NCBI GenBank assembly: GCA_934130235.1
Contig: CAKOXU010000001.1
Location: forward strand, 8,794 to 72,793
Length of the DNA stretch: 64,000 nucleotides
Direction of reading: 5' to 3'
DNA from: an uncultured Bacilli bacterium
Lineage (GTDB): Bacteria > Bacillota_I > Bacilli_A > RF39 > UBA660
Below the pieces are notes generated by a model. The model was given only the letters and a program-made list of their open reading frames with translations. It had not been told where the DNA came from and searched no databases. A program made the translations under genes and the position numbers. Shown here in pieces: positions 1 to 64,000 of the stretch; the first letter of the stretch is position 1; every line of letters starts with the position of its first letter.

Positions 1-2
1 GA

Positions 3-247
3 AATCCCTCTACCGGATATGAATGGAAGTGTTATGATCCCAATAATATTGTAAACATAGAAGAAAAATATAGTCCAGCACAAAAAATTGGAAGTGGTGG
101 AATATATACATTCACACTAAAAGGAAATATTAGTGGTAGAACAACAATAACATGCACATATAAAAGAAACTGGGAAGATACCGATAGTGATATTGAAAAA
201 ACATATAATGTCGAGGTAAATAAATATCTAAAAGCTACAATTAAATA
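3..247 (+). CDS. Chagasin-family (I42) cysteine-peptidase inhibitor, 3' fragment; the 5' end lies outside the window
   Basis: Frame-3 translation gives NPSTGYEWKCYDPNN...TFTLKGNISGRTTITCTYKRNWED, and NPxTGYxW is the chagasin/ICP signature. The stop codon is at 245-247. Confidence 0.55.
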
Positions 248-444
248 AAGAAAAGAACCTTTATAAAAAAAATTATTGAATATTTGAAAATAACAACAAG
301 AAATTATTTTTAAAAACAATTAGTATATATAGTATAAATGTAAAAATTATGTAAATTATAAAAAAAAGAAGTATTAATTTAAAAATACATCTTTTTTTTA
401 TCTATAAACAATGATATATTTGTGTTATAAGTAAGGAGGTATAT

Positions 445-780
445 ATGCCACTAATAAATAAAAAGAAACTAGAAAGTGATAAAAGAATAAGTATGAAGGC
501 ACAAATGCGTTCTATTGCTAAACTTATGCAAAAAAAATACAATAACTCAGCACAAGACTTTATAACAGATAATCCTAATATAGACCTTTTCTATAAAAAT
601 AATAACCTTGATAATGTAAAAAATCATTTTACAAAACTAGATAATCAAGACTATATTAATAATTTGAAAGAAATTGCTGCTATATTTAATAAAATGAATA
701 CACAAAGTCAGAATATAATAAATAATGAGCCAGTTAAGCAAAAAGTATATAGTTTGGGAGGATTGAATAAATATGAATAA
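445..780 (+). CDS. Hypothetical small N/K-rich protein
   Basis: AGGAGG RBS at 434-439. No recognisable motifs. Confidence 0.4.
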   Translation: MPLINKKKLESDKRISMKAQMRSIAKLMQKKYNNSAQDFITDNPNIDLFYKNNNLDNVKNHFTKLDNQDYINNLKEIAAIFNKMNTQSQNIINNEPVKQKVYSLGGLNKYE

Positions 781-1036
781 CGATATGAAATTTGACCCAA
801 ATACCGGTAAACCTATAGCAAACCAAGGTCAAACAGTGAATACACAAACATTACAATTCGTTCCAAATGTAGAACAAAATAATACACAATTTATAGATAA
901 TATAGAAAAAGCTAATAAAGTAGATGACAACAAAAATAAGGAGAAAAAATCATCAACAATTTTAATAATATTTGTATTCATATTACTTATGGCTGCTATA
1001 CTATTTTTATTTCCTTATATATCAAAAAATCTTTAG
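773..1036 (+). CDS. Hypothetical small protein with a C-terminal transmembrane tail anchor
   Basis: GGAGG RBS. The start overlaps the upstream ORF by 8 nt. C-terminal hydrophobic helix ILIIFVFILLMAAILFLF. Confidence 0.4.
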   Translation: MNNDMKFDPNTGKPIANQGQTVNTQTLQFVPNVEQNNTQFIDNIEKANKVDDNKNKEKKSSTILIIFVFILLMAAILFLFPYISKNL

Positions 1037-1681
1037 TTAAACTAGAGATTTTTTATTTTTCTTCTTAATCAAATAGTATGCTCCCGATCCAGTTGCAATT
1101 AAGAACACTACTGTTCCAACTATATCCTCAGGTTCTTCATTTTCGTTCTGATCGCGTTTAGATTTTGTATCATTTTTAAATACGCAAGTCCCATCATCCT
1201 TATTAGCTTTAGAATTGTAATTAATCGCTTTACTATCCATACAGCCATATACATCATAGGTACAACTACCATCATCTTTATTAGCATCTGAATCATAATT
1301 ATTTGCTTCACTATCTGTACAGCCATATATGTCATAGGTACAACTACCATCATCTTTATTAGCATCTGAATCATAATTATTTGCTTTACTATCTGTACAG
1401 CCATATATGTCATAGGTACAACTGCCATCATCTTTATTAGCTTTAGAATCATAATTATTTGCTTTACTATCTGTACAGCCATAAACAGTTTCTTGCTTAA
1501 TTGTTCTAACAGCCGGTGTACAAGTACATGTTGGACTATATGTTCCATCGTTGCAAATTTGTCTTCCATTTGAACCACAGCCAGATACTCCACCATGATG
1601 TGAACAGCATCCTCGTCCAGCTAACACATTAAATGGTAATAAAATATTTAATAAAACTAAAATAGCTAAAAATCTCTTCAT
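1037..1681 (-). CDS. Secreted, membrane-anchored Cys-rich protein with four tandem 26-aa Asp/Asn-rich repeats
   Basis: Signal peptide MKRFLAILVLLNILLPFNVLA. The mature N-terminus GRGCCSHHGGVSGCGSNGRQICNDGTYSPTCTCTP has 7 Cys and an HH pair. Four repeats of YGCTDSKANNYDSKANKDDGSCTYDI follow, then a C-terminal TM and a KKKNKK tail. GGAGG RBS. Confidence 0.6.
   Translation of the reverse strand: MKRFLAILVLLNILLPFNVLAGRGCCSHHGGVSGCGSNGRQICNDGTYSPTCTCTPAVRTIKQETVYGCTDSKANNYDSKANKDDGSCTYDIYGCTDSKANNYDSDANKDDGSCTYDIYGCTDSEANNYDSDANKDDGSCTYDVYGCMDSKAINYNSKANKDDGTCVFKNDTKSKRDQNENEEPEDIVGTVVFLIATGSGAYYLIKKKNKKSLV
1166..1477 (-). repeat. 78-bp tandem DNA repeat, 4 copies, encoding the 26-aa protein repeats
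   Basis: Near-identical 78-nt units are visible at about 1240, 1318 and 1396. Confidence 0.8.
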
Positions 1682-1803
1682 AATCCATCCTCCAAAAAAA
1701 AGCTAGCAAAAAACTCATTAAATAAGTCTATACTAGCACTTAACTATAATTATTTTAACATATTTTTTGATAAAATAAAACAAATTTTTCATATTATATA
1801 TTG

Positions 1804-1836
1804 CAAAAAAAAAGAATACATTATTTTATTGTATTC
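1804..1836 (-). terminator. Rho-independent terminator downstream of the amidase gene
   Basis: Hairpin AGAATACA-loop-TGTATTCT followed by a U-run on the minus strand. Confidence 0.6.
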
Positions 1837-1850
1837 TCATAAGTATACTA

Positions 1851-2873
1851 TTACTTAATTTTTAACACTTGACCTATACTTAATAAATCACTCTTCAAAT
1901 TATTTAATTCTCTTAATTTTGATACACTAGTATTATATTTATTTGCTATTTTCCACAAACTATCTCCACTTTTTACTGTATAAGTATTTGTACTGGAAGT
2001 TGGAATATTTAGTCTTTGACCTATAGAAAGCGCAGTTGATGTTAGATTATTTAATTTCATAATTTCATTAACACTTGTATCATAATTACGAGCTATTTTA
2101 TATAAACTGTCTCCTTTTTTAACCACATAAACATTAGTTGCTTGACTATTCTCTTGTTTAGTAGGAATCTTTAACACTTGACCTATCTTCAACATTGATG
2201 ACGTAAGTCCATTAGTATCCTTTATATCAGAAACACTAACGCCATATTTTTTAGCTATACTCCATAGGCTATCTCCACTTTTTACTGTATAGTAATTTCC
2301 TTCTGCAACTGGAACATATGTTAAATTTAAATACTCCACTATTGCTCTTACAACAGCCTCTGCATATGTCTTCCAATTATTTTTTAATTGTTCAACATCA
2401 TCACCAGTACTATCTAAAAAGCCATATTCCACTGTAATTGATTCTATATTACCTGTATCTCTCTGCATAAAATAATAGTCTTTAGCTGTATTACTTGGTA
2501 ATCTTCTTTGGTATGCTTTACGTACATTTTGACCTTCATTCTCTAATTCTTTTAAAATTAAATTTGAAAGAGTAGAGGTGTTCCTAAGTGCATATATCAC
2601 TTCAGCACCATCGCCACCTCCTGCATTTATATGATTTGACACCAATATAACATCACTAGAATCACCAAATGCATTCTTTACCCTTTTTACTCTTTCACTA
2701 GGAGATAAGGTCTCATCAGTAGTACGTGTCATTTTGACATCCAATCCTAAATCTTTAAATCTATTATATATATACTCAGATATCTTTAATGTATATTCTT
2801 TTTCAATAATACCATTACCACTAGCGCCCGGATCTTCTCCTCCATGCCCAGCATCCACAACTATCTTAGCCAT
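1851..2873 (-). CDS. N-acetylmuramoyl-L-alanine amidase (Amidase_3) with three C-terminal LysM repeats and no signal peptide
   Basis: KIVVDAGHGGEDPGASGNG Amidase_3 motif. Three repeats of YTVKSGDSLWxIAxKY (LysM). Confidence 0.85.
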   Translation of the reverse strand: MAKIVVDAGHGGEDPGASGNGIIEKEYTLKISEYIYNRFKDLGLDVKMTRTTDETLSPSERVKRVKNAFGDSSDVILVSNHINAGGGDGAEVIYALRNTSTLSNLILKELENEGQNVRKAYQRRLPSNTAKDYYFMQRDTGNIESITVEYGFLDSTGDDVEQLKNNWKTYAEAVVRAIVEYLNLTYVPVAEGNYYTVKSGDSLWSIAKKYGVSVSDIKDTNGLTSSMLKIGQVLKIPTKQENSQATNVYVVKKGDSLYKIARNYDTSVNEIMKLNNLTSTALSIGQRLNIPTSSTNTYTVKSGDSLWKIANKYNTSVSKLRELNNLKSDLLSIGQVLKIK

Positions 2874-2933
2874 ATATTATCACCACACTTATCACCTACT
2901 GTAGTATATGATTAACACATATAAATGTGATTA

Positions 2934-2956
2934 CAAAAAAAGGAGCAAAGCTCCTT
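2934..2956 (-). terminator. Rho-independent terminator after hsp20
   Basis: AGGAGC-AAA-GCTCCT hairpin plus a U-run on the minus strand. It overlaps the stop codon. Confidence 0.6.
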
Positions 2957-3368
2957 ATTCTTCAATTTCAATATACTTTTTTTCTGGTAATTTTTCTTCT
3001 TTGACTTTAGGTACTTCCAATGTTAATATACCCTTCTTAAAAGTGGCCTTTACACTATCGGCATCTACATTATCTCCTACATAAAAACTACGTGAGCACT
3101 CGCCAAAATATCTTTCGCGTCTTACATATTTTTCATCTTCTTTATCATTTTTTTCTTCTTCTGCTTTAGCGCTTATAGTTAAATAACCATCAGTTATATC
3201 AATTTTAATATTATCTTTATCAAATCCTGGTAAATCAATATCAATTATATAACTATCTTCCTTTTCTTTAATATCTGTTTTCATAATTTTATTATCTTCC
3301 TTATGAAAAAATGAATCATTGAACATCTCGTCAAATAAATCAAAATTACTTCTTGGTACTAACATCAT
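2955..3368 (-). CDS. Hsp20/alpha-crystallin small heat-shock protein
   Basis: Alpha-crystallin domain DLPGFDKDNIKIDITDGYLTISAKAEEE...FKKGILTLEVPK. Confidence 0.85.
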   Translation of the reverse strand: MMLVPRSNFDLFDEMFNDSFFHKEDNKIMKTDIKEKEDSYIIDIDLPGFDKDNIKIDITDGYLTISAKAEEEKNDKEDEKYVRRERYFGECSRSFYVGDNVDADSVKATFKKGILTLEVPKVKEEKLPEKKYIEIEE

Positions 3369-3461
3369 ATATATTACTTCCTTTCTTTAAGTGTTGTTGC
3401 CTATTTCAGGGTAGCACATTAATATAATTTAATACCTATAAGACTTTCATCTTACATATTA

Positions 3462-3504
3462 ATAATAGCACGTTTAATTAGCACTGTCAATAGCTGAGTG
3501 CTAA
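3462..3504 (-). promoter_or_regulatory. Perfect CIRCE (HrcA operator) overlapping the sigma-A -35 of the hsp20 promoter
   Basis: TTAGCACTC-N9-GAGTGCTAA at 3478-3504. A TTGACA inside the element, N17, then TATTAT (3462-3467), 90 nt upstream of the hsp20 start. Confidence 0.75.
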
Positions 3505-3598
3505 TTTCACAGAAATTTCACATTTTATACCGTCAAACTTTGTTTTGACTACATTAATTTCTCATTTCTTTCATGTGAAAAACAGTTTCATATCATTT

Positions 3599-4525
3599 TT
3601 ATTTATCCATAATACTTCTCCATGTACTTGGAAATCCCATTTTATCTAAAAAAGTATTTATTCCAACTGTATTTGTTTTTCCATCTAATATATCGACTTC
3701 ATAACTTATTTCATTTATAAAATCCCTAAATTCATCTGTACTCAATAAATACTTCATAATAATAACTACAGAAAAGACATCGTTTTTTCCTTTTATATAT
3801 TCATCATCAATTCTTTGTATATTTAAATATTCATGATAATAACAATCTGGTATAGATCTTTGTGTCTTATGATCATATAATATATCTTCATGAGCACATA
3901 AATTTCTATAATTAGATAATATAGATAAATATATAGATAATGTTTCTACATCTAAATTATATATGCTTGCTATATCCTGTTGATCATTATATTCAAGTAT
4001 ATTATAAAACTCTCCTATAATTCCAAAAGACAATACTTTTACTAATATCCACATAGGAATATAACCATAATTATTAATGTAGTGCATAGTAGCAGTATGC
4101 TGTTTCCCATTAATTCTAATTTGTCTTTTAACTTTGTTTAAGACATCATGAACTTGTCTTACTTTCATAGGATCATGAGAAAAGTTTTTAGGATTTAAAT
4201 AATCCTTTTCTTTAAATCCATACTTTTTTGATAATTCATACGAAAATAATGATTTAATATTATTTTCTACTATAAGTAAATTTTTAAAAAAAATATTTCT
4301 TATCTTTCTATCAAAAACAAACATAGCATATAATTCTTCAAAAGTAGTTCCATTTATAAAATCAGTTCCATTTTCCTTTAAAAACAAGTGTCTATAACCG
4401 TTAATAAAAAAGTAATTCTCTCTAAGTAATATCTCTTTAGTTTTTTCAAGATCTTTTATTACTAATCCCCTATTTTTGAAAATTTCTACCTGCTCGTCTA
4501 AATTCTTAAATACCTTTTTACTCAT
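3599..4525 (-). CDS. Abi_2 family (AbiD/AbiF-like) abortive-infection protein
   Basis: N-terminal IFKNRGLVIKDLEKTKEILLRENYFFINGYRHLF matches the Abi_2 N-terminal pattern. About 308 aa is typical for the family. Confidence 0.55.
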   Translation of the reverse strand: MSKKVFKNLDEQVEIFKNRGLVIKDLEKTKEILLRENYFFINGYRHLFLKENGTDFINGTTFEELYAMFVFDRKIRNIFFKNLLIVENNIKSLFSYELSKKYGFKEKDYLNPKNFSHDPMKVRQVHDVLNKVKRQIRINGKQHTATMHYINNYGYIPMWILVKVLSFGIIGEFYNILEYNDQQDIASIYNLDVETLSIYLSILSNYRNLCAHEDILYDHKTQRSIPDCYYHEYLNIQRIDDEYIKGKNDVFSVVIIMKYLLSTDEFRDFINEISYEVDILDGKTNTVGINTFLDKMGFPSTWRSIMDK

Positions 4526-4591
4526 AGTATCACCATAATAATTATAGCATACTTAGTAATAAATTAAAACTACATAATATTAATTTAAATT

Positions 4592-4625
4592 ATGCAATAA
4601 ATAAGTTTACTTATAAAAGTAAACT
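4592..4625 (-). terminator. Rho-independent terminator after the lipoprotein gene
   Basis: AGTTTACTT-ATAA-AAGTAAACT hairpin followed by a T-rich tract on the minus strand. Confidence 0.5.
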
Positions 4626-4630
4626 CATTT

Positions 4631-5194
4631 TTAATACTCATATATTCCCAAAAGTTTATTTTCTTCTGTCTCTGTTAAATCATCTAATTCCCATTTACCA
4701 TCTGTATTTTTGGTAAGTGAAAAGTATATTGTATATTTAACTCGATCTTTAGCATCTTTAATTTTATCTAACTTATAGTCATTGTATTTAGCTTCATCAA
4801 ATGAACCATCTGCTAATTTAAATTCATCCGCATTTGTTTGTTTATAAGCTTCTGCTTCTTTTAATACTTTAGAATAATCATTTACTTCTATTTCAGCTTC
4901 TACTGTTGCTTTATCTCCATTAACAGTTTCTTCTTTTATTTCATATGTTAAATCCTGATAATGTTTCTTTAAAGCACTTTTGTAAGTTTCTTTTTGTGTA
5001 TCAGTAAAAGTTGTCTCTAATCCTACTACAGAATCTATTTTCTCAATAACATTACTATGAAGTGTCTGATAATTACCCAAGTATTCTTCTACTCTTTTTG
5101 TAGGCGTATTTGACATATTTTTACCTAAAGAACATCCTGTTAAAACAATACTTATAACAAGCAAAGAACTAATTACTAATAATCTTTTCTTCAT
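4631..5194 (-). CDS. Lipoprotein of unknown function
   Basis: MKKRLLVISSLLVISIVLTGC lipobox signal peptide. GGGAGG RBS before the ATG at 5194. Confidence 0.6.
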   Translation of the reverse strand: MKKRLLVISSLLVISIVLTGCSLGKNMSNTPTKRVEEYLGNYQTLHSNVIEKIDSVVGLETTFTDTQKETYKSALKKHYQDLTYEIKEETVNGDKATVEAEIEVNDYSKVLKEAEAYKQTNADEFKLADGSFDEAKYNDYKLDKIKDAKDRVKYTIYFSLTKNTDGKWELDDLTETEENKLLGIYEY

Positions 5195-5234
5195 ATTTAC
5201 CTCCCACAACTATTATGGGACAATTGTACTCTGT

Positions 5235-7790
5235 TTATACACCAGTATTCATATTTTTTTTATTTAAAACTAGTTTTCTAATCCAATCAAAAGGAATAAC
5301 TGTAAACGCTACTAAAACCATTATTACAAATTGTTCTAATGTAAGACCACTTGTTCTAAATGTTGATCCTCCATAATATATAAGAATTACTTGTGTAATA
5401 AGTATAAAACTAATTACTAATATAAATACCTTATTTTTTAAAATATTAGATAGTATATTAATACGATTAGTTCGTGCATTAAAACAATTAAATATATCTA
5501 TAAATATAAAAAGTCCAAAAAATGCAGTATATAAATATTTATCTTCAATGTATATATTTTTTATTAAAGGTAATTTTAAAAATAACATGCAAAGTATAGA
5601 TGAATATATTCCTGTTAAAAAAATTTGGTTTATCATATACTTGTTTATAATGTTTTCATCTTTCTTATTAGGATATTCCCTCATATATTCTAAAAGAGGT
5701 GCCTCATAAGAGTAAGCAAGACCTGCTAATGTATCCATAACCATGTTTATCCATAGCATTTGAATGACCGTTATAGGCGTTTCTATATTTATAAAAGGTC
5801 CTATTATAGACAATGACAGTGCACATAAATTAATAGTTAATTGCAATATTACAAATTTTCTTATACTTTTAAATATTGTTCTTCCAAATAAAATAGCATT
5901 TGCAATTGATCGCAAATTATTATCAAGAATTACAATATCGGATGCTTCTTTACTTACTTCAGTACCACTACCCATTGAAAATCCTACGTCGGCTTTTTTT
6001 AATGCAGGTGCATCATTTACTCCATCTCCGGTCATTCCTACAACTAATCCTAATTCTTGGCATATTCTAACCAATCTACTTTTATCACTAGGTAAACTTC
6101 TAGAAACAATGGATAACTTAGGTAAAATGCTTTTCACTTCATCATCACTCATTGCTTTCAATTCGTCACTACTAAGAACAACATCTCCTTCATCATAAAT
6201 GCCAACTTCTTTTCCAATATTTAAAGCAGTATCACTATTGTCACCAGTAATCATAATAGTTTTAATATGAGCATTTTTAACCAATTTAACGCCTTCTTTT
6301 GCGCCATCCCTTATTGTATCTTTTATAAGCAATATTCCAACAAAAGTTAAATTATTTAAATTTTCAATATCTGGAGTATCACTAGTGCACGTAATTAGAA
6401 CTCTAATACCTTCTTTTGAATATTTTCTAATTATACTTTCAATTCTATATTTATTTATAGCTTTTTTATTACCATTACTGTCATAATAATACTTACAATT
6501 TTTAAGCAAAACCTCATAAGCACCCTTTATATAATTTATACCATCTATTCGTGCAATAGAATACTTTTTAGAACTACTAAATTCTATAAAATCTTCCTTT
6601 TTATAATTTTTTATTTCACTTGAAAAAAAGTTTAAAATTGCTCGATCTGTAGAATTACCTCCTATTACTTTATTATCCGAAAAAATACTACTATTATTCC
6701 CAATACACGATACTTTTATTAAATCAAAATACTTTTTATTTTTAAAATCTTTAATATTACTATATTCATTTAAATTGCCATCTATAATTTTAATGACATT
6801 AAGTTTTCCATTAGTAAGTGTACCTGTTTTATCTGTAAATAAAACATTTATATTTCCACTCGTTTCAATACCAGTCATTTTTCTTACTAGAACATTATTT
6901 TTCATCATTCTTTTCATATTTGAAGATAATACTAGTGTTATCATCATTGGTAATCCTTCTGGAACCGCCACTATTATTATTGTTACACATAAAGTTAACC
7001 CATATAAAATATGTCCAGTTATTGTAGGAAAATCTGTAATCATTTTTTTTATTAATAAAATATCAAAATTATTATTAATAAGAATAACTTTAAACAAATA
7101 AGAAAAAAAGACAAGAAATGCACCAATATATCCTATTTTACTTATAAAGCGAGCTAAAGAAGTAAGCCTTAATTTTAATGGACTTATTGGCGACTTTTCT
7201 TTTAACTCAAGTGCTAACGTACCATAAAAAGTATTTATACCAACACTGCTAACCTTTACTAAGGCCCGATTTGAATAAACAACTGTTCCCCTATATACAG
7301 TATCCCCTTTTTTCTTATAGGTTTCTCTTGTTTCACCATTTATACTAGACTCATCTACATACAACTCACCTTCTATCACTAAACCATCGGCCGCTATTTT
7401 ATCACCCGCTTCTAACTGTAATATATCCCCAACTACGACATCATTTATTGGAATCTCAGTAAGTTTAACATCCCTTATTACCTTACAGTTTATTTTGGCT
7501 ATTTCCTCTTGTAATTTTTTAAAAGCAGATTCTGATGCATATTCACTTATACTTGATATAAATGATGCAAGCATTATTGAAATTACTATACCAATAGTCT
7601 CATACCAGTCAAAACTTTTAAACAAAAAAACTGTTTTTATAGCGAGCGCTATCAAAAGAATCTTTATAATAGGGTCTCCAAGACTGTTTAATAAAAGTTT
7701 AAAAAAAGAATCACTTTTACCCTCTAATATTTCATTACTTCCATTATTTTTTCTACTTTCCAATACCTCTTTACTTGTTAATCCTTTCAT
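5235..7790 (-). CDS. Calcium-translocating P-type ATPase (PMCA/SERCA-like)
   Basis: DKTGTLT phosphorylation site, MITGDN motif and GDGVNDAPALKKADVG hinge. Start set at MKGL, which has a GGAGG RBS. The ORF-track start lies 15 codons upstream. Confidence 0.9.
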   Translation of the reverse strand: MKGLTSKEVLESRKNNGSNEILEGKSDSFFKLLLNSLGDPIIKILLIALAIKTVFLFKSFDWYETIGIVISIMLASFISSISEYASESAFKKLQEEIAKINCKVIRDVKLTEIPINDVVVGDILQLEAGDKIAADGLVIEGELYVDESSINGETRETYKKKGDTVYRGTVVYSNRALVKVSSVGINTFYGTLALELKEKSPISPLKLRLTSLARFISKIGYIGAFLVFFSYLFKVILINNNFDILLIKKMITDFPTITGHILYGLTLCVTIIIVAVPEGLPMMITLVLSSNMKRMMKNNVLVRKMTGIETSGNINVLFTDKTGTLTNGKLNVIKIIDGNLNEYSNIKDFKNKKYFDLIKVSCIGNNSSIFSDNKVIGGNSTDRAILNFFSSEIKNYKKEDFIEFSSSKKYSIARIDGINYIKGAYEVLLKNCKYYYDSNGNKKAINKYRIESIIRKYSKEGIRVLITCTSDTPDIENLNNLTFVGILLIKDTIRDGAKEGVKLVKNAHIKTIMITGDNSDTALNIGKEVGIYDEGDVVLSSDELKAMSDDEVKSILPKLSIVSRSLPSDKSRLVRICQELGLVVGMTGDGVNDAPALKKADVGFSMGSGTEVSKEASDIVILDNNLRSIANAILFGRTIFKSIRKFVILQLTINLCALSLSIIGPFINIETPITVIQMLWINMVMDTLAGLAYSYEAPLLEYMREYPNKKDENIINKYMINQIFLTGIYSSILCMLFLKLPLIKNIYIEDKYLYTAFFGLFIFIDIFNCFNARTNRINILSNILKNKVFILVISFILITQVILIYYGGSTFRTSGLTLEQFVIMVLVAFTVIPFDWIRKLVLNKKNMNTGV

Positions 7791-7836
7791 ATATTCCTCC
7801 ATTAAAATATATGAATATAAACAAAAAAAAGACACA

Positions 7837-8439
7837 TTACTGTGCCTTAATTTTATTTATATAACTATTAACTTTTTGAGCCCATGTAGTAGACTCTGCA
7901 TATCTAGGATTAATAGCTTCTGGAGTAGTTAAACCCTTACTAATAAAGTTATTTGATAAATTATCAATAAAAGCTTTAATACCTTCATCTAAAGATGGAA
8001 ACGCACTATAAGAACCACATCCACTACCTTTTTGGCCACCTACGTTATTACAAGTCTTAACCAAATAACTACATTCCCAATTACATCCCGTTTCATGAAG
8101 CATAATAGCAGTCGCCATATAAGGATCGACACCCTTTTCTAACGAATAAGATGCAATTAAATGACCTTTATTTGCTAACGTAGATTTTAATGACTTATTT
8201 AATTGATTTTCTAACTCAACTAAAGTCATGTCCTCATATACAATTAAATTCTCTTTAACTAATTTATTAGATTCAACATGATTATTATATAAATAATTTA
8301 TATAATTAGCAGTTGCAATCTCTTTATTATTTTCCTCTTTTACTTCTTCTACATGATTGCTTTTATAAGCAACACCAAATAATACAACATCTAATAATAC
8401 TATAAATACTATTAGAATCATTTCCAGTTTTGATTTCAC
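7837..8439 (-). CDS. Membrane-anchored glucosaminidase/lysozyme-like domain protein
   Basis: N-terminal TM. MATAIMLHETGCNW...NNVGGQKG resembles the FlgJ-type glucosaminidase domain. GTG start with an AAGAGGTG RBS. Confidence 0.5.
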   Translation of the reverse strand: MKSKLEMILIVFIVLLDVVLFGVAYKSNHVEEVKEENNKEIATANYINYLYNNHVESNKLVKENLIVYEDMTLVELENQLNKSLKSTLANKGHLIASYSLEKGVDPYMATAIMLHETGCNWECSYLVKTCNNVGGQKGSGCGSYSAFPSLDEGIKAFIDNLSNNFISKGLTTPEAINPRYAESTTWAQKVNSYINKIKAQ

Positions 8440-8468
8440 AAAAACACCTCTTTTTCGGAAACAACATT

Positions 8469-8498
8469 ATCATATCATATGTTTTAGTGTATTGTCAA
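8469..8498 (-). promoter_or_regulatory. Sigma-A promoter for the glucosaminidase / Ca-ATPase / lipoprotein operon
   Basis: Minus strand reads TTGACA, N18, then an extended -10 TGaTATGAT. Confidence 0.5.
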
Positions 8499-8585
8499 AT
8501 TGAAAAGTTATCAATATCAACTATTGTTTATTACCAATATTGGTAATATTTTATTTAAATCATTTAAATTTAAACAGCATGTAAA

Positions 8586-10106
8586 CTAAATGTACTCTAT
8601 ATAATTATTATAATCTTTAATTAGTTCTTTTATGAATATTGAAGGTCTCTTCTTATCTACTAATAAATATACATCCGTTTTAGTACGCGTTAAAGCTGCA
8701 TAAAAAAGTCTTCTTTCTTCTTCATATGGATAATTATCCTTGGAACGTTTAACATAACTTAAAATTTTCTCATCCTTCATTTTGTTTGGTATACCTAATA
8801 TATCATCTATATTATTTATTATAACAACACATTCGCTTTCTAATCCTTTTGATGCATGAATAGTTAAATACTTTATCTTAATATTCTTATATATTATGTA
8901 ACCATCAACACACTTAAAATATTTATTAATATCAAAATTATTTCTCCCTAGTATTAATATTTCTTTATGTTCTCCTATTACTATATCTAACAGTTTATAT
9001 AAATTATTAGAATACATAATTTTTATAGGCTTTTTAATATGTTTGTTTGATTTTAATTTTTTATATAATTGATGCTTGTTCTTCATAATAAATGAACCAG
9101 CCACATTAATAAGTTCTTGTGAATTTCTATATGTATTATTGATTCTCAGTATTTTTGAATAACCATAGTATTTTTTAAAATTGATAAACATTCCTATATC
9201 ACATCCATTAAATCTATATATAGACTGATAGTCATCTCCAACACATATAATTTTAGCTTTTGTTTTATCTATAATACTTTTTAATAGTAAATATCTAACA
9301 TAAGATGTATCTTGATATTCATCAACTATTATATATTTATATTTTAAATTTGTATCTTTTACTTTATCAATAGACAAAGTTATCATATCATTAAAATCAA
9401 TACTATTAGTACTTTTAAGTTCTTCTTCATACAAATAATAAATATCAAAAATAATACTAACCAAATATTTGTTTTTTTTAATTTTTAAAAAATAATCTAT
9501 TTTATAGTTATTAGTTTTAAATAAATTAATAAATGTTATGACAAGTTTTTTTAGATTTAAAAATTCTTTTGTTTTTAATATTTTACTATATTCAGTATCA
9601 ATATAACCTAAAATGTACTTAAGTCTCATAACCATTTCTGCATTATTATGAATAATACAATTAAAATACTCATCAATAATATATTCCAATGTATCAGTAG
9701 CTGAAATAGTATAACCTTTACCTATAATGTTTAAAGCAAGTTTATGAAATGTATATACCTTTATATTATAGTTATTATACTTTTTTAAATTTTTTTCTAA
9801 ATTTTTAGCAGCTTCTCTAGTAAAAGTAATACAAAGAATATCCTCTTCTTGTATCTGTTTCCTTTCAATTAAATACATAATCTTACCAATCATAGTAAGA
9901 CTTTTCCCACTCCCAGCTCCAGCTACTATAAGAGTAGATGTTTCATCTGTTATTACAGCTTTTCTTTGTTCTAAATCTAAAGAATATCCATTGACATTTG
10001 ATAATAAATTATCTGTATTATAAAGCTCTTTTTTTATAAAAATTTTATTTAATCTATTTATTTTAATTCTACTATATTTACTTTTATAAGTATTATCTAA
10101 ATACAT
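8586..10106 (-). CDS. Compact UvrD/PcrA-like SF1 DNA helicase (506 aa)
   Basis: Motifs I AGAGSGKS, II IIVDEYQD, III VGDDYQSIYRFNG, V TIHASKGLE and VI FYAALTRTKTDVYLL are all present. The 1B/2B accessory domains are very short. Confidence 0.8.
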   Translation of the reverse strand: MYLDNTYKSKYSRIKINRLNKIFIKKELYNTDNLLSNVNGYSLDLEQRKAVITDETSTLIVAGAGSGKSLTMIGKIMYLIERKQIQEEDILCITFTREAAKNLEKNLKKYNNYNIKVYTFHKLALNIIGKGYTISATDTLEYIIDEYFNCIIHNNAEMVMRLKYILGYIDTEYSKILKTKEFLNLKKLVITFINLFKTNNYKIDYFLKIKKNKYLVSIIFDIYYLYEEELKSTNSIDFNDMITLSIDKVKDTNLKYKYIIVDEYQDTSYVRYLLLKSIIDKTKAKIICVGDDYQSIYRFNGCDIGMFINFKKYYGYSKILRINNTYRNSQELINVAGSFIMKNKHQLYKKLKSNKHIKKPIKIMYSNNLYKLLDIVIGEHKEILILGRNNFDINKYFKCVDGYIIYKNIKIKYLTIHASKGLESECVVIINNIDDILGIPNKMKDEKILSYVKRSKDNYPYEEERRLFYAALTRTKTDVYLLVDKKRPSIFIKELIKDYNNYIEYI

Positions 10107-10173
10107 ATTTCCTCCATTTATTTGATTATATATATTTTATATATGTATATCAATAAAGTTCATAAAGTTTTCA

Positions 10174-10201
10174 CAAAAAAAGTAAGCATAGTGCTTACTT
10201 T
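10174..10201 (-). terminator. Rho-independent terminator after the ClpX-like gene
   Basis: AAGTAAGCA-CTAT-GCTTACTT hairpin followed by UUUUUUU on the minus strand. Confidence 0.7.
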
Positions 10202-10206
10202 TAATA

Positions 10207-11721
10207 CTATTTTGAAATACTGTATTTTTTATAATCTTTCACAGTGTCTTTAGTTAAAGTAATCTTTTTAATCTTTTTATCAATCAACACATCATCATAA
10301 ACATCTGCAAGAGTAGATAAAACAATATTCTTTAGTCCTCTAGCTCCTGTACCTAATTTAATAGTTTTTGTAGCAACCTCATCTATATAACCTTTTGTAC
10401 ACTTAAAATCTATTCCTAAATCATATAGATATTCCCTTGTTAAATTCAATTGACTAATATCAGATTTAGTCAAAATTTTTATCATATCAGACTTATCTAA
10501 ATAATTAGTATATGTAACTGTACCTATACGTCCTAAAAATTCACTAGGAACTCCATATTTAATTAAATCTTCATTAGTTATTTTAACATCACTAATATTA
10601 CTACTATCAATAGAATTGTTAAATCCTAAAGATTTATTTTCACTCGTTTTATTTTTATATAACCCTTCAAAAGCACCCATAAATACTATAGTTAAATTCG
10701 ATGTATCAAATAAAACTGTTCTAGCATCAAATGGGCCACCTATATCAAGTTCTATTTTTTCTCTATCCATCATTTTTAGCATCGAATATAGAACATCATA
10801 ACCAGTTGGACCAGTTGTATCAGTAAGCTTTTTATCTATTTCATCCACTATTAAAATACCATTTTGAGCCGCTTCTATATCATCATCTGCAGCAGTAATT
10901 AACCCTTCTAACATACTATAAACACTTTTGCCTACATAACCCTCTTTTGTATATGCAGTAGCATCTGCTTTAAAAACTGGAACATTTAATTCACGCGCTA
11001 TTATATTCATTATCTCAGTTTTACCAGTTCCCGTAGGACCCGCTATTAAAATATGTGATTTATGCTTTGGATTATTAGATAAAAAGTTAGTTATTATTGT
11101 TCTCGTAACATCATCTACAGCTTTTTGCTGCGAAATAATACTTTTGTTAACAGTTTTTCTAAGTCTCTTTAAATTTATATTAGATATTGTTCCAGCTGAT
11201 GTCTTAGTTTCTTTTTTTATATCTTTTAGCGCGAGTTTTACCTTTTCATTAAGTTCAATCATTTGTTTTTTAAAATCAGGAAATGTATCCTCATTCATAT
11301 TAAGTAGTTCTTCTAATGGTATATTAACATGCAATTTATAAGATTCATCATAATCAAAGCTAATGTTCTCTTCCTCAACTGTAAAGTTTGAAAAATTAAA
11401 TTTGATTAAATCATATTCGTTAATATCTTCGTTATAAACATTGGCATAATAATCTGAATAATTATCCATAAAATACTTTCTAATCATTTCAACCTCTGTT
11501 AATTCTCCATCGTTATAAAGTGAATCTAATTTATCTTCCTCAATAGCCTCACTGTAATACTTACCATTATTTACTACAGGATCTACTATAGGTTCATATA
11601 CGACACCTAAAGCAGACTGAAAATCGCCATTTTCAAGCATATCACCCTTTATAGCTGATATAGGAACATAAAGAAAATCAGCCTCATTTAACTCGACTTT
11701 TTTATATATAATTGCTACCAT
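10207..11721 (-). CDS. ClpX-family AAA+ unfoldase paralog with a non-canonical ~215-aa acidic N-domain and no zinc-binding domain
   Basis: Walker A GPTGTGKTE, pore-1 loop TKEGYVGKS, Walker B ILIVDEIDK, sensor-2 GTGARGLKNIV, and LGF in the IGF-loop position. The N-terminal region is D/E/N/Y-rich with no Cys4 motif. Confidence 0.8.
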   Translation of the reverse strand: MVAIIYKKVELNEADFLYVPISAIKGDMLENGDFQSALGVVYEPIVDPVVNNGKYYSEAIEEDKLDSLYNDGELTEVEMIRKYFMDNYSDYYANVYNEDINEYDLIKFNFSNFTVEEENISFDYDESYKLHVNIPLEELLNMNEDTFPDFKKQMIELNEKVKLALKDIKKETKTSAGTISNINLKRLRKTVNKSIISQQKAVDDVTRTIITNFLSNNPKHKSHILIAGPTGTGKTEIMNIIARELNVPVFKADATAYTKEGYVGKSVYSMLEGLITAADDDIEAAQNGILIVDEIDKKLTDTTGPTGYDVLYSMLKMMDREKIELDIGGPFDARTVLFDTSNLTIVFMGAFEGLYKNKTSENKSLGFNNSIDSSNISDVKITNEDLIKYGVPSEFLGRIGTVTYTNYLDKSDMIKILTKSDISQLNLTREYLYDLGIDFKCTKGYIDEVATKTIKLGTGARGLKNIVLSTLADVYDDVLIDKKIKKITLTKDTVKDYKKYSISK

Positions 11722-11743
11722 ATTTATCCCCCCAAATTAACAA

Positions 11744-11977
11744 TTATTTATTAGTATTAGTGTAATAATTATATTCAGCAAGCGCATATGATACATAATC
11801 TAACTCTTCACTATACTCATAATTAAGAATACTTTCAATATCATAAATCAATTCAGATACATTATTATAATTATCAATATTTATATTATATTGTTTTAAA
11901 ATAGCTAGATTCTTATCAGAAATATAAATATTATTATGCATTTTAAGAAAATCTTCATCATGCGCGACAAAATCCAT
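11744..11977 (-). CDS. Small acidic hypothetical protein encoded 22 nt upstream of the ClpX-like gene
   Basis: Start set at MDFVAHDE, which has an AGGTGA RBS and a TGtTATAAT extended -10 just upstream. The ORF-track start lies 10 codons upstream. Confidence 0.45.
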   Translation of the reverse strand: MDFVAHDEDFLKMHNNIYISDKNLAILKQYNINIDNYNNVSELIYDIESILNYEYSEELDYVSYALAEYNYYTNTNK

Positions 11978-12060
11978 AATATCACCTACACGTATTATAA
12001 CACACAAACTTGACTTTTAAACAAAAAGATGTATAATATAAGCATTTGAAGGGGGATTTT

Positions 12061-12984
12061 ATGAAAGAAATAGTAATAAATCATAACGGAGAGGTGTATA
12101 CTGGATTTAAACAACCACCTCTATCAGATAAAAAATATTTAACTAAAAAGGATAATTGTTTTGATAATTTAATCGATTTTGATAAATTAGAAGTAGAATA
12201 TAGTGAACAAAAAAGAATCAAAAAAGAAAAAAAACATGACAACACTGATGGTTACTATAGAGACTGTGGTAAAGGTACTATACCAAACAAACATCTTAAA
12301 ACTATGTTTAAAGATTTAACTAAAAACAAAAAGAAAAGATTTATTATTTCTAGTGCTATGCAAAAGCTAGAAATGGTTAAAACAAGAGATAATCTTATTA
12401 ATACGCTTAATTTTTTAATTGAAGGTTATATGATTCCAGCAAGTACTAATGAATATGATGATGAAATTAAAAATGAATATGCTAGAGCTAGAATTATGGA
12501 AATGAAAGCCGAAAATGTTGATTATATATTAAGATCACTTGAAGAATACCCCGAATTAACTCTTTCAACAATGATAAAAGGTATCATTGACAACTATCAA
12601 AAAATATATATTGAATCTTTATCAGAACATAAATTGTTAGAATCAGAAATAATTAAATTAACTACAAGTAATATGGATGAAGTATTTACACATATAAACG
12701 AAAAGTTTATCGGTACATCTAAAGAAACCGGCTTATATAATTATTGTTGTAAAAAAGTTGGAAGTATTTTAGATGATACATATATTAATACACATAGTTT
12801 TCACTTATGTTCAGATTGCGATCCGGATATATTCTTAAGTTGTCCTAAAATATTAGATAATAGATTTAAAAAAGATCATTATGATTTTATAGATGAATCA
12901 CTTATAGTTAAAGATACAGAAACAAATGAAATAGACAGTTATGTAGTACAAAAATGTAAAAGATTTAAAAATAGCACTCGATAA
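12061..12984 (+). CDS. Hypothetical protein with a C-terminal Cys cluster (CSDCDPDIFLSCP)
   Basis: ATG at 12061 preceded by a GAAGGGGG RBS and a TGTATAAT -10. The ORF track starts it at a TTG 15 nt upstream. Confidence 0.5.
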   Translation: MKEIVINHNGEVYTGFKQPPLSDKKYLTKKDNCFDNLIDFDKLEVEYSEQKRIKKEKKHDNTDGYYRDCGKGTIPNKHLKTMFKDLTKNKKKRFIISSAMQKLEMVKTRDNLINTLNFLIEGYMIPASTNEYDDEIKNEYARARIMEMKAENVDYILRSLEEYPELTLSTMIKGIIDNYQKIYIESLSEHKLLESEIIKLTTSNMDEVFTHINEKFIGTSKETGLYNYCCKKVGSILDDTYINTHSFHLCSDCDPDIFLSCPKILDNRFKKDHYDFIDESLIVKDTETNEIDSYVVQKCKRFKNSTR

Positions 12985-12998
12985 TAATCGAGTGCTTT

Positions 12999-13613
12999 TT
13001 AATCAAATATTAAATCAGGTAAATCCTTTTTCTTTTCATTATCAAATTTTTTTAGTTTTATTGATGCAGATATTAATAAATTTATAAGAATCCATCCTAC
13101 AAATATTGCCATATTTAATTCCAACAAAGCAAGCATACTTTTGTTAGAGTAAGTTACTAATGGCTCATAAACATCTATATTATTACTACTAACTATTCCT
13201 ACTACAAGCAGTAATAATAAATCCATTAATATTGAACATATCATATTAACTATTTTAAATTTTCTATTAGTTTGAGGCTTAAAAATAGGAACTATTAGTG
13301 AACTATTAACCACAACTATAGATATAACATATACAACTATATTTGGAAAGAACAATGCCATAAAAACAGCATCAAAGAAATTATCAAGTATGTTTAAAAT
13401 GGTTTGATTATAATTTACAAATATAATTAATGAAACAAGTACACAAAAGAATATAAAAACATATTTATTAATTCTTTTATTTTTTATAATACTTATAATA
13501 AAATAAACTAAAAATACTATTGTAGCCAATGAAAATGAAAAGAAAAGAGGTGAAGAAGATACTACATTAAATAATACACCTATCTTTTCTATTAATGTAA
13601 TATCATTCACCAT
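12999..13613 (-). CDS. Polytopic membrane protein of unknown function
   Basis: 5-6 hydrophobic helices. Sits 13 nt downstream of the sortase gene. Confidence 0.5.
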   Translation of the reverse strand: MVNDITLIEKIGVLFNVVSSSPLFFSFSLATIVFLVYFIISIIKNKRINKYVFIFFCVLVSLIIFVNYNQTILNILDNFFDAVFMALFFPNIVVYVISIVVVNSSLIVPIFKPQTNRKFKIVNMICSILMDLLLLLVVGIVSSNNIDVYEPLVTYSNKSMLALLELNMAIFVGWILINLLISASIKLKKFDNEKKKDLPDLIFD

Positions 13614-13625
13614 TTCACCTCTTTC

Positions 13626-14312
13626 TTATTGTAATTCTAAAATATAAACAGATTGTTCATGATTACTACCGCGAGTACAAGTAATTAATGTCAACGTACT
13701 TTTAGAAGAATCTCTAAATATTGCCACCTCACCTGTTTTTTCAACTGTATATATATTTGCAATCTTATAAGTATATTTTTTGCCACCATAAGTTAAATAT
13801 GCCAAATCACCTAATTTAAGTTTGTATAATTTATCAAAATAGCAATATGAACAATTTCCCGAATGGGCAGCTAAAATTAAATTATTATTTTCTTCATCTG
13901 GATAAGTTGATCCTCTAATAACAGTAACATTTCTCGATACTCTATTTCTATTAGAATTTAAATCAAAAAATCCTCTCTTTAAATTTATTTTTGGTATCTC
14001 TAATACTCCTAAATAACTTACAGTACCCGTACTTGGTGTAGGAGTTGGTGTTGGTTTAGTATCAACTGTGTCAGTTGGTTCTTCTTCAGTATTATCACCT
14101 GTATCTGGATTAGAATCAGTATTTTCTGGAGTCTTTGATGTATCTATATTTTCTGGCATCTCAGATTCAAATAACTTAATATTCATCTCAGAAAAGGCTT
14201 TTTCTCTTTTTGAAACTAAATATTCTGAACTAATCATAAAAATACCAGTACAAACAAGCAATAAACCTATAAATAAAACCGTACTAGTTTTAAGTTCAAG
14301 CTTTTTTTTCAT
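13626..14312 (-). CDS. Sortase, a class A/B-like transpeptidase
   Basis: N-terminal TM, a Pro/Thr linker TKPTPTPTPS, catalytic His in LILAAHSG and the TLxTC Cys motif as TLITCT. Confidence 0.75.
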   Translation of the reverse strand: MKKKLELKTSTVLFIGLLLVCTGIFMISSEYLVSKREKAFSEMNIKLFESEMPENIDTSKTPENTDSNPDTGDNTEEEPTDTVDTKPTPTPTPSTGTVSYLGVLEIPKINLKRGFFDLNSNRNRVSRNVTVIRGSTYPDEENNNLILAAHSGNCSYCYFDKLYKLKLGDLAYLTYGGKKYTYKIANIYTVEKTGEVAIFRDSSKSTLTLITCTRGSNHEQSVYILELQ

Positions 14313-15073
14313 CGCCTTAAATGACCGCCTATATTGTCATCATACTCAAGATTATAAGATTCTCCTGCAAGAACTGCTTCTTTCATTTCTTTTGACTCAT
14401 AATCATCTCTTAACAAATTACTATCATACGTACTAGTAGTAGGCTCATAACTTTTGGCTATTTCAGATCTATTCTCCAATTCTTCTTGATCATAATGTCC
14501 AGCTAAAACAAAGCCACCCAATATAACAGCTGCACCCGCTGTAACAGCAATAGTTGTTTTTAATTTATCATACTTATTAACCCTATTTACTCTAGCTTTT
14601 TCAGGTTTAACTCTTCTTTGAATATCATTATTAGCAGTCATTATTAAACTAACCAATTTTCTTTGTGAAGATGCATCCATTCCATATAATTCAGAAGCCT
14701 TATAACCATTAATAATTTGATCAAAATCACTAATAACTATCTTAGTTGTATAATCATTATTAGCAGGAGTATAATGAATATTTTCATCAGATAAAGCAGG
14801 ATTGTCAACAACAAAACCTTTTCTTACAGAAATATTTGGCATTCTAAAAACTAAATTATTCCCTTCTATATTAAAAGTGCCCTTTACTGTCTTTCCTTCT
14901 AAAACTTTACTTATTTCATCTAAAACTCTTGAAATCTCGTCATTTCCTTCGTTAGTAAGATTATTATAACTTCCAATATAATCAATATTAGTATTACTTA
15001 TTTTATTTTCTGAAAGCACAAGTTGACTTACACCACTCAATTTTATAACTTTAATCTTTTTTTCTAATTCCAT
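14309..15073 (-). CDS. Hypothetical single-pass membrane protein with an acidic C-terminal tail
   Basis: Overlaps the sortase start by 4 nt. TM helix TTIAVTAGAAVILGGFVLAG. No LPXTG motif. Confidence 0.5.
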   Translation of the reverse strand: MELEKKIKVIKLSGVSQLVLSENKISNTNIDYIGSYNNLTNEGNDEISRVLDEISKVLEGKTVKGTFNIEGNNLVFRMPNISVRKGFVVDNPALSDENIHYTPANNDYTTKIVISDFDQIINGYKASELYGMDASSQRKLVSLIMTANNDIQRRVKPEKARVNRVNKYDKLKTTIAVTAGAAVILGGFVLAGHYDQEELENRSEIAKSYEPTTSTYDSNLLRDDYESKEMKEAVLAGESYNLEYDDNIGGHLRR

Positions 15074-15074
15074 A

Positions 15075-15335
15075 TTATATTTCTCCTTTAAATTTTTTTT
15101 CTAACATAGCATCAACAAGCGCCCATTCATATTCTTCTTCTATACTTTTCAAAACATAGTTACCATCTTCAAGTATAAATCTAGAAGCATAATTTTCTAA
15201 TTTACCCTCTAAGTCTTTTGTTCCATCTTGATAAACTATATAATTTATATTGTTCTCTTCATCTCTAAAAGTCATAACAATTTTACAATTTATTTCTTCA
15301 CCATTATTAATTATTTTAAACCCCATTTTATTCAC
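15075..15335 (-). CDS. DUF1292 / UPF0473-like small protein
   Basis: About 86 aa. The pattern ...FRDEENNINYIVYQ...EDGNYVLKSIEEEYEWALVDAML resembles YrzB-type DUF1292. Confidence 0.45.
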   Translation of the reverse strand: MNKMGFKIINNGEEINCKIVMTFRDEENNINYIVYQDGTKDLEGKLENYASRFILEDGNYVLKSIEEEYEWALVDAMLEKKFKGEI

Positions 15336-15397
15336 CTACCTATATACAATTATTATAACAATAAAACTATTATTTTTCAATCTATTTTATTGTTCAT

Positions 15398-16051
15398 TTA
15401 CACTTTTTTGTCTATTAATTTAATAAACAAATCAGGAATATCTATATCAAGCTCTACCTTACTATTACTTTTAGGATGAGTAAAACATATATAATTTGCA
15501 TGTAAACACAATCTCCTTACACCATCCTTTTTACCATATTTTGAATCTCCTACTATAGGATGATTAATATCACTAAATTGAACCCTTATTTGATTTTTTC
15601 TACCAGTTTTTAAATTAATTGAAATCAAAGAATAATTATTGCTTTCAAGTATTTTCTCATATTCCAATATTGCAAGCTTACCCTTAGTATCCTTAACTGC
15701 ATACGTATGTAAGGTTTTTGTCTCCATTAAATAACTTTTTAAAACACCTTTATTTTTTACACTGCCATGAACTAAAGCAGCATATCCTCTGTTAACCTCA
15801 GTCCAATTTTCTTGTAAATAAAATTTCGTACTTATATCTTTAGCAAATACAACTATTCCCGAAGTATCTTTATCTAATCTATGAACAATAAATACTTTAT
15901 TATTTTTGTTTTTTGACTTCAGATACTCATATACATAGTGAAAAAGCGTTCTTTCTTTTTCCTTGTTTGTAGATACAGTAAGTAATCCAGAAGGCTTGTT
16001 AACAATTATCATATACTTATCTTCATACAAAATATCTAATTTCTTTTTCAT
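15398..16051 (-). CDS. RluA-family pseudouridine synthase
   Basis: HRLDKDTSGIVVFAK catalytic-Asp motif. Confidence 0.8.
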   Translation of the reverse strand: MKKKLDILYEDKYMIIVNKPSGLLTVSTNKEKERTLFHYVYEYLKSKNKNNKVFIVHRLDKDTSGIVVFAKDISTKFYLQENWTEVNRGYAALVHGSVKNKGVLKSYLMETKTLHTYAVKDTKGKLAILEYEKILESNNYSLISINLKTGRKNQIRVQFSDINHPIVGDSKYGKKDGVRRLCLHANYICFTHPKSNSKVELDIDIPDLFIKLIDKKV

Positions 16052-16123
16052 AAATCCACCTAATTAATTATAACACACATTGTAAAAAAAGAATAAGAAT
16101 GTTATAATACTTTTGGTGATTAT

Positions 16124-17140
16124 ATGAATAGTTTTTTAGAAGAAATAGAAAAATATGCGCGTGATATTGAATATCCTTATAAATCAATTAGTATAAACAC
16201 ACTTTCTTTGCCAGATATAATGTATGAAATTATTTGGAACATTATAGGCTATAATAAAAGTTATGATAATTTTAGATTAGAAAATATATTAATACTGTTT
16301 AATGACAATTACGAAGCATGTTTAAGCATTTTAAATCCAATAAAAAAACAAGTATACGTTATAAAACAAGATCAGCAACATTTCACAGTCCAAAAGGCTA
16401 TATTTATAAAAGAAAAAGATTTTTTATATGATATTAGAAAAAGATATGATGAACATTATTTTTCAGCATTAAGTAAATTACCGCTAAATGAAAGGAAATT
16501 TATTAAAAATAGTAACGAAAAAGAAAATATGTTTGTAAATGAAATGCTTACATCATTAAATAAAATTAAGCAATATCTTTATTGGACTAAATTACAAAAA
16601 AGTATCATGGAAGATTATAAATATAAAGAAAGAATTCGATTTGAATCTAATGAAATAGATAATGATGCAAATATAAAAACAGAATATCAAAAAACTACAA
16701 TTCCTGAGGCACATGAAAGAAAACATGATATAGTATCTTTTTTAAAAAGGCATGATGTTTCTAGTAAATATAAACCCGATTATGATTTTTTCGCGACAGA
16801 AGAAAACTCTCAAGAAGTATATTATGTTAAAGTATTTTTAAATAGAGCTAGAAAGTGTAAAATAATAATGGAACCTAAAAATGCGACTAAATATACTCTT
16901 GTTAAACATATTGATTCAGCAAAGTTAAATGAACAAGAAGTTAAAAAAATTGCAATTGATACACTTAAATTAACAAATAAACAAATAACTGATGCTAAAG
17001 ATATTACTAGACATACAAACACTTCTATTGAAGATTATAAAAAACTTCTCAAGTTTTTACTTGAAGATATTAATGATGTAAATCCTAATACTGCTAAAAG
17101 AATAAAAGAAGCAGAAAATAATGCAAAAAGAACGTTTTAA
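16124..17140 (+). CDS. Hypothetical protein (338 aa)
   Basis: Long ORF with compositional bias and no recognisable motif. Confidence 0.5.
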   Translation: MNSFLEEIEKYARDIEYPYKSISINTLSLPDIMYEIIWNIIGYNKSYDNFRLENILILFNDNYEACLSILNPIKKQVYVIKQDQQHFTVQKAIFIKEKDFLYDIRKRYDEHYFSALSKLPLNERKFIKNSNEKENMFVNEMLTSLNKIKQYLYWTKLQKSIMEDYKYKERIRFESNEIDNDANIKTEYQKTTIPEAHERKHDIVSFLKRHDVSSKYKPDYDFFATEENSQEVYYVKVFLNRARKCKIIMEPKNATKYTLVKHIDSAKLNEQEVKKIAIDTLKLTNKQITDAKDITRHTNTSIEDYKKLLKFLLEDINDVNPNTAKRIKEAENNAKRTF

Positions 17141-18360
17141 ACGTTCTTTTTTAATCTATCAATCGCATAACTTAATCCAAGCTTTCCATATTCGTATGTA
17201 AATGATCCCTGCTGATATGCTATATAAGGTTTTCTAATTGGACCATCACATGAAAGTTCTATTGAACTTCCATTTGTAAATGTACCTGCAGCCATTATAA
17301 CTTTATCACTATAACCAGGCATATCCCATGGTGTTGGTATAGAAAAACTATCTACAGGAGACCCCTCTTGTATACCCTGGCAGTACTTAATTAAATCTTC
17401 ACTATTATTAAATATAATATTTTGTACTATATCAGCTCTAATATCATTATATTTAGGCTCAACTTCATATCCGAGCTTTTCTAATGTATAGCTTGTTAAA
17501 ATTGCAGTTTTTAATGCTGATCTTACTACATTAGGTGCATTAAATAATCCCATCAATATTTCTCTATTCATATTCATAGATGGACCTATTTCTTTACCTT
17601 CTCCGGGAACGGTAAGCCTTTCACTTATTAAATCTATTAAATCAGAATCTCCTACTATATAAGCACCACTTCTAGCTATACAACCTCCCAAATTTTTAAT
17701 CAAAGACCCAACGCATACATTAGCACCTATTTCTATTGGCTCTTTTTTATTTACAAACTCACAATAACAATTATCTATCATTATAATTATAGAGTTATCT
17801 ATTTTTTTAACACAATCTATAAGTTTTTCTAATTTATCAATTGTAATACTCTTTCTTGTTGAATAACCTTTTGATCTTTGTACATATAGCAACTTAACAG
17901 AAGACTTTTTTAATCTTTCAATAATCATATCATAATCAAAATCATTATTTACTAAGTCAATTTGTTCATAATTAATGCCAAAACTCATTAATGATGAATT
18001 ATTTTTTTTAAGTCCAATAACCTCGTGCAACGTATCATACGGAGTTCCACTTACACATAACATCGTATCATTCGGTCTCAATATACCAAAAAGTGCTACC
18101 GTTAAGGCATGAGTCCCACTAATAAGTTGACTTCTTACTAAAGCTGATTGACTTTTAAAAATTGTCGCATAAATACTTTCGATCTTATCTCTACCTATAT
18201 CCGAATATCCATATCCAGTGGTTGTATTAAAATGCACCTCTGATAATTTATTTAACTTAAAAGATTCTAAAACTTTATTACTATTATAAAGACACACTTC
18301 ATCGACATCCTTGTATATATCAACTAAATCTTTTTCATATTCATTTAATACATCTAACAT
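17137..18360 (-). CDS. Methionine gamma-lyase family protein (YnbB / aluminium-resistance-protein family, PLP-dependent)
   Basis: NKVLESFKLNKLSEVHFNTTTGYGYSDIGRDKIESIYATIF...SGTHALTVALFGILRPNDTML...GTPYDTLHEVIG matches the PF06838 N-terminus. Confidence 0.75.
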   Translation of the reverse strand: MLDVLNEYEKDLVDIYKDVDEVCLYNSNKVLESFKLNKLSEVHFNTTTGYGYSDIGRDKIESIYATIFKSQSALVRSQLISGTHALTVALFGILRPNDTMLCVSGTPYDTLHEVIGLKKNNSSLMSFGINYEQIDLVNNDFDYDMIIERLKKSSVKLLYVQRSKGYSTRKSITIDKLEKLIDCVKKIDNSIIIMIDNCYCEFVNKKEPIEIGANVCVGSLIKNLGGCIARSGAYIVGDSDLIDLISERLTVPGEGKEIGPSMNMNREILMGLFNAPNVVRSALKTAILTSYTLEKLGYEVEPKYNDIRADIVQNIIFNNSEDLIKYCQGIQEGSPVDSFSIPTPWDMPGYSDKVIMAAGTFTNGSSIELSCDGPIRKPYIAYQQGSFTYEYGKLGLSYAIDRLKKNV

Positions 18361-18362
18361 AT

Positions 18363-19064
18363 TTATCCCTCCATAACTATTACACTACCACTTTTATAGT
18401 CACTATCTATTAAAAATAGTATTTTTAAAGCAACCTCTTTAGGATCAATTAATTTATATTGTCCAATACGATTCATTTCCTTTTCTAAATATTCCGGATT
18501 CATTTCCATAACACTTTCCGTAGATACCCAATTTGGACATATAACATAAAATTTAATATTTGAAATAGCTAAGCTTAATGACTTAGTTAAATTAATCAAC
18601 CCTGCCTTAGATGCAGAGTAATCAATATTAAGACTTTGATAAGTATCAATACCATCAGTACTAGAAATATTTATAACAATACCTTGATCCATTATATTTT
18701 TAAATTTTTTGACAAGTAAAAATGGCGCAACCAAATTCACCTCTAACACATTCATAAACTCATCTTTTGTTTTATATTCAATCTCATTATCAATACTTAA
18801 AGCCGCATTATTAACGAGAATATCTATATGAGAATATTTAGTGCTGACCTCATTATAAAATTTTTCTATAGAATTTAAATCACGCAAATCAAGCTTATAA
18901 AATGTACCTTTTACTCCAATTGAATTAATTCTTCTTTGAACAGACGAAATATCACTAGAATTATATGTACCTACAATGTCATATCCATCACGAGCTAAAG
19001 ATAGTGCGATTTCTTTTCCTATTCCTTTAGCACATCCAGTAATAATTGCCACACGCTTCATCAA
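18363..19064 (-). CDS. SDR-family oxidoreductase
   Basis: AIITGCAKGIGKEIA Rossmann motif. The YxxxK region is present. Confidence 0.8.
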   Translation of the reverse strand: MMKRVAIITGCAKGIGKEIALSLARDGYDIVGTYNSSDISSVQRRINSIGVKGTFYKLDLRDLNSIEKFYNEVSTKYSHIDILVNNAALSIDNEIEYKTKDEFMNVLEVNLVAPFLLVKKFKNIMDQGIVINISSTDGIDTYQSLNIDYSASKAGLINLTKSLSLAISNIKFYVICPNWVSTESVMEMNPEYLEKEMNRIGQYKLIDPKEVALKILFLIDSDYKSGSVIVMEG

Positions 19065-19202
19065 ATCACCAATAGTATTTTATCACATAATAATTAAAAA
19101 GTGTAAATAATTTACACTTTTTTTATTTTAAATATAAGTTATAATATTTTCATTATTTAAAAAGTTAATATAAAAGTAATAATAAGTAATATATTTACAA
19201 AA

Positions 19203-21536
19203 TCATTGCCATTTCCAATTCCTTACAGATTCCATGTCAATACCATATTCTTTTATATACCTTTTGTGATATTCTAACATGTCATCACACCATTTATCAA
19301 CTATATTTTTATTCTTTAAATCTAAATATTTTAAGGCATCCTTAATCAAGGAAAATCTATCTATTTTATTTTGTACACGCATATCAAATGGAGTTGTAAT
19401 AGTTCCTTCTTCTATATAACCATGAACATGTAAATTTTGATTAGTCCTATTATATGTCAATTCATGAATTAAATTTGGATATCCATGAAAATTAAATATT
19501 ATTGGTTTATCTTTTGTAAATAAATTATCATATGCCTCATTACTTAATCCATGAGGATGAACTTTATCTGATTGTAATCTCATTAAATCAACCACATTTA
19601 TAAATCTAATTTTTAAACTAGGATATATCTTGTTCAATATAGAAATAGCAGCTATAGACTCCAAAGTAGGCGTATCACCGCATCCAACCATTACTAAATC
19701 GGGATCACCATTATCATTAGATGCAAAGTTCCATATTCCTACGCCTTGCTTACAATGTTCTATAGCTTCATCCATTGTTAACCATTGTTCTCTTGGATGT
19801 TTAGAAGCTATAATAATATTAATATAGTTTTTACTTCTTATACAATGATCAAATACTGATAGTAAACAATTAGTATCAGCTGGTAAATATACTCGTGAAA
19901 TATCAGCTTTTTTTGTAATAACATGATTTAAAAAGCCTGGATCTTGATGTGTATAACCATTATGATCTTGTTGCCAAACATGCGAAGTAAGTAAATAATT
20001 TAATGAGCTTATAGGTTTTCTCCAATCTAATTCATTAGACACTTTCAACCATTTTGCATGTTGACTCATCATAGAATCAATTACTCTAACAAATGCTTCA
20101 TACGAATCAAAAACGCCATGTCTACCAGTAAGAATATATCCCTCTAACATTCCTTCACAAACATGTTCTGATAGATAAGAATCAATTACTCTACCATCAT
20201 CACTCAAAAATTCATCATTATCTTTTCTTTCGGCGTTAAATTGCCTATTTGTATCTTCAAAAATATGATTTAATCTATTAGACAAAGCCTCATCAGGGCC
20301 AAATACTCTAAAGTTATTTGGATTATTGCTGATTATATCTCTAATAAAATTACCAAGTTCCATCATGTCTTGTTTTATAACACTTCCAGGATATGGAACA
20401 TTTATTTCATACTTTCTAAAATTAGGAACATTTAACTCTTTAAGCAATAATCCTCCATTAGAATTTTTATTGCTACCCATTCTTAATTCTTTAGGCGGAA
20501 CAAGAATTTTTAAAACATCCTTAAATGTTCCATCTACATTAAACAAATCCTCTGGCTTATAACTTCTAAGCCAATTTTCAAGTGCCCTAACATCACTTTC
20601 ATTATTAATAGTAATTGGAACTTGATGTGCTCTAAAAGTTCCTTCTATTTGCTTATCTAATACTTTCTTTGGTCCAGTCCACCCTTTAGGAGTTTTTAAA
20701 ACTATCATAGGATAAATAGGTCTTTTTGTACTATCACTATTTTTTATGAGCTTAATCATAGACACACATTCATCCATAGCTTTAGCCATAGCATTGTGAT
20801 ATTCAATTGGTTCAGTATTGGAATTAATTTCTACAAATATAGGTAAATAACCGCAACCATATAAATAAAACTTTAATTCAGAAGTTGAAATACGTGATAA
20901 TATAGTTGGATTAGATATTTTATATCCATTTAAATGAAGAATAGGTAAAACTATACCATCTTTTTTTGGATTAATAAGTTTGTTTATGTTCCATGAAGTA
21001 GAAAGCGGACCAGTTTCTGCTTCACCATCACCTATTATACACGGAACTATTAAATCGGGGTTGTCTAATACTGCACCATATGCATGCATTAAACTATATC
21101 CTAATTCCCCACCTTCATTTATGCTTCCAGGTGTTTCAGGAGCAACATGACTTGATACACCACCTGGAAAAGAAAATTGCTTGAATAACTTTTGCATTCC
21201 TTCTATATCTTGAGTTATGTTTGGATAAACTTCTGTATAGCTACCTTCTAAATAAGTTTGAGATACACAAGCATTTCCCCCATGACCAGGGCCAACTACT
21301 AACATCATATTTAAATTATACTTTTTTATTATTCTGTTTAAATGAGTATATATAAAATTTTGCCCAGGAACAGTACCCCAATGTCCGACTATTTTTTTCT
21401 TTATATCATCTTTGTCAAGAGGTCTTAAAAGCAATGGATTAGAAAGTAAATATAATTGCCCTACAGCTAAATAATTACTAGCCCTAAAATATGCATCAAG
21501 CGCGACTACTTCCTCATTAGTTAATATTCTTTCCAT
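19203..21536 (-). CDS. xfp: Xylulose-5-P/fructose-6-P phosphoketolase
   Basis: GHWGTVPGQNFIY, EGGELGYSL and a TPP-binding region. About 777 aa. Confidence 0.9.
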   Translation of the reverse strand: MERILTNEEVVALDAYFRASNYLAVGQLYLLSNPLLLRPLDKDDIKKKIVGHWGTVPGQNFIYTHLNRIIKKYNLNMMLVVGPGHGGNACVSQTYLEGSYTEVYPNITQDIEGMQKLFKQFSFPGGVSSHVAPETPGSINEGGELGYSLMHAYGAVLDNPDLIVPCIIGDGEAETGPLSTSWNINKLINPKKDGIVLPILHLNGYKISNPTILSRISTSELKFYLYGCGYLPIFVEINSNTEPIEYHNAMAKAMDECVSMIKLIKNSDSTKRPIYPMIVLKTPKGWTGPKKVLDKQIEGTFRAHQVPITINNESDVRALENWLRSYKPEDLFNVDGTFKDVLKILVPPKELRMGSNKNSNGGLLLKELNVPNFRKYEINVPYPGSVIKQDMMELGNFIRDIISNNPNNFRVFGPDEALSNRLNHIFEDTNRQFNAERKDNDEFLSDDGRVIDSYLSEHVCEGMLEGYILTGRHGVFDSYEAFVRVIDSMMSQHAKWLKVSNELDWRKPISSLNYLLTSHVWQQDHNGYTHQDPGFLNHVITKKADISRVYLPADTNCLLSVFDHCIRSKNYINIIIASKHPREQWLTMDEAIEHCKQGVGIWNFASNDNGDPDLVMVGCGDTPTLESIAAISILNKIYPSLKIRFINVVDLMRLQSDKVHPHGLSNEAYDNLFTKDKPIIFNFHGYPNLIHELTYNRTNQNLHVHGYIEEGTITTPFDMRVQNKIDRFSLIKDALKYLDLKNKNIVDKWCDDMLEYHKRYIKEYGIDMESVRNWKWQ

Positions 21537-21600
21537 ACTATCCCTCTATTCTTCTAAAACTATTATATAACATTTTTACCTTTTTAACAATGTTAAAAAC

Positions 21601-23043
21601 TTATTTATCTAACTTTATACTATAAGTACTTGGACCAGTTAACACATTACCTTCTATATCAAAACTTGAACCATGACATGGACACTCCCACGTTTTTTCG
21701 ATTTCATTAAACACTAGTGAGCACTTCATATGTGGACAAATATTTTTAACTTTATAATCTTTATCCTTTCCATGATATACACCTACATCCATGCCATTTT
21801 CTTTAACCACTTCTGCATATTCATAAAAACTATGATTCTTAACTAATTTATTTTTTACAAATGTACAACCAGTAACCAAATTATTCTTAATAGCATTTAT
21901 AGATCTATTTAAACTAAATGGTCTATTTAAACTAAAAATATGAGAATAATTATTTTTACTATTAGTTATATAGTCAGATATAATCATTCCAGACAAAACA
22001 CCATTAGTCATTCCCCACTTATTAAATGCGGTAGAAATATACATTGTATCATTAATTTTATCAATATATGGAATGGAATCATTACTCATAACATCATGTG
22101 TACTCCACATATAATCGTATTTTTCATTGAAATAACACTTAAATTTATCCTCTAATTCAGAAAATTGTTTTTTATAATTTATATAAAAATTGCCATGTGA
22201 ATTAGAAGAAAATAGTAAATTATCTTTATAACTTCTCATTGAAATAGTTGGCTTAAGTGCTGTAATAGATGATAGTTTATCAACCTTTATTTTTGATGAT
22301 AAAACATATGATCTTTCAATATGTGTTTTAAGAGGTATAAAAGCAGGTACTATAAAAAAAGGATAGTGAGTTGCTACTACTATTCTACTACATGTAATAT
22401 TTCCTTTATTAGTATGCACACAATAATTATTGTTACACTTATCTATATAAAGAACCTTTGTATTTTCATATACTTTGTGATTTTTTTTAATAATTTTTTT
22501 TAAAGAATAAACATATTTTAAAGGATTAAAAATAGCTGTATTATAAAGCATAATACCATATACAACAGGATAATTATTAGGAAGTTTATTAATAACTTTA
22601 TACTTAATGTTAAACCTATTATAAAAATCTTCTTCTTTCTTGATAATTTTTATGTCCTTTGTATTATTAGTAAATATACAGCTATTTACTCTTTCAAAAT
22701 CACAATCAATATTATACTTTTTTATAATACTCTCTACTCTTTTAATAGCAACTGTTTGTGATTTATAATACTTAAACGCTGTATCAATACCATAATTATT
22801 AATTATTTTATTATAAATAGATCCTTGTGCATACGTAAGTTTACCCGTGGATTTACCTGTTGTACCACTACCAACTTCATTCATTTCTACCATTGTAAAA
22901 TCAACGTCTTTTTCGTGTAATTCTATTCCTATTGACATTCCAGATATTCCACACCCTATAATAAGTGTTTCAGTATTAATATCACTTTTTAATACGTCTT
23001 TTTTACTATTTTTAACAGTACTACTCCAAATAGATTTGTTTAT
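21601..23043 (-). CDS. FAD-dependent oxidoreductase with a C-terminal Rieske [2Fe-2S] domain (YhfW-like)
   Basis: GCGISGMSIG dinucleotide motif and CPHMKC...CPCHGS Rieske ligands. Start set at MINKS to avoid overlap with the HTH gene. The ORF-track start is at 23133. Confidence 0.7.
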   Translation of the reverse strand: MNKSIWSSTVKNSKKDVLKSDINTETLIIGCGISGMSIGIELHEKDVDFTMVEMNEVGSGTTGKSTGKLTYAQGSIYNKIINNYGIDTAFKYYKSQTVAIKRVESIIKKYNIDCDFERVNSCIFTNNTKDIKIIKKEEDFYNRFNIKYKVINKLPNNYPVVYGIMLYNTAIFNPLKYVYSLKKIIKKNHKVYENTKVLYIDKCNNNYCVHTNKGNITCSRIVVATHYPFFIVPAFIPLKTHIERSYVLSSKIKVDKLSSITALKPTISMRSYKDNLLFSSNSHGNFYINYKKQFSELEDKFKCYFNEKYDYMWSTHDVMSNDSIPYIDKINDTMYISTAFNKWGMTNGVLSGMIISDYITNSKNNYSHIFSLNRPFSLNRSINAIKNNLVTGCTFVKNKLVKNHSFYEYAEVVKENGMDVGVYHGKDKDYKVKNICPHMKCSLVFNEIEKTWECPCHGSSFDIEGNVLTGPSTYSIKLDK

Positions 23044-23101
23044 CATTATATCACCAATATATATAGTACAAATAATAAAAACTATATTCAAAAATATAAT
23101 A

Positions 23102-23344
23102 CTATTCAAAAAATTTGTCCATAGAAACTCCAAGTACTACAGATATTTTATACAAAGTATCAATCGAGCAACCAATTGCACCTTTCTTATATTCTAATCT
23201 TCTAATAAAATCATAAGATTTTCCAACATCTACCGCCAATTGCTCCTGAGTAATATTAGCAAGTTTTCTATACTTTTTAATATTTAAAGATATCTTAACC
23301 ATTATATTTTCATCAAAATCAAATTCACGCTTAAATGTAGCCAT
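23102..23344 (-). CDS. XRE-family HTH transcriptional regulator
   Basis: ITQEQLAVDVGKSYDFIRRLE helix-turn-helix. Confidence 0.7.
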   Translation of the reverse strand: MATFKREFDFDENIMVKISLNIKKYRKLANITQEQLAVDVGKSYDFIRRLEYKKGAIGCSIDTLYKISVVLGVSMDKFFE

Positions 23345-23471
23345 GACATATCACCCCTATATATATTGTCCTATTTATGGCTTTTTATGTCCGGGAACAA
23401 GAAAGTCCTGTTTAGGGGTACTCACAGGTCCTGTTTTATGCTATAATAGTAATTGAAAGGAGTGTGAATAT

Positions 23472-24080
23472 ATGTCAAATGCTACAGTAAATAAAAAAAG
23501 TGGTTTAGCTACCGCTGGATTAATTCTTGGAATTATAGGTACTGCGCTATCATTTATTCCTATAATTAATAATGCTGCCTTCGTAATAGGAATATTTGCA
23601 TTAATATTTGGAATTATAGCATTAATAAAAAAGGAAACTAAAGGTAAAACTATTGCCAGTATTATTCTCGGTATTGCAGCCATTTCTATTACATTACTAA
23701 TGCAGCAAGCAGCTTCTAATGCCATAGATGAAGTATCAAAAGAAATTGACAAAATAACTGGTGATAATACAGAAGAAGTACTAAATAAAGATGTCGACAT
23801 AACTTTAGGCGATTTTATAGCCACAACTGATGAATACGGTTTTACTAATACTAAACTTGTTGTAACAGTAAAAAATACTACTGACAGCAAAAAATCATAT
23901 TCTATTCATATTGAAGCAGTTGATGCAGATGGTAAAAGAATAGAAGATGATTATGTCTATGCAAATGACTTAACAGCTGGTCAGACTCAAGATTTTGAAA
24001 TTTTTAATTTAGTTCAAGACGAAAAAGTAGACTTACTTAAAAATGCAACTTTTAAAATTGTAGAAGCATCTGCTTACTAA
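23472..24080 (+). CDS. Membrane protein with a DUF4190-like N-terminal two-TM region and a C-terminal extracellular beta domain
   Basis: LATAGLILGIIGTALSFIP...FALIFGIIALI followed by a soluble domain. Confidence 0.55.
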   Translation: MSNATVNKKSGLATAGLILGIIGTALSFIPIINNAAFVIGIFALIFGIIALIKKETKGKTIASIILGIAAISITLLMQQAASNAIDEVSKEIDKITGDNTEEVLNKDVDITLGDFIATTDEYGFTNTKLVVTVKNTTDSKKSYSIHIEAVDADGKRIEDDYVYANDLTAGQTQDFEIFNLVQDEKVDLLKNATFKIVEASAY

Positions 24081-24088
24081 AAAACAAA

Positions 24089-24118
24089 AAATACTTTAAA
24101 ATTTAAAGTATTTTTTTC
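24089..24118. terminator. Bidirectional Rho-independent terminator between the DUF4190-like gene and tRNA-His
   Basis: ATACTTTAAA-ATTT-AAAGTAT hairpin flanked by an A-run and a T-run. Confidence 0.6.
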
Positions 24119-24151
24119 ATAAAAAAACAGTATAACTGTTAATTACCAAAA

Positions 24152-24228
24152 TGGGGCGAGTATAGGGATTCGAACCCTAGCATAATGGAACCACAATCCA
24201 CCGTGTTAACCCCTTCACCATACTCGCC
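24152..24228 (-). tRNA. tRNA-His (anticodon GTG) with encoded G-1 and 3' CCA
   Basis: Minus-strand sequence GGCGAGTATGGTGAAGGGGTTAACACGGTGGATTGTGGTTCCATTATGCTAGGGTTCGAATCCCTATACTCGCCCCA. Anticodon loop TTGTGGT, T-arm TAGGG/TTCGAAT/CCCTA. An extra 5' G pairs with discriminator C73, which is diagnostic of tRNA-His. Confidence 0.85.
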
Positions 24229-24369
24229 ATATAAGCCACATTTGACTTACGAAATATATTTTAACAAATTTTATTTGTTTTGTCTACATTTTTTTATAAT
24301 ATTATTTAAATTAGACGCATGCCTATACACAACTTAGCCCAAATCATAGTATAAATCGAGGAGGATTTT

Positions 24370-24786
24370 ATGAATAACTACCCAAATTTTATAAATTTTA
24401 AAAATATGTATGATAATAAAGAAGTAAAAAGTACTACTGATAATTTGTATGATGTTTATAATGGTTTTATACGAGGAAATATGTTTAAAAATTTATATGA
24501 CTCTTATAAGATAAAAGAACCTTTCGAAATTAAGCCTATGAATGAACAGGCTGAAATTTTAACAAAAATTAATTCTTTAGGTTTTGCGATGATTGATTTA
24601 GATTTGTATCTCGATATTTATTCTAATGATACTGATATGATCAATTTATATAATCAATTTAGATCAGAAAAAGAAAGATTACAAAGCGTATATGAAAGTA
24701 AGTATGGGCCGCTAACTTTAAATAGTGAGGCTTTAAATACTACACCATGGGCTTGGAATAATATGCCATGGCCATGGGAATCATAG
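24370..24786 (+). CDS. cotJB: Spore coat protein CotJB with an N-terminal CotJA-like extension (possible CotJA-CotJB fusion)
   Basis: The C-terminal half, EQAEILTKINSLGFAMIDLDLYLDIYSNDTDMINLYNQF...YESKYGPLT, matches CotJB. The ORF sits immediately upstream of cotJC. The first ~55 aa are Y/N-rich and CotJA-like. Confidence 0.65.
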   Translation: MNNYPNFINFKNMYDNKEVKSTTDNLYDVYNGFIRGNMFKNLYDSYKIKEPFEIKPMNEQAEILTKINSLGFAMIDLDLYLDIYSNDTDMINLYNQFRSEKERLQSVYESKYGPLTLNSEALNTTPWAWNNMPWPWES

Positions 24787-24795
24787 GAGGTTAAT

Positions 24796-25362
24796 ATGTG
24801 GAAATATGAAAAGAAATTAGAATATCCAATAAATATTCAAAACAAGGATTTAAAAATGGCAAAAGCATTATTAGAACAGTATGGAGGAGCTAATGGAGAA
24901 TTTGCAGCCGCTATGAGGTATTTAAATCAAAGATATACTATGCCAGATGAGAAAGGTTATTCCTTATTAAATGATATTGGAACTGAAGAATTAGCTCATG
25001 TAGAAATGATAGCTACAATGGTATATCAGCTTATGAAAGATGCATCTGTTGATGAACTAAAGCAAAATGGTCTGACTGCTTATTATGTAGAACATAAAAG
25101 AGCATTATTTCCTTGCGATGCTAACGGAGTTCCTTTTACAGCAGCGTATTTTGCTACTACAGGAGATTGGGATGCAGACTTAACTGAAGATATGGCTGCA
25201 GAAGAAAAAGCAAGAGCAACATACGAAAACCTAATGGATTTAACTAATGATCCATCACTTTTAGCGCCATTATCATTTTTAAGACAAAGAGAAATTGTTC
25301 ATTTTACAAGATTTAAAGAGCTTAAAAACTATTATACAAATAAATATAAAAATAGTGTTTAA
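24796..25362 (+). CDS. cotJC: Spore coat protein CotJC (manganese-catalase family)
   Basis: MWKYEKKLEYP...KMAKALLEQYGGANGEFAAAMRYLNQRY is near-identical in pattern to the B. subtilis CotJC N-terminus. Confidence 0.9.
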   Translation: MWKYEKKLEYPINIQNKDLKMAKALLEQYGGANGEFAAAMRYLNQRYTMPDEKGYSLLNDIGTEELAHVEMIATMVYQLMKDASVDELKQNGLTAYYVEHKRALFPCDANGVPFTAAYFATTGDWDADLTEDMAAEEKARATYENLMDLTNDPSLLAPLSFLRQREIVHFTRFKELKNYYTNKYKNSV

Positions 25363-25401
25363 TTTTTAAAAGTGTGCTATAATTTTAGTAGGAGGTAAGT
25401 T

Positions 25402-25797
25402 ATGTATACAGACTATAATACTTATTATGCTACTAATATTTTTACTGGTGTAGCTATTTGGACATTTATATCACTCATAATAGCTTTAATATGTGGAATA
25501 ACACTTTACTTTTTATTTTTGAAAAGCGATAAAGAATATAATGGTGTGATAGCTAAATTACATAGTTTTTTGAATTTTAAAACTTTAATAGTTGAAGACA
25601 TTCTTAAAATAACGTATTTAGTACTAGCTATATATATAACACTTTTCTCGTTTGGATTAATAGGTGTAAGTGTTATATCATTCATTTGCGTTTTAGTAAT
25701 AGGAAATATAGCATTAAGAATTGCTTATGAATTATCTATTTTACTAATTAAAATATGCAAAAATACCAGTGAAATAAATAAAAAATTAAAAAAATAA
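25402..25797 (+). CDS. Hypothetical small membrane protein
   Basis: 3-4 TM helices. GGAGG RBS. Confidence 0.45.
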   Translation: MYTDYNTYYATNIFTGVAIWTFISLIIALICGITLYFLFLKSDKEYNGVIAKLHSFLNFKTLIVEDILKITYLVLAIYITLFSFGLIGVSVISFICVLVIGNIALRIAYELSILLIKICKNTSEINKKLKK

Positions 25798-25811
25798 CCA
25801 TTTGGTTATTT

Positions 25812-26804
25812 TTATTTTCCTTCTACTAAATGTATATTATCAAGTAGCACACCAGTACCTTCAACTACACAAGTAAGTGGAGATTCTGCAATAAATACTG
25901 GAACTTTTAGTTCATGAGATAATAAACTATCAAATCCATGAATAAGTGCACCACCGCCTGTTACAACTACACCTTTATCAATTATATCAGCAGATAACTC
26001 TGGTGGAGTTTTTTCTAATACATTTTTAGCTGAATGAATTATTGTATATACTGACTCTCTCAATGCCTCTTCCACTTCATCACTACAAATAGTAATAGTA
26101 TGTGGAAGTCCAGTAACTAAATCCCTTCCTTTTACTTCCATCTTATCATTTTTACCTTCGGGATAAACAGATCCAATTTCAAACTTAATTTCTTCTGCTG
26201 TTCTATCTCCTATAAGCAATTTATATTTATCTTTAATATATTTTATAATATCAGTATCAAATGTATTACCGGCAACTTTTATAGATTCACTAGTTACTAT
26301 ATCACCTAAAGATAAAATAGCTATATCAGTTGTTCCACCACCTATATCTATAACCATATTTCCACTTGGTTTTGATATATCAAGTCCTGCACCTATAGCA
26401 GCAACTTTGGGTTCTTCTTCCAAAAACACTTTTCTAGCTCCCGTACGTTCAGCAGCTTCCTTAATAGCATTCTTCTCTACTTGAGTTATATTTGAAGGAC
26501 AACAAATCAATATTCTAGGGCGTGATAAAAAGCTCTTTCCATTTACCTTTTTTATAAAGTTGTTTAACATCATTTCAGTTATCTCAAAATCCGCGATTAC
26601 GCCGTCTTTCATAGGTCTAATTGCTTGTACTTTACCTGGTGTTCTGCCTAACATTTCTTTTGCCTGAGTACCTACAGCTAAGATTTTTTTTGTATCTGAA
26701 TCTATTGCAACTATACTAGGCTCATTTAATACTATACCTTGACCCTTTATATAGATTAATATATTAGCAGTTCCTAAATCTATTCCTATATCCTTTGCGA
26801 ACAT
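25812..26804 (-). CDS. mbl: MreB-like actin homolog (Mbl, given its position next to spoIIID)
   Basis: DIGIDLGTANILIY phosphate-1 motif and DIGGGTTD phosphate-2. Synteny with spoIIID as in Bacillus/Clostridium. Confidence 0.9.
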   Translation of the reverse strand: MFAKDIGIDLGTANILIYIKGQGIVLNEPSIVAIDSDTKKILAVGTQAKEMLGRTPGKVQAIRPMKDGVIADFEITEMMLNNFIKKVNGKSFLSRPRILICCPSNITQVEKNAIKEAAERTGARKVFLEEEPKVAAIGAGLDISKPSGNMVIDIGGGTTDIAILSLGDIVTSESIKVAGNTFDTDIIKYIKDKYKLLIGDRTAEEIKFEIGSVYPEGKNDKMEVKGRDLVTGLPHTITICSDEVEEALRESVYTIIHSAKNVLEKTPPELSADIIDKGVVVTGGGALIHGFDSLLSHELKVPVFIAESPLTCVVEGTGVLLDNIHLVEGK

Positions 26805-26860
26805 GTTAATTCCTCCATCCTTTTACAATTATATCATAAATTAATCTGTGTTTGGTAAAA

Positions 26861-27118
26861 TCAGGAAAATTTTTTATACTTTTTTTTAGTAGATTCACCA
26901 CCCCTAATATGTCTAATATCTGAGTGGTATCTTAATATACTATCTATTTGTTCAAATTTCTCATAATTAATAAAAGCTAATCTCTCATGTAAATCTTTAT
27001 GTACAGTACTTTTAGAAACATTAAAATCAGTTGCGATTTCACGTACTGTTTTATCAGTCTCTATCATATATTCAGCTTCCCTCAAAACTCGATTAATTAT
27101 ATTTAAATTCATAAACAC
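26861..27118 (-). CDS. spoIIID: Stage III sporulation protein D (SpoIIID), HTH regulator
   Basis: FNVSKSTVHKDLHERL HTH and ILRYHSDIRHIRGGESTKKKYK. Confidence 0.85.
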   Translation of the reverse strand: MFMNLNIINRVLREAEYMIETDKTVREIATDFNVSKSTVHKDLHERLAFINYEKFEQIDSILRYHSDIRHIRGGESTKKKYKKFS

Positions 27119-27150
27119 CTCTGTTTTATTATATATAAAAAGTAAGTGAA

Positions 27151-27777
27151 TTATACTTCACTTACTGATTTTTCATAATAATTTTCTGGATTTACACATG
27201 TTCCCTTAATTATTAGTTCAAAATATAAATGATTATCTAAATCTGTAGATATTAACGAAGTAGAGGAAGTTCCTATTTTATCCCCTTGCGCTACTGTATC
27301 ACCCTTTTTTAATGTAATATCAGTTATACTTTGATATACACTGGTAATTCCATTTTCATGCTCTATAGTAATACTATTTCCTACTGTTTCATCAGTTTTA
27401 ACTTCCTTTACAGTACCTGATAGTATAGCAATTACATCAAATGATTTACCATTAGAATATGATACACCTGTTGACTGCATGTATGTGTTTTCATAGTATA
27501 ATATACTGTTTTCTTGATCCTTTGCCTCAGCCTTGTAATCATAAAATGATTTTACCATTTTAACTGTAGAATCACTATAAGGTTTGATAATTTTATCATC
27601 TTTTGATATTACCTTAATAGAATCTTCATTATCAAAAATACCTTTAGAAACATAATCAAATTTGGATTTAGTTAAACCACTTTGTACAGTTAAAAGTAAA
27701 AACACACCTAATACAAGTAAACTAAATGATAATCCATATAGAACATAAGTCACAGATTTTTTCAATCTTCTTTGCAT
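27151..27777 (-). CDS. spoIIQ: SpoIIQ-like membrane-anchored LytM/M23-domain protein
   Basis: N-terminal TM plus an M23 fold. The first metal motif is degenerate (YSNGKSFDV, N in the His position). The second, DNHLYFE, is retained. Sits in the clostridial spoIID-spoIIQ-spoIIID arrangement. Confidence 0.6.
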   Translation of the reverse strand: MQRRLKKSVTYVLYGLSFSLLVLGVFLLLTVQSGLTKSKFDYVSKGIFDNEDSIKVISKDDKIIKPYSDSTVKMVKSFYDYKAEAKDQENSILYYENTYMQSTGVSYSNGKSFDVIAILSGTVKEVKTDETVGNSITIEHENGITSVYQSITDITLKKGDTVAQGDKIGTSSTSLISTDLDNHLYFELIIKGTCVNPENYYEKSVSEV

Positions 27778-27824
27778 TTAATCACCTCATTAATGAGTTT
27801 TTACAATTTTATATTTTTTATACA

Positions 27825-28742
27825 TTAATTAAACTTTTTTATTTCAGTTCCTTTATAATAATAGTTTAATATTTCTTTATATGTATATCCTTCACGAGCC
27901 ATTCCTTCGGCTCCATATTGACTCATACCAACTCCATGACCATATCCTTTTGTCTTAATAATAATTTTTTCATTATCATCAATTATTTCAAAATAAGTTG
28001 ATCTTAATTTTAATTTTGAACATATTTCTTTTGCAGTTAAAGAAACACCATTAATTTTAACTTCTTTTGGTCGACCAGTAGAAGTTTTTGATAATATTTC
28101 TACATTTAATTTATCACTATAATTAAGATTTAGTAAATTAAAAAATTCTTTTCTATTAAAACTTACAGTATAATTATAATACTTAGATATTTTATCCCAA
28201 TCACTTTTAACACTTCTTAAATATTCTACTTTATTTTTAAAAATCTCTTCACTATTTTCTGTATAACCACTACTGGTAGAAAAAAACAAAGCCTCTACTA
28301 TTTGACCATTATATGATAAATATTCACCTTTAGTTTCAACCACAGCAGTTTTAATTTTATTAATATTTGAGGAATAATTTTCGCTCCAAACTGACTGTAA
28401 GTGTTCTTCATCTAAATACACTTGATTTAAAACTGTATCTACAACATCATAATCCTTATTTTTACTAGATTGAACTTGTCTCATAACATAAGTCCTAGCT
28501 GCTACAGCTTGAGCTTTTAATGCTTCAATATCAAACTCAACAGGCATTTCACCAGCTAAAACACCGGTAACATATGTCTCGATTGGAACTCTATCTATTT
28601 TATTAGTATCTGTTCTTAAAACTCTAATTATACTATTAGATGAAAAATGGAATTTAATTTGATCATTTTTTACAAAAAGAGTTATTATTATTACTGGTAT
28701 AAATATAACAATTAAAGAAAAAAGTAGTAATTTTTTTATCAA
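27825..28742 (-). CDS. spoIID: Stage II sporulation protein D (SpoIID), lytic transglycosylase
   Basis: N-terminal TM. YVTGVLAGEMPVEFDIEALKAQAVAARTYV SpoIID domain. C-terminal GYGHGVGMSQYGA. Confidence 0.85.
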   Translation of the reverse strand: MIKKLLLFSLIVIFIPVIIITLFVKNDQIKFHFSSNSIIRVLRTDTNKIDRVPIETYVTGVLAGEMPVEFDIEALKAQAVAARTYVMRQVQSSKNKDYDVVDTVLNQVYLDEEHLQSVWSENYSSNINKIKTAVVETKGEYLSYNGQIVEALFFSTSSGYTENSEEIFKNKVEYLRSVKSDWDKISKYYNYTVSFNRKEFFNLLNLNYSDKLNVEILSKTSTGRPKEVKINGVSLTAKEICSKLKLRSTYFEIIDDNEKIIIKTKGYGHGVGMSQYGAEGMAREGYTYKEILNYYYKGTEIKKFN

Positions 28743-28767
28743 GATATCATCTCCTTAAAAAAACATA

Positions 28768-28968
28768 CTACTTAATTATTTGACAACTAATATAAAAGTC
28801 ATATAAAAAATTCACTACTAAATATGAAATAGATATACAAACGAGCATATAAATAATTCGTGCTTGAACTATTCTAGAAGGTTTAAAAAATTTATTTATG
28901 TTTAAACCTTCTAATGCCCATATAGTAAATGGTAATAATATTGCATATAAGATTGCTTTAACTGCCAT
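28768..28968 (-). CDS. Hypothetical small two-TM membrane protein
   Basis: ORF only. Overlaps the end of rpiB by 11 nt. Confidence 0.3.
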   Translation of the reverse strand: MAVKAILYAILLPFTIWALEGLNINKFFKPSRIVQARIIYMLVCISISYLVVNFLYDFYISCQIIK

Positions 28969-29395
28969 AATTGTTTATCTTATCTATTCGTCTTTGATGA
29001 CGCTCTACATATTTATATTCAGTAGATAAAAATTTATTTACTATATTTTTCATTTGTTCTATATCTATTTTAGCACTTATAGCAATTACATTTGAATCAT
29101 TATCTAATCTAGTCATTTCAGCTTCATATACATTTGAAACATGTGCACACCTAACATTATGTACCTTATTGCACGCAATTGACATACCTATTCCAGTATT
29201 GCATATAAGAACCCCAAAATCTAGTCGTTTACTTGCTACAGCTTCACCTACTTTAAAAGCAAAGTCTGGATAATCGACTGGAGTACTATCTTTAGTTCCA
29301 TAATCGAGTACTGTATATCCCAATTCATTTAAAAATTTCATTAGTTCTTTTTTTGTTTCTACTCCATGATGATCACTGGCTATTCCTACTATCAT
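28958..29395 (-). CDS. rpiB: Ribose-5-phosphate isomerase B
   Basis: IASDHHGVETKKEL...CNTGIGMSIACNKVHNVRCA. Confidence 0.85.
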   Translation of the reverse strand: MIVGIASDHHGVETKKELMKFLNELGYTVLDYGTKDSTPVDYPDFAFKVGEAVASKRLDFGVLICNTGIGMSIACNKVHNVRCAHVSNVYEAEMTRLDNDSNVIAISAKIDIEQMKNIVNKFLSTEYKYVERHQRRIDKINNYGS

Positions 29396-30989
29396 TATTT
29401 CTCCTCCTTAACTCATTAAACAAATATAAATTTCCCATATAATAATTTAATGCAAGATATATAGCAAAGCTAACAGCACCATATAATAACAAAATAGGAA
29501 TTTGTATTAATCTAGATGTCAAATATGTTGGTATAAATAATTTTAATAACAAAATTATAAATATAAAAACTATCCAAGTTAGTATATAAGAAGGAATTCT
29601 CTTAATAGTATCATTGAAATCAAATTTATATTTATTTTTTAGAACAGAAAGAGATATAATCATTGACACACTATAGCCTATTATAGCTGCATATATAGCT
29701 CCCCAGCTTGGTTCCATACCAAATTTATTTACCAGTAGCATAAACGGTACATCAAGCACTGTATTAATTAAAAGTCCAATTAAAACACTAGTTATTACTA
29801 ACCTATACTTGCTTAAACCTTGTAATGTATTTACAACAACTGAATGAAGTCCTCCAAAAAGTGCGGTAAATACAAAAGCCTTGTATACTATAGGGCCATA
29901 TACACTCTTACCATAAAATAAAGTCCATACAGGCTGTACTAAAAGTGATAAAAATATTGTAGCAGGTACTATTAATAACAATATACATTGAAGTGATGCA
30001 TTAAATTTATTATTAACATCCTTTTTATTACCTGATGTATAACTACTAACTATATTTGGAATTAAGCTTGTAGTAAGACCAGTTGTAATAGCAAGTATAA
30101 TATTATTAAGTTTTATTCCCCATGTTGTAAACACACTTATAACAGATTCTGTTATATTTGCATCTATTTTTAATATATCATTCATAGTCCTTGATACTAA
30201 TATCATATCAACAGTATTATACAAATTATATATTAAACTTATAACAATAAAAGGTACAGAATATATAATTATTTTTCTTATTATTTGTTTTTTTATACCT
30301 TCATCGTCACAACTAACCTTTTTTAAGATATTAGATTTTTTAATTTTTATTCTTAAATATATAAATGCTGCCAATCCACCAATAAAAGCTCCAAAAACAG
30401 CTATTCCAATTGCATTACGCATACCCAAATCAAACACTTTAAGAGCTAAATATGTTCCTAATAATATAACAATAACTCTTACTATTTGCTCTATTAATTG
30501 GCTAATAGTAGTTGGTGTTATATATTTATGTCCCTGTAAAAAACCTTTTGTAACACTTAAAAATGGTACAACTAAAATAGCAAATGAAATAATACGTATA
30601 ACAAATGCTATATCATTAATACTATTTCCTCCTACAGCATTTCCTTTAATTAATCGAGCTATATTTGGAGCAAATAAAAATAATATAACAAACGCTATAA
30701 CAGATATAACAATAATTAATTTAGTTGCTATCTTATATGTATTATATACTGCTGTTGTATTATTTAAAGCTAAATATTCACTAGTTATTTTACTAATTGC
30801 AAATGGAAATCCTGCTGAGGAAATAGCTAAAAATAATTGATATATATTATAACCATACCCGTATAATGCACCACCAGTTTCACCCACTAATGCATTAAAT
30901 GGTATTACATATATTAATCCTATAACTTTTACTAATATAATACCTATTGTAGCAATTACAGCGCCCTCCATAAAAGAATTTTTTTTCAT
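29373..30989 (-). CDS. MOP-superfamily flippase, SpoVB / MurJ-like polysaccharide biosynthesis protein
   Basis: About 14 TM helices, 538 aa, the same size as SpoVB. In a sporulation-gene neighbourhood. Confidence 0.65.
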   Translation of the reverse strand: MKKNSFMEGAVIATIGIILVKVIGLIYVIPFNALVGETGGALYGYGYNIYQLFLAISSAGFPFAISKITSEYLALNNTTAVYNTYKIATKLIIVISVIAFVILFLFAPNIARLIKGNAVGGNSINDIAFVIRIISFAILVVPFLSVTKGFLQGHKYITPTTISQLIEQIVRVIVILLGTYLALKVFDLGMRNAIGIAVFGAFIGGLAAFIYLRIKIKKSNILKKVSCDDEGIKKQIIRKIIIYSVPFIVISLIYNLYNTVDMILVSRTMNDILKIDANITESVISVFTTWGIKLNNIILAITTGLTTSLIPNIVSSYTSGNKKDVNNKFNASLQCILLLIVPATIFLSLLVQPVWTLFYGKSVYGPIVYKAFVFTALFGGLHSVVVNTLQGLSKYRLVITSVLIGLLINTVLDVPFMLLVNKFGMEPSWGAIYAAIIGYSVSMIISLSVLKNKYKFDFNDTIKRIPSYILTWIVFIFIILLLKLFIPTYLTSRLIQIPILLLYGAVSFAIYLALNYYMGNLYLFNELRRRNNDSRNSQ

Positions 30990-31051
30990 ATGACACCTCT
31001 ATTTTTAATTATACTATTTTTTAATAAATTTAACAAGCATTAGAAAATTAA

Positions 31052-31080
31052 TTGTAAAAGATAAATAATTAGGGTATAAT
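31052..31080 (+). promoter_or_regulatory. Sigma-A promoter for the femAB-like gene
   Basis: TTGTAA, N17, TATAAT, 22 nt upstream of the RBS. Confidence 0.55.
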
Positions 31081-31102
31081 AAATAAGGAAAAGAGTGATA
31101 CA

Positions 31103-32284
31103 ATGTATACATTTAAAGAGAATATAAGTCAAAACGAATATGATAAATTTATTGAAAATTATAGTGCAGCACCTATTTTACAAGAATACAATTGGTCTAA
31201 CGTAAAAAATAATTGGAACAATTTTCACGTCGGCTTATACAAAGATGATAAATTAATTGCAGTAGCACTTATATTAGTAAAATCTTTTAAAAGTATTAAA
31301 CTTTTTTATATTCCTCGTGGATATTTAATAGATTTTACAAATAAAAATGATCTAAATGAAATGACAAAGTATATAAAACAATTAGCAATTAAAAACAAAG
31401 CGTTTATGGTTAGAATAGATCCAAATTTTTGTTCAAAGCAATATACTTTTAAAGAAAAAGAGAATATAAATCATTACACTAAAAATTATGAAATAAAAGA
31501 AAAAAATTTAAAAGATTTAGGATACAAAAAAGTATTTAAATCGCTAGAAATAGGAAAAAACTGGCAACCTGAGTTTAATATGTTTGCTCCATGCTGTGAC
31601 AAGGATTTAAATCTTATGAGCATAGAAGAAATATTAAGTACATATAAAAGTAAATTTAAGTATTATATTGGTTCCTTTCACGAAAAAAGGGGTATAACAT
31701 TTGAAATAACTCAAGATAGGTCTAGAATTAAAGATTTTGTAAAATTATTAAAAGATACAGAAAAAAAGCAAAAAATAAGTTTAAGAAACGAAGATTATTT
31801 TGAAACACTTATGAAAAATTACAAAAATGCGTATCTTGTATTTGGATCAATAGATTTAAATAAATATATTAACTTTTTAAAAAATAATAATGGAAAAGAA
31901 GAAGAAATAAATAATGCATTGAGATTACTTAAAGAAAATGGTAATACTATGATTTTATCTGCTTCTCTTATGATTTTACCTTCCAATAAAAAAGGAATTA
32001 GAACAAGTGAATATCTATATGCTGGAAATAGTTTAGAATTAACAAAATTGAGAGTTTCTACTGGTGTAGTATTTGAAATAATAAAATTTTCAAGTAAAAA
32101 CGACTGTCATTATTGTAATTTAGGGGGAATAGATGGAAATCTTAACGATCATTTAACTATATTTAAAGAAAAATTTAATGGTCAAGTATTAGAATTTACC
32201 GGCGAATACGATTTAGTAATAAATAAACTATTATATTTTGTATTTAACAAGGTTTTACCTATATTAAAAAAAATAAAGAAGTAA
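31103..32284 (+). CDS. FemAB-family peptidoglycan aminoacyl-transferase
   Basis: About 393 aa with a two-lobed GNAT-like pattern. LIAVALILVKSFKSIKLFYIPRGY is FemAB-like. Confidence 0.7.
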   Translation: MYTFKENISQNEYDKFIENYSAAPILQEYNWSNVKNNWNNFHVGLYKDDKLIAVALILVKSFKSIKLFYIPRGYLIDFTNKNDLNEMTKYIKQLAIKNKAFMVRIDPNFCSKQYTFKEKENINHYTKNYEIKEKNLKDLGYKKVFKSLEIGKNWQPEFNMFAPCCDKDLNLMSIEEILSTYKSKFKYYIGSFHEKRGITFEITQDRSRIKDFVKLLKDTEKKQKISLRNEDYFETLMKNYKNAYLVFGSIDLNKYINFLKNNNGKEEEINNALRLLKENGNTMILSASLMILPSNKKGIRTSEYLYAGNSLELTKLRVSTGVVFEIIKFSSKNDCHYCNLGGIDGNLNDHLTIFKEKFNGQVLEFTGEYDLVINKLLYFVFNKVLPILKKIKK

Positions 32285-33793
32285 TTACTTCTTTATTTTT
32301 ATTAGTGGCAAATTATACGTATTAGCCATAGTGACAGCCCTTTTATATACATCTATATTACCACTATCAATATAATACATGGCAGCTATTGTTGTTTTAT
32401 ATCCATTAAGCGCTATTCTGTTGCACACTTTAAAATTAACAAATTCTTCTTCCAATTGTTTAGGCGTTTTTAATTTTGATAGATCATTAATAATTACATT
32501 AGGTATTTCCCCATTTTCAGTAATGCTTAATATATTACTATTATAATCACAAATAAAGCCTATTTCATAATTACTATAATCAGTTACTTTATTTATTATA
32601 CTATTAGATAATAGAATAGTTTCTACTTCTTCATCAAGAAATATATTGTTAACGACCAAAAACATAAAATTATCATTATAATTATATTCATATATATTTG
32701 TAATAGATTTATCCCATATTCCATCAACAATTGGTTCCATATAATTGTCTATATCTTTTACATCTAAATTATCAAAACTTCTATTTAAGTAATTAATTAA
32801 GTCTGTTCCTTCTTCATTTAAAACATCCAAATAATTATTTAAAATATAATCAATAGAAACTCTAGCATTTTTTCTACCTGTTTTTTCATATGCAAATTTT
32901 TCTTCTTTTAAATAATCAGATCTTTCTTTAGAAAACAAATTTTCTAAAGATGATATTTTATTGTCTAATTCATTACTATTAGTTAAATATTTATATAATC
33001 TTTTAGCATCATAGATATCGGTATCATCATATTCTAATTTATTGTTAAGATAATAAGCAAAAGATATTAGTTTATTTTGATAAGAACTATTTTCCATTAT
33101 TAAATCTTTTAAATACGTCAATTTTGACTTATAATTAAATATTATTTTTTTTATTTTATTATTATACTCTTTTAAATCAATTTCATTTTTTTTATTTATA
33201 TAATTGCTGTCATACTTTAAAATTAATGAATAAATGTTTCTTAATTTATCTCTTCTTCTTAATTGATTTTCAAACTCCTTATATATGTCAGTAAGATCAA
33301 TATTTGCATATTCTAAAATAACCTCTTTATATGCATTTTCTATTATATCTTTTTCTTTACAAGTAATTTGATTCATATCAAGTTTTTTTTGGTTTCTATC
33401 ATTTATAGTAATAAGCTTATTAACAGAATAAGAAACTGCATCATCTAATTTTTTTAAATCTTTTAGACACTGTCTTAATTCCTTGTTGTGCATATAAGCT
33501 TCATAATCATTTTCAGTTAATAGATTTTCTCTGTTAATATCCATTAAACATTTAACTATAGGTTTAACTAGAGGTTCAAATTCTTCTGGCAAAATATCAA
33601 ATTTATTTATGTCTATAGATACATATATTTTATGATTATCGTTTCTTAGTTTATTATAATTATATACTTTTTTATATTTTTTCCCTAGTGAATCATATAA
33701 ATCTTTAAATTCATCGTCTAAATTCATATTTTCATAATAACTACTTGTATTACTAAAGTTATCAAATTTATTTTTAAATTCATTATTATACAT
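32285..33793 (-). CDS. Hypothetical N/Y/K/D-rich protein (502 aa)
   Basis: Long ORF with no recognisable motif. Occupies the slot where hprT sits in Bacillus. Confidence 0.45.
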   Translation of the reverse strand: MYNNEFKNKFDNFSNTSSYYENMNLDDEFKDLYDSLGKKYKKVYNYNKLRNDNHKIYVSIDINKFDILPEEFEPLVKPIVKCLMDINRENLLTENDYEAYMHNKELRQCLKDLKKLDDAVSYSVNKLITINDRNQKKLDMNQITCKEKDIIENAYKEVILEYANIDLTDIYKEFENQLRRRDKLRNIYSLILKYDSNYINKKNEIDLKEYNNKIKKIIFNYKSKLTYLKDLIMENSSYQNKLISFAYYLNNKLEYDDTDIYDAKRLYKYLTNSNELDNKISSLENLFSKERSDYLKEEKFAYEKTGRKNARVSIDYILNNYLDVLNEEGTDLINYLNRSFDNLDVKDIDNYMEPIVDGIWDKSITNIYEYNYNDNFMFLVVNNIFLDEEVETILLSNSIINKVTDYSNYEIGFICDYNSNILSITENGEIPNVIINDLSKLKTPKQLEEEFVNFKVCNRIALNGYKTTIAAMYYIDSGNIDVYKRAVTMANTYNLPLIKIKK

Positions 33794-33853
33794 AACTCAC
33801 CTTCTTATTCTGTATTAATTTTAACACATAATAAAAAAAAAGAAAAGATATTA

Positions 33854-35869
33854 TTATAATTCCTTTTCTTCTTTATCTTCACTTTGAGCTTCTTTTATTT
33901 TTTTTATTAATTGCTCTTTTGTCATTTTTGAAATGTTCTTAATTCCTTCATCTTTAGCTATTTCTTTTAATTCAACTAATGTTAAATCATCCATACTTGC
34001 TATTGGATAAGATTGATCTATTTCACCATCTTCATCTGGCATACACCCATTTTTTACCAAATAATCTATTTGTTCTTTTGTAATTGTTTCATATTCTAGT
34101 AATGTATTAGCAATCAAATCTAATAAATCCTTATTATCTTCAATAATCTTTTTAGTTTTAGCGTAGCACTCATCAATTATTTTCTTAATGTTTGTATCAA
34201 TCTCAAAAGCTACTTGTGATGAAAAATTACGACTCTTATTATAATCCCTACCTAAAAACACACTTGACTCTTGATGTTCGAATTGAATAGGTCCTAAATC
34301 ACTCATACCATATTCAGTAACCATTGCACGCGCTATTTTAGTAGCCTTTTCAAAGTCATTATGAGCACCTGTTGTTACTTCATTAAACATGAATTCTTCT
34401 GCAACCCTACCGCCTAATAATCCACTAATAGTATCCAATAATTCACCCTTAGTAGATAAGAATGTTTCTTCTTTTGGTAGCATTAAATTATAACCACCAG
34501 CCTGACCACGAGGTATAATAGTAATTTTTTGAACTTCATTAGCACCTTCTAATTTAATTCCTACTACTGCATGGCCTGCTTCATGGTATGCAACTATTTT
34601 CTTTTCTTTCTCAGTATACTTTTTCGTTACTTTAGCAGGACCCATTAAAACTCTATCATGTGCCTCATCTATTTCTGCCATAGTAATTGCTTTTTTATTT
34701 CTTCTAACAGTAAGTAATGCAGCTTCATTAAGTAAGTTCTCCAAATCAGCTCCACTAAATCCAACAGTTCTTTTAGCAATATTTTCTAATTTAACACCTT
34801 TAGCAAAGGTTTTACCTTTAGCATGAACTTCAAGTATTTCTTCTCTTCCCTTAACATCAGGCAAATTAACTGTAATTTGTCTATCAAATCTTCCAGGTCT
34901 AAGCAAAGCAGGGTCCAAAACATCGGGCCTATTCGTAGCAGCTATTACAATAATACCTTCATTTGCTCCAAATCCGTCCATCTCGGTTAATAATTGGTTT
35001 AAAGTTTGTTCACGTTCATCGTGTCCGCCACCTAAACCTGTACCTCTTTGTCTACCAACTGCATCTATTTCATCTATAAATATTAAACAAGGTGCGTTTT
35101 GTTTTGCTTGTCTAAACATATCTCTAACACGAGATGCTCCTACACCTACAAACAACTCAACAAAATCAGAACCACTTATAAAATAAAATGGTACATTAGC
35201 TTCTCCAGCAACAGCCTTAGCAAGCAATGTTTTTCCAGTACCTGGAGGACCAACTAATAAAACACCTTTAGGTATTCTAGCACCCATTTTTTTAAATTTA
35301 GAAGGTTCCTTCAAAAAGTCAATAAGTTCCTGTACTTCTTCTTTTTCTTCAGTAAGACCAGCAACTTTATCAAATTTTACTTTATCATTATCACTATTAA
35401 GTCTTGCTCTACTTCTACCAAAATCCATAGATTTATTATTAGCACCTAGTTGTTTTGATATAAAAATATATCCAACACCCACTATTAATATGATAGGCAA
35501 TACATTTACTAAAAATAATAAAAGATAACTACTACCAGGGTCTTTACTTACAGTAATCTTAAAATCTTGTTTATCCTTTTCTTCGTATATTTTTTTAATA
35601 ACCTCATCAGTAAGTGTTGCTGATGCACTAAAAGTTTCTTTTTCAGCATATCCTTTCAACTTACCAGTAAGATTATATAATCCCTTACTACTATTTTGAG
35701 TTATATTTAACTCAGTAATTTTGTCTGATTCTAATGCATCTATAAACTCACTATAAGTTAAATTATTAACTTTAATATTTAATATATTCATAAAATAAAA
35801 TATACCAACTAAAAGTAATATCAACAATGCATATGAAGTCAAACTACGTTTAACTGTCTTTTTATTCAT
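33854..35869 (-). CDS. ftsH: ATP-dependent zinc metalloprotease FtsH
   Basis: [11 protein letters not shown] motif and the HEAGH zinc site. Confidence 0.95.
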
Positions 35870-37193
35870 ACTTATCCTCCTTTTTTATGTACTTTAATAT
35901 TATATCATACTTTCCTTTATTTTTTTTATCAAAATTTGATTTTTTTATACCAGGTATCCAAATTATAGTATTGTTATTATCTACAACAATAGGATATAAA
36001 GGCCTTTCCTCAGCTGGGACTTTTGAATCAGTAAAAATATCATTAATTTTTTTGTGTCCACTCATGTTTTTTACCACCATTTTATCATTTTTTCGTCTAT
36101 TTCTAACATAAAGTGGTAAAGACAATTCTTTTGAATTTAAATAAATTGTATAATTAGTTGTGTCAGTATCTTCCTTTTTATAAATTATTTTACCACTATC
36201 TAGTATAATATTTTTATCTAAAATATATTCATACTGTGTAGTATTTATATAATCAAAAACTTTTAGTTTATCATATTCAACTTTTAAAATCTTATTTAAA
36301 GGTAAATTTATCATTGTATTAGTTTTATTTATACTATCAAAAATTAAATCAATATGCTTATTATTTATAGCAATGATATTATCTTTATAAATTTCTTTTA
36401 AATACATTTCTAATAAAGTAATCTTGATTATATTATCAAGACTATTAAATTTAATTATATCTATTTCATTATTTGAAACTACATCATCATAAATTAGCTT
36501 AGTTTGTTTTATAATATATTCATTTGCTTCTAATAATCGATTACTATATTTAATAAACTTTTTATGGACTTGTGGATTCTCTTCTTTTAATTTAGGTAAA
36601 ATATAATTTCTATATCTATTTCTAGTATAATGATTTGATTTATTTGACATATCTATTACATAATGTATATTAAATTGCTTTAAATATTTTAATATATCAG
36701 TCTTTTGCAAAAATATTAATGGTTTTGCGATTTTATAACCTTTATCCATAGATATACATTCAAATCCTGCATATCCTTTTAAAGTAGATCCACGTGTTAA
36801 ACGCATTAAAATAGTCTCCATTAGATCATCTGCATGATGAGCTGTAAACAGAATGTCAGCATTATATTTATTAATTATATTTTTAAAAAAGTCATATCGA
36901 ATTTCACGAGCTTTATCTTCACTAAACTTATTATCCGGATATTTTTCTATTTTCATCATTTCAAAAATTATATTATTATTATCACAGTACTCTTTTACAA
37001 ATAATGCCTCACTATCACTCTCTTGTCTCAAATTATGATGTACATGTGCTGCAACTATTTTTATATTTAATTCTTCACGTAATTGTAATAAAAGATACGA
37101 CAAAAACATAGAATCTGGGCCACCGCTTAATCCTATTACTACCGTTTTATTATCAATATTTAAACTTCTTATAAAGTTAAATACAGTATCCAC
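35862..37193 (-). CDS. tilS: tRNA(Ile)-lysidine synthetase TilS
   Basis: GLSGGPDSM PP-loop. Overlaps the ftsH start by 8 nt. Confidence 0.85.
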   Translation of the reverse strand: MDTVFNFIRSLNIDNKTVVIGLSGGPDSMFLSYLLLQLREELNIKIVAAHVHHNLRQESDSEALFVKEYCDNNNIIFEMMKIEKYPDNKFSEDKAREIRYDFFKNIINKYNADILFTAHHADDLMETILMRLTRGSTLKGYAGFECISMDKGYKIAKPLIFLQKTDILKYLKQFNIHYVIDMSNKSNHYTRNRYRNYILPKLKEENPQVHKKFIKYSNRLLEANEYIIKQTKLIYDDVVSNNEIDIIKFNSLDNIIKITLLEMYLKEIYKDNIIAINNKHIDLIFDSINKTNTMINLPLNKILKVEYDKLKVFDYINTTQYEYILDKNIILDSGKIIYKKEDTDTTNYTIYLNSKELSLPLYVRNRRKNDKMVVKNMSGHKKINDIFTDSKVPAEERPLYPIVVDNNNTIIWIPGIKKSNFDKKNKGKYDIILKYIKKEDKYE

Positions 37194-37261
37194 TTAAATC
37201 ACCTAGACTTATTCTATTATAAATAGTCAAATAAATCAATAATTTTCACAAAAAAAACATA

Positions 37262-37717
37262 TCATTTATGATATGTTTCATTGTTAATAATCTTAAATGA
37301 TCTATATATCTGTTCTAATAACATTACTCTAAACAATTGATGCGGAAAAGTTAATTTTGAAAAAGAAAGTTTATAGTTACAAATATTAACTATACTATCA
37401 GCAATCCCATTAGAACCGCCTATTATAAATGTTATATTTGGATAATTATTAAAAATACCATCTATTTTTTTTGATAACTCAACACTATTAACTTGCTCAC
37501 CATCAATAGATAAGCAAATTATGTAATCTCTTTTATCTATGTATTTTTCTAATTCTTTTGCTTCTTTCTCTTTATTAGTTGCATCATCATACAGATTATA
37601 ATCGTTTACTTCTATTATGCTGAATTTAGTATACTTACTAATTCTTTTACTGTATTCATCTATAGCATCTTTTAAAAACTTTTCTTTTATTTTACCTACA
37701 CATAATACTTTTATCAT
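37262..37717 (-). CDS. rlmH: 23S rRNA (pseudouridine1915-N3)-methyltransferase RlmH (SPOUT)
   Basis: MIKVLCVGKIKEKFLKDAIDEYSKRISKYTKFSIIEV matches the RlmH N-terminus. Confidence 0.8.
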   Translation of the reverse strand: MIKVLCVGKIKEKFLKDAIDEYSKRISKYTKFSIIEVNDYNLYDDATNKEKEAKELEKYIDKRDYIICLSIDGEQVNSVELSKKIDGIFNNYPNITFIIGGSNGIADSIVNICNYKLSFSKLTFPHQLFRVMLLEQIYRSFKIINNETYHK

Positions 37718-38475
37718 ATATTTATTTTCTCCGTTAATTCATTTTGATGCGCTACCAATACTTTATTTAATTTTATATTCTTTTTTGTTAAAGATTTTTT
37801 TAATGCATTAAGCGCTAATTCATCAGTATTGTTTTGTTCACTCAAGTGAGCAAGAATAACACATTTTGTATTATTCCCTATCAATTTTGTTAAATAATAT
37901 GCAGAATCTACATTTGATAAATGTCCCTTATCACTTAATATTCTGATCTTTGTATGATGTGGATAATTAGAATTATTCATCAATTTTTCAACATCGTGAT
38001 TACTTTCAAATACATATACACTTTTATTTTTAATTTTATCAAAATTTTTTTCATTAATATATCCAGTATCAGTAATATATACAACAGAAGAATTGTCTTC
38101 TTCTATTACATATCCTTTAATATCCGTTACATCGTGCGATAATTTTATAGACTTTATACTAATATCAGATTCATAATCAACTATTTCATTACTACTAACA
38201 TTCTCTATTTCTAAATTTGCTTCTTTTAATATTTTATCTGATATATATACAAGTGGATGATATTTCTTAGAAAAAACTTTTAACCCTTTAACATGATCTA
38301 TATGAGCATGAGTAATTAATATAATATCTATATCACTAGGATTAACATTTATACTTCTTAAAGCTTTTTCAACATATAAAGAAGAAGTACCTATGTCTAT
38401 TAAAATATTGTGTTTTTTTGTTTTAACATAGGTACAATTTCCTTTACTTCCACTTGATAATACACATACTATCAT
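37714..38475 (-). CDS. MBL-fold metallo-hydrolase (WalJ/YycJ-like)
   Basis: ILITHAHIDHVKGL HxHxDH motif. Synteny with rlmH and the downstream M23 gene. Confidence 0.75.
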   Translation of the reverse strand: MIVCVLSSGSKGNCTYVKTKKHNILIDIGTSSLYVEKALRSINVNPSDIDIILITHAHIDHVKGLKVFSKKYHPLVYISDKILKEANLEIENVSSNEIVDYESDISIKSIKLSHDVTDIKGYVIEEDNSSVVYITDTGYINEKNFDKIKNKSVYVFESNHDVEKLMNNSNYPHHTKIRILSDKGHLSNVDSAYYLTKLIGNNTKCVILAHLSEQNNTDELALNALKKSLTKKNIKLNKVLVAHQNELTEKINI

Positions 38476-40169
38476 TGATAAAATTTAAGTGGGTTAGTAG
38501 TACAAGCATATCTCTTACAAGTTCGTATTTCATAATGTAAATGTGGACCCGTTGCCCAACCGGATGAACCAACATAACCTATTGTTTGGCCTCTTTCAAC
38601 AGTTGAACCAACTGACAATCCCGGTTTAAATCTAGACATATGAGCATACAATGAATAATAACCATTATTATGATCTATCATAATATAATTACCATATGTG
38701 TTAGTATACTTTCTTTCCACTATAACACCATTATTTGTAGCATACACTGGAGAACCATAACCAGTTCCGGCTATATCTAATCCTGAATGGAAATTACCCT
38801 CTCCAAATACTGAAATTCTATATCCATAATATGAAGAGAAAGTATAGCCACTATTTGTTGGCCATCCCCATGATGCTGTACTACCTACGGTAGCAACATA
38901 CTTAGTTCCAACACTTATAACTTTAGATTGAGCATTTTTAATAGTCTTTTTATCTACAGGATCTACATAGCTAATTGATCCATTAGAATATTTTACATTT
39001 TGAGTTACTCTTTCTAATCCCTTTTCTCCTTCTTGTGCTACAACTACACTTCCTTGTGTTAAATTTGGATCATGTTTTTCAACTGTATTAAAGTTAGTTT
39101 CCTTATCTACAACTTCATGTGTCTCGACAATAACACTTATTTTAGGGTCAACTGTAGAAATTACTACCTCAGTACCTGGTACTAACAGATTATTTTCATC
39201 TTTATATTCAGTATTAAATATTAAAAACTCCTGTGTACTTATTTGATTATCAAAGGCAACTGATTCAATGGAATCACCCTTCTGTACAGTAACTTTCTTT
39301 TCTTCAAACTTTTCACCGTATAATAAATATGCAGACAAATCATTTGAATCAGTATATATTTTTTCTGTAACAGGAATATTAGATGCTTTATATGTTATTT
39401 GTTCATCTATATAAATATTTTCTATTTTTTTACCAGTTGTATCTATTTCCTTTTGAGTATTATTTTTATAAGAATTATAATCTTTTTCATCTACAAATAT
39501 AGTTATCAACTTTTCTATTGCTGAAGAAAACACTTTTGGATCTGTCGTATAAATTATAATATCTTTTTTCCCTTCTTTATTTGCTTTTATATTAAATATA
39601 TATCCAGGTATAGTAAATGTATTATTCGATACTAATTTTTTATACATTTCCTCTACACTTATAGTATTATCATCATATGTATATACTTTTTTTATTTTAG
39701 TTCCATTAGGAGTATAAACATGATCTATTGATAAATATATTTCATTTGAATCAACATACTCTTTTATTTTTTCTATATCAGAATCATTTAATTTATATAA
39801 TTCATACTTCAAATAATCATTTAAAGAAGATATATCGTTTTCATTAAGATTATAAGATTTATAATTATTTAAAAGGTCTCTAGCTATTTTTTCATTATCA
39901 GAATCACTAATCTTGTCTTTCAAATTATTAAAAATATCAATTAAATCAAGTTGAGTTTTATAATTTCTAACATTTGATTTTATATTTTCACCCTGTTTTT
40001 GAATATAATCATTTAATTCTTTTTCGGATTTAACAGTACCTAATAAATCACCCTCAAGATATACTTCATAATACTCATTAGGTCTAGTATTAACATCTGA
40101 TTTAAATCCTAGCAAAAACACAGCTACTGATACTAGTATAACTAAAAATATAGTTCCTATTTTTTTCAT
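38472..40169 (-). CDS. Membrane-anchored M23-family peptidase with a large N-terminal extracellular region
   Basis: C-terminal NFHSGLDIAG...GPHLHYEI contains intact HxxxD and HxH motifs. Confidence 0.8.
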   Translation of the reverse strand: MKKIGTIFLVILVSVAVFLLGFKSDVNTRPNEYYEVYLEGDLLGTVKSEKELNDYIQKQGENIKSNVRNYKTQLDLIDIFNNLKDKISDSDNEKIARDLLNNYKSYNLNENDISSLNDYLKYELYKLNDSDIEKIKEYVDSNEIYLSIDHVYTPNGTKIKKVYTYDDNTISVEEMYKKLVSNNTFTIPGYIFNIKANKEGKKDIIIYTTDPKVFSSAIEKLITIFVDEKDYNSYKNNTQKEIDTTGKKIENIYIDEQITYKASNIPVTEKIYTDSNDLSAYLLYGEKFEEKKVTVQKGDSIESVAFDNQISTQEFLIFNTEYKDENNLLVPGTEVVISTVDPKISVIVETHEVVDKETNFNTVEKHDPNLTQGSVVVAQEGEKGLERVTQNVKYSNGSISYVDPVDKKTIKNAQSKVISVGTKYVATVGSTASWGWPTNSGYTFSSYYGYRISVFGEGNFHSGLDIAGTGYGSPVYATNNGVIVERKYTNTYGNYIMIDHNNGYYSLYAHMSRFKPGLSVGSTVERGQTIGYVGSSGWATGPHLHYEIRTCKRYACTTNPLKFYQ

Positions 40170-40177
40170 ATTTCCTC

Positions 40178-41503
40178 CTAATTATCCTTTACCTGTGCGA
40201 CATTAGCAAACGTTGATGTATTTCTTTGAAACATTAATGGAATATCCATAAGTGGTCCATTACGATGTTTTCTAATTACAAATTCCATCAAACTATTCTC
40301 CTTAGCACGTTCTTCATCTGTACAGTGTAAGAACGCTACAATATCAGCATCTTGTTCTATTGCACCTGATTCACGTAAATCACTCAACATTGGTTTCTTA
40401 TCATCTCTTTTTTCTATACTACGTGATAATTGAGATAAGGCTATTACAGGAACATCAAGTTCCATTGCCATAGTTTTAAGCGCTCTTGAAATATCAGCTA
40501 CTTCTTGTTGTCTATTAGCTCCATTTTTACTACTTCCTTGAATAAGTGTTAAATAATCTATAACAACGATGTCAAGACCGTCTGGACTAGTGGCAAGTTT
40601 TCTACACTTACTTCTTATTTCGCCAACCGTTTGACCTGCAGTATCGTCTATAAATATTTTTGTATCCGATAGCCTACTAATAGCTTCATTAACTCTCTTC
40701 CAATCAGAGTGTTCCAAATTACCTGTTTTTAACTTAGCTCCATCTATCTGTCCCACGCTAGACAACATACGTGTAGCTAATTGCTCTGCACCCATCTCCA
40801 TATTAAATAGAGCTACTGTTTTTTTGGCATTAATAGCTATATTAGTAACCATATTAAGAGCAACAGCAGTCTTTCCCATACCTGGACGGGCCGCAATTAT
40901 TATTAACTCATGTGGATGAAATCCACTTGTAATTTTATCCAATTCATAAAAACCTGTAGGTATTCCGGTAATATTACCTTTCATAGAAGCCAATTTTTCT
41001 AAATCAGATTGAGTTTTATATAAAACATCTTGAATACTCTTAAACTCTGTACTTCGTAAACTCTTTGAAACATCAAATATCTTTTTCTCTGCTTCTTCTA
41101 TTACTTCACTTATATTATTTGAAGTATTATAACTATCAGTAATAATACTTGTAGCTTCATCAATAAGTCTTCTTAATATAGATTTATCTTCTACTATTTT
41201 AATATACTCATCTATATTAGAAGCACTAGGTACACTTTCTATTATTTCAGTTAAATATTCTATATCGCCTACTTGTTTTAACAAATTCAAATTATTTAAT
41301 TCATCAGCTACAGTAGTTAAATCAACAATAGATCCTTTTGAATCTACATTTTTTATTGCTTCAAAAATCTTTTGATGATTATCTAAATAAAATTCACTAC
41401 CATCTAACTTTTCTAGACCTTTTTGCAAAGCCTTTTTCGTTAAAAACATTGCACCTAGTACAGATTGCTCTGCATCTATATTGTGTGGTATAACTCTTTC
41501 CAT
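40178..41503 (-). CDS. dnaB: Replicative DNA helicase DnaB (DnaC in B. subtilis naming)
   Basis: N-terminal domain plus RecA-like GMGKTA and SQLSRSIE. Confidence 0.95.
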   Translation of the reverse strand: MERVIPHNIDAEQSVLGAMFLTKKALQKGLEKLDGSEFYLDNHQKIFEAIKNVDSKGSIVDLTTVADELNNLNLLKQVGDIEYLTEIIESVPSASNIDEYIKIVEDKSILRRLIDEATSIITDSYNTSNNISEVIEEAEKKIFDVSKSLRSTEFKSIQDVLYKTQSDLEKLASMKGNITGIPTGFYELDKITSGFHPHELIIIAARPGMGKTAVALNMVTNIAINAKKTVALFNMEMGAEQLATRMLSSVGQIDGAKLKTGNLEHSDWKRVNEAISRLSDTKIFIDDTAGQTVGEIRSKCRKLATSPDGLDIVVIDYLTLIQGSSKNGANRQQEVADISRALKTMAMELDVPVIALSQLSRSIEKRDDKKPMLSDLRESGAIEQDADIVAFLHCTDEERAKENSLMEFVIRKHRNGPLMDIPLMFQRNTSTFANVAQVKDN

Positions 41504-41510
41504 ATAACAC

Positions 41511-41948
41511 CTACTTTACTAATTTAATTTTAACATTGGCAACTACTTTCTTGTGCAATATAACATCAATATTAGTAATACCTAAATTACATATTGGTGT
41601 CTTAATATTAATCTGTTTTTTATCTATATTATATCCTTTTTTATTCAATTCCTCTACTATTTGTTTAGCACTTATAGTTCCAAAAACCTTATCCGATTGT
41701 CCAACCTTTACCTTAAATTGTACTATTAAATTTTCTAGCTCTTTTTTTACTTTTTCACATTCTTTAATAGTTTTATTCTCTAATTCTTCTTTTAAATTAT
41801 TTTCCTTTTTTAATCTATCTACACTATAGCTAGTAGCAGCAACAGCATCTCCTTTTTTTATTAAAAACTGACCAAATCCATCCTTTACTTCTTTTATATC
41901 ACCACTTTTACCAAGTTTTTTTATATCTTTAAGTAATATTATTTTCAT
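41511..41948 (-). CDS. rplI: 50S ribosomal protein L9
   Basis: MKIILLKDIKKLGKSGDIKEVKDGF. Confidence 0.9.
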   Translation of the reverse strand: MKIILLKDIKKLGKSGDIKEVKDGFGQFLIKKGDAVAATSYSVDRLKKENNLKEELENKTIKECEKVKKELENLIVQFKVKVGQSDKVFGTISAKQIVEELNKKGYNIDKKQINIKTPICNLGITNIDVILHKKVVANVKIKLVK

Positions 41949-41957
41949 ATACTCCTC

Positions 41958-42923
41958 CTATAACATATTTTTTATTTCATTTTTTATTTGTTTAATAGTT
42001 TTACCTTTAACTTGAGCTGCAGCGTTAGAAATATGACCACCACCATTAAACTTTTTCATTATAGTTTCAACATTAATATTTCCTAACGATTTGGCACTTA
42101 TACCTACTGTATCTATATCTATTTTGCCGAGCGCAAATGATGCCTCAACCGAATCAAATTTTAATAGCTCTTCCGCAACTGTAGCAAGTTCAAGTGTAGT
42201 ACAATTTGGCAAAATACAACATGCTATCCCTTCTTTAAGCATAAAACTATTTCTTATAAAACTTGCTCTTTTAATATAATCTTCTTTAGTCTCTTTTAAC
42301 AACTCCTGTTTTAGTATAGAATCTGCTCCCATTTCCATTAAAATACTTGAAGCTAAATATGTATTTTTTGTTGTCTTAAAATCATAACCATTTGTATCAA
42401 TTTCTATTCCACCAAGCAAAATAGAAGCAATTACGTTATCTAAATCTAAACCCAATTCGTTAGCAAAAAGCGCTACAAATTCAGATACACTTGATAAAGT
42501 CGAATCTATATACATAAATTTTGTGTTTTTAATATAATGTTTACTTTTGATATGATGATCAATAACCATAGTATCAATTTCATCTACTATATCTGAAAAT
42601 TCTAATCTATCTTCAATATGTGTATCTAAAACTATAAGTAAAGTATTATTTAAATATTTTTTATAATTAGTTTTATCAACACATTTTATATCTCTTTCCA
42701 TCATATCAAATGCATGATTAATGTTGTTATTATACTCATTTAAATGTTGAATGTCTAAAAATAAATATGCATCCTTTTTAAAGCTTTCTATTATTTCACA
42801 CATTCCCATGCAAGATCCTAGTACATCCAAATCAGGATCTTTATGTCCCATCAATATAAAACTATCATACTCATTGATAATATTAACTATTTTTTTATAT
42901 ATTGCTTTCATTAAATTCACCAT
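41958..42923 (-). CDS. Stand-alone DHH/DHHA1 phosphoesterase, GdpP catalytic-domain-like
   Basis: ILMGHKDPDLDVLGSCMG DHH motif and a C-terminal GGGH DHHA1 motif. No TM, PAS or GGDEF-like N-terminal modules. Immediately upstream of rplI, where gdpP/yybT lies in Bacillus. Confidence 0.75.
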   Translation of the reverse strand: MVNLMKAIYKKIVNIINEYDSFILMGHKDPDLDVLGSCMGMCEIIESFKKDAYLFLDIQHLNEYNNNINHAFDMMERDIKCVDKTNYKKYLNNTLLIVLDTHIEDRLEFSDIVDEIDTMVIDHHIKSKHYIKNTKFMYIDSTLSSVSEFVALFANELGLDLDNVIASILLGGIEIDTNGYDFKTTKNTYLASSILMEMGADSILKQELLKETKEDYIKRASFIRNSFMLKEGIACCILPNCTTLELATVAEELLKFDSVEASFALGKIDIDTVGISAKSLGNINVETIMKKFNGGGHISNAAAQVKGKTIKQIKNEIKNML

Positions 42924-42963
42924 ATATATTATACTATATTTTTTAATTTAAAAAAAGAAAAAA

Positions 42964-43890
42964 CTACTTTTTTTCATTTTCCTTATTTCTAATTACACTA
43001 GCCATTTTTTTAATTTTATTAAATCTATGATGTATTCCAGATTTTGTAATTTTTGTACCAGTTTCAATACTCATTATTTGACTTAACTCTAACAAAGATG
43101 CATCCTTGTACTTTAATCTATACTTTGCTGCAAGTTTTATCTTTTCATCAAGTAAGTCAAGTCCTCCAACACTTTCTATAAGTTCTATATCCTTTACCTG
43201 ATTATTAGAAGTTTCAATAATTTTATCTACGTTTGCTTGCTCACAATTATTTAATCTATTAGTCATATTCTTATGATCCCTATATATTCTAATATCTTCA
43301 AAATATAAAAGAGCACTTATAGCATTTATCATACGTAAAAAATCTCCTATTTTTTCCGCCTCTTTTACATAAATCATATAACAATTTTCTCTTTTAATAA
43401 CTTTACTATTTAAATCATAAATATTAATTTTTTCTTTTATAAATTGTGCATACTTATAATTATCTACAGAAAATTCCAAATGATATCTACTTTTTTTAGG
43501 GTCATTTATACTACCACAACTTAAAAAGACACCTCTTAGATATATACGAGTTAAATTATCATCACTCACAATATATTCACTGGGAATATTTTTATTTAAA
43601 CATAAATCTTCTTTTATTATTTCAACTTTTTTATTTATTTCCAATATATAAATATATTTTTTACTATAATTATATCCACGTCTAACTGTTATTTTACAAG
43701 TTACATTATAAAGTTCTTTTATTAAATTAAATACGTATCGCGCAACACTAGAATTTTCTGTTTGTACTTTAATAGTTTGATCTTCTATAACTCCATCATT
43801 TCTAAGAATAGCAGACAATATGGATACACACTCTAATTTATCTAGACTTAATTTACTTAATTCATCTTTAACCTCTCTTGTAAATGACAT
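42964..43890 (-). CDS. whiA: Sporulation/cell-division regulator WhiA
   Basis: MSFTREVKDEL start, LAGLIDAD-like repeats and a C-terminal HTH. GGGTGA RBS before MSFT. Confidence 0.85.
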   Translation of the reverse strand: MSFTREVKDELSKLSLDKLECVSILSAILRNDGVIEDQTIKVQTENSSVARYVFNLIKELYNVTCKITVRRGYNYSKKYIYILEINKKVEIIKEDLCLNKNIPSEYIVSDDNLTRIYLRGVFLSCGSINDPKKSRYHLEFSVDNYKYAQFIKEKINIYDLNSKVIKRENCYMIYVKEAEKIGDFLRMINAISALLYFEDIRIYRDHKNMTNRLNNCEQANVDKIIETSNNQVKDIELIESVGGLDLLDEKIKLAAKYRLKYKDASLLELSQIMSIETGTKITKSGIHHRFNKIKKMASVIRNKENEKK

Positions 43891-43947
43891 AAAATCACCC
43901 AACAAAATTATACATTAAATTTTAAAAAAAAGAAAGCATATTACTTT

Positions 43948-44775
43948 CTACAAATTATTAGAAATATCAACAAAAACATCCAGTGGTATAGCCTCAGCCC
44001 TTACTTGAAGCGTAAATCCATATTTAGATAATACTTTTTCTATAATATTCAAATCATAATTTTTTAGATTATTTTTAATAGTTTTTCTCTTTTGTACAAA
44101 TGAATCTCTAACAAGTTTAAAAAACAACTTTTTGTCTTTTAAATAAAGTTTATTCTTTTTAGCAGTTAACTCAATAACTATACTATCAACATTTGGAACA
44201 GGAATAAAAACATTTCTAGATACGTCTAATAATTTTTTTATATCAAAATAGTAATTTAAATATACAGATAAAGAATTATAATCTTTTGTATTAGGTTGCG
44301 CTCTAAATCTGTCACCAACTTCCTTTTGAACCATTATAACTATTTTATCAACACATATTTCATCCTCTATTATTTTTGTAATTATAGGTGTTGTAATATA
44401 ATATGGTAAATTAGCTACCACATATAATTTTTTATACTTATATTTTTTTAATTTATCTTTAGGATTTGATTTTAAAAAGTCCTCAAATACAACTTCTACA
44501 TTATTTAAACCGTCTAAGTTATTTAATAAAATATCTTTTACAGTTTTATCTATTTCATAACACAAAACATTTTTAGAAACTTGCGCTAATTTATATGTTA
44601 AAGATCCAGCTCCAGGGCCTATCTCTAATACTAATGTATCTTCATCTATATTTGATTTATTAATAATACTATTTATAATATTTTCATCTATTATAAAATT
44701 CTGACCATATTTTTTCTTTAAGTCAAAGTTATAGACATTAAATTTATCATTAAAATCCTTATAAGAATATTTCAT
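43948..44775 (-). CDS. rsmA: 16S rRNA (adenine1518/1519-N6)-dimethyltransferase RsmA/KsgA
   Basis: KKYGQNFIIDENII...LEIGPGAGSLT. Confidence 0.9.
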   Translation of the reverse strand: MKYSYKDFNDKFNVYNFDLKKKYGQNFIIDENIINSIINKSNIDEDTLVLEIGPGAGSLTYKLAQVSKNVLCYEIDKTVKDILLNNLDGLNNVEVVFEDFLKSNPKDKLKKYKYKKLYVVANLPYYITTPIITKIIEDEICVDKIVIMVQKEVGDRFRAQPNTKDYNSLSVYLNYYFDIKKLLDVSRNVFIPVPNVDSIVIELTAKKNKLYLKDKKLFFKLVRDSFVQKRKTIKNNLKNYDLNIIEKVLSKYGFTLQVRAEAIPLDVFVDISNNL

Positions 44776-44833
44776 ATAACCAACCTCATCATTATTATAC
44801 TAAATAGTAATGTTTTTTTCAACAAAAAAAGGC

Positions 44834-45523
44834 TTACCAGCCCCATCTTTGTACACTAAATTTTGCATTAGAACTACTTGTTTTTCCAGACTTAACGTCA
44901 TTTTGTGAAGAAAAAGCTAAATCAATCCATACATTTCCCTGTTTCCATGCATTTCGCATAGAATAGCCAGTATCTAATACAACACCATAAAATGAATCTA
45001 TAATTCCATTATCAATTTTAATAATAGTACCACAAGGAAATAAAGTATTATCGGCTGCCAAAATGCGTACATCGCCATAAGTAGAATCATTGTATGTAAT
45101 TCCATCATTTATTAAACTATGTTTAGTTCCCTCTCGAGTTTTACAAGACACATTGCCAACTTTACTACACCCTGGGCAATCAGGTCCATATCCAGTAAGC
45201 TTACCAGTATACTGTCCACTTTTTCCAGTTCCAACTTTTTCAACTTGAGGAACCATGTCAGATAAATGAACATAATCGATTCCATCATATGTATAATTTA
45301 ATCCATTTATGCCTTCGCTTATTATCTCTTTATCAGAGTCGCTAGGTTTTGATGAATCATACACATATGTTGTTGTATAAGGTATTATTTCATTAACTAC
45401 TGTAGCAGTCATATTAACATTAGGATTATATATAGTAATTCCATTATTTGTAATGGTAAGTGTTAGAATTAATAAAATTGAAATAATACATAATGATAAA
45501 CAAATTTTTAATTTTAATTTCAT
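44834..45523 (-). CDS. 3D-domain (MltA-like) cell-wall protein, YabE-like
   Basis: Signal/TM segment plus C-terminal RILAADNTLFPCGTIIKID...GVVLDTGYSM...WIDLAF, which is a 3D domain. Start set at MKLKLK, which has a GGTGA RBS. Confidence 0.7.
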   Translation of the reverse strand: MKLKLKICLSLCIISILLILTLTITNNGITIYNPNVNMTATVVNEIIPYTTTYVYDSSKPSDSDKEIISEGINGLNYTYDGIDYVHLSDMVPQVEKVGTGKSGQYTGKLTGYGPDCPGCSKVGNVSCKTREGTKHSLINDGITYNDSTYGDVRILAADNTLFPCGTIIKIDNGIIDSFYGVVLDTGYSMRNAWKQGNVWIDLAFSSQNDVKSGKTSSSNAKFSVQRWGW

Positions 45524-45554
45524 TTTATCACCTCTACAGTACATATAAATTGTA

Positions 45555-46304
45555 TCATACTTCAATTTTTAAGTCAAATAACTCAATTGCATTTGCAGCT
45601 GTTAGGTTTTTAACTTCCTCATAACTCATATTTTTTAATTGAGCTACTTTTAAAGCAACATAATAAGTGTTAGATGGAACATTCTTTTTACCTCTTAAAG
45701 GTTCTGGAGATAAATAAGGACTATCAGTCTCAAGTAAAATATCTTTTATGTCAATGTTTTTAACAACATCCTGCAATACTCTACCATTTTTAAAAGTAAC
45801 AACTCCACCAACTCCTATTTTATATCCTAATTTAATAAATTCATGTGCCATTTCTTTACTAGAAGAAAATGCATGTATTGTTCCCTTTAATTTATATTTT
45901 TTTAATATATCAAATGTATCTTGAATTGAATCTCTTGAATGAACAACAACAGGTTTTTTATATTTAACTGCTAAGTCAAGTTGCTTAATAAACAACTCTT
46001 TTTGCTTAATTTTATCAATATCATAATGATAATCTAAACCAATTTCACCTATCCCAACTATTTTGGGATTATTAATATTATTTTCAATAATTTCAAATGA
46101 TTTATCCGATATACTATCTAAACTTTCTGGATGTATACCTAAAGTTCCATATACATTTTTATATTTAGAAATCAATTCTAAAACCTCTAAATTACTTTCG
46201 TCATCACATCCACTAGTTATCATATAACCGTCCATTTCATTCACTACATCATCTATATTATTATAATCATTTTTACTTAAATGACAATGAGTATCTATAA
46301 TCAT
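45555..46304 (-). CDS. tatD: TatD-family metal-dependent DNase/hydrolase (YabD)
   Basis: MIIDTHCHL...GEIGLDYHY...VVHSRD. Confidence 0.9.
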   Translation of the reverse strand: MIIDTHCHLSKNDYNNIDDVVNEMDGYMITSGCDDESNLEVLELISKYKNVYGTLGIHPESLDSISDKSFEIIENNINNPKIVGIGEIGLDYHYDIDKIKQKELFIKQLDLAVKYKKPVVVHSRDSIQDTFDILKKYKLKGTIHAFSSSKEMAHEFIKLGYKIGVGGVVTFKNGRVLQDVVKNIDIKDILLETDSPYLSPEPLRGKKNVPSNTYYVALKVAQLKNMSYEEVKNLTAANAIELFDLKIEV

Positions 46305-46345
46305 AATATCACCAAAAAAATTATACCATAATTGATATAATTTTT

Positions 46346-46552
46346 CTATTTTTTCTTTCCTTTTATTACATACAGTATTAGAAATAGATATAATACTATA
46401 AGATAAATCAAATCCCAGATGTTACGACCTTCAACAAAACTACCTACTAATAAATAAGTTATAAATATCATCATTGTCATCCATAAGAACTTATTATATT
46501 GTATTTTATCTAACATAGTTTCTCCTTTATCGCGACAATACAAATATAACAC
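46346..46552 (-). CDS. Hypothetical small membrane protein
   Basis: ORF with two hydrophobic helices, lying between metG and tatD. Confidence 0.3.
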   Translation of the reverse strand: MLYLYCRDKGETMLDKIQYNKFLWMTMMIFITYLLVGSFVEGRNIWDLIYLIVLYLFLILYVIKGKKK

Positions 46553-46621
46553 ATTTCAAAATTATTATAAAGGTTTTTTGTACAAAATCAATCGACAAAA
46601 TTCTATTTTTTACACATTTTT

Positions 46622-46648
46622 ACAAAAAAAAAGAACTATTTTAGTTCT
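46622..46648 (-). terminator. Rho-independent terminator overlapping the metG stop codon
   Basis: AGAACTA-AAAT-TAGTTCT hairpin followed by UUUUUUUUU on the minus strand. Confidence 0.6.
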
Positions 46649-48183
46649 TCTAGCATTTTTTCTTTATCGATTCTTGCAAAAATAGGTTTAGGTTCATTTA
46701 CAAAATCTCCTGTGTGTAAATGTCCAAAGGTGCTAATTGATTCAAGAGTTGAAACATCAGTATTAAGTTGTCTCAAAATTTCATCAGAAGTAGATGTCAA
46801 AAATGGTCTTAATAAAACTGATCCTATTCTTATAGATTCAAGTAAATTATATATAACCGTTTCAAGTCTTGATTTATCAGTTTCTTTAGCAAGAAGCCAT
46901 GGTGTCGTCTCATCTATATACTTATTACATCTTTTAAATATTTCAAACACTTCATCAATAGCTTCACTTACTTTAAGTTGATCCATTTTATTTTTTACTT
47001 TTTCATATGCTTGCATTGTAATACTTATTAAATCATTATCTATCTCATTTAATTCATTTTGTTTAGGTACAACACCATCAAAATACTTTTTATCCATAGA
47101 AATAGTTCTGTTAACTAAATTTCCAAGTATATTAGCTAAATCAGAATTAAAACGTTCAATCAATAATTCATAAGTTAAATTTCCATCATTAGCAAATGGT
47201 ATTTCATGTAATACACAATATCTAATCGCATCTACACCAAATTTTTCAACCAAATCATCAGCATATATAGCATTTCCTCTACTTTTACCTATCTTATCAT
47301 TATTAGTAAGAAGCCATGGATGACCAAAAATTTTATGAGGCAGTTCTAAGCCTAAACTCCATAAAAAACATGGCCAATAAATACTATGAAATCTAACTAT
47401 ATCCTTTCCTATTAGATGCAAATCAGCAGGCCATAATCTTTTAAATTCTTCACTAGGATTTTCTACATCATAACCTATATTAGTAATATAGTTTGTTAAA
47501 GCATCTAACCATACATATACAACGTGCTTGGAATCAAAATCGACAGGAATTCCCCAATCAAATGAAGTCCTAGATACACACAAATCTTGAAGACCAGGTT
47601 TTATAAAATTATTTAACATCTCATTTCTTCTAGATTCTGGTTGTAAAAAGTCTGGATTTTCTTCCATAAACTTTTCTAGTTTTGATTGATATTTAGATAA
47701 TCTAAAAAAATATGCTTCTTCACATTTTTCTACTACTTCTCTTCCACAGTCTGGACATTTTCCATCTACAAGTTGTGAATCCGTCCAAAAAGACTCACAA
47801 GGAGTACAATATAAGCCCTTATATTCTCCTTTATATATATCACCTTTATCGTACATTTTTTTAAATATTTTTTGAACTTGCTTCTCATGAACTTCATCGG
47901 TAGTACGAACAAATTTATCATAACTTGTATTCATTATATCCCATATTTTTTTAATTTCACTTGATACTTCATCAACAAATTCTTTTGGTGTCTTACCCTG
48001 TTCTTTAGCTTTTAATTCTATTTTTTCACCATGCTCATCTGTTCCTGTTTGAAAATATACATCAAATCCTTCAAGTCGTTTAAAACGCGCGATTGCATCA
48101 GCCAAAACTATCTCATAAGTATTTCCAATATGTGGTTTTCCTGACGTATATGCAATTGCAGTAGAAATGTAATATTTATTCAT
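46636..48183 (-). CDS. metG: Methionyl-tRNA synthetase, short form without the C-terminal tRNA-binding domain
   Basis: HIGN (HIGH) motif, four-Cys knuckle CPDCG...CTPCESF and KIGKS (KMSKS). Confidence 0.95.
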   Translation of the reverse strand: MNKYYISTAIAYTSGKPHIGNTYEIVLADAIARFKRLEGFDVYFQTGTDEHGEKIELKAKEQGKTPKEFVDEVSSEIKKIWDIMNTSYDKFVRTTDEVHEKQVQKIFKKMYDKGDIYKGEYKGLYCTPCESFWTDSQLVDGKCPDCGREVVEKCEEAYFFRLSKYQSKLEKFMEENPDFLQPESRRNEMLNNFIKPGLQDLCVSRTSFDWGIPVDFDSKHVVYVWLDALTNYITNIGYDVENPSEEFKRLWPADLHLIGKDIVRFHSIYWPCFLWSLGLELPHKIFGHPWLLTNNDKIGKSRGNAIYADDLVEKFGVDAIRYCVLHEIPFANDGNLTYELLIERFNSDLANILGNLVNRTISMDKKYFDGVVPKQNELNEIDNDLISITMQAYEKVKNKMDQLKVSEAIDEVFEIFKRCNKYIDETTPWLLAKETDKSRLETVIYNLLESIRIGSVLLRPFLTSTSDEILRQLNTDVSTLESISTFGHLHTGDFVNEPKPIFARIDKEKMLEELK

Positions 48184-48187
48184 TTTA

Positions 48188-48661
48188 TCACCTGTTTGTG
48201 GATCCTATTCCACCCTTTCTAATATTATTAATTGTTTCTTCATCATCTACAGTTAAATATTTAATAAATACCCCTTGCGCTATTTTATCTCCTATATTAA
48301 CTTCATAATCATTTTCTCCATCATTTCTAAGTTTTATAAAAAAATGACCTTCATTATCTATATTATTATAATAATCAGAGTCTATTACACCTACTGAATT
48401 TGATAAACTAACATCATATTTATATCCTTGTGAACTACGTGAGTATATAAACAATACCTCGTCACTATTCATACATACCTTTAATCCTGTTCTAAATGCC
48501 TTACTTTCATTAGGCTTAATAACTCCATTTTCAATACTTCTAATATCATATCCAGCACTGTTAACAGTACTACGTGTTGGCAAAACAATACTGTTATATA
48601 ACTCAATATCATCACTAAATTTTTTAAATTCATCAAAACTTATTTTTTCAAACTTTCTCAT
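48188..48661 (-). CDS. dut: dUTP diphosphatase (trimeric dUTPase)
   Basis: AGYDIRS and GVIDSDYYNN motifs. Start set at MRKFEK, which has a GGAGG RBS. Confidence 0.85.
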   Translation of the reverse strand: MRKFEKISFDEFKKFSDDIELYNSIVLPTRSTVNSAGYDIRSIENGVIKPNESKAFRTGLKVCMNSDEVLFIYSRSSQGYKYDVSLSNSVGVIDSDYYNNIDNEGHFFIKLRNDGENDYEVNIGDKIAQGVFIKYLTVDDEETINNIRKGGIGSTNR

Positions 48662-48682
48662 ATTTCCTCCATAAAAAAACAT

Positions 48683-48889
48683 CCTAGTATAAGGACGTTA
48701 TAAACGTGGTACCACCTTAATTTATGTATTTCTACACCTCAATAGCTTAACGCGCTAAAACGTCTAATAGAAGCTCCAGACCCATTCGAAATAACTAGTA
48801 TTGTTTGCTTTCACCTCACCAAACTCTCTATAAATACATCATTATTCTTCTTTCCTTCATTGCTTTTAATTATTTTAGCACACTTTTAT
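48683..48889 (-). promoter_or_regulatory. T-box riboswitch leader, probable Met (AUG) specifier, upstream of dut-metG
   Basis: Minus strand shows an AGAGAG stem-I base, an F-box-like GCGCGTTAAG, the T-box sequence AAATTAAGGTGGTACCACG (48703-48722), and a terminator hairpin with a U7 tract ending at the dut RBS. A candidate specifier CGA-AUG-G lies in stem I. Confidence 0.7.
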
Positions 48890-49417
48890 TTATTGTTCAA
48901 GATATTTCGTAATAAAAGATGAAACAATAGAAGCCATTTGAACCTCTGTTTCAGTCATCTTTTCAGTTTCACTCAATATAATAATCATACCTACAGCTTC
49001 TCCTCCACTTAATATTACACAACTAACATAGCTACATGTTATAGATTCATCATCTATTAAATTAAATAATTTAAAATGATTTTGAAACATTTTTTCTCTA
49101 CGCATAATAGATTCTTCTAACTCCTTACTAATATGCTTTTTTAAATACCTACTTTTAAGTGAATTTGAGCACGCAATAATATTATCAGTATCAGTAATAA
49201 AAATAGAATGCTTCATAAAAATTGATATAGAATCTACAAGTTCACTTGCCAAATCATTAATTTTATTAATCATAGAATATTTTTTTAATACAATATCTCC
49301 ATTTTTTATAGTTATTTCTAAATTATCACCAGTTTTAATTCTGAGTTTTCTTCTTATATCCTTAGGAATAACAATACGTCCTAAATCATCTATTTTTTTT
49401 ATTATACCATTTTCCAT
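48890..49417 (-). CDS. spoVT: Stage V sporulation protein T (SpoVT), AbrB-type N-domain plus GAF-like C-domain
   Basis: MENGIIKKIDDLGRIVIPKDIRRKLRIKTGDNLEI SpoVT/AbrB swapped-hairpin fold. The C-terminus matches SpoVT and the gene neighbours mfd. GGAGG RBS. Confidence 0.85.
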   Translation of the reverse strand: MENGIIKKIDDLGRIVIPKDIRRKLRIKTGDNLEITIKNGDIVLKKYSMINKINDLASELVDSISIFMKHSIFITDTDNIIACSNSLKSRYLKKHISKELEESIMRREKMFQNHFKLFNLIDDESITCSYVSCVILSGGEAVGMIIILSETEKMTETEVQMASIVSSFITKYLEQ

Positions 49418-49509
49418 ATAGTTAATCCTCCTAAAATTATATTGGAAATATTTATATTTTTTATTCAAAAAGAGTAATTTTTTATTTTATTCACATAATA
49501 TATATTGGT

Positions 49510-49550
49510 TTAGCACTCTTACTTGACAAGTGCCAAAAAAGTAGTATAAT
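49510..49550 (+). promoter_or_regulatory. Degenerate CIRCE overlapping the sigma-A promoter of clpB
   Basis: TTAGCACTC-TTACTTGAC-AAGTGCCAA, with 2 mismatches in the right arm. The embedded TTGACA, N16, then TATAAT lie 20 nt before the RBS. Confidence 0.55.
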
Positions 49551-49569
49551 TATTTATGGAGGTGTTATT

Positions 49570-51687
49570 ATGAATAATAATTACGAAGAAAACTTAGAAA
49601 ACGTGTTAGAAAAATATGGTAGAGATATAACTTCAGATGCCAAAGATGGAAAATTAGATCCAGTTATTGGTAGAGACGAAGAAATACGTAATATTACTAG
49701 GATTCTATCAAGAAAAACTAAAAATAATCCCGTTTTAATTGGTGAACCTGGTGTGGGTAAAACAGCTATTGTAGAAGGTTTAGCACAAAGAATAATTAAA
49801 GGAGATGTTCCTACTAGCCTAAAAGAAAAAACAATATGGGAACTAGATATGGGAGCATTGATTGCTGGTGCAAAATATAGAGGTGAATTTGAAGAGAGAC
49901 TTAAAGCAGTCCTAAAAGAAATTAAAGATTCTGATGGAAAGATAATTCTTTTTATAGATGAAATACACTTAATAGTAGGAGCTGGAGCTTTAGAAGGAGC
50001 AATGGATGCTGGCAACCTACTTAAGCCAATGCTTGCTAGAGGCGAAATTTTATGTATTGGAGCCACTACTCTAAATGAGTATAGAAAATATATAGAAAAA
50101 GATGGTGCTCTTGAACGTAGATTTCAAAAAGTATTAGTAAATGCTCCATCAGTTATAGACACAATAACTATATTAAGAGGTCTTAAACCAAAATTTGAAG
50201 TATATCATGGAGTTTCTATTAAAGATAAAGCACTTATAGCAGCTGCAACATTATCCGACAGATATATAACTGATAGATTTTTACCTGATAAAGCCATTGA
50301 CTTAGTTGATGAGGCATGCGCTACTATAAAAGTACAAATGGAATCAGTTCCTACAGAACTTGATACACTAACAAGAGAAATTATGCAACTTCAAATAGAA
50401 AAAGAAGCATTAAAAAAAGAAAAAGATGAACTATCTAAAAACAGAATTAATGAAATAAATAAGGATTTAGAAAAGTTAAAAGAAAGAGAAAACAAGCTTA
50501 GAAAAGATTGGGAAGAAGAAAAAAACATCAACACTAAAATCAGCAAAAAAAAGGAAGAAATTGAAAAAGTCAATTTTGATTTATCAAAAGCTGAAGATAA
50601 TTATGATTATGAAAAAGCTGCTATATTAAGGCACGGAACTTTGCCAAAACTACAAAAAGAATTAGATGATTTAAACGAAAAAAATAAAAATGATATATTA
50701 AGTGATACAGTAGATGATGAATCTATAGCATTAATTATTTCAAAATGGACTAATATTCCTGTAAGTAAACTAGTTGGTGGTGAAAAAGAAAAACTTATAC
50801 ACTTAAAAGAAAATATGAAAAAAAGAGTAAAAGGTCAAGATCAAGCACTTGAACTAGTTTCTGAAGCTATTAAAAGAGCACGTGCTGGAATCAAAGATCC
50901 AAATAGACCAATTGGATCATTTATATTTTTAGGACCTACAGGTGTTGGTAAAACAGAAGTAGCTCGTACATTAGCAAACGAATTATTTGATGACGAAAAA
51001 CATATAGTAAGAATTGATATGAGTGAATATATGGAAGCACATTCTGTATCTAGATTAGTTGGAGCTCCTCCAGGCTATGTTGGATACGATGAAGGTGGAC
51101 AATTAACTGAAGCTGTAAGAAGAAATCCATATAGCATTGTCTTATTTGATGAAATTGAAAAAGCGCATAAAGATGTTTTTAATATTTTATTACAAATATT
51201 AGATGATGGTAGAATAACTGATTCTCAAGGAAGAACAGTTGATTTTAAAAACACTATAATTATTATGACATCTAATCTTGGCAGTGAATATGTTTTGGAA
51301 AATAATGATCAATCTAATAAACTAGTTATGGATGAATTAAGACATACTTTTAAGCCTGAATTTATTAATAGAATAGATGAAATAATTATTTTTAATCCTT
51401 TAAATAAAAATACACTTTATGAAATATTAGATAATATAATAAAAAATATAGAAAAAAGGCTTAGCAACATTAATATAAAAATTATATTAACTGATAAAGC
51501 TAAAAAGTATATTATAGATAATTCATTTGACGAAAAATATGGGGCAAGACCTATGAAAAGATTTGTAAGTAAAAATATTGAGTCTATACTTGCCAACGAT
51601 ATAATCAATGACAACATTCAATTTGGTGACCATATTACTATTGATATTAATAATGATAATTTTTATATAAAAAAAGCAATTAATTAA
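49570..51687 (+). CDS. clpB: ClpB-type disaggregase lacking the N-terminal domain
   Basis: Starts at the AAA-1 linker LEKYGRDIT. Two Walker A motifs, GEPGVGKT and GPTGVGKT, and a long coiled-coil M-domain. There is no coding room upstream for an N-domain. Confidence 0.9.
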
Positions 51688-54600
51688 TAATTGCTTTTTT
51701 TAATATATCTATCATATCTATTAAATAATATATAAAATGTTTATCTAAATTAACAGTATCAAGAGTTATAGTTAATTCATTATTTTTCATTGAAAATCTA
51801 AATTTTCTAGTTAAAGAAATAACATCTAAAAACAATTTTTCGCCATCTATTTTATTGCTTAGTTCTTTATTAAATGTTATAGATATAAAATTTTTTGTTT
51901 GTTGAACTTTTTTAACATTCAAATTACTCATTTCATGCTCAAATAATTCTTCATACATATATATAATAACACTCTCATCCAAACTTCCAAATCTATCTTC
52001 TAGTTCACTTTTGATTTTATTAAGAGATGATTTTGAATTAATACTATTAATTTTTTTATGAATTTCAATTTTGACATCTTCTTCTTTAGCATACTTATCA
52101 TCTATTGTTGTTTCTACTTCTACTAGAGGTTGAGAGTTATTCTCTTCGTTAGATACTTCAATACCTTTAAGTTTTTTTACTTCAATATCAAGCATTTCAA
52201 GAAATAATTCAACTCCAACACTATCTATAAATCCAGACTGTTCTTGACCAAGTATATCTCCAGCACCACGTATAGATAAATCACGCATTGCTATACTAAA
52301 TCCACTTCCCAATTCAGTAAATTCTTTTATAACATTTAGTCTTTTTTTGGCTACATCACTAAGAACTTTACCTTTATTATACATTAAATAAGTATAAGCA
52401 ATTTTATTTGATCTACCTACTCTACCTCTTATTTGATATAGCTGAGATAAGCCATATTTATCGGCATCCATAATTATCAACGTGTTAACATTTGGTATAT
52501 CAATTCCTGTTTCAATTATAGTAGTACATAAAAGAACATCAAATTCATTATTCATAAACCTATACATGACGTCTTCTAATTCTTCTTTAGCCATTTTACC
52601 ATGCCCACAAGTTATCCTAGCTTCAGGCACTAAATTTTTAAGTTGATAAAGTTTTTCATCCATATTTTTTATATCATTATATAAAATAAAAATTTGTCCC
52701 TTACGCGCTAGTTCCTTATATATAGCATCTTTAATCACATTTACGTTTTCTTCTAACACATAAGTCTGAATAGGATATCTATCCACTGGTGGAGTTTCTA
52801 TTAAAGATAAACTTCTAACACCAGACAAAGACATTTGTAAGGTCCTAGGAATTGGTGTTGCTGATAAAGTTAAAACATCTATATTATTCTTTAAGGATTT
52901 AATTTTTTCTTTATGTTTAACACCAAATCTCTGTTCCTCATCTACTATAAGTAATCCTAATCTTTTACATATGACATCATCTGATAAAATCCTGTGTGTA
53001 CCTATCAACATATCAATTTTACCATCTTTTAAATCTTTTAAAATTTCTTTTTGTTTTTTTAATGAAACAAATCTATTCAAAAGTTCAATACGGACTGGAA
53101 ATTCTTTAAATCGCGATATAGCATTCTCATAGTGCTGACGTGAAAGTATAGTTGTAGGACAAAGAAATAATACTTGTTTATTAGAAATAATAGCTTTAAA
53201 TGCCGCCCTAAATGCTACTTCGGTTTTACCATACCCAACATCACCACAAAGTAATCTATCCATTGGAACACTTTTTTCCATATCATTTTTTATTTCTTTA
53301 ATTGCTTTTAACTGATCTGGTGTTTCAGTATACTGAAATTGATTTTCAAATTCAATTTGATCATCATTATCTTTATCAAAGGCATATCCTATAGAAGTTT
53401 CCCTTTCAGAATATAATTTTAATAAATCTTGTGCTATTGATTCAATTTTCTTTTGTATATGAAGTTTTGTCTTTTTCCATTCAGTACCACCTAATTTACT
53501 CAATTTAGGAATTTTTCCATCATTTGAAGAGTATTTATTTATAAGCTCCAGTTTTTCTACTGGAATATAAAGTTTATCAGAATTCTTATATTCTATAGTT
53601 AAATAGTCTTTTTTCAAGCCATTTTTTGTAAGCGTTTTTATTCCTTTATAAATACCTATGCCGTTTTGCAAATGGACCACATAATCACCAATATTAAGTT
53701 TATTAATATCTCTAATTTTAGTTCCTATTTTAAATTTAGACTTATAAGAAACATCCACATCCTTTTTATTAAATAATTCATACTCAGAAATAACAACATA
53801 TCTATCAATAATATAACCTTGTTTTATATTGGCAACTACTATATTTACATTATTTTCTATTATATTATTAATATTAGTAATTACGCCATCTATATATTCA
53901 TTTACTTTGTTAATTTTATATCTATCAGATAAACATAGAATAACTGTTTTTTTATCTTTAATATACTGTTTTAACAATCTATTAATAGCATCAAATCCTT
54001 TAGAAAAATTACTAAGTTCAAATGCTTTATAATCAATCACATTCTTATTTAATACTTCATTATCAAAAGATACAAAATCAATAATATTTTTATAATTTAA
54101 ATCTAATTGAGCCATAAACATAACCTTATTAGATATTTCATTATTTTTTTTATAATCATTTATTTCATCAATTAATAATTTATAATTAGTCAAAAGATTG
54201 TTTCTCTCATTAACAACAATAATAGGATTATTTAGATAATCTGTTATAGTATTTATTCCTTCATACTTTACAATATCGCGTTGTTTTTCATAATCAACTA
54301 CTTCACGTGTTATAAACTCACTATTTGGCTTAATAGTAATTTCTGTTATTGTTTTTTTTGACATTTGAGTATCAACATTAAACTCACTAATACGTTCTAC
54401 TTCATCACCCCAAAATTCAATCCTAATAGCATCGTTTGAATCAATGGGAAATACATCAATAATATAGCCTCTGACAGCCATTTCACCCGTTTTATTTACT
54501 AATGATTCTTTTTGATATCCTAAATTGTATAAACTTTCAATAATTTTATTAAAATTATACTCATTACCAATTTTAATATTTAAAAAAGAATTTTTATACG

Positions 54601-54949
54601 TAGTTAACCTTGGTAAAAACCTTAAAAAACCCATTATATTAGTTATTACTATTCTATTTTCATTTATAATATCATTCAACGTCGTTAATCTCATATACTT
54701 AAACTCTGGACTAATTGCAAGAGCTTCACTAGTTAAAAAGTCATCCATTGGAAAAAAGGATACCTTATCAGTATAATTTAGTACGGTTTGATATATTCTA
54801 TTTGCTTCATATAACGTAGAAGTTAAAAAAATTATACTTTTATTTTCTTTTTTATATTTTTTATATAAAAATAAACCTTTTAATTCATTTGTTAAACCAC
54901 TATAATACCTATTATCTATATTATCAATAATTTTATCATAAAAACTCAT
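51680..54949 (-). CDS. mfd: Transcription-repair coupling factor Mfd
   Basis: RecG-like helicase core [19 protein letters not shown] and a TRG motif. 1089 aa. Confidence 0.95.
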
Positions 54950-55054
54950 TATATCCTCCTTTCACGAACAAAATGATACACTTGGTATCATTTATATTTA
55001 TAAACTCGGACCACCAAAATTATAATTCACACCGTCTATTATAAAATGTATTTT

Positions 55055-55456
55055 TTAATTAACTTGCTTTATATCAATTTTATCTTCAATAGTCGATACA
55101 ATTTTTGAATCAATATTCATATTTATAATTTGAACAACCGAACCATTTTCTATTCTAATAAATCCAGATTGTGGTTTTTTACCTTTCATATCAACTTTAA
55201 TACAATTATTTTCTATACAAATATTTCCATTTGAATCTATAGTATATAAGCCATCTATTGAATTTTTAGAATATAATTCTTCATGTGTTAGAGCTATTTC
55301 AACACCATGTATATATAATTCAACACCTCTAAGTGTGCTTGATTCCTGAGCTTTTGTAATTATATTTAACATAATTGGTACTGCGATTAGAGCTATTACG
55401 GCTAGTATTACTATTACCGCTAAAAGTTCTATCAATGTAAAACCTCTTTTTTTCAT
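55055..55456 (-). CDS. Prepilin-type (class III signal peptide) pilin/pseudopilin-like protein
   Basis: MKKRGFTLIELLAVIVILAVIALIA N-terminal cleavage/methylation motif. Confidence 0.7.
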   Translation of the reverse strand: MKKRGFTLIELLAVIVILAVIALIAVPIMLNIITKAQESSTLRGVELYIHGVEIALTHEELYSKNSIDGLYTIDSNGNICIENNCIKVDMKGKKPQSGFIRIENGSVVQIINMNIDSKIVSTIEDKIDIKQVN

Positions 55457-55460
55457 AAAA

Positions 55461-56024
55461 CTACCCCTTAATATTATATTTATTCATAACTCTATCAAAT
55501 GGTATTGATAAATAGTCTAGTATTATATTAGGTATTTCTTCTAATATTGGATTTATACATTTTAATTCCTCTGTACTAAATTTACCCAAGACATAATCCT
55601 TTGTATCTATAAGTTTATTATTTGAAATTCCTATTTTTAATCTTTTGTATTTTTGTGTGGATAAATGTAATTCAATATTTTTAAGGCCATTATGACCACC
55701 ACTGGATCCTTGGTACCTTAGTCTATATTTACCAACAGGAGTATCCAAATCATCACATATAACAAGAATATCTTCAATATTTATTTTAAAATAATTTATA
55801 AAATCTCTTACTACTTCGCCAGACAAATTCATATATTTTAGTGGTTTTAATAACATTATCCTATCATCTTTATAATTAAATTGTGTATATAATCCATCAA
55901 ATTTTTTAGAATCAAATGACACTTTAAAATAATTTGCAATTATATCCATACACATAAAGCCTATATTATGCCTTGTTTTTTCATACTCAGCGCCAGGATT
56001 ACCCAAGCCTATTATTAATTTCAT
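55461..56024 (-). CDS. pth: Peptidyl-tRNA hydrolase
   Basis: MKLIIGLGNPGAEYEKTRHNIGF. AGGAGA RBS. Confidence 0.9.
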   Translation of the reverse strand: MKLIIGLGNPGAEYEKTRHNIGFMCMDIIANYFKVSFDSKKFDGLYTQFNYKDDRIMLLKPLKYMNLSGEVVRDFINYFKINIEDILVICDDLDTPVGKYRLRYQGSSGGHNGLKNIELHLSTQKYKRLKIGISNNKLIDTKDYVLGKFSTEELKCINPILEEIPNIILDYLSIPFDRVMNKYNIKG

Positions 56025-56028
56025 AACA

Positions 56029-56874
56029 TTATCTCCTATCCAAGTTATGATATAAATCATATACTTCGCTTTTTTTCATACCACGTTCATGGGCAACTAT
56101 TTTTATTGCTTCCATAACACTATTATCTTCCAAATATAATTCAACATGTTCTTTAATTGATAAATTATTAAATTGATCTACTGAGTGATTTCCTTCAATT
56201 ACTATTACTAGCTCACCCTTATATTCATGATTTTGATCTATAATTTCTTTTATAGTTCCTCTATATATTTCTTCATATTTTTTTGTTATTTCCCGGGAAA
56301 TACTTATTTTACGGTTATTTCCCAAAATTTCACACATGTCGTTTAAAGTCTTTTTTATACGATGTGGTGCCTCATATAATATCAACGTAGCTGTTAGATT
56401 TTTTAAATTATTTAACTCTTTTTTTCTTGCACTATCTTTACTATTTAAAAAGCCATAATAATAAAATGGCATTGGAGAAATTCCAGAAGAAGTTAAAGCT
56501 GGTATAAGTGCGGTTGCACCTGGAAGACTAACCACATTAAAATTATTTTCTATAGCACATTTTGCAAGTTCATAACCCGGATCGCTTATAATAGGGGTTC
56601 CCCTATCACTGACAAGTCCAACATTTAAACCATTTGACAAATACTCAATCAATTTATTTTTGTTATTAGTTTCATTATAATTATGACTTGAAATAAGTTT
56701 TTTATTTATATCATAATATTTTAATAACTGACCTGTAACACGTGTATCTTCGCAAAAAATAATATCAACCATTTTTAATGTATTAATTGAACGTATAGTT
56801 ATATCCTCCATATTACCTATAGGAGTTGGTATTAAATATAATGTTGGAGTATTATTATAACTTTTTTGACTCAT
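56029..56874 (-). CDS. rsmI: 16S rRNA (cytidine1402-2'-O)-methyltransferase RsmI
   Basis: LYLIPTPIGNMEDITIRSINTLKMVDIIFCEDTR. Confidence 0.9.
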   Translation of the reverse strand: MSQKSYNNTPTLYLIPTPIGNMEDITIRSINTLKMVDIIFCEDTRVTGQLLKYYDINKKLISSHNYNETNNKNKLIEYLSNGLNVGLVSDRGTPIISDPGYELAKCAIENNFNVVSLPGATALIPALTSSGISPMPFYYYGFLNSKDSARKKELNNLKNLTATLILYEAPHRIKKTLNDMCEILGNNRKISISREITKKYEEIYRGTIKEIIDQNHEYKGELVIVIEGNHSVDQFNNLSIKEHVELYLEDNSVMEAIKIVAHERGMKKSEVYDLYHNLDRR

Positions 56875-56883
56875 AAAACACCT

Positions 56884-57603
56884 CTATTCAAAATAATTTT
56901 GTATTTCTTTTGTATAACTTCCATTTTCTAAATGAACAAATAATGGTGGTAAGATTTTCACACCTGGATTACCATTTTTTTTGCCCTCAATTAATAATAT
57001 ATTGGCTTCACTATCACTTTTTGGATATATAAATCTAACTCTCTTTGGCTCTATATTATTTTTTTTCATTTTTTCAACAATTTCTACAAATCTCTCAGGT
57101 CTATGCACAATAGATATAACTCCATTATTCTTTAACAGTTTACGAGCTATTAAAAACAATTGATCTAAATTTAAATTTACTTCATGACGCGCTAATGTTT
57201 TATAATCACTGTCATTGATATTTGATGTTGATTTATATTTAAAAAATGGTGGATTACATGTAATAACATCAAATGTATCTGATTCTATTTTTTTATAATA
57301 TTCATTAATGTCAGCATTAATAATTTTAATTTGAGAATTTAAATTATTAATATTTATTGATTCACATGCCATTTTGTATACTTCTTGCTGAATTTCAACA
57401 CCTATTATATTTGCTTTTGTTTTAGTCGATAATATTAAAGGAATAGGTGCATTACCGCATCCTATATCTAATATTTTATCTATATTTTTATTTAAAGTAA
57501 CAAAATTAGGTAATAATATTGAATCTAGAGAAAAACTAAACATATCAGTATCTTGAATTATTTTATAATTTCTATACCCTAATAAATCATTTATTACTTT
57601 CAT
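56884..57603 (-). CDS. N6-adenine methyltransferase, YabB/TrmN6-like
   Basis: DIGCGNAPIPL SAM motif and the NPPF catalytic motif in ITCNPPFFKY. Synteny with rsmI and yaaT. Confidence 0.75.
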   Translation of the reverse strand: MKVINDLLGYRNYKIIQDTDMFSFSLDSILLPNFVTLNKNIDKILDIGCGNAPIPLILSTKTKANIIGVEIQQEVYKMACESININNLNSQIKIINADINEYYKKIESDTFDVITCNPPFFKYKSTSNINDSDYKTLARHEVNLNLDQLFLIARKLLKNNGVISIVHRPERFVEIVEKMKKNNIEPKRVRFIYPKSDSEANILLIEGKKNGNPGVKILPPLFVHLENGSYTKEIQNYFE

Positions 57604-58390
57604 TTACATCAAACTCTTCTATTCCATGATCCTTTATATCTACTTTATATTTTTGATTTAATATATCAATATTTATTACTTTACCCTCACCATACTCTGT
57701 GTTTATTTTAGAATTAATTTTAGGCAAGTTCTTTTTTAGATCTTTATAACATTCATTCTCATACTTTAAACAACACAATAATCTACCACAAACTCCATTA
57801 ATTTTAGTTGGATTTAAAGCAATATTCTGTGTTTTAGCCATATTAATTGAAACTGAATCAAAATCACACAAAAATTTAGAACAGCATAATTCACGGCCGC
57901 ATGGTCCACATCCACCTATTTCTTTTGCTTTATCACGAACACCAACTTGTCGTAGTTCTATTCTTGTTTTATACATGGTTGCTAAATCCTTAGCTAGTTT
58001 TCTAAAATCTACTCTATTATCAGATAAAAACATAAATAATAATTGACTTCTATTAAAAGTATAACTCGCATCAAGTATCATCATATTTAAATTATATTTT
58101 TTTACCAGTTCTTTACATTTTTTTAAAGCTATTAATGCATCCTTCTTATTTTTGGCATCTATTTCAATATCTTTTTTTGTTGCTTTTCTAATTACATCTG
58201 ATAAAGATGATTTTAATTTTTTAGAATCAATTTTTGTATTTGTAAGTTCTACTGTTCCTAACTGAGTACCTCTTTCAGTTTTAACTATAACTGTATCTCC
58301 CTTTTTTAATTCAATATTATTTGGTGAAAAGAAGTATATTTTACTATTAGGCTTAAAAGTTACACCAACTATCTCAATCATTACATTCAC
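57587..58390 (-). CDS. ricT: PSP1-domain protein RicT/YaaT
   Basis: MNVMIEIVGVTFKPNSKIYFF... and a Cys-rich C-terminus. Confidence 0.85.
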   Translation of the reverse strand: MNVMIEIVGVTFKPNSKIYFFSPNNIELKKGDTVIVKTERGTQLGTVELTNTKIDSKKLKSSLSDVIRKATKKDIEIDAKNKKDALIALKKCKELVKKYNLNMMILDASYTFNRSQLLFMFLSDNRVDFRKLAKDLATMYKTRIELRQVGVRDKAKEIGGCGPCGRELCCSKFLCDFDSVSINMAKTQNIALNPTKINGVCGRLLCCLKYENECYKDLKKNLPKINSKINTEYGEGKVINIDILNQKYKVDIKDHGIEEFDVNESNK

Positions 58391-59291
58391 ACCCTTCTAG
58401 TTTAATTATTAGCTTGTCCAGCAACAAACCAGTATTTACATTATAATTTATAGTATCCTTTAATTCGTTAATTAAATTAACTTTATTTATCAAACTTTTA
58501 TTTGTATTCATACTTGCTAATTTGTTAATTTCATCACTGTAATCAACAAAAATTTCTATATTTTGATTAAGTTTAACATTTAAAGCATCTTTATAAAATA
58601 AAAGTAAGATAGATAAACCTTCTTTTGTATGTATTCTATCAAAAAAATATTGATGCCATAACTTCTTTGTGTATAAAATAGTATTAATATGATTTTTTTC
58701 ATAATTAAATATAAAATCAATCACTCTTAATATATTCTCTTTACTATTTTCATCATTTATATAATTATTAATTTCTGTTGTACTGTTATACAAATAATTA
58801 GCTATTAAAGTAATAGTATTTAAATTATTATACTTTGTTGTTTTTAATGATAATAATTGACATCTTGATACTATTGTTTGTGGTATTTGATAAATATTAT
58901 CAGTTATTAAAATACCTATTATTTCTTCTTCCGGTTCTTCTATAAATTTTAATAACGAATTTGAAGTTGTCTCTTTCATTTTTTCAATACCATTTATTAT
59001 ATATACTCTATTATTACCCATTATAGCTTTTTCACTAAAAGCCGACTGTAATTCTTCTATTTGTTCTTTTTTTATAGTTGTTCCATCAGGATGAATAACT
59101 TTCAATTCTAATAATTCATTTTTTTCTTTATTGCTATTTAATATTGAAGTTGCCATTGCTATTGAAAAATCCAAAGCATTCGAATAACCATTTGTTTCAA
59201 TAATATATGCATGTGAAAATTTATTTTTTTCAATAGCATTTTTTATAGTTTTATAGGCTATTGGTTGTGAATCTTTATATTTTTCAAGCAT
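58374..59291 (-). CDS. holB: DNA polymerase III delta' subunit
   Basis: AAA-like clamp-loader fold. Synteny between recR and yaaT. Confidence 0.75.
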   Translation of the reverse strand: MLEKYKDSQPIAYKTIKNAIEKNKFSHAYIIETNGYSNALDFSIAMATSILNSNKEKNELLELKVIHPDGTTIKKEQIEELQSAFSEKAIMGNNRVYIINGIEKMKETTSNSLLKFIEEPEEEIIGILITDNIYQIPQTIVSRCQLLSLKTTKYNNLNTITLIANYLYNSTTEINNYINDENSKENILRVIDFIFNYEKNHINTILYTKKLWHQYFFDRIHTKEGLSILLLFYKDALNVKLNQNIEIFVDYSDEINKLASMNTNKSLINKVNLINELKDTINYNVNTGLLLDKLIIKLEGCECND

Positions 59292-59304
59292 AATACCTAC
59301 CTCC

Positions 59305-59505
59305 TCAATATATTAATAAATAAATTAGTATAAGCGATAATAAACCGGGTATATCAAACAATGTAAGAATAGATACTGTAAAAATATTTATTGGTATAAA
59401 TATTTTTGTAGGTTTTATAACAATGTTATATCCATATAACAAAAAAGAACTAATTACTATTTTTTTAATTAATTTAAATATTTTTTTTAACATATATTCA
59501 CCCAA
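59305..59505 (-). CDS. BofA-like small membrane protein
   Basis: Two TM helices. C-terminal IPINIFTVSILTLFDIPGLLSLIL resembles the BofA conserved N/P...GxPG segment. Lies next to recR as in B. subtilis. Confidence 0.45.
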   Translation of the reverse strand: MGEYMLKKIFKLIKKIVISSFLLYGYNIVIKPTKIFIPINIFTVSILTLFDIPGLLSLILIYLLIY

Positions 59506-59530
59506 TAAATTATATGGGCATTAAATATAA

Positions 59531-60142
59531 TTATGATTCTTTAGAAGATACTATCATTCTGTTTTCAAGTGCTAATTCTAATGTTAATGAATCAACATAG
59601 TCCATATCTGCACCATGTGGAATTCCGTGTGCTATACGTGTTATAGTAACATCAGTTTTTTCTAATAATTTAGTTATATACAATGAAGTTGTTTCACCTT
59701 CTATACTTGGCTTAAGTGCTAAAATTACTTCTTTTATATTTTCTTTTTTCACTCTATCTATTAATTGAGAAATGTTTATATCTTCAGGATTTTTACCATC
59801 TATTGGTGATATTAATCCATCTAACACGTGATAAACGCCCATATATATATGTAATTTTTCAAATAAAATTACATCTCTTGGCAATTCTACCACGCATAAC
59901 ACAGAATGATCTCTCGATTCATCTTTACATACTTCACATAAATCATTTTCGCTTAAATTATTACACTTTATACATCTTTTTATTTTATTTTTTACATCTA
60001 AAATCGAATTAGAAAAAAATGAAACAGATTCATCACTCATATCTAATACTGATAAAGCTAATCTTTCTGCTGTTTTTTCACCTATGCCAGGTAATTTTTT
60101 AAAACTTTCTATTAAATTTAATATTGATGTAGGATATTTCAT
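59531..60142 (-). CDS. recR: Recombination protein RecR
   Basis: HhH KLPGIGEKTAERLA, a C4 zinc finger CIKCNNLSENDLCEVC and a Toprim domain. Confidence 0.95.
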   Translation of the reverse strand: MKYPTSILNLIESFKKLPGIGEKTAERLALSVLDMSDESVSFFSNSILDVKNKIKRCIKCNNLSENDLCEVCKDESRDHSVLCVVELPRDVILFEKLHIYMGVYHVLDGLISPIDGKNPEDINISQLIDRVKKENIKEVILALKPSIEGETTSLYITKLLEKTDVTITRIAHGIPHGADMDYVDSLTLELALENRMIVSSKES

Positions 60143-60444
60143 TAAAACAATCCCGTTCCTGAAAGTCCCTTTGTATATGCACCCATCTTTGTTTCTGTTT
60201 CATCTTTTATTTGATTTATAATTGTATTCATACATGCACAAAGAGCATCGTTTAGCATTTCTATATCATCTGCATCAGCTTCTTCTAACAATATTTTAAT
60301 TTCTTTTACTTCATAATTTCCACTCATTTTAATACTTACCATCGAGTTTTTAGATTCAAATATCTTGTTATTTAATTCATCCTGTGCCTTCATCATGTCC
60401 TTTTGTAATTTTTGTGCTTGTTTTAACATAGCTTGCATATTCAT
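60142..60444 (-). CDS. ybaB: Nucleoid-associated protein YbaB/EbfC
   Basis: MNMQAMLKQAQKLQKDMMKAQDEL. Confidence 0.9.
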   Translation of the reverse strand: MNMQAMLKQAQKLQKDMMKAQDELNNKIFESKNSMVSIKMSGNYEVKEIKILLEEADADDIEMLNDALCACMNTIINQIKDETETKMGAYTKGLSGTGLF

Positions 60445-60458
60445 AATATTCCTTCTTT

Positions 60459-62117
60459 CTATTCATATATAATACTATTTGAAAATAAATTATCTATTTC
60501 ATTATTTTTTTCTTCTATTATATTATTTTTTCTATTTTTATAATTTACATTTTCTTCAATATACTTATATTTTTTTGTATTTGTTTTTATACTATTATTA
60601 AAATCTTGTTTTAAAATATTCCATTCATTCATCGTGGTTGCGATTGGTTTATATTCAATATTATATATTTTTTTAAATATTTTTTCTATTTGTTCTATAG
60701 AAGTATTAAAGTATTTTTCTAATTCTTCTGATTTATACACAAATATTAGATTATCATTTCCTTTAGCTTTTAATTCACCATCAAGTATTAAAGATATAAA
60801 TGAACTAAACTCTGGATCCATTAATAATATTTCTATTTCTGATAATTTATTTTTAAACTCTAACAAATCCTTTTTATTAAAATTAGCCAATGTATTATTA
60901 ATTCTAATTTGTTTTAATTCTGAAATTATATTTTTTTCTTCTTCTGTTTGTTTTATTTCAATTACTTTTTTTGGGGAATCAACATTCACCGCCTCTTTTT
61001 TTATTGGCTCTTTATTTATTTTTAATTCTTTTGTTTTATTATCTTTTAATAGTTCAAAAGTTTTAATAACACTCAATTCAAAAATTAATTTAACATTATT
61101 TGTTGTTTTAATACTTTTTAATGCATCGAGAAATATATTTATTATTTGATAAATTTTATTTTCTTGTATCGTTTTACATGTGTTAGCATAATTTTGTTTT
61201 TGTTCATTATCTTTAAAATAATCATTACAATTCATATATATTAAGACGTTTTTTAAATATTCTATTATCTGACTTATTATTTTAGCTAAATTTTTTCCTT
61301 GTGTATCATAATAATTAATTTTGTTATAGATTTCAATTAATTCATCTGTAAATAATTTATTTATAAACTCAGACACCTCATTTTCAGTTATTGTGCCATA
61401 TATATCATGAACATCAGTAGGTGTTATAACATTCTGAGTATACGATGTTAATTGATCTAAAAGGCTTAATGCATCTCTCATACCGCCATCTGAAAACGTA
61501 GCTATTAAGTCAAGAGCAGAAGATTCTATATTAATATTTTCTTTTTCACATATATATTTTAATCTATTTTTTATATCATTAAATGATATTTTTTTAAAAT
61601 CAAATCTCTGGCAACGTGATAATATTGTTTGAGGTATTTTATGAACTTCTGTGGTTGCTAATATAAAAATTACATGCGCCGGTGGTTCTTCCAATGTTTT
61701 TAATAAAGCATTAAATGCTGATGTTGTTAACATATGCACTTCATCTATTATATAAACTTTATACTTACCATATGAAGGCACAAGATTTACTTTATTTCTT
61801 AGTTCTCTAATTTCTTCTACACCATTATTTGAAGCGGCATCTATTTCAATTGTATCAGTGTTTTGTTTTATATTAGTTTGTGTACAACATACACATTTAT
61901 CACAAGGTAATATTCCCTCTCTGTTTTGACAATTAATTGTTTTTGCTATTATTTTTGCAATACTTGTCTTTCCTGTACCTCGTGGGCCTGAAAAAATATA
62001 AGCATGACTAATCTTATTATTTAGAATACTATTTTCTAAAGTTTTGACTATTACTTGTTGGCCAACTACATCTTCAAACGTAATTGGTCTATATTTTCTG
62101 TACAATGCCTGATACAT
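60459..62117 (-). CDS. dnaX: DNA polymerase III tau/gamma subunit DnaX
   Basis: GPRGTGKTS and a zinc module CDKCVCC. Confidence 0.95.
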   Translation of the reverse strand: MYQALYRKYRPITFEDVVGQQVIVKTLENSILNNKISHAYIFSGPRGTGKTSIAKIIAKTINCQNREGILPCDKCVCCTQTNIKQNTDTIEIDAASNNGVEEIRELRNKVNLVPSYGKYKVYIIDEVHMLTTSAFNALLKTLEEPPAHVIFILATTEVHKIPQTILSRCQRFDFKKISFNDIKNRLKYICEKENINIESSALDLIATFSDGGMRDALSLLDQLTSYTQNVITPTDVHDIYGTITENEVSEFINKLFTDELIEIYNKINYYDTQGKNLAKIISQIIEYLKNVLIYMNCNDYFKDNEQKQNYANTCKTIQENKIYQIINIFLDALKSIKTTNNVKLIFELSVIKTFELLKDNKTKELKINKEPIKKEAVNVDSPKKVIEIKQTEEEKNIISELKQIRINNTLANFNKKDLLEFKNKLSEIEILLMDPEFSSFISLILDGELKAKGNDNLIFVYKSEELEKYFNTSIEQIEKIFKKIYNIEYKPIATTMNEWNILKQDFNNSIKTNTKKYKYIEENVNYKNRKNNIIEEKNNEIDNLFSNSIIYE

Positions 62118-62168
62118 AATTCACCTCTATATAATATTATACACTTTAAAGTATAAAAAAAAAAGATG

Positions 62169-62654
62169 CTATCTAATTTTTTTAAAAAATGATTTTATTA
62201 ATTTTTTGCATTCTTTTTCATTTATTTTTTGCACAATTTTTATATTATTAAGATGATTTAAATAACCATTTTTTATATTTTCTGTACCATAAACTATTTT
62301 TTTTATTCTAGCTTCTTTAATTGCACCGGAACACATCATACATGGTTCCATTGTGACATATAATGTACAATCATCTAATCTCCAATTTTTTCTTTTTTTA
62401 CACGCTTTATTTATACATAAGATTTCTGCGTGACTAAGACAATTTTTATTTTTTTCTTTTTTATTATGTGCTTTTGATATTATTTTATTTTTGTATGTTA
62501 TCACGCATCCTACTGGTATTTCATTTTTATAATATGCTTTTTTTGCCTCTTTTAATGCGATTTGCATATATTTTTTATCTAATGTTTCACGTGAAACATC
62601 GTTTATTTGATTTTTTTTATATGTTTCACGTGAAACATTATCTGTTTTTTTCAT
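62169..62654 (-). CDS. tadA: tRNA-specific adenosine deaminase TadA, possibly with an N-terminal extension; alternative start at 62567
   Basis: HAEILCI...MEPCMMCSGAI zinc motif. The ATG at 62654 has a perfect GGAGG RBS. The conserved core begins at MQIALKEAKKA (62567), which has no RBS. The 29 extra residues contain NVSRET and DVSRET, which are translations of two palindromic repeat copies. Confidence 0.8.
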   Translation of the reverse strand: MKKTDNVSRETYKKNQINDVSRETLDKKYMQIALKEAKKAYYKNEIPVGCVITYKNKIISKAHNKKEKNKNCLSHAEILCINKACKKRKNWRLDDCTLYVTMEPCMMCSGAIKEARIKKIVYGTENIKNGYLNHLNNIKIVQKINEKECKKLIKSFFKKIR

Positions 62655-62884
62655 ATATCCTCCTATGTTTCACGTGTAACATTACTTTTTATTATTCAGC
62701 TCTATGTTTCACGTGTAACATTATCTGTTTTTTATATTATATAAAAAAGCACACACATTTAGAGGCTTTTAAGGCTGCTGAATTCCTTCTCTGACCTGAT
62801 TCAAACATAAATGTTGTGCAACTATACTATATAATATTTTTACTTTTTTTACAACATTAAGTAATGTTTCACGTGAAACATTAC
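62582..62884. repeat. Cluster of five copies of one perfect palindrome ATGTTTCACGTG(A/T)AACAT
   Basis: Copies at 62582-62599, 62621-62638, 62665-62682 (variant GTGTAAC), 62704-62721 (variant GTGTAAC) and 62864-62881 (24-bp perfect palindrome 62861-62884). Spacings are 39, 44 and 39 bp. Copies 2 and 4 are each followed by TATCTGTTTTTT. Confidence 0.9.
62743..62822 (-). ncRNA. ffs: Small (4.5S-type, ~80 nt) SRP RNA
   Basis: Minus strand AUCAGGUCAGAGAAGGAAUUCAGCAGCC matches E. coli domain IV CCAGGUCAGGUCCGGAAGGAAGCAGCC, with compensatory UCC/GGA to GAA/UUC changes around the GGAA tetraloop. A closing helix GCACAACAUUUA / UAAAUGUGUGUGC is followed by U6. Candidate promoter TTGTAA, N17, TATAGT upstream. 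The ends are approximate. Confidence 0.7.
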
Positions 62885-62911
62885 TTAGATTATTATAATA
62901 AAAGAAGAAAC

Positions 62912-64000
62912 TTATTTAGTTTCTTCTTCTGATAAATCTTTTTGCTCATCTATAATTGAATCTACAACAGTAACAGTACTTACTATTTGATTATCTTTTA
63001 AATTAATTAAACGAACACCTTGTGCTACACGTCCTGTTGTTGAAATTTGTAATACTGGCATTCTAATTGTAATTCCATTATTTGTCATTATTAATACATC
63101 TGAATCATCTGTTATAGTTTTAAAAGATACAATATTTCCATTTTTTTCTGTAATATTTAAAGCTTTAACACCTTTACTACCTCTATGAGTTAATCTATAT
63201 TCAGAAATGTTTGTTTTTTTACCATAACCTCGTTCAGTAACTACAAGAATTTGTGTGTTATCTGAACTAGATACTTCCATATTAACAACTTTACCGTCTC
63301 CTAATTCTATTCCTTTAACACCAGAGGCAGTTCTTCCCATAATTCGAATTTCATTTTCATTGAATCTAATCATTCTACCGTTTGAACTAGCGATTAAAAT
63401 TTCATTTTTTTCATTTGTTATTTTTGCTGAAATTAATTGGTCTTGTTCTTTTAAAGTAATAGCTATTTTTCCAGAAGTACGAATATTTTCAAATTCAGAA
63501 AGCTTTGTTCTCTTAATATTTCCATTTTGTGTACAAAGTACAATATAATTATTATAATCCTCTTCTGTTGTTTTTAACATAGTTGTTACTTTCTCTTCTT
63601 TTTCTAATGGTAATAAATTAATTATTGGTAGGCCTTTTGATTGTCTACTAAATAATGGAACCTCATATCCTTTCATTCTATATACTTTACCTTTATTTGT
63701 AAAAAACATAATATAATCATGAGTTTTCATTGATAATATACTATCAACAACATCTTCATCAGTTGTAGTCATACCCTTAATTCCTACTCCACCTCTGTTT
63801 TGAGTTTTATAAGTTTCAGATGTTAATCTCTTAATATAACCTTTATTTGTTATAGTTATAATTATATCTTCTACTGGTATCAATGATTCATCATCTATAT
63901 AATCTACGGCTGTCATATCAATAGTAGTTCTTCTATCATCTGCATACTTTTTCTTTATTTCTAATAACTCATTTTTAATTATTTCTAATACTTTTTCTTC
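62912..64000 (-). CDS. gyrA: DNA gyrase subunit A, C-terminal beta-pinwheel domain; the gene continues beyond the window edge
   Basis: Repeated blades with GVKGI-like motifs and an acidic tail. The upstream frame continues to 64000 as ...EEKVLEIIKNELLEIKKKYADDRRTTID. Confidence 0.95.
   Translation of the reverse strand, partial: EEKVLEIIKNELLEIKKKYADDRRTTIDMTAVDYIDDESLIPVEDIIITITNKGYIKRLTSETYKTQNRGGVGIKGMTTTDEDVVDSILSMKTHDYIMFFTNKGKVYRMKGYEVPLFSRQSKGLPIINLLPLEKEEKVTTMLKTTEEDYNNYIVLCTQNGNIKRTKLSEFENIRTSGKIAITLKEQDQLISAKITNEKNEILIASSNGRMIRFNENEIRIMGRTASGVKGIELGDGKVVNMEVSSSDNTQILVVTERGYGKKTNISEYRLTHRGSKGVKALNITEKNGNIVSFKTITDDSDVLIMTNNGITIRMPVLQISTTGRVAQGVRLINLKDNQIVSTVTVVDSIIDEQKDLSEEETK

Follow-up and report, generated by a model that had tools for sequence, protein, structure and literature searches.

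The locus examined here raises the question of whether a ClpX-like unfoldase gene, which lies next to a small acidic open reading frame and a compact helicase gene, belongs to an uncharacterised module for defence or DNA processing in an accessory region, as an initial annotation had proposed, or whether it is part of the core chromosome. The locus lies in a stretch of 64,000 nucleotides (the window), and the positions of its features are collected in Table 1.

Table 1. Features of the ClpX-like locus, with window coordinates
Feature	Position	Strand	Support or remark
ClpX-like ORF, 504 aa	10207-11721	(-)	open reading frame
Family-specific β-rich N-terminal module, residues 1-110, in place of the ClpX zinc-binding domain	11392..11721	(-)	
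Linker, residues 111-182, acidic, variable, partly helical	11176..11391	(-)	
ClpX-type AAA+ module, large and small subdomains, residues 183-504	10207..11175	(-)	Pfam AAA_2 and ClpB_D2-small
LGF tripeptide, residues 365-367, position of the ClpX IGF ClpP-docking loop	10621..10629	(-)	
Small acidic protein, 77 aa from ATG 11977, pI ~4.1, AGGTGA RBS	11744..11977	(-)	77 aa also called on ENA contig
Promoter-like site TTTAAA-16-(TG)TATAAT, upstream of small ORF	11994..12021	(-)	pattern match only
Hairpin and T-run, intrinsic-terminator-like, after ClpX-like stop codon	10178..10202	(-)	
Promoter-like site TTGATA-17-TATAAT, upstream of helicase	10125..10153	(-)	11 of 12 matches; GGAGG RBS before ATG
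Helicase-IV-like SF1A helicase, 506 aa	8586..10106	(-)	Pfam UvrD-helicase and UvrD_C; NCBIfam PRK11054

On sequence grounds, the 504-aa protein belongs to the ClpX family of AAA+ unfoldases and evolves fast. It carries a single ClpX/HslU-type AAA+ module that is nearer to ClpX than to HslU, ClpA or ClpB. All motifs cited for it in the initial annotation were found, namely Walker A (GPTGTGKT, at residue 228), the pore-1 loop (GYVGK, residues 261-265), Walker B (ILIVDEIDK, 289), the LGF tripeptide and sensor-2 (GARGL, 459); an EFLGR motif is located at residue 394. Comparison with NCBIfam models gave 171 bits for ClpX, 57 for ClpA and 54 for HslU, and the ClpX equivalog cut-offs were not reached (170.8 bits vs 359 for PRK05342, 153.5 vs 370.75 for TIGR00382). 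In a PDB search, the top 12 distinct sequences were bacterial ClpX, with E-values as low as 7e-40, and three mitochondrial ClpX came next. The LGF tripeptide aligns exactly to the IGF loop of E. coli ClpX. G366 and F367 are invariant across 44 family members, and all six deep members retain [ILV]GF; in the structural model the loop has low pLDDT, as expected of a flexible loop. GYVG is also kept in the family, although two deep members (L040 and L043) have a degenerate form of it. Canonical ClpX proteins from different phyla mostly share 53-76% identity with E. coli ClpX, but the AAA+ core of the present protein reaches only ~30% identity to canonical ClpX. Additionally, the core falls outside the canonical ClpX cluster in a distance tree, and the evolutionary rate of the gene is about double that of neighbours such as RluA.

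ClpX binds adaptors and many of its substrates through its N-terminal zinc domain. Since the entire ClpX-like protein contains one Cys, this Cys4 domain is absent, as had been noted; Pfam gave no match within residues 1-180, and the zinc-binding domains (ZBDs) of E. coli and B. subtilis, used as tblastn queries, gave no match in loci of the family. The N-domain annotated in its place is indeed unrelated, but it is smaller than the ~215 aa assigned to it: a folded module of ~110 aa is followed by a linker of ~70 aa, and the AAA+ module starts at about residue 183. The N-module is modelled confidently (pLDDT >90). The linker varies in length and sequence across the family, has pLDDT values of 43-81 and includes a long helix at residues 147-174. 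When the fold of the N-module was searched against PDB and BFVD, no fold relative was detected. The module has no Pfam model, and source annotations call the whole proteins ‘AAA family ATPase’ or plain ‘ClpX’. It was found only N-terminal to ClpX-type AAA_2 modules, in 234 clusters at 50% identity that comprise >1,000 proteins. The ClpX-like proteins form a large family that is confined to uncultured gut Bacilli of low GC content; judged by its sortase and peptidoglycan genes, the source lineage may be RF39 or a neighbouring order. The mean pairwise distance of the N-module is 0.70, compared with 0.46 for the AAA+ core and 0.30 for the neighbouring helicase.

The small acidic ORF ends 22 nt upstream of the ClpX-like start, as described initially. 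Its size, given as 78-87 aa, needs revision: the longest reading (11744-12007, minus strand) begins with a TTG at 12007 that falls inside the -10 element, and the start is most likely the ATG at 11977. The TG-extended TATAAT site credited to this ORF is present. However, promoter-like sites in the window are not enriched over shuffled sequences (47 vs 51.6 expected) and the DNA has 26% GC, so that we place little weight on them. In all eight loci compared, an orthologue of the small ORF with a G-rich RBS precedes the ClpX-like gene by 9-30 nt. The small-protein family has at least 787 members, which are stand-alone and nearly all 89 aa long, and its C-terminal EYNYYxxTNK tail is invariant; 19 further contigs are apparently common to the matches of the small protein and of the ClpX-like protein. 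No relationship was found when the small protein was searched against PDB, Pfam and PHROGs, including by profile, or when it was compared with the N-domain, profile against profile. Deeper members of the ClpX-like family have no small ORF nearby, and the partner was gained in one sub-clade. A mirror-tree analysis of the small protein and the N-module gave a Spearman correlation of 0.75 and a Pearson partial correlation of 0.71 controlling for the AAA+ core. This signal was rejected as non-specific, because the correlation is equally strong or stronger for unrelated neighbours (RluA 0.85, P-type ATPase 0.86, membrane protein 0.86).

The genomic context was compared with that of relatives. More than 17 kb around the three genes, including the sortase, is collinear in relatives whose ClpX-like proteins are ~40-42% identical, and collinearity was observed in seven of the eight sampled loci. 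Within the sub-clade the small ORF, the ClpX-like gene and the helicase gene are always adjacent, as is everything else over this distance; at L005, a transposase occupies the helicase position. The Abi_2 gene, 4 kb from the locus, is syntenic in the three relative loci that extend to it. The window also contains gyrA, SRP RNA, dnaX, mfd, metG, dnaB, tilS-ftsH, mreB and clpB and is origin-proximal core chromosome. The description of the surroundings as an accessory stretch with a sortase island and no conserved synteny can therefore not be upheld. In deeper relatives the ClpX-like gene is surrounded by housekeeping genes of various kinds and has no helicase gene beside it. Its inheritance is vertical, within a conserved core chromosome. 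Vertical inheritance of orthologues with this N-domain, unlinked to the helicase, had itself been named in the initial annotation as evidence against its proposal, and this is largely what we observe, as four of the six deep members lack a nearby helicase.

The setting is not that of canonical tig-clpP-clpX, as correctly recognised before: neither clpP nor tig is near the gene, and a search of the 64-kb window and of ~250 kb of ClpX-like family loci revealed no ClpP. Canonical ClpX loci used as controls have both clpP and a ZBD, whereas both are absent from the family loci. These controls came from a reference-genome scan with the full alignment, in which the matches listed were mostly canonical ClpX from other phyla and served as controls only; a metagenome scan with a motif specific to the ClpX-like family returned only 6 loci. 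Two further candidates were discarded. The second Clp ATPase of the window was considered as an indicator of ClpP, but it is a ClpB truncated at its N-terminus and, since ClpB does not dock ClpP, uninformative. A Cys-rich ORF after the L008 gene and the CxxC modules of L056 have no Pfam support as ClpX zinc fingers.

The neighbouring protein is a compact UvrD-superfamily helicase with all SF1 motifs (Q, I, Ia, II, III, IV, V and VI), in agreement with its first description. Its best match is DNA helicase IV (PRK11054, 304 bits), with residues 15-498 corresponding to model positions 169-676; positions 1-168 are unmatched and the equivalog cut-off of 543 bits is not reached. The possibility that it is the PcrA orthologue of the clade was not borne out, and an identity as PcrA, UvrD or Rep was rejected, as the scores are far below all three housekeeping cut-offs (183 bits vs 911, 132 vs 1144 and 162 vs 951, respectively). 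The match to UvrD_C covers the last ~60 of 350 model positions (helicase residues 409-482), in keeping with a 2B region of reduced size, and the length of 506 aa compares with ~650-750 aa for the full 1A/1B/2A/2B architecture of PcrA/UvrD/Rep. The RNA-polymerase-associated HelD of the B. subtilis type was likewise dismissed, with B. subtilis and M. smegmatis HelD absent from the PDB matches at E<=1e-5. Across the clade the helicase family is 60-75% identical, and one member is named ‘DNA helicase-4’ in IMG. In syntenic loci the helicase is 68-70% identical, in contrast to the ~40-42% of the ClpX-like protein.

The two genes share contigs throughout the sub-clade, and the gaps between them are 94-283 nt, compared with 9-30 nt between the small ORF and the ClpX-like gene. 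The strong intrinsic terminator reported at this junction exists in this species, and terminator-like sites are enriched in the window (3 found vs 0.4 expected), but it is not conserved in relatives: there is no comparable hairpin and T-run in L003, L060, L061, L062 and L063, the candidate in L007 is weaker, and in L005 the hairpin precedes the transposase. In other species the ClpX-like gene may therefore be co-transcribed with the helicase gene. The helicase gene, whose other neighbour is a glucosaminidase gene, is probably an adjacent conserved backbone gene rather than part of the ClpX-like module, and its adjacency is explained by the collinearity of the whole region in the clade. Its different evolutionary rate, its own promoter-like site and terminator here, and the deep members in which it is not adjacent indicate that it is probably independent of the ClpX-like gene.

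We consider it somewhat more probable than otherwise that the locus encodes a ClpX-family unfoldase that has a new N-module and a dedicated small partner and is coupled to ClpP, with the helicase as a separate backbone gene and no mobile defence island. The ClpX-like protein would assemble as a hexamer and translocate substrates through its pore, driven by ATP, and the LGF loop would dock it on ClpP and thereby deliver the substrates for degradation. The N-module may take over the role of the zinc domain in capturing adaptors or substrates. The acidic protein of 77-89 aa would be co-transcribed with the ClpX-like gene and would most likely act as a dedicated partner of the unfoldase, whether as adaptor, regulator or constitutive substrate. 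By analogy with the SspB tail, the EYNYYxxTNK tail is a candidate docking or recognition peptide. We regard as unlikely, on the other hand, a further-reaching form of this proposal, in which the unfoldase and the small protein make up a newly evolved, self-contained recognition system: the zinc-domain/adaptor interface would have been replaced wholesale in one clade of gut Bacilli, the partner would be tethered via its tail, and the fast evolution of the N-module and AAA+ core would stem from a client specificity that is still changing or from a conflict, for example with a phage-encoded inhibitor.

The proposal of an uncharacterised anti-phage or anti-plasmid module in an accessory island, composed of a ClpX paralogue, the small protein and a GajB-like helicase, is largely refuted by synteny, and we regard it as highly improbable. 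The helicase does fall in the size class of GajB, and the PADLOC models for GajB and the DRT helicase match it at ~150 bits; an Abi_2 gene is close by, and a fast-evolving N-module and core are one possible sign of conflict. However, the GajB match reflects the generic UvrD core, helicase IV is the better, full-length match, GajB chains in the PDB match over the Walker A region with no more than 37-39 bits, and no GajA OLD-family ATPase/TOPRIM nuclease gene is adjacent. The locus, including Abi_2, is fixed and collinear across the sampled species, not patchy as a mobile island would be. Phages, plasmids and viral contigs gave no match beyond the generic AAA+ core. PADLOC yielded no system-specific match for the ClpX-like or the small protein; the earlier remark that no named defence system is matched thus holds, and the assignment of the helicase as GajB-like does not. 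A functional operon unrelated to defence would be another reading. ClpX remodels the MuA transpososome, and on this model the unfoldase, its partner and the helicase could jointly act on complexes of DNA and protein, for instance to take apart or degrade a client bound to the helicase or to DNA. The three genes are adjacent and co-oriented in seven of eight syntenic loci, and 19 further contigs that the genes apparently share, the lack of a clear intervening terminator in most relatives and a UvrD-family helicase within 1-9 kb in two distant loci (L058 and L043) also speak for it. This adjacency is, however, inseparable from the regional collinearity, and the wide gaps, the sharply different rates, the four of six deep members that lack a nearby helicase, and the replacement of the helicase at L005, where the small ORF and ClpX-like gene are intact, make such an operon quite improbable.

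Alternatively, the genome might also encode a canonical, ZBD-bearing ClpX together with ClpP. The ClpX-like protein would then be a specialised paralogue, possibly independent of ClpP, which with its partner serves as a remodelling chaperone or a niche-specific degradation factor for one class of clients. We consider this rather unlikely. The low identity, the out-of-cluster position and the fast rate fit such a paralogue as well as they fit a housekeeping orthologue. The missed equivalog cut-off and the distance from clpP and tig point towards a paralogue, and the comparably AT-rich metagenome contigs L056 and L057 carry ClpX forms with CxxC-rich N-termini that cluster with canonical ClpX. 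These N-termini, however, do not match the Pfam ClpX zinc finger, and both are known as metagenome contigs only. The divergence could also be explained by generally fast evolution, as these Bacilli orders are reported to be fast-evolving in general (PMC10868615). Moreover, the family-wide invariance of the [ILV]GF docking loop argues for coupling to ClpP.

If the locus is read as a ClpP-coupled unfoldase with its own recognition module, what appears to be new is the N-domain, which has no fold relative in the libraries searched (PDB, BFVD), while the ClpX-type motor was already known. A large natural family has swapped the zinc domain of ClpX yet kept the motor and the ClpP-docking loop, and it thus represents a natural experiment in the rewiring of substrate selection by AAA+ proteases. 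In the literature we found nothing on ZBD-less ClpX or on Clp content in RF39, RFN20 and Mollicutes-related orders; one paper offered no more than a hint, based on sortase, that speaks against RFN20 and ML615J-28 as the source order. The findings also bear on the annotation of these abundant uncultured gut Bacilli, for which pipelines would overcall a housekeeping ClpX or suspect a defence system.

Among known systems, the helicase resembles that of Gabija in being a UvrD-superfamily protein of ~500 aa that the generic GajB model matches, but it has no GajA partner gene, similarity to solved GajB chains is low, and the gene here is a fixed, syntenic, chromosomal one. Closer is E. coli DNA helicase IV (HelD), with which it shares the SF1A core, aligned over its full length, and all helicase motifs; it differs by the lack of the ~170-residue N-terminal region and by its sub-threshold score. 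Adaptors of the SspB type tether to the zinc domain of ClpX by means of a C-terminal peptide. The small protein is comparable by analogy only: it is acidic, its extreme C-terminus is an invariant peptide, and it is encoded together with the unfoldase, upstream of it. Neither its sequence nor its profile resembles a solved protein or a Pfam family, and it cannot bind a zinc domain, since the ClpX-like protein has none. With canonical ClpX, the 504-aa protein shares the single HCLR-clade AAA+ module, the D2-small lid, Walker A and B, GYVG, the sensor-2 GAR and the [ILV]GF loop. It differs in its distant and faster-evolving core and in its location away from clpP and tig, and it carries the ~110-aa β-rich module and an acidic linker where ClpX has its Cys4 domain.

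ORF calling recovered the three minus-strand ORFs described in the initial annotation, with agreeing coordinates, and a motif scan located all the motifs quoted for the ClpX-like protein and the helicase. The motifs found in the ClpX-like protein are GPTGTGKT (residue 228), GYVG (261), ILIVDEIDK (289), LGF (365), EFLGR (394) and GARGL (459); the helicase carries motifs Q, I, Ia, II, III, IV, V and VI. Pfam assigned AAA_2 and ClpB_D2-small to the ClpX-like protein, with no domain in residues 1-180. The best NCBIfam models were two ClpX equivalogs (171 and 154 bits, below both cut-offs of 359 and 371), and HslU and ClpA scored far under these. All of the nearest PDB structures are ClpX (E = 7e-40, residues 221-496). 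The Cys4 zinc domain of ClpX is missing, as had been claimed: the protein contains a single cysteine, so that such a domain is impossible.

Coordinates of the features discussed (window, or named locus)
Feature	Sequence	Position	Strand
Abi_2-domain gene	window	3599-4525	-
Helicase, 506 aa (ORF call)	window	8586-10106	-
Hairpin and T-run, between ClpX-like stop and helicase start	window	10178-10202	-
ClpX-like protein, 504 aa (ORF call)	window	10207-11721	-
Small ORF, longest form (ORF call)	window	11744-12007	-
312-aa ORF	window	12046-12984	+
Bidirectional terminator at 312-aa ORF	window	12973-12996	
254-aa ORF	window	14309-15073	-
FtsH homologue	window	33854-35869	-
ClpB, 705 aa	window	49570-51687	+
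DDE_Tnp_1 transposase	L005	9692-11440	
87-aa Cys-rich ORF	L008	11632-11895	
ClpX, two CxxC…CxxC modules	L056	9275-10843	
ClpX, two CxxC…CxxC modules	L057	4419-5996	
ClpX-like, 381 aa	L058	9704-10849	
ClpX-like, 364 aa	L059	1928-3022	

The structure of the ClpX-like protein was modelled by AlphaFold2 with a 44-sequence alignment (mean pLDDT 85.7). Residues 1-110 were modelled as a confident β-rich module (pLDDT above 90), followed by an acidic region of lower confidence in which residues 147-174 form a long helix; the AAA+ module starts at about residue 183. The N-domain of ~215 aa proposed earlier is correct as an unrelated N-terminus, but its extent has to be revised to the β-rich module plus the acidic region. 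Modelling residues 1-182 separately gave the same picture (pLDDT 86.3), and a Foldseek search with this model returned nothing at E ≤ 1e-3 from either the PDB or viral structures; no fold relative was recognised.

A word-indexed search with the ClpX-like protein gave 1185 matches, and the best 120 of these are almost all 480-545 aa long, most of them with 99% query coverage and 38-46% identity. The 44-member alignment gives a recognisable consensus for the N-module (IAIxFEKxxLGxDxxxFKPVxxIxGxYD…YFGxxTTIxELK). Linker length varies, and the IGF-loop residues G366 and F367 are the same in all members. Compared with the window protein, identity is ~13-29% in the N-region, two closest relatives aside, and about 55% in the AAA+ core. 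Searched exhaustively as a profile against 1.84 billion representatives, the N-region yielded 234 clusters at 50% identity, with the domain at the extreme N-terminus in every case. Matches of 650-730 aa still combine the N-module with a ClpX-type AAA_2, with longer linkers or repeated N-modules; short matches are apparent fragments, and no other architecture was seen among the 1.84 billion representatives. The N-module therefore defines the ClpX-like family. Some members of 726-729 aa (P0286, P0342) align with the N-domain profile at two or three places, suggesting a tandem duplication of the N-module ahead of the AAA+ core.

The small ORF had been given as 78-87 aa. The ORF is present, but most plausibly starts at ATG 11977, behind an AGGTGA RBS, and would then encode 77 aa; the ENA annotation of the contig uses the same start, and the TTG at 12007 falls within the TG-extended -10 element. 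Promoter calls are of little weight in this DNA of 26% GC, since promoter-like sites are not enriched over shuffles (47 versus 51.6); terminator-like sites are enriched (3 versus 0.4). At all eight loci an orthologue of the small protein is encoded 9-30 nt ahead of the ClpX-like gene, and a G-rich RBS is present. These orthologues show 48-68% identity to the protein of the window, are acidic (pI near 4.1) and share an invariant C-terminal EYNYYxxTNK. A profile search found 787 relatives, nearly all stand-alone proteins of ~89 aa without a Pfam domain, 19 of which match a ClpX-like hit in the size of the longest contig. Searches of the PDB, Pfam, PHROGs and PADLOC detected no relative, and comparison with the N-module showed no relationship either. 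An apparent co-evolution with the N-module (Spearman 0.75) was discarded, as unrelated neighbour genes correlate equally well. The conserved operon-like spacing, the co-distribution and the invariant tail suggest that the small protein is a partner of the unfoldase. Our data indicate that this ClpX variant, with an N-domain for which no fold relative was detected and a small putative partner, is an uncharacterised, widespread family.

The ClpX-like protein may be the only, re-engineered ClpX of the clade, or it may be a specialised paralogue. Neither ClpP nor a ClpX with the zinc-binding domain was found in the window or in any of the family loci; at canonical ClpX loci of other phyla, clpP lies directly upstream. 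In a neighbour-joining tree of AAA+ cores, canonical ClpX of many phyla form one cluster, mostly 53-76% identical to E. coli ClpX, with one outlier at 44% (L011). The ClpX-like family, its deep members and the two proteins of L058 and L059 fall outside this cluster, with ~25-35% identity to canonical ClpX. Within the clade, even the AAA+ core of the family has about double the evolutionary rate of RluA or the P-type ATPase; the Bacilli orders concerned are reported as fast-evolving overall (PMC10868615). The reported absence of srtA/B sortases from RFN20 and ML615J-28 (PMC10868615) hints at RF39 or a neighbour as the lineage of the window.

The proteins of L058 and L059 are almost without an N-terminal domain, and L058 encodes a 759-aa PcrA-like helicase ~1.2 kb downstream. 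Two metagenome loci (L056 and L057, on contigs of 24.5% GC) encode a 522-525-aa ClpX whose two N-terminal modules are not recognised by Pfam as the ClpX zinc finger and whose AAA+ core lies within the canonical cluster (43% identity).

An [ILV]GF-type tripeptide is the mark of ClpP-binding Clp ATPases; ClpB and HslU lack it. The LGF of the ClpX-like protein aligns column for column with the IGF loop of E. coli ClpX, and the low model confidence of residues 368-375 directly behind it is in keeping with the flexibility expected of a docking loop. That the [ILV]GF loop is invariant is the chief reason to think that the protein would still work with ClpP.

The initial annotation had placed the locus in an accessory stretch with a sortase island and without conserved Bacillus synteny. 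Relatives from the family with roughly 40-55% identity share one gene order: (phosphoketolase) – metallophosphatase – SDR – Met-γ-lyase – RluA-type pseudouridine synthase – (DUF1292 – SLT) – (SpaA) – sortase – 203-206-aa membrane protein – small ORF – ClpX-like – helicase – glucosaminidase-like – P-type ATPase – … – Abi_2 – trypsin-like protease. The sole exception is L005, where a transposase occupies the helicase slot and the small ORF and ClpX-like gene are intact. Because this order is common to the relatives, Abi_2 and the sortase are fixed backbone genes and not island cargo. The Abi_2-domain gene, which resembles a defence marker, is found at the equivalent syntenic position in L003, L061 and L063, three distant relatives, and behaves like a fixed chromosomal gene of the clade. 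At the syntenic loci L003 and L007, identity to the window is ~70% for the P-type ATPase, 68-70% for the helicase, 66-70% for RluA, 53-58% for the sortase, 42-53% for the small ORF and 42% for the ClpX-like protein. The rest of the window (gyrA C-terminus, SRP RNA, dnaX, mfd, metG, dnaB-type helicase, tilS-ftsH, mreB, spoIID, MurJ-like flippase, FemAB and an N-terminally truncated clpB), with nearly all genes on one strand, is origin-proximal core chromosome.

The variable part of the neighbourhood is the slot between DUF1292 and the sortase, which holds a 254-aa ORF without a Pfam domain in the window and a 417-429-aa SLT-domain protein (L003, L005, L061) or a SpaA-domain protein (L062, L063) in relatives. 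The 312-aa ORF separates the gene for the 204-aa membrane protein from the small ORF. It has a promoter-like site of its own (TTGACT-16-TATAAT), and its product, Cys-rich at the C-terminus, has no match in Pfam, NCBIfam, PADLOC or PHROG. The ORF is present in the window's species (L001, L002), is missing at this position in L003, L005, L007 and L061-L063, and looks like a lineage-specific insertion in an otherwise collinear region. The ClpB, one of the few plus-strand genes, lacks the N-terminal domain and aligns with T. thermophilus ClpB residues 144-840 (879 bits). The FtsH homologue carries an unusual C-terminal Rho_N appendage (PF07498, residues 629-665, E = 9.5e-9).

In tblastn searches of 50,697 phage and 72,556 plasmid records, matches were restricted to the generic AAA+ core, no record covered 80% or more of the query, and the small protein had no match in the phage records. 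Neither the family-specific motif nor the small protein retrieved a relative from 2.9 million viral contigs. While the sequence features noted initially are real, the synteny, the core context and these searches do not support the proposal of an accessory island with a module for defence or DNA processing.

Six deep family members (L008, L009, L010, L027, L040 and L043; 26-38% identity) have an N-terminus of the same style next to varied housekeeping genes (mutL/miaA, rpsB-tsf-frr, fmt/RNase J/mraZ, serS, valS). None of the six has the small ORF upstream, and a UvrD-type helicase is near L043 only, 8 kb off. In L008, the 87-aa ORF (CxxC-x19-CxxC) directly 3' of the ClpX-like gene has a Cys spacing resembling a zinc ribbon and no Pfam match. 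The loss of linkage in the deep members, intergenic gaps of 94-283 nt and the different evolutionary rates argue that the adjacency of the ClpX-like gene and the helicase reflects synteny and not a functional module. In the window, the hairpin and T-run are followed by TTGATA-17-TATAAT, a GGAGG RBS and the helicase start. The strong terminator described at this position holds for the window's species but not for the relatives, so that co-transcription is possible elsewhere.

Helicase identity across the clade is 60-75%, and 19 helicase matches coincide with the ClpX-like hit list in contig size. A GajB-like defence helicase had been suggested; however, PADLOC GajB and DRT-helicase matches (~150 bits) cover only the generic UvrD core, PDB GajB chains reach only 37-39 bits, and no GajA-like gene adjoins the helicase. 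PcrA, Rep and UvrD models gave 120-180 bits, against cut-offs above 900. The best NCBIfam model is E. coli-type DNA helicase IV (304 bits; cut-off 543), and one clade helicase is named 'DNA helicase-4' in IMG. The whole protein is aligned to this model (residues 15-498 to positions 169-676), and differs from DNA helicase IV in missing the N-terminal ~170 residues. By these comparisons, the helicase is neither PcrA nor GajB but a conserved gene of the lineage.

Follow-up and report, generated by a model that had tools for sequence, protein, structure and literature searches.

An origin-proximal array of five putative parS sites surrounds ffs and enters the start of tadA in an uncultured Bacilli bacterium

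Five copies of a palindrome of the form ATGTT[T/A]CACGTGAAACAT, crowded into about 300 bp at 62582-62881 of the window (the whole 64-kb stretch of DNA analysed here), are very probably chromosomal parS sites, that is, putative loading sites of a Spo0J-type ParB protein that together make up one dense, origin-proximal centromere. All five copies agree with the ParB/Spo0J parS consensus TGTTNCACGTGAAACA over a 16-bp core with 0 mismatches, while the number of perfect consensus matches expected by chance from the base composition of the window is about 7e-5. This is the parS consensus of Bacillus subtilis and most chromosomes (PMC7022226), and for B. subtilis Spo0J/ParB it is attributed in PMC7022226 and PMC8357415 to Lin & Grossman 1998 and Livny et al. 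2007. A sequence scan bore out the original prediction that the palindrome occurs nowhere else in the 64 kb, and no further 16-mer core site with one mismatch or fewer was found elsewhere in the window; as a positive control, the same scan found sites adjoining the RAKG-type parB of two Clostridia loci (L073 and L078). The accompanying claim that no known site fits the motif was wrong, given the exact agreement with parS. Because the match is exact, the protein that binds the palindromes should not be an unknown one, and its main role should be chromosome partition and SMC loading. The identification thus removes a false lead, since the array points neither to a new regulator nor to a new RNA structure.

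The gene order on the minus strand at this locus is gyrA (3′ end)-ffs-tadA-dnaX-ybaB-recR. The copy farthest into tadA, P1 (18-mer ATGTTTCACGTGAAACAT, 62582..62599, core 62583-62598), occupies codons 19-24 of that gene, where it is read as DVSRET, and P2 (62621..62638, core 62622-62637) occupies codons 6-11, read as NVSRET in the window and as NVTRET in strain L084. P3 (62665..62682, core 62666-62681) abuts the tadA Shine-Dalgarno sequence AGGAGG, P4 (62704..62721, core 62705-62720) follows the ffs T-tract, 14 nt downstream of the 3′ end of that gene, and P5 (18-mer 62864-62881, core 62865-62880) sits in the stretch that separates the terminator hairpin of gyrA from the promoter-like site of ffs. 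From P1 to P5 the copy starts are 39, 44, 39 and 160 bp apart; the 39/44/39-bp spacing, the bracketing of ffs, the abutment on the tadA Shine-Dalgarno sequence and the reading of two copies as NVSRET and DVSRET had all been described correctly beforehand. The description of the copies as perfect palindromes holds for P1, P2 and P5, each of which is perfect over 18 bp, with that of P5 extending to 30 bp (62858..62887). It fails for P3 and P4, which carry one asymmetric base each (ATGTTTCACGTGTAACAT on the plus strand, TGTTACACGTGAAACA on the gene strand) and are thus imperfect palindromes. An 83-bp unit containing two parS is present in two copies within 62582..62733 (69 nt aligned, 78% identical), and this repetition evidently dates from growth of the array by tandem duplication.

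The gene enclosed by the array, ffs (62735..62830, minus strand), encodes the small SRP RNA and matches the full model of Rfam RF00169 at 55.9 bits. A promoter-like site for this gene, TTGTAA-17-TATAGT (62826..62854, minus strand), which is a consensus match only, lies 10 bp downstream of the P5 core. On the origin side the array is bounded by the 3′ part of gyrA (62912..64000, minus strand), which has a stop-spanning hairpin (62902-62928) that is visible in the sequence and was left unflagged by the terminator-like scan. The tadA ORF (62169..62654, minus strand) encodes 161 aa, of which residues 23-160 match the TadA family profile and residues 1-22 fall outside it; TadA of relatives aligns from about residue 25 of this ORF, and the TadA of sister species has 137 aa. 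The 29-aa N-terminal extension (62568-62654, minus strand) carries P1 and P2. Its presence in the orthologs of relatives had been raised as a question, and it proved to be absent from them, being confined to the source species (L084 included) among the relatives compared; the extension looks like a by-product of array expansion. Exact look-ups of the window's TadA and of the protein encoded by the ORF at 1851-2873 found no record.

The palindromes had been interpreted, among other things, as RNA hairpins acting as an RNase III stalk around the ffs precursor, as antisense terminators or as a structured tadA leader. Each copy can indeed be folded, P5 forms a 13-bp stem of -14.7 kcal/mol (z = -6) that is terminator-like on the plus strand, and in this genus copies stand on both sides of ffs. 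The hairpins of P1 and P2 come to -6 to -7 kcal/mol (the range over P1-P4 being -1.8 to -7.1), while those of P3 (-1.8 kcal/mol) and P4 (-4.0 kcal/mol) fall within the range of shuffled sequences. Only P5 was flagged by the terminator-like scan, which leaves the proposed 'stack of terminators' weak, and the combination of a stable G+C-rich stem, a U-tract and compensatory change that would mark a terminator or functional hairpin was not found among the copies. In addition, both neighbouring genes end in structures of their own: a terminal helix with a T-tract closes ffs before P4 is reached, and a hairpin closes gyrA ahead of P5. Position 5/12 makes 27 of the clade's 65 sites asymmetric, with no compensating change, a pattern expected of a protein half-site in which one base goes unread rather than of a selected helix. 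In most relatives, moreover, every copy is located either ahead of the ffs promoter or within dnaX, so that the copies cannot flank the ffs precursor. The weak P3 and P4 hairpins and the uncompensated asymmetry contradict the stalk and the leader alike, as do the scatter of sites in relatives over the whole gyrA..dnaX interval, untranscribed DNA upstream of promoters and the middle of dnaX included, and a TadA extension that is specific to one species. We consider a function of the copies as RNA structures to be extremely improbable.

A location close to the replication origin, as expected of parS, emerged from L084 and L088, two conspecific contigs that extend beyond the window end; L084 is 99.74% identical to the window over 13.5 kb. 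The gene order in the species runs noc-like, gidB, gidA, trmE, jag, yidC, rnpA and rpmH, followed by dnaA, dnaN, comK-like, recF, gyrB, gyrA, the five parS around ffs, tadA and dnaX. The array lies to the right of dnaA, at a distance of 8.9-9.2 kb from its start (L084, L088), and DnaA-box-like 9-mers are present in the rpmH-dnaA and dnaA-dnaN spacers. Around dnaA, the stretch between about -7.6 kb and about +74 kb contained no other parS with two mismatches or fewer. Identification of the array thus places oriC just beyond the window end and marks the putative centromere of the chromosome.

The occurrence of the palindrome in relatives, which the original prediction had proposed to check, was affirmed by genomes that share the locus. 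A scan with DnaX, taking one genome per species, yielded 80 loci, the closest DnaX being only 48% identical, and additional relatives were reached via DnaA homologues. The gyrA..dnaX interval holds 2-10 parS in 19 related low-GC uncultured Bacilli with the same synteny (L001, L002, L004, L007, L009, L013, L020, L025, L027, L029, L031, L060, L064, L081, L175, L300-L302 and strain L084); those reached via DnaA homologues contributed two sites each in L081 and L175, five in L300, and six each in L301 and L302. Among the relatives from the DnaX scan with gyrA-ffs-tadA-dnaX synteny, L011 was the sole exception to the presence of parS, and no parS was found within 10 kb on either side of dnaX in Bacillus, Streptococcus, Lactobacillus and other genera. 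The number, spacing and position of the sites vary among relatives. They lie upstream of ffs only in L001, L013, L020, L031 and L060, on both sides of ffs in the window, L009 and L300-L302, and downstream of ffs only in some genomes; elsewhere they are found between tadA and dnaX or inside dnaX (L004, L009, L029). Strictly periodic arrays are present in L009 (44-45 bp, x 7), L020 (about 125 bp, x 5) and L060 (167 bp).

The sites themselves are under evident constraint. In an alignment of 65 parS from 16 genomes (15 relatives and the window), core positions 2-4, 6-7, 10-11 and 13-15 were 100% invariant, the central positions 8/9 were 99% conserved, and position 1/16 and the flanking A/T were 95% conserved. 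Appreciable variation was seen only at position 5/12, the 'N' of the consensus, which is T or C, and the flanks beyond 1 bp on either side of the 16-mer were unconstrained. A similar picture was obtained at the strain level. Over 13.5 kb, 24 substitutions and two indels separate the window from L084; 12 of the substitutions and both indels fall in 95 bp of the array, inside 62633-62736, which is about 140 times the rate in the flanks. No specified parS base was altered by any of the 12, and the three changes inside a core were all at the N position (p = 0.003), indicative of purifying selection on the site relative to its flanks. A 149-bp indel that includes one parS also separates two strains of a sister species whose DnaA sequences are identical. 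To judge from these comparisons, the array is fast-evolving while its 15 specified bases stay protected.

The neighbourhood of two gene starts also gives some substance to the proposal of a transcriptional operator array, in which ffs and/or tadA would be controlled by a dimeric regulator or by ParB itself, acting in addition as repressor or roadblock. P5 lies 10 bp upstream of the -35-like hexamer of ffs, P4 overlaps a weak promoter-like match, and P3 directly abuts the tadA start (AGGAGG-ATAT-ATG), a junction of parS and Shine-Dalgarno sequence that is also present in strain L084 and the sister species L300-L302 and is thus conserved genus-wide. Several relatives likewise carry parS about 30-45 bp upstream of the ffs start, and intergenic parS are known to repress neighbouring genes in Pseudomonas aeruginosa (PMC7022226). 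However, the motif is the universal parS rather than a locus-specific operator, and its placement relative to the ffs and tadA starts is unconserved, being upstream only in some relatives, downstream only in others and inside dnaX in three. Promoter-like matches were also no commoner than in shuffled sequence, so that the overlaps are only suggestive and any such control would be at most secondary to ParB binding. Of the operator for an unknown dimeric regulator that had been put forward, the multi-site target of a dimeric protein stands, whereas the parS match removes both the unknown regulator and the primacy of regulation. Control of transcription as the main function of the array is therefore unlikely in our estimation; secondary, promoter-proximal effects of ParB on ffs or tadA expression are possible.

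No ParB was detected within the window by a GERRxRA regular expression or by tblastn with a Spo0J query, which did match the L073 and L078 controls. The sole ParB-family protein seen in the source species is Noc-like and is encoded next to gidB, about 16 kb from the array, by a gene inside which the contigs break. Its solitary presence at this distance could suggest that the five copies serve this paralogue in nucleoid occlusion rather than a Spo0J-type ParB. The signature of the protein, GERRYKA ... GKSQPSIANKIRLLN ... SERHAR, yields Q173, K179, N184 and R201 in Caulobacter numbering. According to Jalal et al. 2020 (PMC7383237), ParB has R173/T179/A184/G201, with R173 invariable among parS-specific variants, and Noc has QKKR, one lysine at 179 or 184 being sufficient; Q173 reads adenine 1 and R201 reads cytosine 6 of the NBS. 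The residues of the Noc-like protein are thus suited to A1 and C6 of the NBS, while all five copies present G1 and A6. NCBIfam separates Noc from Spo0J poorly here, both scoring below the Noc cut-off of 315 bits, and the four specificity residues were used instead. All 81 gidB-adjacent homologues in the clade that match the motif have Q-(K/T)-x-R at these positions (QKNR in 71 of the 81), and because of these residues the gidB-adjacent protein is assigned as a Noc orthologue, predicted to bind NBS rather than parS.

The NBS, TATTTCCCGGGAAATA, is a 16-bp palindrome (Wu et al. 2009; Jalal et al. 2020, PMC7383237) of the same family as parS, with two differences per half-site, and its reader is the ParB paralogue encoded next to gidB. 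Each NBS half-site has A at position 2 and C at position 7, where the five copies have G and A, and NBS are dispersed rather than arrayed. A single NBS is present in the window, a perfect match at 56287-56302 that is separate from the array. In 843 kb around the noc genes of relatives, 26 NBS (with one mismatch or fewer) were found and 0 parS, from which we infer that the two kinds of site are kept distinct. That the array belongs to the Noc-like protein is accordingly a most improbable reading of the data.

The Spo0J-type ParB for which the array is the putative loading zone was instead sought in relatives. A metagenome scan with the N-terminus of the Noc-like protein yielded 80 loci, in which parAB lay mostly just outside the 10-kb flank; in three of them (L132, L139 and L147) soj-parB was found 6 kb past noc. 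A search with that clade ParB gave 120 matches at 70% identity or above, and R173 together with G/A/S201 was present in all 118 that matched the motif, the other two not matching it. One 169.8-kb contig of a relative carries both tilS-ftsH-parA-parB (RIRG) and noc-like...dnaA...gyrA-[2 parS]-ffs-tadA-dnaX, 32 kb apart across oriC. On this contig parAB starts about 12.5 kb past noc, and the noc-uvrB junction of its arrangement is also present in the sister species L300. A Spo0J-type ParB was thus retrieved from relatives only, the contigs of the source species ending inside the noc-like gene, short of the place where parAB would be expected. The SMC partners ScpA and ScpB are encoded in the source species itself, about 9-10 kb beyond the window start. 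The partner machinery of parS is thus represented by ScpAB from the source species and by ParA, encoded beside parB, from relatives only. On this evidence, ParB-parS and Noc-NBS exist side by side as separate systems in a whole clade of uncultured Bacilli with small genomes.

A dispersed REP/MITE-like repeat, or one borne by a mobile element and devoid of local function, might also produce a duplicated 83-bp unit and strain-level indels, and the 18-mer is present on at least 120 IMG/VR contigs. Those matches are mostly single sites, however, as expected of the ubiquitous parS, and no copy was found beyond the 300-bp array in about 95 kb of the source species, nor outside gyrA..dnaX within 10 kb on either side in relatives that share the synteny. 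The array is flanked by core housekeeping genes, among which neither a transposase nor an integrase occurs, and conservation is limited to the 16-18 bp core and does not extend to a longer element. Because neither many dispersed copies nor a longer conserved element was encountered within the roughly 95 kb, we give this explanation almost no credence.

Like the parS of B. subtilis, the sites described here have the identical 16-bp consensus, are origin-proximal and can lie in coding sequence; the expected partners, Soj/ParA and SMC-ScpAB, and the coexistence with Noc and NBS are likewise common to the two. In B. subtilis, however, 8 origin-domain parS are scattered over about 0.75 Mb (PMC8357415), whereas here five sites with 39-44 bp spacing occupy 300 bp at one locus, about 30 kb from the position of parAB as judged from relatives and not within or next to parB. 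The array also resembles tightly clustered chromosomal parS, in that several redundant sites near oriC would serve as one centromere and SMC loading zone. Published parS clusters are spaced at hundreds of bp to several kb, while this array and those of L009 and L020 are short-period tandem arrays, the copy number of which varies between species and even between strains.

The centromere of plasmid F, sopC, consists of 12 tandem 43-bp repeats, each with a 16-bp inverted repeat bound by SopB/ParB. The array shares with it head-to-tail units of about 40 bp, each with one palindromic site for a ParB-family protein. In contrast to the array, which is composed of universal chromosomal parS among housekeeping genes and far from parAB, sopC is a plasmid element with a sequence of its own, adjacent to sopAB. 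Thus, the tandem organization of a plasmid centromere is present, both as the 39/44/39-bp spacing and as the 83-bp unit, in a context that is chromosomal, and by analogy the array would work like a sopC-type centromere without being a member of that class. The element itself is a known one, arranged here as a dense and rapidly evolving tandem array. We regard it as modestly unusual on account of its short-period tandem architecture, its fixed place at gyrA-ffs-tadA-dnaX far from parAB, and its rapid turnover with in-frame intrusion into tadA and dnaX.

By analogy with established ParABS biology, ParB dimers should recognise each 16-bp site via their helix-turn-helix domains (PMC7333895, PMC8357415), and would then close as CTP-dependent clamps and slide onto the flanking DNA. 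The five adjacent sites would act as one high-capacity nucleation point, in effect a single loading position, from which a partition complex is built that works with ParA (Soj). This complex would in turn load SMC-ScpAB, so that alignment of the chromosome arms begins beside oriC. The proposed binding and spreading of ParB and the loading of SMC at the array follow the behaviour of known systems, and we further assume that all five sites, at their spacing of 39-44 bp, can be occupied and can load clamps simultaneously. In one view, closely positioned parS avoid SMC collisions and the scattered layout of B. subtilis is a peculiarity of its lineage (PMC8357415); a single loading position made of five sites in 300 bp fits this view. 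The position of the sites around ffs and in the first tadA codons would be a by-product, the array sitting and expanding by tandem duplication in the scarce non-essential DNA between gyrA and dnaX.

Tentatively, we suggest that in this lineage of low-GC gut Bacilli the scattered arrangement of parS typical of Bacilli may have given way to one 'regional centromere': 2-10 perfect parS, repeated in tandem at a short period, with a fixed place where gyrA-ffs-tadA-dnaX meet and with parAB on the other side of oriC. Such an array would gain and lose copies and turn over quickly through unequal recombination, even invading coding sequence in the one tolerated frame, and its copy number might tune the flux of ParB-clamp and SMC loading. 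If this possibility were true, the clade would offer a natural series for determining how parS number and spacing set centromere strength. Dense parS arrays whose copy number differs between species and strains are in any case natural variants for the study of ParB loading, SMC flux and the expression of neighbouring genes. Where parS have intruded in frame into tadA and dnaX they read V-S/P-R-E/G-T, the stop-free frame in which alone coding DNA would be expected to tolerate them, which explains why annotated TadA and DnaX proteins show peculiar 'VSRET' repeats.

The clade of the window carries, next to gidB, a ParB-family gene whose product has the Noc-type specificity residues QKNR at positions 173/179/184/201. 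This noc-like gene lies on the minus strand at 1–720 of L088, a contig of the window's own species, in whose assemblies it is interrupted by contig breaks, as well as at 808–2238 and 938–2689 in the sister-species contigs L300 and L302 and at 972–2858 in the closer relative L081. The protein measures 476–628 aa; its C-terminal half is a long acidic stretch of low complexity, and an amphipathic helix is not obvious at its N-terminus. It scores 269–288 bits against the NCBIfam Noc model, below the cut-off of 315. Within the 64 kb of the window, a single match to the Noc-binding site (NBS) was found at up to three mismatches, the perfect 16-bp palindrome TATTTCCCGGGAAATA at 56287–56302, inside a TP_methylase (rsmI-like) ORF of 281 aa (56029–56874, minus strand). 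This perfect site implies that a Noc-NBS nucleoid-occlusion system is active in this small-genome lineage.

In many relatives (loci L094–L173, gene start at 10001), an NBS with zero or one mismatch occurs 150–300 bp upstream of the noc-like start, at approximately 9700–9860, within or past the 3′ end of gidB, where it may function in autoregulation or as a nucleation site. A recurrent palindrome, TATTTCCTGGGAAAT(A), resembles the NBS in variant form and is present at approximately 19290–19305 in L301 and 19400–19415 in L302, as well as at 21155 in L175, a closer relative; in two sister species it is located within the parS array region, in the ffs-tadA interval.

The parS array itself differs between strains of the window's species. 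A hypervariable patch of approximately 100 bp (window 62633–62736 versus 9380–9500 of L084, a conspecific contig) carries half of all the differences between the two in 13.5 kb. Such clustering points to gene conversion among the repeat units or to their unequal recombination. Elsewhere in the relatives, parS is found in frame within the dnaX coding sequence (11062 and 11131 in L004; 11095, 11140 and 11185 in L009; 11062 in L029), in the variable linker of DnaX at residues ~355–396, and is always translated as VSRET, VPRET, VSRGT or VPRGT; the DnaX of the window contains no parS. Because one of these cases is an Erysipelotrichaceae genome, the dnaX-internal parS is suggested to be an old intragenic site. 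The exact 18-mer ATGTTTCACGTGAAACAT is also present on at least 120 'viral' contigs of IMG/VR (those listed are among loci L180–L259), mostly as one copy, with two or three copies at least 240 bp apart on a few; these may represent phage or plasmid parS sites or misclassified chromosomal fragments.

Beside the array, a hairpin (AAGAAGAAAC, a 7-nt loop and GTTTCTTCTT; 62902–62928) extends across the stop codon of gyrA, with a T-rich run after it on the minus strand; it is probably the gyrA terminator, and was left unflagged by a simple terminator scan. Throughout the clade, dnaN and recF are separated by a ComK-family gene of ~150 aa (L084 3048–3521; L081 12747–13211; L175 12745–13194; L300 12794–13246), an unusual place for a competence regulator homologue. 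The pth-mfd interval encodes a protein of 133 aa in which an N_methyl motif (type IV pilin-like prepilin) is present (55055–55456, minus strand), the locus matching L084 16662–17063.
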